Source: Octopus sinensis
Taxonomy: Eukaryota
Assembly: GCF_006345805.1 (NCBI RefSeq)
Contig: NC_042999.1
Location: 99,696,001 to 99,760,000 of the forward strand
Length of the DNA stretch: 64,000 nt
Direction: 5' to 3'
Of the stretch, positions 1 to 64,000 are shown one piece after another. Positions within the stretch are counted from its first letter, which is position 1. Every line of letters starts with the position of its first letter. Below the pieces are notes generated by a model, which saw nothing but the letters and a program-made list of their open reading frames with translations, made no database searches and was not told the DNA's origin. Both the position numbers and the translations under genes were made by a program.

Positions 1-149
1 ATATATATATATATACATATATACATATATTATATATAAATATATATATATATAGAGAGAGAGAGAGAGGGGGGCATGCACGCACGCACACACACACACA
101 CACAAGTCTGATGTATGCGGGTATACTTTCATTATACAGTTATAACTAA

Positions 150-348
150 GGTGGAGAGATGATATAATAGTTGGGTAAAAGCCTCCAGCATTTCTTCCAA
201 CTATGTTCTGAGTTCAAAACCCGCTGGAATCAACTTTGCCTTTAGGCCCTGAGGAGATGACGAAATAAATTACGAATCAAATACTGGTATTGATGTGGTC
301 GACTATGCCCTCCTCTCGAAACTTTCTTGTGTCTAAACCAGAAGTCAT
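150..348 (+). mobile_element. Decayed SINE with Nin/Deu-like core
   Basis: GAGTTCAAA (B-box-like) followed by CAACTTTGCCTTT...AAATACTGG, the same core as better-preserved copies at 22305-22707 and 62405-62608. Confidence 0.55.
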
Positions 349-357
349 AGTTACAGT

Positions 358-388
<31 letters not shown>

Positions 389-395
389 ATATATA

Positions 396-436
<41 letters not shown>

Positions 437-1697
437 CAGTTATTACCGATGCAGAGATTATGTGAACATCATAATGAACTGCAGTATGTTCCTTATATTA
501 TTAATAAATAGGTTTCCTGTGTCATCATGCATGCACTCTGAAATATAAAAAAATAACGGTATCTTGCTAAAGAAATATGTTTTGCTAATCAGGAAATGTT
601 GGAAAATGTAATTGACTAAGACCACAAATTCTGTCTATGAATAACACGAGTGTAGCATTGTAGGATCTTCGACATGATCGCCCAATTTGCTTGAGATATC
701 AGCCATATTTTAGTAAAATCCCATCCTATTACTTTAAAAAGGAACAAAACAATGAATGGTTTAGTCCTAAATATACTAGTGCTGAAAACTAAGATGGCTT
801 TGCCATGGCTGGAAAGCCTTTTGTCAGGGGTCTGTTTATCTGGGTCTAATAAGGAACAACAGCGTTAATTTCTTTCAAAAATTAACACTGTCATAATGTA
901 TTTATCACTAACAATACTATATTTCACCTAATCAACCACAGAATTATGGCTTTCCTCCTTATAATGGAGATGTTTGCTGTTATACGTAAACTCTCCACTA
1001 AGAACACTGACGTGCTAATTCCTTCTTAGCACGCACTAAAATATCTCTGACCATCAGCGAGATATTGGCTTTGTACACCAAAAAGATATATATTTTGTCC
1101 AGCACTATTTTATCAACGATATCCACTCCACCAACACATATGTCCAGTCTACAATCAAAAAAATACGTTCTGCTCAGCATTGTCAACGATAATCGTACCA
1201 CTAAACTTACCGATCTCTTATATATATATATATATATATATATTCTTTTTGCTAATTTGTTTACAAAGTGGAATATCCTAGTTTGCTTTGAGGAAGTGGA
1301 AATGTATGACTTTTTGGGTTCTGACTCAGACTATCACGAGTTTCTTCGGCAATAATTTTGCTGAGATCAACATATATCTGCCGTGCAATTTTGGTATTTC
1401 TTTACTTTTTTCAGTCATTAGACAGTGGCTATGCTGGCAAAACGTTTGGAAAAATATATCAAAACTACTTTACGTATAGATATGTTCCGTTTATTTTAAA
1501 TCACGCTATATCTAGTCCATTATCACAAGTATGTACTAGAATATAATCTGTAGTCCGAGGTGTTTTCTCATCATTGTGAATAAAATCATAGTGAATAAAT
1601 ATCCATCAATCGACCCATCCATCCAGTCATCCATCCATCCGGTCTTCCATCCATCCATCCATCCATCCATCCATCCATCCATCCATCCATACATACA

Positions 1698-1731
<34 letters not shown>

Positions 1732-2140
1732 AGCACATATACTCTTAGAGTCTGTCTATCTGTCTCTGTCTTTCTCTCCTCTCTTTCTTTCTCTTTGTCT
1801 CTCTCTTTCCTTCCCCCTCTCTCAAATGCTCATATATTTTTAATATAAAAATTAGTTAAAGAGTGACCACTGGTATGAATTGGAACGAGAAAGACAAATA
1901 AAAGTATATCAAATACTATGTAAGTCTTTCATTTGGAATGAGTTTTTTTCTCACAGCATTATTTGACGTATTTCCATTCGGCAACCTGAGTTAAGCAGCT
2001 TCATTTTAATCAAAGTAAATGTATATTACGTTATATTATAAACCATTCATTTTCCATACAGTCGAACTGTTTTGGATGAAAGAACCTTTGACTATAAGTT
2101 TAAACCACCTTTGTTTTCAGAGCCTTGACTCGGTTCCGTG

Positions 2141-3640
2141 TTTTTTTTTTCCTTTAAATTACACTGACCGTAAAAGAAACGCGTTACGTGTGTGACTGTG
2201 AAATATGTTTTAAATTTCAATATGTCGGAGATCAATTCTTTTAGAACGTCCAGACCAAAATTTTCTCTTAATTCCTCGTACCCTGTTCTTGCCTGTATCC
2301 TTTTTCTATCTATATCCATCTTCCAACACTTATATCCCTTTTTATGTTTAACAATTACATCCCTTTGACATTGTAAATCTAACACACACATGTCCCAACC
2401 CACTACACTAGCCTGTCCCTCCATATCCACAAGTTTTGCCATCCTCCATCCAGCCACCTCATTGATCAGTTCCTCATCCGCATCTTCCGTTAAAACGCAT
2501 ACATATCATGTTTCAGAGGGGAGGGTTTTTTGTATTTCTCTTATTTTTCCTTTTTATTTTGTAAAGGAAGGGAAAGGGTAGGTTTGGTGTCTGTAAGGAG
2601 AGGGTGGGTCTGAGAGGGTGTGGGTAGGGTGGGGATGGCTTGGGGGTTCACTTCGTGCTGACCTTTTCTTTCTTTCTCTCTCTGCCAATGTCCAAAATTC
2701 CTTTCTCTCTTTTTCCTCCATTTGCACCTCTTGTTTCTTTTCAGAATTCTCCTCCATCCTATCCGTATTTTGTTTCTGCAGAGGGCAGTGTGCACTTGTG
2801 GCTTTTTTGGCCACATTTAAAACACCGAGGTATACTGCCCTCCATCCATACTCTCAAAATCGCCTCTCCCACGGTCATTGTTTCGGCTAATCTTTCCAAG
2901 GTTCCCATATCTGCCTGCGCCACGAGTTCTAATTTCTTCCCTTTCCATCTTGCTTCCAAAGTTTCGGAGGATTGTAGGACCGCCACCTCCTCAATGTTTC
3001 CATATGGGACAGCCACTGCGACCCAATTTGCCTTTATTGTGTTTCCTGCCTACCTCCTTGCTATTTCTTCAGCCCTGTATTGGACAACCACTGTCCCAAA
3101 TCTATTTCCTCTCGACATGAATACAACATTATTGTGTACCGCATTCAACGCTTTTTCAATTATTTCCGCCTCCACTTGATCTATCTTTTTTTCTTTCACT
3201 GCATACATTTTGTAGACGATGGTTTTCCTTGCCATGTCTTCCATAACCCTCTGTGGTGGGGATAACTTCACGTCACCACCCACTCTGTTTGCCATCTTTT
3301 GGTGTTCCTTAACGTTTAACATGTTTATTTCTTTTGTTTTTGTCCCTCTCATCTCCGCAAAACTTCTTTTTTCCAAATACTTATCCAACTTGTTCACAGC
3401 TTTAATCAATTCCTACTCCGAAGAGGATAATTCGGATCCACTCAGATCCGAATAAAACATTCTACTCGTCGCCATCGCCATCTCTCAATAGAGAGAAAGC
3501 TTAACCAGGAAAATCCGCTGCAAAGTAGCACAAAACGAAACAAATTACAACAAACTTTCAGCACAAATGAACGACGTACGTCATAAAAGGAGTTCAAATT
3601 GATTTTCATACTCATAACCTCCACGAGATGCACGTGCATT
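2141..3640 (-). mobile_element. Non-LTR retroelement carrying only a decayed ORF1 (gag-like, CCHC zinc knuckle; L1/Tx1-type ORF1-like) with a poly(A) end
   Basis: ATG at 3481 (MAMATSRMF...) is in frame with ORFs 3050-3409 and 2759-3016. A frameshift in the knuckle joins RVWMEGSIPRCFKCGQKSH to SAHCP (CX2CX4HX4C), then the frame continues through ORFs 2554-2814 and 2092-2457 to an A10 run (T10 at 2141-2150). The 5' boundary is approximate. Confidence 0.7.
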
Positions 3641-5031
3641 TTGGTTTTCAGGACAATTGTTTGCGACTGTCCCCCACGGCATTCAATGCCGCTGTGTTTT
3701 GGCGTCTCGTTTCAAGAAAAGTTGAAAGGTGACCTGCAATCTGGGTGTCAGTCATAAACCAGTATGTTTTGGAATATTTACACTTATATCCGCGAAATAA
3801 ATTTTCAGAATTTATCACATAAAATGACATTTGAAAACATCGCATTTCTTTTGCGGTTCAGTGTATTACTAATGGAAATTCCTGCTGTTTGACTTAGTCA
3901 CTGAGAGTGATTGAAGAGGAAATTTCGGTCAAAAGCCGCATATTATAAGATTCTATATGCTATCAGATTTAAAATATGCTTATAAACAACAGAGTTATAC
4001 AATTTCCATCAACACTTCTTCATCCTGTTTTACTGATTATCATTAACAAGATTAATAACAGTTGCATCATGGTACAAGTGAGCATAGATCTATTGTTTGT
4101 TATTTCTCCTGCACTAAATCATAGCTGATAACATATTTTCATAGTATATCCAATTTATTACCGAACACGTCTTATAATTTATCTAATATTCATGCTACTT
4201 GCCGAGATTACTGATTAATACAGTGTAACATAATAATTTTGATTTATACAAACAGACGAAATTATAACACACAAGGAATTTTACACAAATAATCATTGCA
4301 TTATATTTATCTACACAAGAAAAATCCAAAAACAGATTTAGGAACACGCATCATTAAGATTAAAAATAATGCTTTTAAAATGTCTACAAAACATTATCAG
4401 GTCATTTTTGTGCACTAGTTGGCTTTCTTTCTTTGATCATAGGCAGCTGGACTTCACAGGAGACGTACATATTTTGGATGTGTCCCACTTACGGGGAGAA
4501 TAATAACGTGATAATATTTTTCTTTATATCAATCTTTTATTTCAAGTATACAGAAATGGAAATGGAATATTTGGCTAGTAATTTAGAGAAAATATACATC
4601 ATATACAATATAGTTTATAATACTGTCAATATAAGCGATGAATGATTAAATATTACAGAGTGCATACTATATACACTATAATCTCACATATACTATATGT
4701 AGTTACAAATCCAAAGCACGTGATGAAATTCTTACAATGTATAAAGGAGTTAAAAGACATTATTTCTGCAAAACTTTCTCTTAAAATGACGTCAACTTGA
4801 AGCTATTTCTTAACCATATACATTATCTAGAGGAACCAATGATTGTAGAAGCACTTTGCTTTCTTAATTCGGAGAGTAATAAGAATGATAATACAGAGTC
4901 CATCCGAAGGAGTCAACAAACCAACTTTTCTTGGCTGGCAGTAATCTATATTAAACATGATTTCTGGAGTATATTCTTCATTGCCTGCAAACATGATGAA
5001 TGAGAGGATATACAGGAATAGAGTATATATG

Positions 5032-5076
<45 letters not shown>

Positions 5077-5117
5077 TATATATAATATATATATACATGT
5101 ACAATATACATGTATAT

Positions 5118-5162
<45 letters not shown>

Positions 5163-5291
5163 CATGTACATATATACATGTATATATTATATATATATAT
5201 ATATACATGTGTATATATGTATATATATGTATTATATATATATAATATACATGTACATATATACATGTGTATATATGTATTATATATAATA

Positions 5292-5333
<42 letters not shown>

Positions 5334-5874
5334 GCACACACACACATAACTTTAATTAAATATAGGAACAGAAAAATTGTACTAAACAGAGGAAGAAACA
5401 AGCAGGGCATTTCTTCTTACACGGTACAAGAAATCAATAAAAAGAAATGGTCGCACAAAAGATTGGAGTTACATTCTATTCTCCTCGCGGGGATTGAAAC
5501 ATGTCCGACATTTTCTTTAAACTCTAATAACAGCGGAACCCATAGAAACGGGAATAATTACTGTGCATCGGTAACAATATCAAGAAAAAACAATAACTAA
5601 CAGTAAAATAACACAAACTACATTATTCACTCTAAGACTACACACAGGCACGCGCGCGTGCACGCACACACATTCACGTATACCCACATTTGTGTATGCG
5701 CGCATGTAAATATAAACAATGTGAGAGTATCTATGTTTTGATTGTTGCCATGTTATTCTAACATAGTTTGAGGTTTGTCAGCTTCCAGAGGAATGAGATG
5801 TCGAGTTGAAAATAAGCAATCATATATTATGAACTTTCACGTATATTTTTCTTAATTTTCGTATTTTCATGACA

Positions 5875-5917
<43 letters not shown>

Positions 5918-6289
5918 AATTGTACCGTTCTGTTATTCCTGGGATCAACAAAAATAGTACTCCATCCATTTTGAGATAAATATCATTTAATATACACAGG
6001 ATTTAAATGCGAGCTATTATTAGTTTCATGCCTCTAAAATACAAAAGTCAAACTTGTATACCATAGCGTGTATTTCTAGGCAATTGTTCAGACTCGAAAT
6101 ACAGCATGGCTGCTCTTTGTGAAAAGCGGGAAAGCACGAGAAGGACGAGAAGAAGAATTTAAGAGAAGGCAGAGGTAAAGGAATTATGGGTTGCGTCTCT
6201 TGGGTCCGTTTAAATATTAATATGGTCGGTGTAATTAATCCAACAATGAAAGTTTTAAATTTGTGATACTACACGGTTATTACAGAGAA

Positions 6290-6790
6290 GGTGGTGTTTT
6301 AATGGAACTTTCAGAGCTAGAATTCAGTAAGTCAGTAGAGTTCGTCGATCTAAAATGGAAAGATCTTTCAGCTATATAAAGCCTGCATCTCTTTATTCCG
6401 TTGATGTATGCCATGTTTCGCCTCATGATGTTACATGTAATAAAGTTTGGCGAATTCAGATCCCATATATGGCTAGCTAACTTCAAGGTCTCCCTTTTAT
6501 CCTCGTGTCGGAAAGAAGACTGATAGGTGGCATATAATTCTAAGTCACTTTAGAAAGTAATTTTCTTTCAAGTTTCAGTATTTTAGAGCATTAAAGTAAC
6601 TTCTGCCTCAAAAGCTATTGAACTTAACCTTACAAGCTTAGTTGAGTGCGCAGGGTTTTGGTCGTCTCATACAGTTAAAATTTGGACTTGATATTTGATG
6701 CAACTTGCGCCTGATAATATTTTTTATGTTGGGGCAGCAGCTGTATGAAACCTCTACCGAATATCTATTAAATATTTTTAGAGATTAGAT
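6290..6790 (-). mobile_element. Penelope-like element remnant (linker plus GIY-YIG endonuclease C-terminal region), frameshifted
   Basis: Manual minus-strand translation gives LKIFNRYSVEVSYSCCPNIKNII, NCMRRPKPCALN, and SSFRHEDKRETLKLASHIWDLN...AYINGIKRCRL...DLLNSSSE. These match the typical Penelope motifs KIFNRNTVKxSYSCxPN, CNC..CPL and SF....ELSKYIW...KRCxLC...LLN. Confidence 0.75.
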
Positions 6791-6799
6791 GCTATTCGT

Positions 6800-7100
6800 A
6801 TGGAATACATCATCAATTAATTACGGACCATGCATTTTCAGTTCTATTATGTTATGATCTGAGAAAATTGTCGGTGATGCCTTCACATCGTGGATACGTT
6901 CCATGTTATTTAGCGGAGGAATGTTGTTTCTGGTTGGAAAAAAAGTTTGTTTTGCTCCATGAACATCATTTTAGCGAGATCAAGCAGAAATTCTACCAAA
7001 TTGGCCTCTTTGTTTGTTATTCCTGAGATTATGTCACCTTCAGGTCATCTGATAAAGGGGAAGTTGAAGTCACCCATCAGAAGCACGTAATTGTAATGTT
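6800..7100 (-). mobile_element. LINE (CR1/L2-like) apurinic endonuclease remnant
   Basis: Minus strand encodes VLLMGDFNFPFIR*PEG, FPTRNN and PTIFSDHNIIEL: the GDFN, PTR and SDH motifs of LINE APE domains, in the expected order. Confidence 0.75.
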
Positions 7101-7129
7101 TAATTAAACACTACTGTCTATATCACGCT

Positions 7130-7708
7130 CAGAGATTTAATATAGCTTATTTCTTCTTTTTCGAGATCAGCGACGGTTTGTCGCTGGAAAAAGCATATAG
7201 TATTTTGCTAGTGGAGTGATTTTTCATTACTAACTGGCGGTTAACACACGCTGAGGACGGATAACCACCCAGAAACTCGAGTCCGTGTGTATCACGTAAT
7301 GGTAGATATGGGAGCGATGACTTCCCCTCGCAAATATTAATCGAACGCAGAATGTGTGTCGTTAGCCAGCTGGAAGAGATGTTTTCCTGGGGTTATAAGA
7401 GAGAACGAGACAGATAAGAAGAGAGACAGCACAGCGATGGTTTTGGCTGTCATCCTGTACTCCCGTTGTTGCTAGCGAAATGGTATGTGCCGGCTGTCTG
7501 AGCAAACACGCTACTTTTATTGGCGGAACAAACAGGACAAAAAGATTAGAAAAATAGCGATTCTCACATTGAAACTAACAATTTTGAAGATACTTTTACA
7601 TTACAGAACACCCCGCTCTCTTCTTCATGCATCCATGTTTAAAATTTCAGAGCGATTGGATGAACAACCCGGTTTATAAGCGCACAAACAGACAAACAAG
7701 CAAAACAG

Positions 7709-7710
<2 letters not shown>
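7130..7710 (+). mobile_element. Possible non-autonomous Helitron/Helentron-like repeat
   Basis: Subterminal hairpin CAGCGAC-GGTTT-GTCGCTG (7168-7186) and a 3' end AAATTTCAGAGCGATTGG...ACAAACAGACAAAC running into (TA)n, an architecture common in short Helitron-like repeats. No coding evidence. Confidence 0.35.
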
Positions 7711-7751
<41 letters not shown>

Positions 7752-7770
7752 ATCCGTATGTATGGATATA

Positions 7771-8588
7771 CAGGATCTTTGGGGTTTTTTCTCCCAATCG
7801 TTTTCAAACTTGGTATATGCATTAAGTTTTGTAAACTAATTATGAAAATGAAATTCATTTTTTCTATAAATCCATAATTAAAAAGTTATTAGCCCTTAAA
7901 TTTTGCAAAATTCGGGTATTTTAACCAATCAGAAACGAGTATTTTACACATCACCATGGCGAAAAACCAAAGTTACTGCGCATGCGCATATGGAGGAGAA
8001 AGAGATACGTGAAAGATAATCTTTAACTATAATAATACGCTTGTGCTTTTCTCCGTCACAACATATGAATGAAATAGAAAGGGATGTTGGATGAATAAGG
8101 AACGAAGGGGTAATGGCAAACTGTGTGTGCATGTAAAAGGAAGGTATGTGAATGTGTGTGTGTACGTCTATTGCAAACTTTCTTTCTTGAATTATTTAAA
8201 CTAATAAATTTCTGTTTTAAATTTTGTGTTGACTGTTACTCCTAGCAAATCCTGTTGGTTTGTTTGTTCGTAGCTTTAAATATTTAATTTGCTCGCGAAT
8301 GTTTTAATGTTAACTTCATATACACGAATGATATTTTGATGTTTTGACATGCCGACACCCACCCCACCCCTCTGATGATGGACGAGGCAGCGAACGCGCT
8401 TTTTTCTGACTGGACGAAAATTCTGAAAATGATCAAACTTTGAACAGCTGTTAAATTTTTGCCAAAGTTTTCTAGAAAACATAAATTACACATTCGGATT
8501 CAGCGTCATAAATTACATCTATCTGATTCATTAAAAAATTTTTTAAAAAATAATTTTGAATTGTGCCGAAAGCCACAAAGACCCGATG
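7771..8588. mobile_element. Possible MITE with imperfect TIRs and TA flanks
   Basis: Left end CAGGATCTTTGGGG resembles the reverse complement of the right end, CATCGGGTCTTTGTGG; both ends abut TA. Confidence 0.35.
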
Positions 8589-8621
<33 letters not shown>

Positions 8622-8649
8622 TATATATATTAATTTATTATATAGAAGG

Positions 8650-8700
8650 AGCTTCTACAGGACTAGAACTGTTTCATTCAAGAGAAATCTTCAGGAAGCT
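8650..8700 (-). ncRNA. Type I hammerhead ribozyme (Penelope/retrozyme-type)
   Basis: Minus strand reads AGCUUC-CUGAAGA-U UUC UCUU GAA U-GAA-ACAG UUCUAGUC CUGU-A-GAAGCU: 6-bp stem I, intact CUGANGA and GAAA cores, 3-bp stem II, 4-bp stem III, GUA cleavage triplet. Confidence 0.75.
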
Positions 8701-8919
8701 AGTTAACAAGAATTGTATTGGCATTTATACATTTAGGCAGGTTTATAGGGGTGGTGGTGGGGGACTTTTTGGGGGTAGGCATAGCGCAAAAAAATCATAC
8801 TTGGGGGAGTGGTCAAGGAGTCAGTGGTAAATTAGATAGAAGAATAAATAAAAGAATAAAAAAAGAATAAAATACAAAAATATATAGAAGAATAGAGTTT
8901 TAGGTAAATAAGGAAATTC

Positions 8920-9009
8920 TCAACACACACACATATACATACACACATACATACACACACACCCATATATATATATATATATACACACACACATATACAT
9001 ACATATATC

Positions 9010-9055
<46 letters not shown>

Positions 9056-9273
9056 CATACATACACATATACATGCATATACACATACACACACATGTAT
9101 ATATACACACACCACCACACATACACATACACACAAAAAAATATATACATACACACACATACACATACACACATACACACACATATCCACATACACACAT
9201 GCACACACAACACACAAGTCCCTATATACTCATATATACATATACACATATATGTATGTACACACACACACAT

Positions 9274-9307
<34 letters not shown>

Positions 9308-9440
9308 CATACATACATATGTGTACCTATTCATACACACATATGTACGTATACACACACACACATATACACATACATACACACACATACATACATATGT
9401 GTACCTATTCATACCTACACATACACACATATATACATAC
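8920..9440. repeat. Compound (CA)n/(TA)n/(TACA)n microsatellite field
   Basis: Direct inspection; representative of many such arrays (e.g. 5030-5345, 28220-28480, 42988-43190, 53865-53960). Confidence 0.95.
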
Positions 9441-9885
9441 AATTACAAACCCATTCCCTAATTTTAATTTTATTATCTTCATTTATTACTTTTGTTATCT
9501 TTGACCGCTGGTCACAAACATCTTGGCTAGTCCCTTTTATCTTTCTACTTGAGCACAAGCACTCACTCACGCACGCACACTCATTAGCACGCACACACAC
9601 TCTCATTCGTACACTCATACACATACACGCACGCACGCGTTATATTCATACATACATACATCTACATACATACACGTATATACACATACGTACGCGTACC
9701 TACAGATTCATGTCTACAATCTTAGAAGACTAGTCTATACATATACACCAAATATATATACACACATACATATACACCTACATACAAATACATACATACA
9801 TATATATACACACATATAATTTTACTCTGCTATGTATTGAGTACCTTATTTACTGTGGTTAACCCCGAATCAACCCGGGACCTAC

Positions 9886-9919
<34 letters not shown>

Positions 9920-10216
9920 ATATACACGTATATACATATGCGTTTGTACATATATGTACATTTATATATATACGTATGTATGCATATGTGTGTGTGTGCG
10001 TATATGTACATTTATATGTATGTATATACACACACACACGCATACACGCACCACTAATTTTTGTATATCTGACACGTTATGACATGTATGTGCGTAAAGC
10101 AACATATAATCGCTTACAGATATCTATTCCTTTCAGCACACGGAAATACACCCTTATATACATTTATATATGTATAAAATGTGTGTGTGCATATATATAT
10201 CCATATATATATACAT

Positions 10217-10259
<43 letters not shown>

Positions 10260-10333
10260 TATTATATATATAATATATATATATACATATATATATATAT
10301 ACATATATATATACACACACACACACACATATG

Positions 10334-10879
10334 GTGGCTGCCCTCTCGTTATCGATTATGGCCATTGCACGAAGCTTAATCAATGTTGTTATTGTGCAAT
10401 GCCTGTGCAAGAAGATTTTTTTTTAAAGTGAAGAAAGGTTGTGCACTGAGCCAATCCCACTCACTAAGCAACAGCAGTCATAATCCGAAAAGAAGAACAT
10501 GTCAACATCATCGGTAACCACTGAGCCGCAGGTTTTATGTCGGAGTTATCCTAGTTACCTGAGTTACCTTCTCCTAGAAGGATGCCCTAACAAAGGCTAG
10601 GAGTCCTTCACCCCCAATGGTTTAACCGCGCGATCGGGTACTCAGTCCGATTATTTCTATGTCCCCGCGCATGATACATCCTTAAGACATTTATTGGATG
10701 GCCGTTGACTCTCAAGAGTTCCTCCACCCTTTGATGGGTTTTGTTTTTCATCCCGCAGGGTGTCCAATAAACACCCTCCTCACCAAGTAAGCTTGGTGGG
10801 GTTGCCGGTTTAGTCGCCGACGACCCGACCATGCAACAGGTTGTACTGGGTTACATGTTACCAGTAGCACTCGAAAGTG

Positions 10880-10883
<4 letters not shown>
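10334..10883 (-). mobile_element. Dispersed repeat resembling an RTE-type 5'UTR-derived element
   Basis: About 205 bp recurs in inverted orientation at 31107-31313. It contains GGGCATCCTTCTAGGAGAAGGTAACTC, reminiscent of RTE 5'UTRs, and ends against (CA)n arrays. Confidence 0.55.
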
Positions 10884-10955
<72 letters not shown>

Positions 10956-11077
10956 GAAATAAAGGAATTTTTAAAAATATCATACGAATAATATATAAAA
11001 AGGAAAAGGATCAAGAACGACAATGGATAATCAAGTTGAACGAGTGTGTAAAGCAATGGCTTCATTTACATATATCT

Positions 11078-11383
11078 GTGGAGGCGCAATGGCTTAGTGG
11101 TTAGGGCAGTGGACTCGCGGTCGCAGGATCGCGGTTTTGATTCCCAGACCGGGCGTTGTCAGTCTTTATTGAGCGAAAACACCTAAAAGCTCCACGAGGC
11201 TCCGGCATGGTGTGGTGATCCCTGCTGTACCCTTTCACCACTCTTTCTCCTACTCTTTCTTCTGTTGGCCTGCTCGCTTAGCCAGCGGGGTTGGGTCATT
11301 CGAAAGCTAAAACAATGCAAACGCATTGTGACCAGCGATGTGTAACAACATCTGATGGTCTGGTCGGTCACGTGATCACGTGA
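11078..11383 (+). mobile_element. tRNA-derived SINE
   Basis: A-box TGGCTTAGTGG and B-box-like GGTTTTGATTCCC; head shared with copies at 23412, 35553 and 52894; its 3' part recurs at 59633-59743. Confidence 0.85.
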
Positions 11384-11511
11384 TATGTTTATCTAGTTTG
11401 TGCTCGTTTTGCCTGGCATTGCCTATATGATCACTTGTACATGGTGCAGATCATCATAGATATTGACCCATATATATACATATATATTATTTAATTATTT
11501 CTTTATTTATG

Positions 11512-11612
11512 CGCCCTTTTCAAGCCTAGCCAGGCTCATGGGCCCGGTTTCCCGATTTCTATGGCTTATGTGTTCCCCTCAGCTGGATGGGACACCAGTC
11601 CATCACAGCGTT
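11512..11612 (-). mobile_element. 3' fragment of tRNA-derived SINE
   Basis: Reverse complement of the tail of the 23412-23706 and 52894-53207 SINEs (CAAGCCTAGCCAGGCTCATGGGCCCGGTTTCCCG). Confidence 0.75.
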
Positions 11613-11850
11613 GTTTCTGGGGGGGGGAGAAGGAGTGAGAGAGAGGAAGAGAAATAATGAGTGAGACATACAGAAAGGAAGAGGCAGAGACGGGCGCGTG
11701 CCATAGGCGCACATGAATCTAGGCAGTACAATATTTGTTGGTTTGAGATATTTTATGACTGAAATTGCACAATTTGGTTACACTCTGGTACGCACACATA
11801 CACACACACACATACAAACACGCATGCACACGTAATCACCAACATATTGT

Positions 11851-12740
11851 CAGGGTATTCAGGCTAACTTTGACGATTTTTATGTCTCTTTTTTCTTCGA
11901 GGAACAGCTTAATGTATTGGTGAACAGTCAACGGCGTTGGGGAACAGAAATTACAGTTGTAATTGAGAAAAAGTTTGCTGACATGGTGGGTTCGGAAGCC
12001 ATCTGAATATTGGAAAAGAATTATCTGTATCATGACGATTTGCGCCAGGTGTCAAAATTCTGACATCACGACTGCTATCCAATGCTATGTGGACACCAAA
12101 AGCAGTAAGACATGACATGGACAGCTGCAAGGGGAACTATGCAGCTGTAGCCAGTAGGAAGAGACATAGTAGGTGTTCTGACTTCGTTCACACGCTGGGA
12201 TTCATCCCCACATCATCCAGCAGAACCTTAGACTCAATTCTGAGATGGTTATATGAAGCTACTGGAGAACGTGGTCAAACCCTGGCTGGAAGGTCAAATG
12301 TGTGGCAGCAGAATTTGGACTCCTTACCATTTCTCCGGAAAGAGTCATAAGTGGTTGTCGGAAAATTTCTACGACTTCATCAGCCCCAATTTCTTGTTTC
12401 CTAATCCTCCCGATTGTAATCACATGGGTTACTATGTGCAGGGTGCGGTTGAGAAACATACCAGTCGCTCTGGTTGCAACACCAGGTCCGAGCTGGTTTC
12501 CAAGATCAAGGAAGTGTCCGAAGATCATTCCAGGGACACAATGAGGAGCGCGTGCGCCAGGTTCCAGAACCGTCTTGAAGTCGTGATAGAAGCTGAGAGC
12601 AGTTACTTTGAGTTGACTGTTTTCTCCCATCCACAATCTTTAAAGTTTTTTTCCATTATTTTTCAAAATAATTTTATTTCTGGGTGTGATATTGTGCTTT
12701 TCCTTTTATGCAAACTGTCAAATTCAGACCGAAGATTCTG
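11851..12740 (+). mobile_element. Degenerate, internally deleted Tc1/mariner-superfamily transposon, DD37D (maT)-like
   Basis: Transposase C-terminus VVKPWL...VWQQ(N)...H.SGKSHKWLSENFYDFISPNFLFPNPPDCNHMGYYVQGAVEK...ACARFQNRLEVVIEAESSYFE. Spacing between the two decayed acidic positions is consistent with 37 residues. Imperfect TIRs CAGGGTATTCAGGCTAACTTTGAC / GTCAAATTCAGACCGAAGATTCTG. Confidence 0.75.
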
Positions 12741-12966
12741 CATGCATATAATTCTGTTCCCATTACAATCATACACACATACATTCACATATATCTACAA
12801 AAATGTATGTGTGTGTACACACATATATGTATTTAAGCATTGTGTATGTATCTAGTAGTTAATCGGTGAAGTACGTTCACTGTTTATGGTTACCTGATAT
12901 CATACATGAAATTTATACAATTGTCGCTGGATCTACCTCAAGAATTCCTCAGTGTTTTCGTTATAT

Positions 12967-13017
<51 letters not shown>

Positions 13018-13019
13018 AT

Positions 13020-13561
13020 ATGTATATATGAAGTAATGGTTGTTACAACCTCAACGCGCTTGTTTCAAACAGTACAATGTTACTACTATTTTTAATCCCA
13101 GGAGGACATAACTAGTTAACGACATACTGTCTATGTTATATTGCAGGTAAATGAGCGAACAACTCCCACCCACCATTGACAGGACCAATAGACCAGCGCT
13201 GGTTTCAGGGTCTTACCCTCCCTTAGTACTGGTATGCCTGTCTGCTAGACATGACAGTCGTCCATCCCAGTTCGCAATATAAATAAGCGACATTCAGCTG
13301 CTGATCTTGCAGCAAGCAAAGCAACTAGTTCTAAAATCTCTATAAGAGATGCGAGTAGTAATTCTACTGGGACACAGATAGTGTGTCGTTATCCAACTGG
13401 AGGAGGTGTTCTTCTGAATTTCAAAAGAGTGGTAACAGTTTTCTGTACGGAACAAGTAAGTTGGGGTGGTAACAACCATTACTTTTCAATAGATTTACTA
13501 CTTGCTTCTCTTATAGAGGTTTTAGAATTAGTTACTTTGCTTGCTATATATGTGTGCGTGC

Positions 13562-13622
<61 letters not shown>

Positions 13623-14321
13623 CTGTATGTTTCTCTGTGTGTGTATTTATAATGCATTAAACATATATATGTATTCAACGTGTGCAACCGTTAATCCAGA
13701 CGCGGTTTTCTTCCTTCCATTTTTTAGCAATCTCTACCTGTTTTCTTCCGTCATTCCTTTCCGTACAGGAGCGTAGGCTTCAAACGTCAGTCTTCTATTG
13801 TTCCCTTCTTATTGCTCCCTCGTCCGTCTATGTCTTATACATATAGACATCATACACAGACGCACACACACACATACAAACACACACACACACATGCATA
13901 CACGCGCACACTTTTAAATACATATGTATGTGGATGTGCATGTGTGTGTGTGTGGTGTGTGTGTGTGTGTGTGAATAGATGTCGGTATGAATTTCTGACC
14001 ATATGCATTCAGTTGTTTTTCCAACAGAACCATTGCGTGTAAGGGAGTTAGTATTCCCCAGAAAAATGTTTGCCTGGCGTATTTATCAATCAGAATTACT
14101 GTGATACTGGACAAGGTCAGAACTTTGAATTACAAACGCAAAAGCAGTCAACTGTATATGCTCTAAGACGTTCGCTGAGCAGATTTCGCCACGAAATCCT
14201 TAATCATTTCGCCACGAAATCCTTAATCATTCGGTTTTGTGCATGCATATGTATATCTGTATATGTATGTATGTATGTATGTAGTATGTATGTATGTATG
14301 TATGTATGTATGTATGTATGA

Positions 14322-14361
<40 letters not shown>

Positions 14362-14895
14362 GAAGTAATGGTTGTTACAACCTCAACGCGCTTGTTTCAA
14401 ACAGTACAATGTTACTACTATTTTTAATCCCAGGAGGACATAACTAGTTAACGACATACTGTCTATGTTATATTGCAGGTAAATGAGCGAACAACTCCCA
14501 CCCACCATTGACAGGACCAATAGACCAGCGCTGGTTTCAGGGTCTTACCCTCCCTTAGTACTGGTATGCCTGTCTGCTAGACATGACAGTCGTCCATCCC
14601 AGTTCGCAATATATAAATAAGCGACATTCAGCTGCTGATCTTGCAGCAAGCAAAGCAACTAGTTCTAAAATCTCTATAAGAGATGCGAGTAGTAATTCTA
14701 CTGGGACACAGATAGTGTGTCGTTATCCAACTGGAGGAGGTGTTCTTCTGAATTTCAAAAGAGTGGTAACAGTTTTCTGTACGGAACAAGTAAGTTGGGG
14801 TGGTAACAACCATTACTTTTCAATAGATTTACTACTTGCTTCTCTTATAGAGGTTTTAGAATTAGTTACTTTGCTTGCTATATATGTGTGCGTGC

Positions 14896-14952
<57 letters not shown>

Positions 14953-15670
14953 CTGTATGTTTCTCTGTGTGTGTATTTATAATGCATTAAACATATATAT
15001 GTATTCAACGTGTGCAACCGTTAATCCAGACGCGGTTTTCTTCCTTCCATTTTTTAGCAATCTCTACCTGTTTTCTTCCGTCATTCCTTTCCGTACAGGA
15101 GCGTAGGCTTCAAACGTCAGTCTTCTATTGTTCCCTTCTTATTGCTCCCTCGTCCGTCTATGTCTTATACATATAGACATCATACACAGACGCACACACA
15201 CACATACAAACACACACACACATGCATACACGCGCACACTTTTAAATACATATGTATGTGGATGTGCATGTGTGTGTGTGTGTGTGTGTGTGAATAGATG
15301 TCGGTATGAATTTCTGACCATATGCATTCAGTTGTTTTTCCAACAGAACCATTGCGTGTAAGGGAGTTAGTATTCCCCAGAAAAATGTTTGCCTGGCGTA
15401 TTTATCAATCAGAATTACTGTGATACTGGACAAGGTCAGAACTTTGAATTACAAACGCAAAAGCAGTCAACTGTATATGCTCTAAGACGTTCGCTGAGCA
15501 GATTTCGCCACGAAATCCTTAATCATTTCGCCACGAAATCCTTAATCATTCGGTTTTGTGCATGCATATGTATATCTGTATATGTATGTATGTATGTATG
15601 TAGTATGTATGTATGTATGTATGTATGTATGTATGTATGTATGTATGTATGTATGAGTGTGTATATATAT
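13020..15670. repeat. Tandem duplication of a ~1.33-kb unit
   Basis: TGAAGTAATGGTTG starts at 13029 and 14361 (offset 1332); the units are near-identical except for microsatellite lengths. Confidence 0.95.
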
Positions 15671-15932
15671 ATATATAAATACAAAATGGGACAAGAACGC
15701 AAAACATTCAAATAGACGATAAAAAAAACACGGACAGGTCATTTGAAGCCTCTAATCGTCAGTCAAGAACTGGATCATCCTCGCAATTTTGGCTGATTAA
15801 TCTTGTGATTGCTCCGATCTGGCCAGCCCAAGGTAAAAACTAAGCTCCGAGCATTAGATTTCTTGGGAAAAGGATCAAATGAATACGAAACAAAGACAGA
15901 AAAACGGACGATGTTACACGAATATAAATACA

Positions 15933-15966
<34 letters not shown>

Positions 15967-16980
15967 GTATGTGTGTATGTATACATACATGAATACTTAC
16001 ATGCATACTCGGATCCGAACATCAAGACCGAAGTGGAGGTGGAAGTCGATAACGTCACGGGTTCTTGTTCGTTTATTCCGTGAGGATAGGGCTTTGGAGG
16101 TACGCACTGGTGTCGATTTCTCTGGGTTGTGACGAATTTAGGACTTAGGAACATCTGGTGGGAGGATTGTGTATTGGATCATTCTATAAATAATGCAGTT
16201 TCTGTTATACTTCTGTTATTTTTCAAAATTTACATAAACAAACTTCTTTTTTAACCTAAAATATACTCCCCTTCGTTTTCTACAATGTTATTCCATGGGT
16301 AGGTATATAGATAGGTGGGTTCGTAGGTAAGTAGGATATTCCCACTTTCCTGCCTTTCAAAACATTCCTATCATACTAACATTGTACCCTACGTCACGGT
16401 ACATGTATCTTTATTCACAACGTCACTTAAACGAGTCTCTATGTGGTTGATCGATGCAGTGAGATTAAAAGTCGAATCTCCCTCTATTATTATCCTTTTA
16501 GAAAGTTTCTCGAATAATTCTATTTTGACCAGATGTCACCCTCGGGATTCAATTTCTTCTAAAATCATGTTCGTTAATTTTTGTTTTGATGGTTGATGGT
16601 TTCCTTGTTGTTTCGTACAGGGACCCTATATGTACCTTTCTATTCCATACAGCACCACCTGATTTCATTTTATTTAAGGCTAGTACTGTGAATTGTTAGA
16701 GGTAGAGTCTTGTTTAGTAGCAAGTAGATACACTCCCTTCCAGACTTCTCAGCTCGAGTCCCACATAGGTCGACTCTGCTTCCTATCCTTCCAGAGTCGA
16801 TAAAATAATCGAGCCGGTCAAATACTGGGTATGAATCTAATAGACTTTGCTCGCTCCCAAAATGTGTGGCCGTGTGCCTCTATTAAATCTTGTAATTAGA
16901 GAGCAGTGTATTGTGAAGTCGAGTAGAACGTCAAATAACATGCATTATGCGATTTAGCTGCGTTCTTTACGTTGAGAATT

Positions 16981-17132
16981 CAAATACCTATTTCTTTATT
17001 ACCCACAAGGGGCTAAACACAGAGGGGACAAACAAGGACAGACATAGGTATTAAGTCAATTACATCGACCCCAGTGCGTAACTGGTACTTAATTTATCGA
17101 CCCCGAAAGGATGAAAGGCAAAGTCGACCTCG
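16981..17132 (-). mobile_element. Nin/Deu-core SINE 3' part
   Basis: Contains ATCGACCCCGAAAGGATGAAAGGCAAAGTCGACCTC and a tail near-identical to 22465-22620. Confidence 0.8.
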
Positions 17133-18432
17133 CGAGTTCACGCTTGATATTCATCCTCCAAGGGTCGTAAAACGAGAACCAGTCAAACACTAAGGTTGTT
17201 GATGTAACTGACTGCCTCATTTCCTCTAATATTTTGATGATATTAAATCATAGACAACGCTTCTCCTCGTGTTTTGGCTTTCTTTTATGAAAGAAATAAT
17301 TATATCCAAAGCTAAATGTAGCTTGCTAATTTTATCATTATACGTACAAACAATATCAAGTTGTTGTGTGCTGGCTGACTTGCCTTATAATGTCATAAGT
17401 CACTTCAAGATTAAACTGACTTTAAGGCAGTCGTTGTAAAGACAATCTATGAGTGGTTTTGGTATTTTTACATCATCCCGAGAACACTTGTTTGTTTAAG
17501 AAGCAATGACTTCAATAATTCGCTGAAGTACACAACCACATTAATAGCTTCTTGAAAATATCATTGTCAAATTTAAATTCTGACATTTCCAACACGTTTC
17601 TTCATTTGTATTTCCTCACTGTTCTATTTATTATAAACTTACTCGTTATATTAAAGAAACCAACAATCTGGTTTCGAACGTGGATTCTGCATTTACCTGT
17701 TCTGCTTTGACATAGTAATAGTCGATATAATGTAATAAGTATTCCGTTGCAAGTACCTAGCTATCTACGTAGTTCACACATCTCTCACCACTATTTGCGC
17801 AGGGAAATAATTGGTATGATTCTCGTAAATATTTCTTTTCTTCACGTTCCGCCACAGAAGCAAATCCGATATTATTGAATTCCTTGTTGTGCGTAACCAT
17901 TGCAAATCTTTAAGTAGAGATTAAATACTTTCAGTAATAAGTTTAAACATAAATCCTTTTATCAATTTTTTCGCACTTGTCTTTAACGCTTTCACACTGA
18001 TTCTAAAGTGTTCCACATTTTAAAATTACTTTAGCAGATTCTCATCACTTACCATATGAGAAGCGGAGTTTATATTCTTTAAATAACTAACACATCGTAC
18101 AAAATGCAGTTACGTAGATTTACATGTCTTATGTGCTTTTCTTATATGCAATAATTCTGTGTTCCCTGACACATATGTTCAATGTTAGTTTTAATTGTCA
18201 AATGTATACGAGTGGAACCCACGCAAAATTTAAGAAACAAAAATTTGAAGATCATCCTTAGCTAGCTTGAAAACTTTGTTTTCCATTTTCCTGGTAATGA
18301 AGCTATATTATTCGGACGTGTTTCATTATGCTAAGAATTTCCATAATAACTTCATTTTCGCTCCACAGTTTAGCTTCGTCACTCGAACACATAAAGTAAC
18401 AAGTGGAATAATAATATCGATAGATACATCAT

Positions 18433-18855
18433 AGGCTGTGTACATGAGGAGCTTGCTTCCTAAAGATATGGTCTTTGGTTCAGGCTCGCTGCGTGGAAAC
18501 TTGGGCAAGTTTCTTATACTATAGCCCCTGGTCGACCAAAGCCTGATCAGTGCATTTGTTCCATGCAAACTGGAAGAAGCTCATCACGTATATACGTATG
18601 TATATGTGTGAGTGTGTTGGTGGGGAGGGGTGCGTTTGCTTATTTTTTGTGTTTGTCCCCATCATCAGTTGACAGTAGCTGTTGAGATTTGTTTATTCTC
18701 CGTAATATAGCTCTTCGGCAAAGTGACCAACAGAATTAATACCAGGGATTTTTTTTTTAATGTCCTAGGATCGACTTGTTCGACTAAGCCCTTAAAGGCA
18801 GTGCTGCAGCTCTGGCTCACTACAATGTCTGAAGCAAGTAAAAGATAAAAGATAC
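18433..18855 (+). mobile_element. SINE family with (C/A)CTTGGGCAAGT core, interrupted by microsatellite
   Basis: Homologous to 31378-31752 (-), 33995-34120 and 38941-39298. Confidence 0.7.
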
Positions 18856-20679
18856 ATGATTTAGCTTATTTGCCATTAAGTAATAGTTTATTGGTTAACG
18901 ACCAATTCAAAAAATCAATTTATTGAAAATGATAACTTAAAGGCTAGCATTATCAAGCAAACTGTTTCTTAAAAGGTTCACTGAGACTTCATTGTTGCTT
19001 TCTTTGTATGCACTAATATATCTCTTAAAATGTCTTGGGAATTGTGTAATTTTGTTTATAAAGAAGCAGTAAGTAAACATGTCTATGACCATGGTGTTCA
19101 CACACCCTCGCGACTATTCATATTGCTATGGTCGAGGATCAATTTGAATATGGGAAAGTTGACCGTTTTGATAGCAATGGAAGAGTTTGAGTGGCTGAGA
19201 GAAAGAGAGAGAGAGAGCAAAAAGATTCAGAGAAAGAAAATAATCGGAAGTTGTAGTGTAGTGGTGTGTGTCTTTGCACATCAGAAGGATTATGGTCTCG
19301 CATGTGTTCTGGGATGTTTGCGCCTGTAACGGGAGCAGTGTACCAGCTATGACGGCAATACACAACATACTTTATATGTGTCCAATATGCTGGAAATCGA
19401 CTAAATCTCTAACGGGCGAGTTATTTAAATATATATTGATTTTTCTCGCTTTTGTGTGCCTATTATTGCTCTTTTTCTCTGAACAACTGTTTGAAAATGA
19501 TTCCTTTTAATATGTTCCTGAAATCATACAGGCACAAAATAAGCATAATTTTATTGTCTTAATCGGTGGAAGGTCTCCGTAGGTTGCACTTTACGTGGAA
19601 TCAGCAGTTGACAGAAATAAAGCATGAAGTTATCCCCAAATCAGAAACCAGGCCTGAATACTTGCAACTGAAGGCTGCTTATTGCCAATTTTATTTGATG
19701 TCTTCATTCAGTTCTATTCTGCATTAAGTGTTGTACTCTGAAACTAGTTATAACTCTATAGTGCTAGTTGATGTTGATTTGGCTCTCATCCATTCAGTAG
19801 TTTGGTGACACTCGTGTGGATATTTCTCCAAAATTGCAATTACCTTCTCGCCGAACTTGCTTTCATATGTGTTTAATGGAAACTCTCTGGACAACCTCGT
19901 TTTTACAGAATCTGTAACTCAAAGTACCATTTCATACACTTCAGTTTCAATCAACTTAACCTTTCCTTCTAGTTCATTGTCCAGACTTTCAGCGCTACTA
20001 TATTTAGATGCATTTGTATATATATTTAGATGCATAATTGACATTCTGTGGGTATTATGCACTGTAATTCTATAAATACTCTTCAGACACACTCCATTTG
20101 TAATAGTGGTAGACAATGTTCGATTGTATTACTACGCAAGGTGTACTAAATTTCTGAACTTGGTCCTAATAGTAATATTTAATATGCATCGTAATATCAT
20201 TACTATTATTGCAATTCATAAAATATATAAATTCATCATGCACGAAATAAATCCTGTTTAGAGTTTCTGTACACTCTTTTTATAAACAATTGCTTTATTA
20301 TTCACACATTAATATGTTTCCATATCATTGTACTTTCATAGCTTACCATCATTTGTCTGTGAAGCATTTCGCTCAGAATATCAGTGCAATAAATAAATAA
20401 AAGAATGAAACATTTACGAATCTTTTTTTTTTTTTCTTTAGGTGGGTTTAGTGTATTTGATGTAAAAAAAAGCATAGTAGCATAATTGTAAATCGCCAGA
20501 CAAAATCCCTTTTCGTATTACAATTTTTTTCTTCGTTTCATGACGCAGTTACTCTGTCTTTCATCCTGTTGAATTCGTTGTATAACTGCCTATTTATATT
20601 CGAAGATCGATTCTATATACTTCATCATCAAGCTTCAGTTTATGTGCTTGTGCCAATGAGTGAAATATTTTTGTATTTT

Positions 20680-21700
20680 AACGTTCCATGTTTTCGTTAC
20701 TGACCCCTTTTTTCGAGAGTTCACTGTAAATATCGTCCCCACTGGTGCATTCATTCTCTTAATTCCAATATTCTATAAGCATTTATTTTTCACTGAATAT
20801 TAAATCTCCGATATGTATTGGAAATGTAGTTACTCATATCAAAAAGGTAGGTTTAAGTTTTCATTAATATTCAGATACACTTTTATTTAGCTATATTGTT
20901 TCTTGTTGAGTTTTAACATAATTATGTTTACCTTCTATGTCAGACTGTATAATATGTATTTAATAACGAAACTTTGTCGTTATTTTCCGTCAGTATTTTG
21001 TTTTTTGCTAGCAGGAACTAAATTTTAACAATCGGATAACCGCAATATTTTCCAGTTTACATTCTTCCTCTATCTTTGCCGTTTTGATTTCAATTTTCGT
21101 TGACCAGAGTCCATTTATATCACTTATAAGATTTATTTCATAGAAATGTTCCTCGATACATTGATGAACTTATTTTCAAATCTTTTTATTCACAGTGGTA
21201 TTTTAAATTGACTGATTACTGTGTATTTCAACTTCTAGTTGTTCGATTCTTTTAGACACTGAACGTATGCAAACAATGAAATCCCAGATGGTCGGTTCTT
21301 TAAGTAGCAATAAGTTTTCACCGACAATGTCGTAAATCACAATAACAGAAGCTCTGTTGTTATCTTATCAATTCTAATCAGATGGAACATTCCTGCAGCG
21401 GTCTTTTACAGAATAAAACATTTTCCTGAATCTTATTATAACCCTTTCAGTCCTAATAATCCTTCTGCTTAAATTTAAGAAGAATTTTTATTTATCATTT
21501 TTATTAGTTTCCTATGTTAAACATGATTGTATTGCGCATGTACTGAGGTTGCTTATTTATTTGTTTATTGCTGACGGCTTTGTTTTATCAACTTGGAATT
21601 AAATTCCCCTTCATCAATTGCCTTTTCTTCAAAGGTGTTGCATATTGATGCAGATTTTCCAGAGCAAAATAACTGAATTGCGCATGAAATATTAAGTTCT
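20680..21700 (-). mobile_element. Ancient LINE ORF2 remnant (CR1-like)
   Basis: Scattered decayed motifs in order on the minus strand: GEFNSK (GDFN-like), ILTENNDKVSLLNTYY (cf. LxTDDxEKAxLLNxYF), TSGDDIYSELSKK (cf. SPGPDGI...LK). Heavily degraded. Confidence 0.35.
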
Positions 21701-22304
21701 TTGTGTTATCATAATTTTTTTCTTTTATTGATGATATTCTAGGCAAATCTCTATTTACTACTCTAATGCGAATAACAACAGTTGAGATTTGCAGTTGTTG
21801 CTTATTTTTCCACCGACATACAAACACCGTTCTACATATTTTTTAGTTGACTTTTGGTTCTATTGTTGCTTCCTGTGATGATGTTTGTTACTATCGTCTA
21901 GGGAAAAATTTGATATTATTTCGCTCGAATAATAAGGGGTTTGATAATTGAGTTCCACATCAAAATGTAAAGATGTTAAAAATAGTGGAAACAGATTATC
22001 AATTGAGTGGGTATAATATTTAGTTAACTTTGAAGAATAATCCTCTATGACTGGGTGAACGGTTTTGTTTTTGTGTTTGCAAATATCTTCGTAAAATTTA
22101 TTCCTTCCTATTTTTATGAAAGTATCCCTCTGTGTGTATACAGTGCAGTACTGTTGTATATGTTAATTCATATATTTACAGAGGACATGCTATGATCAAT
22201 ACATGTTATTGCACTCTATACATGCATATGCACCAACATATGTAAACGCACGTATATAAACGCAAGAGCGTGAACGAAACTAATGTACACGTTGGAAAAT
22301 TATA

Positions 22305-22707
22305 ATCATTTTTACTAAAGGCACAAGGCTAGAGAGTTTGGTTGAGGAGGCCAGTCGAATAGATTGACCCCAGTATGCAACTGGTACTTAATTTATCGAC
22401 CCCGAAAGGATGAAAGGCGAAGTCGACCTCGGCAGAATTTGAAGTCAGAACGTAGCGACATACGAAATACCTATTTCCTTACTACCCACAAGGGGCTAAA
22501 CACCGAGAGCACAAACAAGGAGAGACAAACGGATTAAGTCGATTATATCGATCCCTATGCGTAACTGGTACTTATTTAATCGACCCCGAAAGGATGAAAG
22601 GCAAAGTCGACCTCGGAGGAATTTGAACTCAGAACGTAGCGGCAGACGAAATACCACTAAGCATTTCGCCCGGCGCGCTAACAATTCTGCCAGCTCGCCG
22701 CCATAAA
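22305..22707 (-). mobile_element. Dimeric/nested Nin-core SINE with 13-bp TSD
   Basis: Two tandem cores (GACCCCGAAAGGATGAAAGGC.AAGTCGACCTCGG) flanked by TTGGAAAATTATA at 22292-22304 and 22708-22720. Confidence 0.85.
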
Positions 22708-23411
22708 TTGGAAAATTATAGTTATAATGACTGACAATAATTCAGATTTGCCAACTATTTAGTCGTCATGCACACGATTTTAAAATTTCCTCATCGCGGA
22801 ACCAAAAGGGCCTAGCTAATGACGATTTCATTCCCATCTATGTCATAAGTTAAGTCAGATGAATAGCAGTAAGTAAGTCAAAGTATTTTAAATCTTTCTA
22901 AAACATTTCATTATCTATTTCTGGGTTACAGTGTGAAGAGTGTAAATGTAATGCTGTAATGTAAGTGGAGCCTGTGGGTATTTCATTTTTGTACGAAATG
23001 TTTAGTTCGTATTTTAATTCAATCATTATTTATTTTGTTTTCAATGGGACTGTAGTTTGAGATACCTAGAAGGGATGGAATTTAGTTACATGATACAGTA
23101 GCAGTAAAGAGAGCTGCCTGTAAAAGTTAGTGGTAGAGCAATTAAGTATTATATATAGCATTTGAAATATATTTTAGGAACAGAAACACAGTATGGATGG
23201 TGAGAATTTAAAATATGGAGTAACCGGGAAGGTTAAGATGGAAAAGTGTGACCACTGGTATATTCTAAAGAGGACATTACTCTAGTAAGATATAGATGGA
23301 ATAAAGAATGATGGATTTTAGATTACTTCCTATAAGGCTACCTTATAAGTGAAGTCTACAATTTTCTTCTATACATGAATGCTAGCAATTCAAGAATACC
23401 AAATGGATATG

Positions 23412-23706
23412 GTGGAGGCGCAATGGCCCAGTGGTTAGAGCAGCGGACTCGCAGTCGGAAGGTCGTGGTTTCGATTCTCAGGCCGGGCGTTGTGTGTGTT
23501 TATTGAGCGAAAACACGAGGCTCCAGCAGGGGGTGGTGGCGACCCCCGTTGTACTCTTTCCCCACAACTTTCTCTCACTCTCTCTTCCTATTTCTTGAGT
23601 AACGCTGTGATGGACTGGCGTCCCGTCCAGCTGGGGCGGGGGACATATACGCCACGGAAACTGGGAAATCGGGTCCATGAACCTGGCTAGGCTTGAAAAC
23701 GGCGAC
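23412..23706 (+). mobile_element. Full-length tRNA-derived SINE with 11-bp TSD
   Basis: A-box TGGCCCAGTGG, B-box GGTTTCGATTCT; TSD AAATGGATATG at 23401-23411 and 23710-23720. Confidence 0.9.
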
Positions 23707-23849
23707 AAAAAATGGATATGATATCTCATAGTGATGATTACAATGGTAACTGAACCTCTGAATGGAATTTTTTCTCTGCACTGGTTGGTAAAATTTATGA
23801 TTGCTTTTGCTACATTTCTTTCTTTCCTTACTTTCGTACTTTTGAAATT

Positions 23850-24030
23850 TGAAATATTGTTTGGTATTTTTAACTCCCTTACCAATTTTCATATTAGTGT
23901 CTTAGTCGTTCGTAGTTGCTATCGTGCTACAGTTGGTACACATTCTCCAATGACTTCACGAAATCTCCTTCGATTCCCTCCAGTCCTCTGAGTATATCTT
24001 TAATTTCCACGGAATCAAAAGCTTTTTCAA
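23850..24030 (-). mobile_element. RTE-like LINE reverse transcriptase fragment
   Basis: FEKAFDSVEIKDILRGLEGIEGDFVKSLENVY and MKIGKGVK, i.e. RT domain 3 (D.EKAFDSVE) and the start of domain 4. Confidence 0.7.
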
Positions 24031-27000
24031 ATGATAATGATGATGATGATAATAACAACAATAATAATAATAATAATAACAATAATAATAATAATAAAAT
24101 ACGGGAAATACAGAAAGCAACAGTATAAGTCAATGCATTACGAAGTGAGAAAAGGAAGAAGCTTATTTTTTATGCTTAGAACTGAAGTACCCAGACATTG
24201 AAACCTCTATTGCAAACTTGGATTGAAGTGATTACAGGTTGATATGGTTGGATGTTAAGATTTTCGTAATGATAATGATAAAGTTATTTATCCTTATATG
24301 CTATTTTGGTGCAATGCCATCTTTGTCTATGCTTGCGTTGTTGCTTTTTCCAATTTATCAGTGTTGTCTACATCTACAGTAATACTCGTCTCAATTACTT
24401 TTATTCTATGAGAAAGATCCATAGGAAAGTCTGTTGCGCTTATCTTGATAACACACTACAGCTTAAACAATTCTGGAAGATTCTGAAGCTTTTTCATATT
24501 CTTCAAATATCTGTTTCCCAAATAGCTTATTCTTCCTTCACATTTAGTCCGAAATTTACGCTTATGATATACAAGTTTTCTTATATTTATATATAGAAAT
24601 TTCAAGAACTCATATAGAAATTTAAACAACTCTCTTAAATATAGAACTGAACTCATATTTTGTTGATGCAACTTGTAATATTGCTGGTAATAGTCGAACT
24701 GAGGGAGCATTTTTTCCACAATCTGACAATGAAAAGTTAGCTATTAACCTGACAGATAGCTCATAAAAATAACACTGGCATCCTTGATGGTGCATTTCAA
24801 TCAACTTAATCGTTGTCATAAAACTTGTAATGTTAAATGATTGAAACATGAATACGTAAACTTAAGTGTATTTTCCAACTACAGAAAATTCATAAATCGA
24901 AATGGGAAATCCCATAGATATGTATAATGTATTATGAAACCGCTAGCCATAATATGGTGATAAAGTATTCATAATTTTACCTATCTTTTTAACTAACACA
25001 TTATGAACTAACATCTTGGTCTCAGGATATTTTTCTTGGAAGTAGAAATTATTCAAATCACTTATCTGTATTCGAATAAAGTTGCAAATTTCTTCTTATG
25101 CCAAATAATATTATTACTTCAAACAAAACAAAACAATGTGATATCCTTTTTTATTAGGTTTATTCTCAATAACTCCTAGAGTCAAAGATGCGTGCATCCC
25201 GCTAGATAATTGTCGCGAAGAATCTACAGGAATTTTCTTGAAAAGCCCTGTAAAAGGTGGTTACAATTATCATCCGCAGACTGGCATCAAATCTACAATA
25301 GAAAAAATGGTTTCAGAACCTCGTGAAATTATCTTCAATCAAGAAATCCAAAGAGACTTCAGGACATAAGATATTATCCCAAAACTTTTATTTCTTTTTG
25401 TCCGGAATTTCAGAAGAATTACTGTAAAATATGTGGTAAGATTCTGACAATAATTATCATCTGATATTGCTTTGTGTTTGAAGCCATTTCATTCTTTCTT
25501 TCATGTTTACTTTACAGGTAAAAGAATCCCATACAAATTTTTATCTGCAAAGTAAAAGAACGAATGTAGACATATTTTCTTACCTTACCTGTACCTTCAA
25601 TAGAGCATAACATCCGTTTCGTGTTTGTATTAGATCAACTTTTAACTTCAAATTATAATTACCACCTGCAAGATCTTATCATTGTCATTCCTATTTGTAC
25701 AAACACCTTTTATTCTTCAAAAATTAAGCGTTTGGTATATATGCTTGCCTCAATATCTTTACTGGAATTCTATAAGGCTAACAATAAATGAAAGTTTATT
25801 TGAGAATAAACTTTTAAAGCATATTGTATTTTGTACCAATGGAACATGATAGCATCTCAAGAATCAATACGAATGCTATTACCAATATTTTGATTTTACG
25901 AATGAATATTACCACAAGGATTGTTCTCGACACATCAAACAGAAGTGGGCTTTCTAATATTCCGTATGAATGTATTATAGCGAGGTTATTTCCGTTCACA
26001 AGTGCATGTAAAATGTGAGGATGTGTTTATAACCTGTTAGATCTTGTAAGCGAGTTCAACACGGTAGATTTTAATCGTATATGGATTTTGTATTTTGTGA
26101 ATTGCAAAATGTACTAAAAAGTGAAGAAAATATGTTTTCCTGTGGTTTTATAGAGGTTTACAGTTTTTCACGTTGAAGAGGATGTCCAAGCAAGGTGCAG
26201 TAGAATCTCGTTGTGTCATTAAGGAAAATAATTTATATGTTTAGTGCTCACAATTATGAAAATGGCTAAAAGTTAATTTGTTGTCTGCAGAAAACAGAGA
26301 TGCGCGGAGGATTGTATGGAGAGGAACATTTTCCCTCTGTACATCGAAGGCATAACTAAAAAGCTGCTGTTAGTGTTATTGAGATGATCTATGAGTTCAG
26401 ATCAACTATGATAGATCATAGTATAGACAAACTGATCATCCAGTCTTTTTTTCAAATAGTATATTTAATATTAGATTAGTCACTAGCATGTTTTTTTTTT
26501 CTGTGAAATTTGGCTGCAATTTTCAGTCGGTTGATTGGCCATGAAGGAGATCACCTCTTTAATACGTTGTTGTTGACGATGATGTTGTCGTTCTTGTTGC
26601 ATTATGGTGTTTGTTGGACATCTATTTCAAGTAGATGTGAAGTTTAGATGGAAGTAATATAATATACAGTCATACGATAAATGTTTGAATTCAGTTTCAG
26701 AGATATCCGTGGATTTTGTTTTGTTTTTGTTTTATTACTTGTAAGTAATTGCTATCATGGCAAGTCTGGACAGATTGCAACTACAGGTTTTTATATGATT
26801 GGGTTATTAAGAGTATTAATTCTCACATCAAAATGGGACTATTTTCTGATATGCGTTAGAAACTCAGCATTTTCAATTTGAAGAAATAAGGAATATATTA
26901 TTACCATCTTTATGCATCAAATGTAATTTGGGAATATTTTGTAGTATTATGTATAAGAAATGACATCTTTGAACATAATGTCAAAGAATAAAATTTCTTG

Positions 27001-28449
27001 AAAATTTGTGTATTTCGATACATGGATTCGTCCGAATGATTAGAAATATATCTGTAACTCACAGAGCAAGCCAGCAAAGAATATGGTTATTGGGAAGTGA
27101 TTCGCTTGGTAAATATGAAGTTCACATTTACATAGATCTCTTGTTTAGATCTCCTGTTTTCCTATAAAACATTGGCTTCAAAATGTGTTTTAAAATATAA
27201 TTCACTTACAAATCCATGGGTTTTTGCTGTCTTGTTAACTTCGATTTAGTTTTATCAGAAAACTGAAATTCATCATCGTTAGTAGTGATCAGTTAGAATG
27301 GAACTGTTAGAAGTGAAAAATTAAAGGGACGTGATTCCATTGTGACATGTAAGTTACGTTTATTTTACATACGTATAAAAACATGCAAAATGAAAATTCT
27401 TTTATTAGAGGCTGTAGCTATAAATTGTTTTAATGGCCATGTTGCTTTTAGTTTACCACAAATAGGAAAATCATTTTAGCTAAAACAAAACAAAAATAAA
27501 ACCAGAAAGCATAGAATTTTTCTAAATTTGTATACTAATGTAATTCCTCGGTATGGGCTTTCTGAAAAATACCAGATTTCCAAAGTTTGACACACAACTT
27601 GTTATGCTGAATCTAAAATTACCAGGTCTTGTTTTTGGACACAAGTTTTCTGCCATTGCACAAATGTTTCGCTACAACACTACTGTGAACGTCCACGTAA
27701 TATCGTATTGGGTATACAACGAAGAGCATCATGATGAAAGTAGTGATTAAGGAGTAGGACTAGATTTTCTTGAAATGTCTTAAATATGCTTCATTTCACT
27801 GCCATTCTGAGTTACAAATTCTTTACTATTAAACTGGATTTACCACCAAATTTGGAATACTTAAAGTAATCGTCAAATTAAGAAATTCTCTGATTTATAA
27901 AATTCTTCTAGATATAGCAATGTAACTATTTAGACCTTTTCTCACTTGAAGAATTGTGTCAACTATCGCTCAGTGAGCAGGATATAAATATTACTCATGC
28001 ATTCGAATGTTCGTATGGCGTTAATTTAAGATGATGGATAGTTTTTGTTAAATATAGCATGACAGATGCAGCTAAGAGATAAAAAAGAACCAAACAACGT
28101 ATTCTCAATATAATGCAGAGAAATATTATTTTTACTTTAGTCCTTAAAGTTATGAAGTAGATTATAAAATACAGTATTTAATTTTTTTATATTTATCAGT
28201 GAAAGCGGAAAAAGCACTGTATACGCACCTACCTACCTACCTAGTTACCTACCTGCCTACCTACCCACATACCTGACTACCTACCTACCAACATACCTGA
28301 CTACTTACCTAACTACCTGCCTACCTACCTACATAGGTAGCTACAAACATAGCTACCTACCTGCTTACGTACCTACGTACCTACGTACCTACCTACATAC
28401 ATACATACATACATACATACATACATACATACATACATACATACATACA

Positions 28450-28480
<31 letters not shown>

Positions 28481-28779
28481 GCGTTGTGGAATTGGCAGAG
28501 TCGTTACAGATTTGAATAGAATAACTGGTTGTATATGTTCCGGTTCTCAGCGATTTAATTTGCAAACGCACCCAGTTCTACTTTCAGATTCGATAAAAAT
28601 ATAAGTAACAGTACAAAATCACGGTATGGTGAAAAGGGACGGGCAAGATTCCTTGTGTTGTCTGCTCCAACTATTGTGTTGCTTGAAAAATTCGTTCTGT
28701 TTTTTTTTAACCATTAGTCAATCATATATACTCCTCCATTATTTATTTCTTGCATGCTTTTCACTAGCTTGTTAGTGCT

Positions 28780-29361
28780 TTGAAAGTATACATCACCGGA
28801 TCTTGACACGAAAATTTCATCGAGCCATGAGGGCACTCACTAAACGAACTGAAGGCATGACTGATCTCGATTAGTGGGACCGCCTTAAAGCCTTGAAACT
28901 CTACTCTCTCCAGCGCCGCCGCGAACGGTACATCATTTGTACGATGTGGAGAATATACCCCCAGCATTGCCCACCCGACCAGAACATTAGTTTCAAGGTT
29001 CATCTAAGGCTGGGACCACGGGCTATACGTCCCCTGCCCAATTGAGGATCACAACATATAGGTACACTGCGACACAATTTCTTTTCTTCAGCAGGCCCTA
29101 CCCTGTTTAACATTGTCCCGAAAGAGATCAAAGAGGAAAAGTATCCCGTCACCTTTAAACAGAGTCTGGACGCATTTCTTCAAGTAATACCGGATAAGCC
29201 ACCCATACCTGAATACAACTCACTCAACAAGAACTCACTACTTGAATGGACCATAAACAAAACTTGACTTAAACAGGATTTAGACAATCCTACCAGGTTG
29301 TGTTATTAAGTTAGACATGCCCAGGACCAATCTTTGGTGGAAACATATCTAAGTTTATTTA

Positions 29362-29366
<5 letters not shown>
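28780..29366 (+). mobile_element. CR1/L2-like LINE 3' end
   Basis: RALTKRTEGMTDLD*WDRLKALKLYSLQRRRERYIICTMWRI, followed by a 3'UTR ending in TAAGTTTATTTAAGTTT. Confidence 0.85.
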
Positions 29367-29399
<33 letters not shown>

Positions 29400-29400
<1 letters not shown>

Positions 29401-30683
29401 GAGGGGCGTTCAATAAGTAATGCCCCTGATCCACTTGAAGTTGTTCGATCTAGCTGAAATTTTGCATATGCAATTACTTATATCTCTAGGTGGCAAATTA
29501 CAGCTCTGAACTAATTGTGGTTTCTGATTTACAGGTGTTTGAACTGAGTCAAGTGTGAAAAGGAGTCTGTTGAATGTCGAGCAGTGATCCGGTTTTTGTA
29601 TTTGAAAGGACGCACACCACGGGAGACTTTTGATGAAATGAAAGTAACTTATTGTGATAATGCCCCATCATATGACCTTGTAAAACGCTGGCATCGTGAA
29701 TTCAAACATGGTTGGAACTCTGTGAAAACAGCTCCCAGATCTGGTCGCCTCCTTCTGCCATTGATGAGGCATCTTTCCGTCAAGTTGAGGCTGCCATTTT
29801 GGAAGATCGACGCATAACTATTCGCGAAATAGCCCATGAGGTCAAGATTAGTACCGGGTCTGTGGAAACTATCATTCATGAGCATTTGCATATGCAAAAG
29901 GTGTCTGCCAGATGGATTCCCAGGTTGCTCACATCTTTCCAGAAGCAAGAACGCGTCGATTGCTCGAGGATGAATTTGGAGATGTGCCAAGAAGATGAGT
30001 CAAAATTTTTCAAAAGACTGATTACACAGGATGAAACCTGAGTCCATCACTATGATCCAGAGACCAAAGCCCAGTCAATGCAGTGGAAGCACCGTGACTC
30101 CCCTCCTCCAAAGAAGGCAAGGGTGCAGCCCTCCACTGGCAAGGTCATGCTCACAGTCTTCTGGGACCAGGACGGAGTAGTGATGACAGATTTCCTGGCA
30201 AATGGTGCCACAATTACAGGAGCCTATTATGCTTCACTTTTGAGGAAATTAAGAGAAGCTATCAAAATCAAGAGGCGGGGCAAGATCAGCAAAGGCATCC
30301 TCCTCCTGCAGGACAACGCTCTGGTCCACAACTCGCGTGTCGCCAGATCAGAAGCACAGGCATGCGGCTATAAACTCCTCCCCCATCCCCCATCTCTTCT
30401 GACCTTGCACCTTCTGATTTTCACCTCTTCCCAGCCATGGAGTTGTTTTTGAAAGGAAAGCGTTTCCCAGATGATGCAGCCTTGATTTCTGAAGTCACGT
30501 CGTGGCTGGAGGACCAAGCTGGTGTCTTCTACAGAAACGGTCTTCAGAGCTGCATCAAACGATGGCAGAAATGCGTAACTCTGGGTGCTTTCTATGTAGA
30601 AGAAGACTAATAACTGTGCCAAGTTTCGTTGCTCTACTGCTATGGGAAGTGGGTCAGGGGCATTACTTATTGAACGCCCCTCG
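29400..30683 (+). mobile_element. Full-length mariner transposon (DD34D) with inactivated transposase
   Basis: TIRs CGAGGGGCGTTCAATAAGTAATGCCCCTGA / TCAGGGGCATTACTTATTGAACGCCCCTCG, TA flanks, 1284 bp. Confidence 0.95.
29560..30610 (+). pseudogene. Mariner transposase pseudogene
   Basis: Motifs RAVIRFLYLKG, VSARWIPRLL, ITQDET*VHHYDPETKAQSMQW, LLQDNALVH and a frameshifted HPP.SxDLAPSDFHLF. The start codon is lost, and there are at least two frameshifts and one stop. Confidence 0.9.
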
Positions 30684-30686
30684 TAT

Positions 30687-30920
30687 ATATATAGAAAATA
30701 GTAAAGAGTGAAAAAACTACAGAAGGCTTGTTTTATAAGGTTAAAGAATATATTTGAGTCATTATGTTAGAAGATTGTTATGAAATTTGTTCATACAGTA
30801 ACATAGTTTTGTATGAAGAAATTTTATAACATTCTTCTAACATAATGACTCAAATATATTCTTTAACCTTATAAAACAAGCCTTCTATAGTTTTTTCACT
30901 CTTTACTATTTTCTATATAT
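30687..30920. repeat. Long near-perfect palindrome (111-bp arms, 12-nt loop)
   Basis: 30687-30797 is the reverse complement of 30810-30920 with a few mismatches. Confidence 0.95.
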
Positions 30921-30956
30921 CCAACCACGTGCTTTCATACACCAACTTTCTCACCT

Positions 30957-31013
<57 letters not shown>

Positions 31014-31106
31014 AATATATATATATACATATATATATATGTATGTATGCATGTATGTATGTATGTATGTATGTATGTATGTATGTATATATGTATGTAT
31101 GTATGT

Positions 31107-31313
31107 AAGGGCGGAGGAACTCTTGAGAGTCAACTGCCATCCAATAAATGTCTTAGGGCTGTATCATGCGCGGGGACATAGAAAGAATCGGACTGAATAC
31201 CCGATCGCGCGTTTAAACCATTGGGAGTGAAGGACTCCTAGCCTTTGTTAGGGCATCCTTCTAGGAGAGGGTAACTCAGGTAACTGGGATAACTCCGACA
31301 TAAAACCTGCGGC
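31107..31313 (+). mobile_element. Second, truncated copy of the 10334-10883 repeat
   Basis: Near-identical reverse complement of 10525-10731. Confidence 0.85.
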
Positions 31314-31377
31314 TTTAATGGTTAAGAAATATATAAAAGTCACAGGGACATTGAAAAAAGGTAGAGTGGCAAAAGGA

Positions 31378-31752
31378 GGGTATCTTTCATTGTTTACTTG
31401 TTAACAGTCATTAGATTGTTGCCATACTCTGAGGCAACACCTTGAGGAATTTTTAGTCGAATGAATTGACCCCAGTATTTGTTATTGTCGAATTGCTAAG
31501 TTACAAGGGTGTAAACACACCAGCAGCGGTGGGAGGACAAACAGAGACAAAGACGCCAGCGTGGGCGCGGGCGCGCGTGCACACCCACATACGACGGGCT
31601 TCATTCAGTTTCCGCGTACCAAATCCACTCGCAATCCTTTGGTCATCCCGAGGCTATAGTAGAAGACACTTGCCCAAGGGGCCACGCTGTGGGATTGAAC
31701 TCGGAACAATATGATAGGAAAGCAAACTTCTTGCCACACAGTCACGCCTGCA
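31378..31752 (-). mobile_element. SINE (CTTGGGCAAGT-core family)
   Basis: Reverse complement matches the 18433 and 33995 copies (GCTATAGTAGAAGACACTTGCCCAAG). Confidence 0.75.
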
Positions 31753-32429
31753 CCTATTCAACTTATATAATCATAACATGGATATTAAAAAAAATGAATG
31801 CAAAAAAGGGTGTAAAGACTGTACAAAAATGGAGTTATATAACATAAAACAGGTACAAGTTCAGGTAAGTGACTGTAAAGTCAATAAAACGAAAGAGGGA
31901 CTGTTGTGTTGGAAGGCAGAGAGTGTTAGAACAGAAGGGTTAAAAAGTAGTTATATAACCAGTACGTGGGGAAGAAGAGTTTATTGAAGGAAGGATGTGT
32001 AGAAGGTGTGAAAATATTATATAAGTTAATCTACACGAGTTGCGAGCAAGTGTTGATGAAATCAAAGTTTCCAGCAAGTTATGGTAATAAAGCGGTGCAA
32101 GACATTGAGGAATGGTTTAGAGATTTGAGAACGAGAGCGTAGATGATCAAGGAAGGAGAATGTAAGGTGAGCGAAGTCAGGAGATATAATAGAGAGAGAG
32201 AGAGAGTGTTGTGCTCACGTGTAGTTGCATGCTAGTGCATCTGTGATTGTACCTGAGTTCCACGTTTGTGTGGATATGAATGGTCAGTAGTCAGTTGAGC
32301 AGTGAGTAAAGGGTAGAGTGAGGGTTAGGGTGAGTGTATCCCTCGGCCCGTCTAGATGCATATATGTAAAACTTCCTGAACATAGAAGAGTCAATGAACA
32401 AATGAACGTAACTCATATCTTGTGTATGA

Positions 32430-32465
<36 letters not shown>

Positions 32466-33994
32466 ATGTAGATGGTTAATGTGTGTATATACATACGCAG
32501 ATTTTTTGTATATGCATGTGGTACAAATATGTGCTTTTTCTAGATTTTTCTGTCTCTAACGTGAATAACGAAATCAATTCATATGTACTTGAAATTTCAG
32601 AGAAGATTTTAAATAAAATGAAATGCATTTTAGGTTTCTGACACAAGCTACGTTATTCATAAATATCTATTAAATATATAATCAAGCCATCAAAAAACTA
32701 TTTACAGACTAATCTAACCATTAGAATTAACTTTTGGTTTGCATTTAATTAGGAGATTTGCTAAAATTTAATTTCAGGGACAGAAGGATGAAGTCAACGA
32801 AGCGTGAAACTTATTAAGAGAACCTTCCTTATTTTTTTATCTGCTCAATGAGAAACACATGCTCTGTTCACATCTTTATATTTTCACATCGAGGAGTCTG
32901 AAAAATTCTTTAGCTTAAGTACATTAAATGTGTATTAGATTTTTAATCGAGACTCAAAACAGTATATGTGTAGCCATGTGCATGACTGTCTGTGCGTCTG
33001 TATGTGCCTGTGTCTGTCAGAGAGATAGAGAGAGGTACAGAGAGAGAGAGTTTGTGTATGTTCTTCATCGATGAAATAGCTACATGTCTGTGCCCTTCAT
33101 TGATCAAATAGCAAATTTTGTGTCTCAGCATAAGTTTAGAGTTTGTCCCTAATAGATATACTTTTTCACCTCACTTACATAGCGACCATCATTTTCTTAA
33201 TCTGGCATTAGTTTTCGGACTGAGTTTTAGTTTTTTTCTAATCCAGGTTATTTTGTCAGCATGGTGAGCAACTAAACTGAAGTTTCTGCGATGAAAACAG
33301 TTCGTCTGCCAATCGGAAGTGTGTTGGTAGCTTACTGCTTATGTAAATGCCACTTCGTCAACGGTTTTTCTGTCGCTTACGAGAAATGCAGCGAAGAGCA
33401 TTTGAGCGATATCTCTTACATTGACTTTCTTCCTGACTGGAAACTCTTATGGGTGCTTAAAAAACAAAGCTTTTTCGTCGTACATCCTGGCTTTGCGTCC
33501 TTGACAATTTCGCTGAATTGTACTTCAAGTCTTTGCGCCTCAAGAGATATAAGCACTGCATTCATCCCAATTTCATCAAAGCCTTTCTCACAATACTATT
33601 TCCTTCCTTCTTGATGTGATAAAAGGAGTATGTCATCTTCTATCGTACTGTAGTTAACTCAGCATTGATGTTTGGTCTCCAATAGCACAAGTGCTGTATG
33701 AAGTAGCATTAATTGTAGCCCGTGAAAATAAAATGACTATACTGTAGGGTAAAAGAGATAAAACCCCAGAGAGACATTGTATAAAGACGGATATGTAGGA
33801 GTAGGAGAGAACGGCTTCGATAAATCTTACATGGTTGTAAAACTCGCCAAAATACCCTCGCTAAGGAGTGGCATATTATCTCGTTTTCAAAGAAAGCTGG
33901 TAAAGAGGATCTGACAGACTAGTACACCTTGTATCTTATGGCTCACCACTGCCAACTGTTACATGGATTATCACCAAACTATCGAAATGTCGCA

Positions 33995-34120
33995 CCAACC
34001 CCATGGTCCCGGATTCAGTCCCACTGCGTGGAACTTTGGGCAAGTGTCTTTTACCATAGCTTCGGGCCGACTAAAGACTTGTGAGTGGAATTGGTAGACG
34101 GAAACTGATCGAAACCCATG
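33995..34120 (+). mobile_element. SINE 5' part (CTTGGGCAAGT-core family)
   Basis: CAGTCCCACTGCGTGGAACTTTGGGCAAGTGTCTT...GGTAGACGGAAACTGA. Confidence 0.75.
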
Positions 34121-34145
34121 TTGTATAAATGTATAAATCTATATG

Positions 34146-34263
<118 letters not shown>

Positions 34264-34344
34264 GAACACAGAAATTTACGTGTGTGTTATGCATGTATAC
34301 ATTTGTATATGTATATCTACCTATCTACCTCTGTCTCTCTCTCT

Positions 34345-34397
<53 letters not shown>

Positions 34398-35552
34398 CAT
34401 ATAATATTATACATACATTATGTATATTAATGTATGTATATATATGTGTGTGATGGTATTAATATATATGTTTGTGTTTGCATGATGATGTACTAATCTG
34501 GGGGCGAAAACAGAAAAAAAATCACATACAGTTTATGATTTTCATATAAATAATTTAGGAGAGAGTCATGCAGTACATACCTATAAACAGAAATGTCCTT
34601 CGTTCGACCATACAGGCGAGTAGGTTGAAAATGAATAAGTTGATTTTAGGTATTACAAGTGCCATATTGCGATGGCGACTGAAAAAGCGACTCTTCGGTA
34701 TACGTAAACCATATTTATCTTGTACAAATAAAGATATGCAAATAAAGATATGCATATACATACATAAGTACATACATACATGAAATACATGCATAAATTC
34801 ATACATTCATTCATACATGCACACATGCATTCATACATACATGCATACATACATACATACATACATACATACATACATACATACATACATACATACATGC
34901 CTATGTGTGGGGAGGGTATGCAGGTAGACACTCGCAGTTCGAGGAACACCATTTGACAATTATTTTTACTGAATGCTGTCGTTAGATGCATTGCAAGATT
35001 GTCTGTTTGAGAGACAGGAAAGCGCTAGGTATCAATAAGGAAACTTGAGAGAGTTTTGCGTATGACCGAGTTGAGATGCAGAGCTATCCTAAACTTGTAA
35101 TGCAAAAATGAGAAGAAAAGCTGATGGGTGCTACCGAAGAAATGCTGGCATGCATAACGTATACATCAGAGTTAGGAGAGAAATGAACACACGCAAATAT
35201 GACCTCCAGTACTTCATTTGTCTTTTCAACAACTAGAGGCGCTTGTTGAACCAAACTTAAAGTTAGATCAACGAAGGTGTAGCCTATGATCAATCATAGT
35301 CAAAGAGTGCAAATAAATTAAAGATACAAGTATATCCTAGAGGATCATTTAGGTTTTAATGATTTTTCATATTTCCTCATTTGTCGTTTATGCTTGTGAA
35401 GAATAGCATAACTACAGCTATTAGACCATCATTGTTTCAAAACTTTTGTATCCACAATTTTCAGGGTCGGGATGGGTAGTCATTAATGTTTGTAATAATC
35501 AGAATGATGTATCATTATAATAGCATTTATGCAGGCACTATTTGCAAATGGC

Positions 35553-35842
35553 GTGGAGGCACATGACCTAGTGATTAGAGTAGCGGACTCGCAGTCGAGG
35601 AATCGCGGGTTCGAATCTCAAACCGGGCGATGTGTGTGTTTATGCGCGAAACACCTAAGCTCCACGCGGCTCCGGCAGAAGGTAATGGTGAACTTCTGCT
35701 GACTCTTTCGCCACAACTTTCTCTCACTCTTTCCTCCTGCATCTTGCAGCTCACCTGCGACGGACTGGCGTCCCATGCAGGTGGGGAATCTATACGCAAG
35801 GGAAACGAGAAACCGGTCCTATGAGCCAGGCATGGCTTGAGA
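35553..35842 (+). mobile_element. tRNA-derived SINE
   Basis: Head GTGGAGGCACATGACCTAGTG...GGTTCGAATCTC; imperfect TSD ATTTGCAAATG/ATCTGCATATG. Confidence 0.85.
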
Positions 35843-36427
35843 ACATCTGCATATGATCATAAGAATATTATTATAAATGACAAAATCATCGAGACAGTAT
35901 TTAAAAACTGAATAATTTATTGTTAAATTCTTGTAGAAAATCACATTGTTTGTCACGTAATGTATCTCTATTTTCATTTCTGCTTGTAATTTGCAATTAC
36001 TAAATCTTCCGTTATTTGCCTTTATGATTTTTTGGCGGGATGAGCGCAGAGGCAGAATATCTTGATGAAACCTGCCGCATAGATACTAGAGGATGATCAA
36101 ATTTACTAACGCGCAAGCAAGTAATTTTCTGGCTAATAGCGAAATATTATAATTGCTTGCATAGCAGAAAATAACGATGCACGCTCGTATGTACGTATGT
36201 ACACGCTTGTATGTATGTATGTATGTATGTATGTATGTATGTATGTATGGGTGGATGGGTGGTTGGGTGTATGGATGGATAGATGGATACACGCATTCAT
36301 ACACACAAATATAGTACATTTTTGTACTTATATTACAAGAAATGAGAAATCAGGTGCTGAAAGAATTGTTACAGCTCGGGATACATTTTGCTAATTAAGA
36401 AAGACACACTGATTGTATACTCACTTA

Positions 36428-36615
36428 AGACGGCGTGTTGGCATAATTGATAGTGCTTAGTGGCATTTGTTTCGGGTTTTTACATTCTATGTTCAAATTC
36501 CGCCAAGGTCGACTTTTGCCTTTCATCCACGCAAAGTCGATAAAATAAGTACTATTTATCACTGGGGTTGATCTAATCTGTTTAATCCCTTTCCCTAAAT
36601 TGCTTGCCATGTGCG
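36428..36615 (+). mobile_element. Nin-core SINE
   Basis: GTTCAAATTCCGCCAAGGTCGACTTTTGCCTTTCATCC...GATAAAATAAGTAC. Confidence 0.7.
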
Positions 36616-38940
36616 AGTCAACTTATCTAATCAATGTTCTGGACTGTTGTTGGATCAATCAATCATATCGTTTCCTCATCTATAACTTACCCTAATTTGT
36701 TCTACGTTTGTCACAAACTGATTTTTTTCTGCGTTTTATCCTCGCTATTTGGATTTTATTGAACGAACATTACGTGTGTGTATATGTCATTATTATTGGA
36801 GTGGTTTAGTGTGTTTATGTGTTGTGTATTTTCTGTGTGGATGTATTTTGCGTGTTTCCGCATGATTTCGTGTGAGTACCTGGCGAAATAGTAGGTTGTT
36901 CTTTTCAACTGTCATTCGTTGGGGATTTTGAAAGTTTTACATTTTTGTGTTTTGAAAACTACATCCTTATTTCCACCCTAAAATGGAAATATGAATTCTT
37001 TAACAGCTGGAAAACAATTGGAGAAGGATGGCATGCTATGTGAATGATGCAAAATAAATATATATTTTCTACTGAGTTAAATTGTAACTTCTCTACATTA
37101 CTAGGTTTCTATTAAAGTTTATTAATTTGTTAGATTTTATCCCAAATTAAGAATAATCTACGGTTTGGTGAAAAACATTCTAGTTAAGATCAACTTTTCT
37201 TTCTAATGCTGTCAACAATTATATTATCTAAACAGCCCTTGTCAAATTTAAGATTGGGGCATGTGGGTTAAGGAAGATTTGGCTGTTATTTACACCACAT
37301 CGAACGATTAGTAGAATCTGTTCAATGATGTATTTTTTATGTGCGTGTTTTATTTTCTAATGGATTATCGAGAATATTTATGAAAAAAATAAAAAACGTA
37401 TTGCAAAGATCAGCTTAAAAGTGAACATGTATAGCCTGTGTAGATTTGTGTGAATATGTGTGTGTCAGGATTTCTGGGTTTAGGTGTATGTTTGTGTTTG
37501 AGAGCGTGGTAGTTTTTCCGATTAAATTCGTCACTGTGTAGGAAGCGATATGCCATTATGTATATAATCGTCGCTTTACATTTCTTTTCGTTATTGTTAG
37601 TCGATTGTCTGCTTTGAGTAGAAGTTTCAAAATTAATGAGAATTCCTCCAGCGATCTTATGTCTGTTTATATATTTAATTTCTTAAACATGGTGTGTTAT
37701 CGATTATGGCTTCCTTATAGCGAAGTGGGAATGTGTTGATGAAGAAGTTCGCGTATAAAGAACTTCTGAATTCAGGTAAATGGAAAAGTATCTACGGAAA
37801 TTAATGTCAGTTCTATCAATATATTTCTTATGGTATTGTATGAGATATCATGTTATTGTAGATCATATTTTGTTATATCATTTTATTGAGCGAAAGAAAT
37901 ACCCCAAGCTTTATACTTGGATAGTATATGACATACACATGCAAAATATATGAGGTCTAACATTGGTTATTGATGTCACCGACTGTCTCTGAAAATTATG
38001 GTGCTAAATTCGTTCCACACGTATTAGTGAAGTTATCATTGGAGCTGATTGTGTTTCAAAAATGTATGAATATTAATAAGAAATTTTAGATTTGCATTGA
38101 TTTTATTCAATTTAAGCTGTCCTGAATTATTTTTATGGCGTTTAAAATATGTAAGAATATCATTATTAAATCTTAATGGTTTTTTTATTGTTTGGTTTTG
38201 TAAGTATATCAAGTATAGTTTAAATGAAAAAAATTTTCGTAATTCCTTAACAATTTGTAAAATTATTTAATCACTAATCAAATCAGGCTTTAGAAGATTG
38301 TTTTCGCTGACGAGGTTTAATACCACTGAAATATTTATTTGACTACGATTTTGCCTGCTGTCAAAGACCGAATTCTGTTTTCTGTACAATTAAATTTTGG
38401 GTTTTTTTTAAAAATACTCTTTCCTATGCGTTGATAATCGCTAATAAATCCGCCGATTTTGGAATTTCCTCTCCAAATAAAAGGCAAATTTCCTTTCCTC
38501 GAATATGTTTTGCACCCTATGTCACCACCTCCTGAAATACATAAAATTAGCATTATTCATCTCACGAATTATTTTTGCATCAACTTTAATCCGTTTTGTT
38601 ATTTTGGATCTTCATTTAAAATTCAAGATTGTATTTAACTTTGAATTCGAACTTGAATTTTGTAGTAGACTGAATTTTAATGAAATATATTTCCTTAATT
38701 TTTTTTCTTTTATTATTATCCGTTCTTTTCTATTAGCATACGAAAAGATATAAATGGAGTTCATGATGAACAGTAATTTATTACAAATTCCTAATTAGTT
38801 AAATCAAATTGTTGATTTATTTCCTAAAATAATACAACCTTAAATCACATTCGAAACGTTTATGTACTTAGCTACTATGTGCATATATTTGGGCATATAT
38901 TTATTGTCTTATTAAAAAGTCTGTTTGATAATATAATATA

Positions 38941-39298
38941 CAGGCGTGGTTGTGTGGTAAAATGGTTGCTTTCCAACCATGTGATGTTTGTTTGAGTCGT
39001 ACTGTGTGGGAGTTTAGGCAAATGTCTTCCAACATAACCAATGGGAGATGAAAATCTTGTGGGAGGATTTCGAAGACGGAAACTGAGAGAAGACTGTTGT
39101 ATATATGTATATATAAATATGTGTGTCTTTCAGTTTTTTTCGTCTCAACTACTACCTGATAACCGGTGTCGGTTTGTATATTTGACAGAAAGAAACCGAT
39201 AATATAAAGACCAGGCATAAAATTATAAGTACAGTCGGCCGATTTCTTCGAACAAACATGAATATGGCTTTGAGACCTGAATTATGTAAAAGATAAAA
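38941..39298 (+). mobile_element. Decayed SINE (CTTGGGCAAGT-core family)
   Basis: Collinear similarity to 18433-18855, ending AAAGATAAAA. Confidence 0.6.
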
Positions 39299-40005
39299 AC
39301 TACCCACTCCACCTATGTTCAGCGAATACCATAAATGAAGCACGGATAAACAAGGAAAATACTTTCATGCAAAAGTACAAACCAAGACTTAACAGAGAAC
39401 ATACTCAAATAACTATTCACACACAAAATTCATTCTGCCACTTATCATGACGAAGTTACACAGCTAACAAACCAAATTTTAACCATTGAACTACATACAA
39501 ACGACCCCTGTCCATCCTCCACCAGAAAGATTAAATTTGGACTGTCTTGATTATAACTGAACATGTTCACTCAACCGTGTCGGCATTCATTTTAGGCACA
39601 AAATATACTATCACGTGACGCTAATACACGGACGTAGCAGGAAACGTACAAAAGGTTATAAACTTAATTATTTGTCCGTTCTCTACAAACACTTGACAGA
39701 AAACATTCAGAGCATTGATTTTGGGGACTTATTCAGTCAACCGTGTCAACTTACGACGCCAAACATTGTCACTTGATGCTAACACACGAACGTAGCGGGA
39801 AGCCTACAAAAATTTCTAAGACCAGTCATGTGACTATCCTCAATCAATCGAATCCTATTCAAAACATATACTAATTTGAGTCCTCCCTATAAAAACAGGG
39901 AAAACTTCAAACACTAGTAGTTAGAAGAAAGATAGCTGCAATATAACCCACGTCTTTGTAGTTAAACATTTTGAAAATCAGTGTAAACTGTGAAACCGGT
40001 TAATG

Positions 40006-40067
<62 letters not shown>

Positions 40068-40071
40068 AAAT

Positions 40072-40113
<42 letters not shown>

Positions 40114-40137
40114 GTATGTATATATATATGTATATAA

Positions 40138-40205
<68 letters not shown>

Positions 40206-40334
40206 GAGAGAGAGAGAGAGAGAGATTCCGATGGTACTTAAGTTGAGGCACCAGAATTTAGTATGGTATTATCCATACAATTTCAATATAAAGTAATTAA
40301 AATGAAAATAAGCAACACGGATATCCAGAGGTAA

Positions 40335-40421
40335 TGCAGTACGATCGTCTCATGCAACTCCATTTAATTGAACACTGCAGTCATTACATCAATTTAAAAT
40401 GTAGACCAATCTTCAGCTGCA
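40335..40421 (-). ncRNA. Hammerhead-like motif with long stem II (one core substitution)
   Basis: Minus strand: UGCAG-CUGAAGA-[~58 nt partly self-complementary]-GAG-ACGAUCGU-A-CUGCA; 5-bp stem I, palindromic stem III, GUA triplet, GAGA instead of GAAA. Confidence 0.55.
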
Positions 40422-40835
40422 CAAAGACATAGAATTTAATGAAATTAGAACAGATTGACACATTAGTACAATTATACCTAAAATCTCCATGAAGTTAAGG
40501 AGATAGACAAAGAACATATTGTACTTAGGTATAATCATACTAATGTGACCATCTGTTCTAATCTAATTAAATTCTGCAACCATACTCATGTCTCATTACT
40601 ACTTCCTGTAACTATCTTTGGGAATTTACCATGCAAAGCCTTCTCTTGCCAGTCAGATAATCCCTATGTCTTATTGTGACTCTAGCGGCTCTTAGTACAC
40701 TTTCTTCACTATTACCTATATACTTGCGTTTATAAGAAGCGTCTAATGGGTATTGTACGATACAAAGAAGGTGATATTTCGAACGCAGTATTACTGTTAA
40801 AACAGCAGAAATAATGGGTAATATTACCTTTATAA

Positions 40836-41077
40836 CGTTATCTAATTTATTTACATTTGACGGATATCTATCCTCCTCTTCTTTGTTGTTAACACAACGC
40901 TTCGCCTGATATACCCACCAGCCTTCATCAGGTGTCTTGGGGAAATTTCAAACCTGGGTTCTCATTCCTAAGGTATTTTTTTATGTTGTTGTTGTTGTAG
41001 TCGGGTAGTCATGATGGGTTGAGCTTTGTATATTTTACCCCAGTGTCACTTTGATGGCATGCACTGCTCTTTCACTC

Positions 41078-41141
<64 letters not shown>

Positions 41142-41290
41142 TCGTGAAATACCTTAGGAATGAGACCCTTGGTTCGAAATTTCCCCAAGACACCGGATGA
41201 AGGCTGGAGAGTTTATCAACCGAAACGTTGTATTAACAAGATGAGGATATAAATAATGTACATAATTCCTCAACTCTTAAATATAGAACT
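40836..41290. mobile_element. Inverted-repeat element carrying two divergent hammerhead-like motifs, 15-bp TSD
   Basis: Arms ~40845-40980 and ~41140-41260 are reverse complements; TSD ATATTACCTTTATAA at 40821-40835 and 41291-41305. Confidence 0.8.
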
Positions 41291-42150
41291 ATATTACCTT
41301 TATAAGACGGAAAAAGTTGTCAACAAATAGTCATTGGAGTTGACCCCATATTCCCTAAGACACCAGCTGAATGCTTTGCCATTAAGCTAAACTACCCCCT
41401 GACAACTTATCCACCGATTTTAGACGCTAAATAGATAGCTTATTGAAATGTAATGACCACGTATGTATAAATAAACAAACTTACATTTGTTTTTAATTAG
41501 AAGCGTCAAATGTGTATTACACGATACAGAGAAGATGGTGATATTTTCGAACGCAGCATTGCCGTTAAAACAGCAGAAATAATGGGTAATATTAGCCTTA
41601 CAAAACAGAAAAGCTTGTCAACAAACAGCCATGGGAGTCATTTTTACATAATCCAATATATTATTTCTTTTTAGTTTCGTTATTTTGCTGAAATAAGGCG
41701 ACCTCAGCTGCGTATTCAACTGAGCTAACTATGAAAGTCTGGACGAGGAAGGAAGTATCTGGGTTCCTGAAGTTACAGTTTGGAGTGGATGCCTGTTGTG
41801 GCTTAAGTGTAATAATGTTTTTCATTTTGGGGCTATAGTTGTTTCTAACAAAATTTTGTATGTATGTATGGGCACTGGATATCTTGCCCAGGCTTCTCTC
41901 TCGATCATGTCAATAGGGTAGTGACGGTTTGTGAGATGCTGTGAAAGACTTTTTGAACTTGAAATTGTAAGTCACGCAATCGCCAGTCGGGTAAGAGGGC
42001 ACCACGGTGAACATGGAAGCCGCGGGAGCGAACCTAGTTGAAGCCAACCGCGGGTGCAATATTAATTAGCATGGGTGTTGCTATGAGCAACGTTTTGGGA
42101 TAGTTTTTCTCGGTCGCGAGTGGACAGTGGTCATGTATGTGTGTATGTAT

Positions 42151-42987
42151 GTCATTACTCAGTTTTATTTCAAGATTTCTTGCCAATAGAGAATTTCAAC
42201 AATACCAACAGAGTATTTTACATATATGTATATATATGTGCCGCATTTCGAGTCAGTGGATGTTCACATTTGTATGTTTTGTTTTATGTATGCATTTTCA
42301 TGCATGTCTAGACAGGTACACATATACTTAAATGATAAACTTCTGGAAAGTTTAAAAGAATTTAACAGATTCAGTGGTGGCTAGGATCTATAGTCTTCGA
42401 ATCAGCTCTCTCCTTTCTGGTTTTGAGAAGCCTTATTTCTCAAGATTGAGTCTTAAACAGTGTGTTACATATCCCACTGCCTCAGTAATTACAGGTATAA
42501 GCCTGAATTTAGTGAAGGCGCATGTCTCAGTGGTTAGAGCGTCGACCTTACAATCGTGAAGTTATGAGCTTGATTCCCGGACCGGGCTGCGTGTTGTGTT
42601 CTTGAGCAAGACACTTTATTTCACGTTGCTCCAATTCAGTCAGCTGCAGAAATGAGTTGCGACGTCACTGCTGCCAATCTGTATCGGCCTGTGCCTTTCC
42701 CTTGGATAACATCGGTGGCGTGAAGCGGAGAGACTGGTATGCATGGGCAACTGCTGGTCTTCCATAAACAACCCTGCCCGGACTTGTGCCTTGGGGGATA
42801 ACTTTCTAGGTGCCATCCCATGGTCATTTGTGACCGAAGGGGGTCACCCAAGCCATAACTTAATTTGGATAGAATAACTGTAGTTTTCTCAATATTTCAG
42901 CCTAAGTATTTTTCTCTTCTCTAAACTTTTAGCTTTATGTTAACATCAGTTGGGTAGCTGATTTCCACCACTGTACACAGATTATCT
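42151..42987 (-). mobile_element. 3' end of an RLE-type (R4/Dong-like) non-LTR retrotransposon, interrupted by a SINE
   Basis: Minus translation CTVVEISYPTDVNIKLK ... KFRLIPVITEAVGYVTHCL..NLEK*GFSKPERRELIRRL, typical of the restriction-like endonuclease C-terminus. Both ends abut (TATG)n. Confidence 0.7.
42512..42846 (+). mobile_element. tRNA-derived SINE nested in the RLE element
   Basis: GTGAAGGCGCATGTCTCAGTGGTTAGAGCG...TTGATTCCCGGACCGGG head, then GTGTTCTTGAGCAAGACAC. Confidence 0.85.
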
Positions 42988-43190
42988 TATGTATGTATGT
43001 ATGTATGTATGTATGTATGTATGTATGTATGTATGTATGTATGTATGGATGGATGGATGTATGTATGTATGTATGCATGCATGCATGTATGTATGTATGT
43101 ATGTACGTATGTGTGTATGTATGTATGTATGTATGTATGTATGTATGTATTTATGTCTTTATGTATGTAAGTATTTATGTATGTATGTAT

Positions 43191-43297
43191 GTCATTATTC
43201 AGTACATTTCAAGATTTCTTGCCAATAAAGAACCGGTTTCTAACCTAGATCCATGTTTCCTTTATTGGAATTTAAACATCAACAACAGGGTATTTTT
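43191..43297 (-). mobile_element. Second, 5'-truncated 3'UTR copy of the RLE element
   Basis: GTCATTATTCAG...TTTCAAGATTTCTTGCCAATA matches 42151-42190; embedded in (TATG)n. Confidence 0.7.
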
Positions 43298-43934
43298 GTT
43301 TGTATGTATGTGTGTATGTATGTATGTATGTATGTATGTATGTACGTATGTATGTATGTATGCATGCATGCATGCATGCATGTACGTATGTATATATGTA
43401 TGTATGTATATATGTATAAGCTCAATCTGTTTTTCTTATAGCATTATACTGTTCAAAACAGAGAATAATTACTTTTTTAAAACATATAGTACACAATGAA
43501 TACAGGCCTAGATATCTTGCAATTTATTCAGATGAACAGCCTCATATCTTGACATCTTCATTGCTGACTGCCATATAATTTGAAATGTTTATTAATATGA
43601 ATTGTATTTTCTGATAGCAGCTTTTACAGTGCATTTTAACACTTATGTTTCGAACCCTCTTAAAACCACGCAGTTAAGTGTTTACTTGTTAAAATTCCCT
43701 TAGTTGATCCAGTGGAGCTTATAGATTAAACATCAAGGATAAAGGAAGATTGAGTGGTGGGAAGTTTTCTTTTTAATGCTCTAGATATCTTGTAACTTGC
43801 ATATAATATACTTAGAGATTTTATTGAATTATGAGTGGAGTGTAAGTACAATGAATATTTTAAATCTTCCTTCAATTATTCCATGTTCATCGTTCGAATT
43901 GGTTTCATTATTTTCGCTATTAATAATAACACGG

Positions 43935-44135
43935 CAAGCTGGGAAAATTGTTACCACGCCGGATAAAATACTTAGTGACATTTTTCTGAATATACTTCCT
44001 GTGTTCATATATAGCCGAGGCCGACTTTGCCTTTCATTCTTTCGGAATCGATATAACAAGTACCTGCTGAGTACTGGAGTTGCTGTAATTGACTATGTCC
44101 CATCCTCCAAATTTTGGCACTTGTGTATATAGTAG
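43935..44135 (+). mobile_element. Decayed Nin-core SINE
   Basis: GCCGAGGCCGACTTTGCCTTTCATTCTTTCGGAATCGATA...AAGTACC. Confidence 0.65.
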
Positions 44136-45746
44136 AAAAGAATAATTAAATAGTAAACTAACTGCATGAAAAATAATGTAAACAAAACTTTTCGAGGAAT
44201 CTTTTTAGTGAGTCCTGAGAAGAAATTCAGTGTGGAATCATTGACTGCGGTGGAAATAGCGGCCAAGACACCTTTAAATCATGCTGTGCCGTCTTAGATA
44301 AAGAGAAAGATAGATTTGATAATGTAGTTGTAGTTACAATATTTTTGAATAAAGAAGGTAAAAAAAAAAAAACTTTTGATCATAGGTCATTTGAATAAGG
44401 GCCGACATAGGCAAATCTCTTCAATTACTAAGAGCAGTAGCAGTCATGACAACAACAACAACAAGAGCAATTCCTTTTTCTTCTAATTCGATCTCAGTAA
44501 ACACGTTTTCCAACTTCTATTTCTATTCTATTTAGAAATAATATTTGAAAGATCGTTTCCTGGCAAAATATTGTTCACATACTCTAGTGTTTTGTTTTGT
44601 TTCATAATTTTTAGTATTGTTATTAAAGTCTGTATTATCTTCGTGACAACATCGTCGAGTCATATCAAAAGTGTGATATGTATCAAATCTTAAGTTGTTA
44701 ATTAACATAATCACAAGACTAGAATTGAAATTCTGAAAGTCTGTGACACAGACATACCTTACAATGCTGATGTAAGGAGTAATCAACAAAGCCTCTACTC
44801 GGACGATTGTCGTAATAAAAATAACAGCCAAATCTTCTAAAGGCACACATTGCTCGAAGAAATCATATACAGGTTCTGCTAGAAATAGCAACCGAGTCTC
44901 ATTAAACGCTTACTGCAACGTATCAGAAGAGATAATGTGGTTCTGGTTTCTATACTTTCCATCATCAGTATGAAAAATTTGGCATTAAATGTAGCTAAGC
45001 ACCACCAATATAGTCAGCAACAACGACAAATACAAGTACTGAAATGACAAAAGATAAGGTTGTCGGGGCTGGAATAACTTTGATTATAGTTTTGCCCTAC
45101 AGTGCCGGCCTGGAGCTAAAGAATAATATTATTGCTAAAATTAAACATTAAAAAATATTTCCTTCTTAAATGCTATCATATTCTTGTTGCTCCAGAGCAA
45201 CAAGAATAAATTAAATTAAATATCCCTTTATAGAAAAGTGTGCAAATAGTAATGTACGTATGACTGTGTGGTATGAGTGCGTGTGTGTGTCTGTGTGTGT
45301 GCGTGCTTGTGTGTGAGATGGCAGGAATTTTCATGTTTGCTTGATTTAAATAATTTTTCTTTTATATATTTTTTCAGCAATGACCGACGTTTGAAACACT
45401 GTCATTTTGTTAGTTCTTCAAAGACGTCGTTGATTACTGGAACTGACAGTTACAATGTTTTCTTGTACTTCCAAGACTACAGTTTTCAAAGGCAATCAAG
45501 GAATGTTAATTACAACCAGGATAGATCTGTCCGATTTTAATTTAGTAAGTAAACTAATTTCGATCATGTTAGCTGATAATATATATTACATGTCTCAAAA
45601 TCAAATTATAGAATCAATCTTTTAGCAAATTGTTTGATCCTCCTGAAACATGTAATCTGCAGTCCAAAAACAAAACGGGAAACGAGACAATACCCAAAAA
45701 TATATAATATATATATATAACAAGTGTTTTATTATTATTATTATTA

Positions 45747-45779
<33 letters not shown>

Positions 45780-46152
45780 AGAAAGATCAGAGGAAAATGC
45801 TAGGTTGTTGAAAAAGTAATGTTAATAACACACTAGAAATGCTACTGAAGAAACTGATAAAGGACATTAATAAAAATAAAAGCAAAAGAGGGAAAATTTG
45901 AAAATTGTGAAATAATATTTATGAGACCCATTTATTGCAAAGAGAATGAAAAGTTCCGAAATCTCCCATCTACAGAAGGTAAAATTTAGTTTGAATGCAA
46001 TATTTTGTACAAATGGAAGAATATAATAAAGTTTATAAGTAATTATGAGCAATCGGCTATATATATATATATATATACTGAATGGAAATAGTATTAAAAT
46101 AAAAATCTATTAATCACATCTCTGGAAGAAATTCGTGAGAACAAAATTTAAA

Positions 46153-48184
46153 ATGTTCTACAAAAAACCGTTAAAGTCTGCATCATTAGCGACAGAGACT
46201 AAAATCACAAGACCGAATGTTAAAGTTTCTAATCATCAAACTGAGACGGAAAGTAACCCTACCGTTTTGAGGAAGGTTATCTATTACCAGAACCGGTTTG
46301 TTGTGATAGATACCGTTCAGAAAAATGATCTGTCTCCGTCGCTTCCTAAAAATTCCCAAAATGATACAGTCGAGGATAGTACGGCCATTGGTTCTTCTAG
46401 TGAAGCAAAAGGTGTTAAAAATAATATTGATAACGGTAGCACAAAATTCTCCAAATTGGCAACTATTGATGAGGTTCCGACGGAAAAAGAGGAAAGTTCA
46501 TTTGAAATTAGTGAGGACCCTGCTGAAAGAGATAAAAACAATACAAATAAAAAGAATATGCAAGATAAAAATAATGCCTATCTGTTAAGTAATAAAAATA
46601 ACATTCTGTATGATAATGTTGAAAATGCTTCTAACTGTTCATTTTTGTGGTCATCACACCCCAGTCTTAGTGCTTTAACTCTGGCAAAGACCCCTTCCGA
46701 GAGCAGCCTGATTGATAGCTACGAGGCGATCGTCTCTAGTAGTTCAAAAGTTGTATGTCCATTAGCGAGTGTAAATGTTATTCAAGCAAGCGACGTTGAC
46801 TTACTCGGTAATGTGACAATGACAGCGGCAGCTATAGCCGCTGCGATCAGTGGCATCACTATCAATATTTCAAATACAACGACAGCTGCAGTAGCAGATC
46901 CCCAGGTAACCTGCAGCACCGGAAAATTGCTAGAGCGCGTGCGCACTGAAAAAGCTGATGCCAGTCACTTGCCTACATTCCTGCCATCAGCCGGCTTGGC
47001 CTCACCAGCAGACGACGCTTTCAGTTCGCATGAAGACGCGTCCGATCTCCGCAGCCACCATCGGCTTGATAGCGCTGTCACGGACAGCACAGCCGAAGAT
47101 TCACCGAGCAAAAGTAGTGAAAACAGCACTAAATCTCCAGATAGCCAAGATAACATTTTTCAAGGAGTTCCCACTTATAAATCACACACTCAAAGAGAAA
47201 GTGAACGAAGCTACAATTACGATTATCAAGGTGAACAGAGAGAGAAAACAGAAGAAAAAAAAGAAGAGGAAATAGAAGCAAAACGAAATAAAAAGGACAG
47301 CTGTAGAAGGAAAGAATTTAAAAGAAATAAATACGGACGACACAGCACGGGTGTGAATGTAACTTTTCCTGAAAAAAATGTCCTTAAAGATTCAAAACAT
47401 TTTAAATTGACAGACTGTGATAACGACGATGTCAGTGGTGATAAGAGAGTTTTAAAAGAAAAGCAAATCGGCGCTACAGATAGAGGAATAATAATTACAT
47501 CAACAACAGTAAAAGCAACAACGGTAACGAAAAGAAAACCAACATCAAAAACAGCAGCTACAGCAACAACAACAACTGTCAGAGCAGACGCAGTAGCAAG
47601 ATCATCACCAGCATCAACAGCATCAGTAGCAGCAGCATCCCCAGTTACCATGGATACGCGGAGCATCGAGATAATAGTGAACGATGAAAACGAGACAAGT
47701 CATGTAGGGTACAGCAGCAGCAGCAGAGGTGGCGGGGGCGGCGGTGCAGCAGGAGGAGAAGGAGGAGGATGCAGAAGAAGTAGGGAAGGAACTGGAGATG
47801 TAGACAATTTCAACAGCGACGGTGAACCCGGTAATAGTAGTCGTGTCAGTGGCGTCCGCTCCCTCAGCGGAGGGTCGCTCCCATCTGGTGCATCTCTGAA
47901 CGCAACCAAGGGACGGACTTCGGTGAAAAGAGCTGCGAGTCGGAACAACAGCAGGGCTTCTATCCAGAATAAAAGCAGTATGGAGAAGAACATGACATGG
48001 AAAAGGATATCAAAGATACTGTTAGATGACCGGATGGGTGATATTGATGACCGTGAGAAGGTACTAAACCTAGATGAACCAGGGCAGTACCGAGTGTTGA
48101 AGAAAGTACTAAATATACTTTTTGTCACCATAGGGATCGCTCTGTTACTGGCCGTTATTGTCGTTGTTATCTACACTGCCATAG
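46153..48184 (+). CDS. Large coding exon of a probable single-pass (type II-like) membrane protein with a long low-complexity N-terminal region
   Basis: About 677 codons stay open in AT-rich DNA from an ATG in AAAATG context. The sequence is Ser/Thr/Lys/Glu/Gly-rich, then RVLKK followed by a 26-residue hydrophobic helix (VLNILFVTIGIALLLAVIVVVIYTAI). A consensus donor AG|GTAAGT follows at 48184/48185, and then intronic (CAC)n repeat. No recognisable family. Confidence 0.8.
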
Positions 48185-49161
48185 GTAAGTTGACGCATTC
48201 GTTTTCTCTCCTTCCACCACTGTCACCACTACCACCACCACCACCACAACCACAATGCAATCATTGTCATCACCACTACCAGCAACACCACTATCACCAC
48301 CACCACCACCATTTAATTTCCACCACCGCAAGCACCACCACAACCACTCCCATCACTACGCCCACCACCATACGATCACCACCATTACCTTCACTGCTCT
48401 TACTACCATTCCCCCACCACCACCACCACCATCACCTCCAGCTTTCGATAGAGATCGTTAAAAACTTATCTTCTTGCTTTATTAGTTGTTGTTTACATGC
48501 TGATGAAAACATTACGACGCACGCAGTAAACCCATCCTTACGCAAAACGCACGTACGACCAACTACCCAACGTATAAACTAAATTACAGACATAAAAATG
48601 CATAGACACAGTCACACGTCTACATACAAGTGCTCGCATAAACACTTATGCAAACGTCTACATACAGGTTACACGCTACCGTACATATTGGCAAACGAAT
48701 GGTTGAGTCATGTTGTATAATATATTTTCATTGCACAACGAAGTTGACCGTTCTGAAGCAGCGTGTGTGCACACACATGTACGCACGTACACACGCATGC
48801 GTGCACACACGACCAAACGCGTATGAAAAAAAATATATATATACACACACGCATATATATGTATATGTGTGTTGCGTGCATGTATGTGTGACTGTGTTTA
48901 TAAACACACAAACAAAACATGCATAACGTTATATATATAATGCGACTTCGTGAATTTCTATTATAAGGATATACACAAGAGCTTACATACATTCATAATA
49001 GGAATCTATCGGTATAGCTAGTGTATTGAGTATGATATAACAACTGTACATACGTGTACATGAGTGACTGCATGTATGTATATGCGAGTGTCTATGTGTG
49101 TGTACGCACGATTGTGTGCGAGTGTGCTTGAGTCTGTACATTTCACATCGGTCGTGTGTGA

Positions 49162-49211
<50 letters not shown>

Positions 49212-49287
49212 CATGTGGCTGTGTATATGTGTGTATGCATACAGAGATTATATACAAACCCATGTTTTATATATGATTAAATAAATG

Positions 49288-49333
<46 letters not shown>

Positions 49334-50076
49334 TATACACGCGCACAACAACGCGACTATACACAATTGCATTCTCGCATACATACATATACATATACAT
49401 ACGTAATACGTATATAAATACATATATATATGTTATGTATATATATATATATATTATATATATATATATATATATACATATAAGGTGGTTCCATTGCACT
49501 ATACTTATATGAATATATGTGTGTGTCAGTGCGTATTTATATATATATGTAGATATATGGATAAAGGTACATATGTATGTATGTATACATGTATGTATGC
49601 ATACATGTATGTATGCATGACTATGTGTATGTATGTATTATGTATGTGTGTGTGTATGTATGTATGTATGTATGTATGTATATGTATGTATGTATGTATG
49701 TATGTGTGTGTGTATGTAAGTAAGTATAGTCTATACTGAATTCCTCTACAAAGTAACCTCGCTCGCTTGCATACTTGTTTGTGATCGGAAGAATAGCTTT
49801 GATGACATCTAGCCTAGTTTGGTTATGAGAATTTCAAACATATCTGGACAAAATATACACTACGAGAGTGCACTCACACATGACAGACAACATAAAACGC
49901 GCACACACACGCACATACACAGATATATACATGCACACACCGGGAAAGACGCATACAAACGCGTCACCTACGCACGAACAAACAGATCTGTAACAACGTA
50001 TTTTAAAACATGCATACACGCAAGTATTACATACTACAACAATAAGATACTAGATATATATATATATATATATATA

Positions 50077-50126
<50 letters not shown>

Positions 50127-50689
50127 TATGGTGCAAACACAAAAGAAAGCATGCAGAGAGAAGTATTTCTGTGTTTGAAGTTATGTATGAGTGCATTAGT
50201 ATCTGTGATATTGTGTTTGACTATATGTAGGGACAAGTATGTAAGTACGCATATATGTGTATATATTTGTACAAACACACATACACACACACACATACAT
50301 ATATAGATAGATAGATAGATAAGGAGTGAGAGAGAAAGACAAAAAGAGAGAGAGAGGAGGGGGAGGGGGAGAGAAAGAGAAAGTATTGTAATATGTAGAA
50401 GAATGCAAAAACTGCTTCTATTTCCAAATACACTTGCAACGACGTGAATTGTTTTGTACTTACTTAATAAAATCTTTTTTATATCTTTCTCTCATTCGGT
50501 ATTTCTTCAATGAGGTATCTATGTATGAGTACACACACATACACACGCACACACACAAACGCACACACACAAACGCGCACACACAAACACACACACATAC
50601 ACACGCGCACACACAAACACACACAAAGACACCCATACTCACATGTGTGTATTTATATAACTATATACATGCAATTGGTACAATGCATA

Positions 50690-50742
<53 letters not shown>

Positions 50743-50743
50743 G

Positions 50744-50783
<40 letters not shown>

Positions 50784-50967
50784 CATACATACATACATAC
50801 ATACATACATACATACATACATACATACATACACGCGTGCGTACTCATATTTCCGTATGTATGTGCATATACATATGTAAATATATGAATATACGTACAT
50901 ACCTTTATGTATATATAAGTATGTATGTATGAATGGATAGATAGATATATAGATTGATAAATATTTT

Positions 50968-51030
<63 letters not shown>

Positions 51031-52020
51031 GTGACAATATGTATTTACATATATATGTATATATGTATGTATCTAAAATAATTATATTTATTTATGCTAC
51101 GCGATTATATCACACAGGTGTGAGATGAAATTAAGCGAAAGAAATTTCGTAGTTGATTTCAATAGAATCAAATATTCTTTTATACAAACCGGAGATTGAG
51201 TGCATCGCAACTCAGAGTTTCTCGTGGCCGATGCTCGGGTGACTAAACTCACATTAACGAAGCTTTCTTTTACACATACATTTCAATTGAACATTTTCGA
51301 GTCGCACTGAAAGGATTTGAGCTGTTTATTCAAATATGTGCATTTAACAAAATTATGTAAAAAAAAATGTATATAATGGGCAAAATATATATATATAAAC
51401 TCTACAAAAAATGTATCAAAATTTAGAAATTCTTCATAAATGTTCTTTGCGGGCACTCATAAGAATTAGTATAATTCGAAATCAATTAAGGAATCGGTAA
51501 TGAAGTAACCGTTTAGAAAGGGTACAAACTCGTGAATGAAGTATGTGAGAGTATATGGTTCTTCGACAAAGAATTTCCGCCGAATTCGTAATTTAAATTT
51601 TGGGTGTGCGTTACTATTTGAGATATAAATAGCTTATAACTTGGCTGATGGCTGCTTTAGCTAAAAGGGGTTCGTTCAGGTCATGTCAGTCATATTAGTC
51701 ATGTCATGCCAACCGTAGGTCATTGCAAGACACCTGTTATAAGTGTTTTCCTATTACAATGCAATAGGATTGGGCGCGGCTTGCGGAATGCTCGCACTCA
51801 CGTACGCAACCTACACACATACACGTGTTTGTACACAGTCACTCTCCCTAATACACATATACACACACACGCACGCACGTATGCACACGTGCACATATGT
51901 GAAATATGCATGTATGCAGATTACACAGAAACATACACGCAGACATACAGACATACATTTTTATATACAAATGCATATAGTCATATGTATGCCTCCTATA
52001 AATACATATAAATATGAATA

Positions 52021-52091
<71 letters not shown>

Positions 52092-52112
52092 GAGTATATA
52101 TCATTAACATTA

Positions 52113-52222
52113 TTATTTGTCGACTTTGTTTTTCATCCTTTCGTGGTCAAAAAAATAAGTGCCAGTTGCTGGGGTCAATCTAATCGACTTAGCCCATTCC
52201 CCGAAATTTCTGGCCCCCAAAA
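52113..52222 (+). mobile_element. Nin-core SINE 3' fragment
   Basis: GTCGACTTTGTTTTTCATCCTTTCGTGGTC...AATAAGTGCCAG...CTGGGGTCAAT. Confidence 0.65.
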
Positions 52223-52893
52223 AATGTGAAATCATCATCATCATTATCATCCTCATCATCATTATCATTATCATCATCAACATCATCATCATCATACTCA
52301 TCATCATCAATATAATCATCATCGTCATTATTATTCCTATTCTTATTCCTCTTATTGTTATTGTTATTATAATTATTATTATAAAGCAAAAGTTACACAG
52401 TGACTGAAGAGACGAGAGTTTCAGACATTGACACTTTTGCATATACACACACACACATATAGCTATAATCATGAATACGTAGCTCACACAAGCAAGTGCA
52501 TATGCACGCACACGCACACTTCGAATTAAAATTTATAATATGTGATGATATGGTCCCGTATATGGTATACTCGCATAAACGAGCAGCAAATGCATACAAG
52601 TGTATGCAAAAGCATGTGAATGTTCTCATCAATGATTTGATTATAAATTTCTGCGCAGACAGAGACCAGTGGATGCATAACAATTATACAGAAATGCAAT
52701 GTAAAAAGCAAAAAAAAAACAAAAATCTATAATGATTATAATGTATAATGAAGTCCCAAGCGGGGACGCTCAGAAAATTTTGAGAATCGCCTAAAGACAC
52801 TGGATTGTTGATATGAAATATAAGAGCCTTACTCTGTGTTAACACACACATACACACACATACTCGCACATAAGTATCTACATATATGTTCAA

Positions 52894-53207
52894 GTGGAGG
52901 CGCAATGGCCCAGTGGTTAGGGCAGCGGACTCGCGGTCGGAGGATCGCGGTTTCGATTCCCAGACCAGGCGCTGTGTGTGTTTATTGAGCGAAAACACCT
53001 AAAAAAGTTCCACGATGCTCCGGCAGACGGGGGCGGGGACCCTATTGTACCCTTTCGCTACTACTTTCACTCACTCTCTCTTCCTGTTTCTTGAGTAACC
53101 CTGCGATGGACTGCGATACGTCCTGTCCAGCTGGGGAGAAACACATACGCCACAGAAACCGGGAAACCGGGCCCATGAGCCTGGCGGCTAGGCTTGAAAA
53201 AGGCGAC
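52894..53207 (+). mobile_element. Full-length tRNA-derived SINE with 9-bp TSD
   Basis: A-box TGGCCCAGTGG, B-box GGTTTCGATTCCC; TSD TATGTTCAA at 52885-52893 and 53223-53231. Confidence 0.9.
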
Positions 53208-53862
53208 GTTTATCGTTTTAATTATGTTCAAACATATGCATATACATACATACACATATATATATAAACATATGGGGGGGCGTACGCGTGTATATATATA
53301 TATGTGTGTATGTGTATGCGTGGAACATACAGAAATTACGCAACAAATGCGTAAAGAATGTATAAAATGAACATTTTCTATTATTTTAAGGAGTGGCTGG
53401 TAATCGGTAAAACTTCGTACTAAATAGATAAATTTTAAATGTTGTTATAGATATTTGAAAACAAAAAAAGCGGACGTTTGTGAAAATTAAAGGGTATGTT
53501 GAATGCATAAATGCATTATTAGTAAAATGTATAAATGAATCAATATATAGAATAACATTTCTGCTTATACCTACACGCGTAAAGTCAATCTCACAAAATA
53601 TTTATAAAATACATGAATAGAAGTAAAAACATAAAATAAAATTAAATTATGGAAAAGTACTCAATGAAATCTAAAGAATACACATCCATATACATCTACA
53701 CACGCACACGCACACACACACACACATGCACATCACATCATATATTTATATGTACATGTACACACATACACGCTAGCTCACACATACACACATACACACA
53801 CACATATATATATATAAAGAGAGACAGACAGACAGACAGACAGATAGCAGACAGACAAACGT

Positions 53863-53952
<90 letters not shown>

Positions 53953-54730
53953 TGATTGATAGATGTTATAGGAATAAATGTTATAGGAATGGGGTTATAG
54001 CAATAATTATTATGCTATTGTAGTCCCATCCCAATTAAATAGTGAAGCGTATGCGATTATGCGTATGCACAAGATTGTGAACGTAATGATTATAAGCATG
54101 CGGCACATACATATTTGAGTAGGACATTTAGGATTGTACAGTGTAATATAGTATATGGGTGCTGAATTTTGAGGCTGCAGGATGTCTCTTACAAATAGTA
54201 AACCATGGTATGCAGAATATAAGATACAAGCTTCGGGTGTTGTATGGGGATTCCAGCATGTAGGCTTGTAGCGGGGTTTGGTGTTAACTGGATTTTAGTG
54301 TACGTGAATATGTAGATAATAAGCCTTAACTGACAAATTTTTAAATATGCACTGGCATTTTCAATGGCAAATTAAAATGCCTGTACATATTTTATGTTTG
54401 GGGTCAGTCGAGGATGGAAAATAATGTCCAACTTCTCCACGGTACATAGGTTGCAGTGCCTATTTTGTAAGTAAGTTATTGTGAGATCTATTCAATTGAT
54501 CTCAGTGCCACAGTTCGGTTCTCAATACGAAACCATATGTAGTTGTACATATTTGTTTTTATATTGTACTATTATCTAAAAGGTTATAGGTATTCAGTAT
54601 AAGAACAAATTCAAATGATGGGAAGTTTAATTAATTTTACAGGAAGGTCTGAAACAAGAATCTATGATTGTTGGTCTCTTATTCAGAGACACACATAGCC
54701 ATATGTATGTCTATCTATCAATCTATTTAC

Positions 54731-54891
<161 letters not shown>

Positions 54892-54932
54892 AATTTTGTT
54901 AACATCTTCGTTCGACTCCATTCATTTATTTA

Positions 54933-54989
<57 letters not shown>

Positions 54990-55039
54990 ATACATGTAAA
55001 TATATATATATTATATACATATATGTAAATATATATATA

Positions 55040-55379
55040 TATTATATACATATACATATATGTGTTTATATAAGTATGCACATATATATATATATACATA
55101 TACAAACATAAGCTTTTGTATATGCATATAGGCAAACTAGACCGATTCTCATGAGCAGAAGTATATTAAATATATAAGACAATATTAAGAACCGTTCACT
55201 CAGACGTAAGTTAGAGGAAAAGTTAAGATATGAGTGGGTTCATACTTTGATCTGCATCAAAACAATTACGTACATACGTGTATACGTATATGTATGCAAC
55301 AATATATGTATGATGTGTGTACGTATGTATAAGCATATGTATAAGTATACGTTATGTACATACATACATACATACATAT

Positions 55380-55429
<50 letters not shown>

Positions 55430-56109
55430 CATACACACGTGTGTGTTTTAGTGACTGTTTGTGGTTGTGAATGCACATGCTTGGGGAACATCCGATACTT
55501 AGTTTCAATTCCCGATGGAATCGAATTCAATACCGTTTTCCCAACAATAACCCGGTAACGGGCGGGATTGGATCTCACAAAATTCCTTTCTCTTATTACT
55601 ATGTAATATTTGATTAACTACTTGAAATGTAATGGGCAATATACCGAAAACAAAAATGCTTTATGCTGGCAGGTAATCTATTAGCATATTGCAAACTTGT
55701 ATAAACTTTCTACGTAGAAAACATCATCTACATAGAAATAAACACGAAAATACATTTATAATGTACACATACACACGCACACACTGACACACATTCACTC
55801 ACTAACACACACAAAATACAAATGCATATGTGTATGTATGTAATGATAAGTATATTTATAAATCCAATATGTCTGTATAATATATTTATATATATATACA
55901 TACATACATACATACATACACACACACATAATATATATACATGTGTGTGTATGTGTATGTATGTATGTATGCAAACATACATGCCTATAAATATAGATTC
56001 GAAAATATTTAGATATACTGTGATTAAAAATGCACAAGCATGTATAATTGTGTGTATATATATATATATGTATACACATAAATATTGGTACATACATATG
56101 TATGTATGC

Positions 56110-56157
<48 letters not shown>

Positions 56158-56230
56158 TATATATATTTAATATATATATATATACATATTGTTATATATA
56201 TATGTATATATATATATTATATATATATAT

Positions 56231-56272
<42 letters not shown>

Positions 56273-56759
56273 TATTGTATATTATAAATATGTACGTGCA
56301 TAGATGGGAGATAAAAAGATAGATAGATATTAACCTTGCATTGATATCTTTCGAAATAATAATGTATATAGCTATATACATATATGCATATCTATGTTAT
56401 ATATATATATATATTATATATATATATATAATATATATATATACATATACATATATGTGTTATATAAGTATGCACATATATATATATACATATACAAACA
56501 TAAGCTTTTGTATATGCATATAGGCAAACTAGACGATTCTCATGAGCAGAAGTATATTAAATATATAAGACAATATTAAGAACCGTTCACTCAGACGTAA
56601 GTATAGAGGAAAAGTTTAAGATATGAGTGGGTTCATACCTTTGATCTGCATCAAAACAATTACGTACATACGTGTATACGTATATGTATGCATACATATA
56701 TATGTATGTATGTGTGTACGTATGTATAAGCATATGTATAAGTATACGTATGTACATAC

Positions 56760-56817
<58 letters not shown>

Positions 56818-57505
56818 ACATACATACATACACACGTGTGTGTTTTAGTGACTGTTTGTGGTTGTGAATGCACATGCTTGGGGAACATCCGATACTTAGT
56901 TTCAATTCCCGATGGAATCGAATTCAATACCGTTTTCCCAACAATAACCCGGTAACGGGCGGGATTGGATCTCACAAAATTCCTTTCTCTATTACTATGT
57001 AATATTGATTAACTACTTGAAATGTAATGGGCAATATACCGAAAACAAAATGCTTTATGCTGGCAGGTAATCTATTAGCATATTGCAAACTTGTATAAAC
57101 TTTTACGTAGAAAACATCATCTACATAGAAATAAACACGAAAATACATTTATAATGTACACATACACACGCACACACTGACACACATTCACTCACTAACA
57201 CACACATAAATACAAATGCATATGTGTATGTATGTAATGATAAGTATATTTATAAATACAAATATGTCTGTATAAATATATTTATATATATATACATACA
57301 TACATACATACATACACACACACATATATATATAACATGTGTGTGTATGTGTATGTATGTATGTATGCAAACATACATGCCTATAAATATAGATTCGAAA
57401 TATTTAGATATACTGTGATTAAAAATGCACAAGCATGTATAATTGTGTTGTATATAATATATATGTTATACACATAAATATTGGTACATACATATGTATG
57501 TATGC

Positions 57506-57545
<40 letters not shown>

Positions 57546-57586
57546 TATATATATATATATTATATATATATATATATACATATATT

Positions 57587-57644
<58 letters not shown>

Positions 57645-57783
57645 AATATATATTATATATAAATTATTTATATTATAATATGTACGTGCATAGATGGGAA
57701 ATAAAAAGATGAAATAGATTATTAACCTTGCATTGATTCTTTTCGAAATAATAATGTATATAGCTATATCATATATGCATATC

Positions 57784-57790
<7 letters not shown>
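55040..57790. repeat. Tandem duplication of a ~1.39-kb unit
   Basis: TACAAACATAAGCTTTTG at 55101 and 56493 (offset 1392); the copies differ by scattered 1-2 nt indels. Confidence 0.9.
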
Positions 57791-57833
<43 letters not shown>

Positions 57834-58372
57834 CACCTTCTATATATATATGTGTCAATGAATGTGTATGTATCTGTATATATATTTGTATAAATATATG
57901 TATATACATATATATATATATATTCATTATATATTATATATATTCATGTATGTATCATACATTTGTCTGTGTGTGTGTGTGTAAATGAATGTGTGCATAT
58001 ATGTGTTTGTGTTTTAAATTCATACGGACCATGAAAAACTGCAATGCATATTTACATTAGAGAATGTGTCATATGAATCTTGAAAGTAACTTTGAAGCAA
58101 CTGTCAACATTTTAGTAAATATATGCACATATATACATATGTGTGTATGTTTATATATATATACTTACGCACACACACAAGTATATGTATATATATATAT
58201 ATGATATATGTAAGTATATATATATATCTATATACACATATTTATACATATAGATATTCGTATATATGCCTATGTGTATCTTTTTATACATTTATATAAG
58301 CACATTCACCCGTCCATATGTATGTATGTGTATGTAGAAATAGTTAAATAGATTGATAAAGACAGAAATGGA

Positions 58373-58405
<33 letters not shown>

Positions 58406-59632
58406 TTAGAGATGTAAAAGAATGAGGATATTTATGTGTAAACTTCTATGCATCTTTCTCTCTCTCTCTCCCTCTCTCTTGTGTCTTTTGTGAGTGAGTA
58501 ATCCTTAATTTAAGGCAGCCCATTTCGTACATCTTTAGAAACATCTATCATCTGCTTATCTTTGAGCGAGTGAAAGCTATGTATCCTTCAGTGCCAAAGA
58601 ACTTCACTAAAATCCAGTCAAGTAAATCCCTCATTTTGGGATTAGCGGGAAATATATAGCTTCGGTGTACCCACTTAATATATACATTTACTTTTCACAA
58701 CAACGCTTCATTTTAATGTGCGTGCGTGTTACTCTATATATACATATAATATATAAATATTTTTATACATTATATATGTGCATATGTAAGTATACAATTA
58801 TGTGTATAAATACATACATACATACATGTTTATATACACATATATGTATGCTGTATATATATGAATGTCATGTATGTGTAATCTAGTGCATTCACATAAA
58901 TTGAATTCCTTTGGAAGAAATGCCAACCAATTTTCTCTAAGTTGTTTCGGGAGCTTTTGCTCACTACTGCTATTTCTAAAATGATTTGACCATGCAACTC
59001 TACCTTACTGCTGTAGGTCCAAAGGTTTATACTGTACAATGGTGGATAAATACGTTATCAACGACTAGTTCATTTAAATGCATGAATTTGCTTCCTTTAT
59101 CACACTGATCGTTAGATTTTTAGTGGACAAAGCGTGTGAAAATATGTACTTATTGTTTATCTTTCTAAAGAGTACAAGAGCTTATTTTATTGTTTAGTTA
59201 CATTCTCTAGTGTATTGTCATACTCTTAAAAGTTATACAACAAAGCTAGTAAACTGCAATGACCAGCAACGTATACGAAACACTGACTGTGGCATCTCTT
59301 TCCTTAGCACTTTCATCTTTACATCACATACCTATTATGACAGTGATGGATCGTTAGTCATACTCAAATGTTGAGATTCCCTTTCGTTATTGAAGAATTG
59401 CTGACTACTTCTCACAAACATCTGTACAGGCACACACACTTGCTCATTCATGCAGAAATATATATACATACCTACATTTACAAACACACACACATATATA
59501 TATACACACACATTCACAAATATATTTCTGCTCATATATATATATATATTATATTATATATATATATATACGTACATACGTATATATATATATATATATT
59601 AATATATATATATATACATACATACATATATA

Positions 59633-59743
59633 TTGGCCCGCTCGCTTAGCCAGCGGGGGTGGCGTCATTCGAAGGCTAAAACATGCGAACGCATTGTGAC
59701 CAGCGATGTGTAACTACATCTGATGGATTGGTCGGTCACGTGA
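59633..59743 (+). mobile_element. 3' fragment of tRNA-derived SINE
   Basis: Matches 11265-11374 (GCTCGCTTAGCCAGCGGGG...GGTCGGTCACGTGA). Confidence 0.85.
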
Positions 59744-59794
59744 CATATATATATATGTATACATACATACACACACATATATATATATACATAC

Positions 59795-59825
<31 letters not shown>

Positions 59826-59987
59826 CACTCATATATATATACATATATATACATACATATATATATAATATATATATATATATATTATATATATATATAT
59901 ACATATATATATACACACGCACATATATATATATACAAAATAAATATACATTCATATATATATATACATATATACTTACATACCTAG

Positions 59988-60052
<65 letters not shown>

Positions 60053-62129
60053 TGTGTGTGTCTGTGTGTGTGTGTGTGTGAACAAATATAAAATTCCATA
60101 AATTCGTACATATATAAACTTAGGCAATACTAGATGTGTTTGGGCTAGTATTAATCTCGGTTATGTCTAACTAAGTTGTATCACCTGTAGCAGCTTTTAA
60201 AGTCATATTCTGTTGCCCGGAGCCGACTCGTTATCGGGGAACTTGTTAGCAAAATCATCACCGGCAATCGGAGATTTATCTGGTCCTTCTTCAAAGAATT
60301 TGCGCATTACCCTCACAAAGTTATGGAAATGTGTTCTTCTTTGCTTTATTTCGGGACAATGGGAGAGAGACCAAAGCCATTCGACGTTGAAAATATGCCG
60401 CAAATTTGGTAATATACTATAACAGCTGTTATATGAAAGGCGCGCAGTCTGCAAGATCCTAGATCGAGTAAATATTTATCATGATGCTTACATTATTTAT
60501 ACAGAGCTGATACTGTAGTCTCCACATTCTTGTTCTCATTAATTACAAATGATGTAACGTTCATGGCAACGTTGTCCGTACGATAGCTTAGAAAGTGAAA
60601 CTAGATAGAAACTAATAGAGGGAGTGCTAGGAATACAAATAGGCCGATTTCTTTAGAATTTCTTGGCAGACTTCTACATTTGTCTCTATCTAACTTTCCA
60701 TCGTTACTGTTGCTCACATCTATAATCAGCATTACATTAATTATTTGTATTTGTATTGTTCACCAGTCTCTGCCTTTCTCATTCGCTCTATATCTTTCCA
60801 TATCTATCTCTGTCTCTCACACTTTTGTTTCCCTTTTTTCAAATGTACATGCACACGAATTCACAACCATACACATACACAATTATTACTACACGCTCAT
60901 ATGTATGCAACAAATTCACATAAATACACATCACATGTATATACATAGACACATACACACACACACATACACAAACGAACACACACAAACACTCATACGT
61001 AGAAATTTGATTAAACATGATCCACACAGGATTTAAGCATATCAAATTGGAGCACACCACAATTATCGGCTAGACATATATAAATATACATACAAACATG
61101 CACATATATATATGCATATTATATATATATATGCATGCATGTATGTATATATATACCTATATGTAGAAATATATATAGATACAGAAGAGAAAGCTTAAAA
61201 ATACCAATGAACAAAAAACTGACAAAGACCCACCAGAACAATTGACATGTAATTGTATACGCCTATATGTGACTGTTTGTGCATATGGATTCCTTGAAAT
61301 GTAAGTGTGAGTACTTGTGTGATGTTCAACATTGGATATGGACAAAACGCACAACATGAGCATACAACTGTATGGGAATTCCTTTCTTCAAAGCAAATAG
61401 CAAATGCATCTAGTTTAGCAGCAGTTCAGCTGTCATTACATAAGTCTATAGTCAAGGGTTTTCCAACTGAATATCACGTATTTCTCGTTTATTAATGAAT
61501 ACATTGTCTCATATGTCCTTACAATTTAAGTTGAGATTTGAGGAAAATTTAGTGGTGAGTGACACCTTTGCTGATCCACTTCGATGTCACTCGTCACGAA
61601 ATATTAATTTTATAATGACAAAGTCAAACTTGTAAGCAACAACAGTAGCAAAAGTAGTAATGCATGATTTCAGTACAATAACAGAGGTTTGGGAAGAGAA
61701 GGAAATCGATTAATTACTTAACGGATTCTTTCATCTGCGACCACGAAAAAGAAGCTCGTAGTGATTTGAAATCTAGCTGTAAAAAGATAACACTAAATTC
61801 CATAAAGTAATTTGTTATATATTTTAACAGTTCTGCCAGTTCAATGCCTTCAGAAATGATATTTATAAAATCTTGAATAGGAACAAAACAAGAAATAGTG
61901 GATGGAGGAACAGCCGTTATCTACCCCATTATGTTGAATAGTACTTCATTGTATTAATTCGCAGAGAGAGAGAGAGAGAGGGGGGGGCAACAAAACTAAC
62001 CTTGGTAGGATTTGAACTCAGAAGGTGGGGGAAAATGCTGCAAAGCATTACATCCAGCTCGCTGACGATTTAGCGAATCCACGACCCGAATGATAACAAC
62101 AACAACAAAAATAATAATAATGATAATGA

Positions 62130-62350
62130 TCCGTTTTACTGTGGGCACAAGCCGGCATTTTGGGATATGAGGCTAGACAAATATATTGACACCAGCGCTA
62201 AACTGTTACTTTATTGACCCTGAAGGATGAAAGGAAAAGTCAGCCTCTGGGAAATTTGAACCGAGGACGTAAGGACGGACAAAATAGTGCTAAGTATTAA
62301 GTCCGGCGTACTATGTATTCTACGAGGTCGCCGTCTTCTTAATAACAATG

Positions 62351-62402
<52 letters not shown>

Positions 62403-62608
62403 GCGAACAGGTAGCAGAATCATTAGCACGCCGGACATATGCTCAGTGGTATTTCGCCCGTCGCTACTTTCTGGATTCAAATTTCCGAGGTCGACTTAGC
62501 CTTACGTCCTTTCGGTGTCGATTAATTAAGTACCAGTGAAACACTGGGGTCGATGTAATCGACTAGTCTCCTCCCCACAAATTTCAGGCCTTGTGCCTTT
62601 ATAGAAAG
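62130..62608. mobile_element. Two Nin-core SINEs in divergent orientation separated by (ATT)n
   Basis: Minus copy ~62130-62335 (TGACCCTGAAGGATGAAAGGAAAAGTC) and plus copy ~62405-62608 (GAGGTCGACTTAGCCTT...AAGTACCAG). Confidence 0.7.
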
Positions 62609-62842
62609 GATTATTATTATTATTATTATCATCATTATTATTATTATTATTATTATTATTAATAATAATAATAATAAATGTTTTTCTACCTTTTTACCCT
62701 TGAGTAACACTTAAAATAAATTACATGTCTCATGGAACCTCTGCACAAAAAATTATATACCATATCTTTCTCATGTATTTTTCATCTTAGTTCACATGGT
62801 AAATATTACAAATATATATAATATATATAATATATATATAAT

Positions 62843-62878
<36 letters not shown>

Positions 62879-63139
62879 GTGAGAATTTAGAAAAAATAAC
62901 AAAGGACGAAGTCGGATGTGTAAAGAACAAATAGATGTATTAGTTTAACGCTCGGGAAGTGAGAAACTCTTTTATGTTTCGATCCTATGCTCTTGGACAC
63001 TCAGTGGCTGCTATATTTTTTGATGACATATTAAATAGGTTAGATAGGATGATATCTATATTACAATATTACAATTACCAATTATTTGTTGTGCATGTAT
63101 AGTAATATAACAATCATGAAATTAGCATTAGCTTATCCC

Positions 63140-63210
63140 TTTCTCGCGAAACCCCTAGGAGACTTTTCCGGAGACCTCGGGTTCTGAAGGACCTCGGTTG
63201 AGAAACGCTG
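63140..63210. mobile_element. hAT-like MITE terminal fragment
   Basis: Ends in GGTTGAGAAACGCTG (reverse complement CAGCGTTTCTCAACC), typical of hAT/Charlie-type TIRs; no convincing partner TIR was found. Confidence 0.4.
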
Positions 63211-63622
63211 CTTGCAAAAACATATATGCTTCTGTTTGGGAGCGTTAGTGAATCTCGATTCGGGTTGACGGTTCACAAGCAGTGTTCTTTTAAAATTCGG
63301 CGAAAATTACCAAATAAAGGAAAGAAAGTATAGTTTCTTTAGCCACTGGATCCTATATATAAAGGAGCCGTTGAGGTAGCGAACCACGAAAAGTGGTTGG
63401 AATTCCCTAAGCGACGAGTGGGTCTCTGCGTGCGCGCACGTTTGTACATATGTTTGTGTGCGCGTGCACGTGCGTTGTGTGTGTATGTGTTTGTGTCTAT
63501 TGGTGGCAATGTCGTCGTTTATATTATGATTTTTACTCTACAAGTTCTTGGTCGTTTTACAGAAGACTTACGAGTGTAACAAGTAACATACTTGACTATA
63601 AGCATTGTAACACACTTTAATC

Positions 63623-63636
63623 CAGTAGTAGTAGTC

Positions 63637-63667
<31 letters not shown>

Positions 63668-63813
63668 CGGCAGCGGTGGTGGTGGTGGTGATGGTAGAAG
63701 TAGTCGTAGCAGCAGCGGCAGTAGTGGTGGTGGTGGTAGCGGCGGCGGCGACAGCAGAAGTAGTGGTGGTAGTAGTAGTAGTAGTAGTATTAGTAGTAGT
63801 AGTAGTAGTAGTA
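63623..63813. repeat. Compound trinucleotide repeat (GTA/GTG/GCA/GCG)
   Basis: Direct inspection. Confidence 0.95.
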
Positions 63814-64000
63814 GAGAAGATCCAATCCAATATCTAGCTTGGATGGGTTTACAGCTGGTAAGCACATAAGATAATTATTCTGGAGTTCCCACGTTTTTCC
63901 CCATTCACCGCTACCTGTGTGAATAATGACATTAGTTCAGTGGATTGAAAAATTTAGAAATAACGTGGAACAAAATTGGCATTTGATGTTTTTGATTGCG

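What the first reader, a model, noticed from the sequence alone, without database searches (positions are those of the whole stretch)
40735..41640. TSD-flanked fold-back element with two outward-facing hammerheads and a nearby empty-site paralogue
Seen: a 455-bp insert (40836-41290) between perfect 15-bp direct repeats. Its inverted arms each hold GACAC-CUGAUGA-A-GGCUG..CAGCC-GAAACGU-U-GUGUU-type motifs (40891-40936 minus; 41189-41234 plus). Each copy has a different core lesion (GAAG vs CGGAUGA), so together they reconstruct an intact ribozyme. The centre holds (GTT)n, a short unique piece and (AAT)n. A diverged paralogue at 41500-41640 reads through the site without the insert, supporting one insertion event. 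Known: minimal Penelope hammerheads with ACGU stem III cleave as dimers, and retrozymes normally carry direct, not inverted, hammerhead repeats. Inference: a small non-coding mobile unit with inverted ribozyme termini, so a transcript from either strand would carry a ribozyme near its 3' end and form a long hairpin.
Basis: partly seen in the sequence, partly recalled or inferred. Interest (0 to 1): 0.75.

Follow-up and report, generated by a model that had tools for sequence, protein, structure and literature searches.

The report
Head-to-head Penelope retrotransposon ends
The 455-base fold-back is two worn, back-to-back end pieces of an abundant protein-coding Penelope jumping gene, likely laid down in one insertion, with a scrap of another repeat between them, so it is a known pattern rather than a new mobile unit; the parent family is unusual in starting at a tRNA-like sequence that may serve as its promoter.

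Summary
Observation confirmed: perfect 15-bp target duplication, 455-bp insert, two outward minimal hammerheads, each mutated in the core. It is not a stand-alone non-coding unit. Each arm is the terminal repeat plus the first codons of a protein-coding Penelope/Poseidon-type retrotransposon (6,045 exact hammerhead 23-mers in the genome). Of 89 sampled insertions, 43 are head-to-head pairs, 225-1,538 bp long. 32 of them have the ~30-nt tail on one arm only, none on both. 24 have duplications, mostly 12-15 bp. This arrangement is published. The 'unique' centre is the 3' end of another abundant (AAT)n-tailed repeat. The 'paralogue' is the neighbouring tandem unit of a tRNA-headed host repeat. 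Hammerhead cores decay like neighbouring bases (5.3 vs 5.4%). Family-level oddity, absent from this insert: a tRNA-like module at which 33 of 50 arm 5' ends stop, and no T4 run on the sense strand, which suggests a Pol III promoter (untested; RNA reads inconclusive). The scan reported this family and that idea before on other DNA.

The parts
40821..40835 (.). Left copy of the 15-bp target-site duplication
40836..40985 (-). Left arm: Penelope pLTR/ORF-start piece, short (tail-less) 3' end facing outward, 11 substitutions in 126 sites against the family majority
40891..40936 (-). Minimal type I hammerhead, damaged (core change at 40900, stem II mismatch at 40905)
40986..40998 (-). Remnant of the family's (AAC/AAT)n tract, where the left arm is cut off
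40999..41077 (+). Last ~80 nt of another abundant (AAT)n-tailed repeat (family 'M', about 600 nt when whole)
41078..41139 (+). (AAT)n tract: tail of M and/or the Penelope pLTR microsatellite
41140..41290 (+). Right arm: pLTR/ORF-start piece with ATG at 41160 and the ~31-nt tail (about 41260-41290); 11 substitutions in 126 sites against the majority
41189..41234 (+). Minimal type I hammerhead, damaged (core change at 41195, stem II at 41219, stem I at 41232)
41291..41305 (.). Right copy of the target-site duplication
40729..40820 (-). Host repeat unit, part downstream of the insertion (tRNA-sense)
41306..41492 (-). Host repeat unit, upstream part, with a tRNA-like head at 41325-41396 (Rfam RF00005, 31.7 bits)
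41493..41640 (-).

Best explanation
The insert is two short, head-to-head end pieces of a protein-coding Penelope/Poseidon-type retrotransposon, likely made in one integration event in which the element's enzyme would nick both strands 15 bp apart and prime one cDNA from each nick. Shown: each arm is the family's pLTR/ORF junction; the right arm ends after the ~31-nt tail and the left at the inner, tail-less end; a 15-bp duplication flanks the pair; the centre is the 3' end of an unrelated (AAT)n-tailed repeat; both hammerheads are mutated. Inferred from the anole PAc biochemistry (two internal RT start sites a little way into the ORF, both strands cut): one cDNA starts at each site and runs towards the RNA's 5' end, only about 300 nt away when the 5' pLTR is the template. 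The two cDNA ends are joined at short palindromes or in the microsatellite. The foreign 80 nt most likely entered the AAT tract later (about 55%); otherwise it came in on a donor RNA that already held it. The ribozymes are passengers decaying neutrally.
For: The arm follows a tRNA-like module and AAT tract downstream of an RT-containing ORF (Pfam RVT_1 on 2 of 3 frames; homologues up to 855 aa). It runs directly into the ORF's N-terminus in 17 of 25 loci, and the majority arm is an open frame from its ATG resembling the start of full-length P0003. There are 6,045 exact 23-mers, control 0. 43 of 89 insertions are head-to-head pairs: 32 long+short, 0 long+long, 2 short+short, 9 unclassed; Fisher p = 1e-7. 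Duplication score >= 8 in 24 of 43 against 2.25% of 400 shuffled pairings, 18 of the 24 being 12-15 bp. Foreign AAT-tailed pieces lie just upstream of the arm in 11 of 89, in 5 nested between the tRNA-like module plus AAT and the arm. Core decay 5.3% against 5.4% non-core non-CpG; 19 of 38 partner arms keep the core. Published pattern: PMC8557442, PMC3846280, PMC4209133, PMC11167929.
Against: The two arms here differ at 22 of 126 sites while the duplication is perfect (chance about 6%) and share no variant. Across pairs the arms are no more alike than random arms (10.6 vs 10.7%), with only a small excess of shared variants (30 sites, p = 0.0035) and no correlation of divergence, so a common age is not shown. 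19 of 43 pairs have no clear duplication. No Pfam GIY-YIG hit on this family's own frames, and the longest open frame around the 150 scored matches was 551 aa. No AAT precedes the central piece, unlike the full nested cases, and its divergence (4 of 82) is not significantly below the arms' (p = 0.34). No orthologous empty site was seen. The sample is biased: the first hits on one contig, and pairs have two chances of being picked.
Confidence: 0.88

Rival explanations
1. One reading: a small non-coding fold-back element with inverted ribozyme ends that transposes as a unit.
For: Inverted two-arm structures with duplications recur; most are short and non-coding.
Against: Lengths of 225-1,538 bp and differing inner junctions, some reaching into the ORF; the arm is continuous with the coding ORF; the composite junction was in 0 of 40 other matches; no selection on the core.
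Confidence: 0.04
2. Two independent insertions that happen to be opposed, the 15-bp repeat belonging to one of them.
For: The arms share no variants and differ by 17.5%; 39 of 89 copies were scored single.
Against: The duplication flanks both arms; long and short ends are strictly paired (0 long+long among 34 classed pairs); at least a third of insertions are pairs even after halving for double sampling.
Confidence: 0.04
3. Same element, other route to the inversion: one template and self-priming (fold-back) at a palindrome, as proposed for rotifer Penelope, instead of two cDNAs primed from two nicks.
For: Junctions cluster at palindromes: a 12-nt one just before the tRNA-like module and shorter ones inside it; small excess of shared variants within pairs; proposed in PMC3846280 (passages).
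Against: Many joints put unequal parts of the element head to head, with no mirror centre; PAc cuts and extends both strands in vitro.
Confidence: 0.3
4. The central piece was copied in the same event, from a donor RNA with M already in its AAT tract or by a template jump at (AAU)n, and was not inserted later.
For: No AAT before its 5' end here; L144 joins an inverted arm directly to an M 3' piece; capture of unrelated sequence between pLTRs is published (PMC3846280).
Against: In 5 sampled loci the foreign element has AAT on both sides inside an otherwise complete pLTR; M copies look younger (18 copies, mostly 1-5%) than the arms (about 6%).
Confidence: 0.4

Closest known systems
EN+ Penelope insertions with an inverted pLTR, tail and TSD (Adineta vaga Pen2a, PMC3846280, passages read; overview in PMC8557442, passages read)
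   Same: Inverted 5'-truncated pLTR head to head, ~31-bp tail on one end, pLTR holding the first codons of the ORF, target duplication, palindromes at the junction, foreign sequence between solo pLTRs.
   Different: Duplications here are mostly 12-15 bp (8-10 there); this family's pLTR opens with a tRNA-like module and an AAT tract, where the rotifer element has TATA/Inr-like motifs.
PAc, Poseidon of Anolis carolinensis (PMC11167929, parts 1-2 of 4 read)
   Same: Hammerhead at the pLTR-ORF junction; two 3' end points a tail's length apart inside the ORF start; AT-rich target; homologues of similar length.
   Different: The whole hammerhead lies after the ATG here; the parts read describe no tRNA-like head; PAc was active in vitro, whereas this family looks decayed in the copies seen.
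Minimal hammerheads of metazoan PLEs (PMC4209133, parts 1-2 of 4 read)
   Same: 5-bp helix I, extra base before helix II, palindromic helix III; dual motifs 100-700 bp apart on opposite strands already reported in Schistosoma.
   Different: Both motifs here are mutated; helix II is about 5 bp.
Non-LTR retrozymes (PMC7229834, passages; bioRxiv 10.64898/2026.07.22.740005, part 1 of 5)
   Same: Short, hammerhead-bearing, PLE-related.
   Different: Retrozymes are direct tandem non-coding repeats; this is an inverted pair of a coding element's ends.
TRIMp3: Cassandra, Helenus, Ajax (PMC10886601, passages read)
   Same: tRNA- or 5S-derived sequence inside a terminal repeat, proposed Pol III promoter (family level only).
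   Different: Those are non-autonomous LTR elements; here the module sits in front of a protein-coding Penelope ORF.
Dong/R4-type LINEs that target TAA microsatellites (PMC3812793, passages read)
   Same: One of the two foreign families found in the AAT tract has RHD/RPD motifs, recalled as typical of REL-endonuclease LINEs, and an AAT tail.
   Different: Clade not tested; the piece in this window belongs to the other family, M, whose class was not determined.

Membership tests
EN+ Penelope/Poseidon PLE | Single ORF with reverse transcriptase | tested here: met
   Pfam RVT_1 on L095 and L098, not on L091; 551-aa frame with 1,697 homologues
EN+ Penelope/Poseidon PLE | C-terminal GIY-YIG endonuclease | tested here: inconclusive
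   No Pfam hit on this family's frames; a YSIPCSCG..Y.GET motif is seen by eye; homologue P0064 (42% identity, 97% cover) passes PF01541
EN+ Penelope/Poseidon PLE | pLTR with a minimal hammerhead that overlaps or abuts the ORF start | tested here: met
EN+ Penelope/Poseidon PLE | Inverted 5'-truncated copy at the 5' end, and partial tandems | tested here: met
   43 of 89 are pairs; tandem junction in L246
EN+ Penelope/Poseidon PLE | 30-40 bp tail at one end only | tested here: met
   32 long+short, 0 long+long
EN+ Penelope/Poseidon PLE | Placement in the clade by RT phylogeny; no Neptune/Nematis zinc-finger linker | not tested
   No tree with named references; no CxxC linker seen by eye in L091/L095
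Active hammerhead ribozyme (these two copies) | Intact core and helices | tested here: not met
   Core and stem changes in both arms
Active hammerhead ribozyme (family) | Self-cleavage | not testable with these tools
   The majority motif is intact; needs an assay
Non-LTR retrozyme | Direct tandem repeats of a non-coding hammerhead unit | tested here: not met
   Inverted; unit continuous with an ORF
MITE / fold-back unit | Uniform length and recurring internal sequence | tested here: not met
   225-1,538 bp; junction in 0 of 40 other matches
tRNA-derived SINE (this insert) | A/B-box head | tested here: not met
   No tRNA-like module between the arms
Pol III-driven element (parent family) | tRNA-derived head at the RNA 5' end | tested here: inconclusive
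   ARAGORN at default 0 of 21 loci, no Rfam tRNA hit; relaxed -ps85 gives 12 calls on 114 copies against 0 shuffled; 33 of 50 arm ends stop at the head
Pol III-driven element (parent family) | No internal T4 terminator | tested here: inconclusive
   0 runs in two overlapping majority scaffolds (2,219 and 1,975 nt), shuffle P 0.015-0.11; a control LINE is also poor in T4 runs
Pol III-driven element (parent family) | Pol III occupancy, or 5'-triphosphate RNA starting at the head | not testable with these tools
   Unstranded RNA-seq of a related organism shows no sharp start

The most novel reading that the evidence does not exclude
The parent is a protein-coding Penelope element transcribed by RNA polymerase III from a tRNA-derived promoter at the front of its pLTR. 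Because reverse transcription starts only about 300 nt from that start, one RNA yields both SINE-like short arms and, from the second pLTR, coding copies. Thousands of genomic pairs then record the in vivo start site and a strict one-tail/one-tail-less coupling of the two priming events, and the AAT tract serves as a landing pad for TAA-targeting retroelements.
Probability: 0.3. Interest if true: 0.72.

Novelty: new variant of a known kind. Interest (0 to 1): 0.38.

Why it matters
The insert itself is an ordinary, dead product of Penelope retrotransposition, and similar 'fold-back ribozyme' findings can be filed the same way. Two family-level points add something. First, the tail is never on both arms among 34 classed pairs, which turns a qualitative remark in print into a constraint on how the two RT start sites are used in vivo. 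Second, arm 5' ends stop sharply at a tRNA-like module. If that is a Pol III promoter for a coding retrotransposon, it raises the question of how an uncapped RNA is translated and may give the hammerhead a role. My searches listed no paper whose title, abstract or read passages describe such a promoter in a Penelope element; Repbase/Dfam entries, subscription papers and supplements were not seen.

Tried and rejected
Rfam scans found no hammerhead or tRNA family match on the arm or the tRNA-like module. Pfam missed three short frames and the 551-aa frame; no PDB sequence match. Folding single hammerheads did not beat shuffles (two of the four slices were mis-set, one missing most of the motif), as expected for a motif that needs a dimer. 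The test for a shared template within pairs was weak. No RNA holder was listed in the run search. Three raw RNA runs of a related organism laid 4,891-7,293 reads at 85% likeness, equally on both strands, with no place where many molecules begin or end: inconclusive. Contigs of four runs gave no listed joint for an empty site; two contigs cross the right junction at about 99% but with under 31 letters on the arm side, so they do not count as bridges. Dating the central piece against the arms was not significant. Chimeras with the foreign families were counted only in the 89-locus sample, not genome-wide. The host repeat has no canonical hammerhead core in its majority. Rejected: MITE or DNA transposon, retrozyme, SINE, chance opposed insertions.

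Full report
Observation. The sequence matches the description. A 15-bp direct repeat lies at 40821-40835 and 41291-41305 around 455 bp. The arms are 83% complementary over 111 nt and the insert folds as one long hairpin, z = -13.5. Each arm differs from the family majority at 11 of 126 sites, none shared. The left arm's last 11 bases look like a worn copy of the family's short terminal repeat, not extra sequence.

The arm is the end of a coding element. The genome (G000, 2.7 Gb) has 6,045 exact copies of a 23-mer across the hammerhead core, control 0. Upstream of the arm many copies have a tRNA-like module and an (AAT/AAC)n tract, and longer copies continue into the C-terminal half of an ORF. 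One locus has a 551-aa open frame; two others pass Pfam RVT_1. Homologues run up to 855 aa with RT annotation, three of the 120 listed also with GIY-YIG. In the other direction, the arm runs straight into the ORF's N-terminus in 17 of 25 loci found with the N-terminus of a full-length homologue (two of these loci are identical). The majority arm is itself an open frame from its ATG, whose continuation aligns with P0003 at 38%. So the arm is the pLTR-ORF junction, as in the anole element PAc (PMC11167929, parts 1-2 of 4). No intact copy was seen: the longest open frame around 150 scored matches was 551 aa.

How often, and in what form. I took the first 95 of the 100 listed 23-mer places (all on contig C1) and merged 6 second arms, leaving 89 insertions. 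43 are head-to-head pairs, 39 were scored single and 7 have an inverted piece without an arm. Pairs are over-sampled up to twofold, and pairs split by long nested inserts were missed, so a third to a half is the fair range. Ends fall into two classes, with or without a tail of about 30 nt: 32 pairs have one of each, 2 have two short ends, none has two long ends, 9 could not be classed (p = 1e-7). 24 of 43 have a duplication scoring 8 or more, against 2.25% of shuffled pairings; 18 of the 24 are 12-15 bp, and 2 lie in TA repeats and are doubtful. Lengths run from 225 to 1,538 bp. The window's insert is a typical short+long pair. This pattern is in print: inverted 5'-truncated copy and one-ended tail (PMC8557442, passages); the same with duplications, junction palindromes and foreign sequence between solo pLTRs (PMC3846280, passages); and minimal hammerheads 100-700 bp apart on opposite strands (PMC4209133, parts 1-2 of 4).

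The centre. The 80 nt at 40999-41077 are the 3' end of another abundant repeat of about 600 nt with an AAT tail. This family or an AAT-tailed LINE lies just upstream of the arm in 11 of 89 insertions. In 5 it sits between the tRNA-like module plus AAT and the arm, that is inside the tract, and L202 has the window's layout with the LINE in the middle. TAA-targeting Dong elements are known (PMC3812793, passages) and Dong-R4 LINEs are listed as recently active in an octopus (PMC13282606, passages); an earlier scan note calls this genome octopus, which I did not check. Here no AAT precedes the piece and its divergence is not significantly lower than the arms', so later insertion and capture at the time of integration both remain open. 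The junction between left arm and centre was in none of the 40 other matches listed.

The host. The target is a dispersed repeat (265 candidates, 40 scored) with a tRNA-like head on the minus strand, present here as one and a half head-to-tail units 298 bp apart. It does show the site once, which supports the boundaries, but it is not an orthologous empty allele; none was seen.

Are the ribozymes doing anything here? Probably not. In partner arms, which were not selected for the motif, core positions differ from the majority at 5.3% and non-core non-CpG positions at 5.4%; half keep an intact core (19 of 38). Minimal hammerheads showed no cleavage as monomers and little as dimers, and the PAc ribozyme needed the protein and was dispensable for insertion in vitro. 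A transcript of this insert would carry one mutated sense copy, paired with its antisense.

Mechanism. Shown: the anatomy above. Inferred: the enzyme cuts both strands about 12-15 bp apart and primes a cDNA at each nick, one at the tail end and one at the inner start site, and the two are joined head to head. Inner junctions cluster at palindromes. Fold-back on one template is a live rival; arms of a pair are no more alike than random arms, with a small excess of shared variants.

The family-level oddity. Of 81 arms that include the tRNA-like module (82 rows, one duplicate dropped; arms, not independent junctions), 31 end inside it. Of the 50 that reach its start, 33 stop there (12 of these scored -20 to -14 because the mirror copy aligns through the palindrome) and 17 run on, only one of which ends in the next 150 nt. 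Four ORF-bearing copies also begin at the module. That looks like an RNA 5' end. The module has A- and B-box-like motifs (consensus recalled), is missed by ARAGORN and Rfam at normal settings and gives 12 calls on 114 copies at a relaxed setting against 0 on shuffles. The majority sense strand has no T4 run, but a control LINE is also poor in them. RNA reads were uninformative. A Pol II start at the same place, or RT stalling at the palindrome, is not excluded. The closest published analogy I read is TRIMp3 (PMC10886601, passages). I had reached this reading before consulting the scan's notes, several of which report the same family and idea on other DNA; the T4 test was begun in the same turn and extended afterwards. 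The window's insert has lost this module.

Verdict. A real feature with a known arrangement, dead copies; moderate interest only through the parent family.

Noticed in passing
window 40729-40835 and 41291-41640 (minus strand); L157, L164, L169: The host is a ~300-bp tRNA-headed repeat that forms partial head-to-tail tandems and head-to-head inversions, like Penelope products. Its majority has a hammerhead-like layout with a non-canonical first box (CUGCUG...GAAA) and T4-T5 runs after the tRNA part. No earlier scan note matched it.
   Followed up: partly
L117, L171, L199, L202, L222, L226: The AAT tract of the pLTR repeatedly holds insertions of two AAT-tailed families, one a LINE with RHD/RPD motifs, the other a ~600-nt non-coding repeat.
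   Followed up: partly
L144:1307-1590: A tail-less inverted Penelope arm is joined head to head to the 3' piece of family M with no second arm: possibly two different RNAs used in one event.
   Followed up: partly
window 40431-40575: A second fold-back (51-nt arms, 88% complementary) just left of the finding; related sequence lies in L043/L213 and L105.
   Followed up: partly
window 24632-24648: An isolated exact 17-bp match to the end of the Penelope tail.
   Followed up: no
L241, just upstream of the hammerhead in the arm: About 150 bp of very GC-rich, foreign-looking sequence interrupts the arm.
   Followed up: no
P0003 residues 1-60: A full-length homologue from another source begins with a peptide like the translated arm (TPDDG..RCVNN), so the hammerhead core is read as codons there too.
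   Followed up: partly
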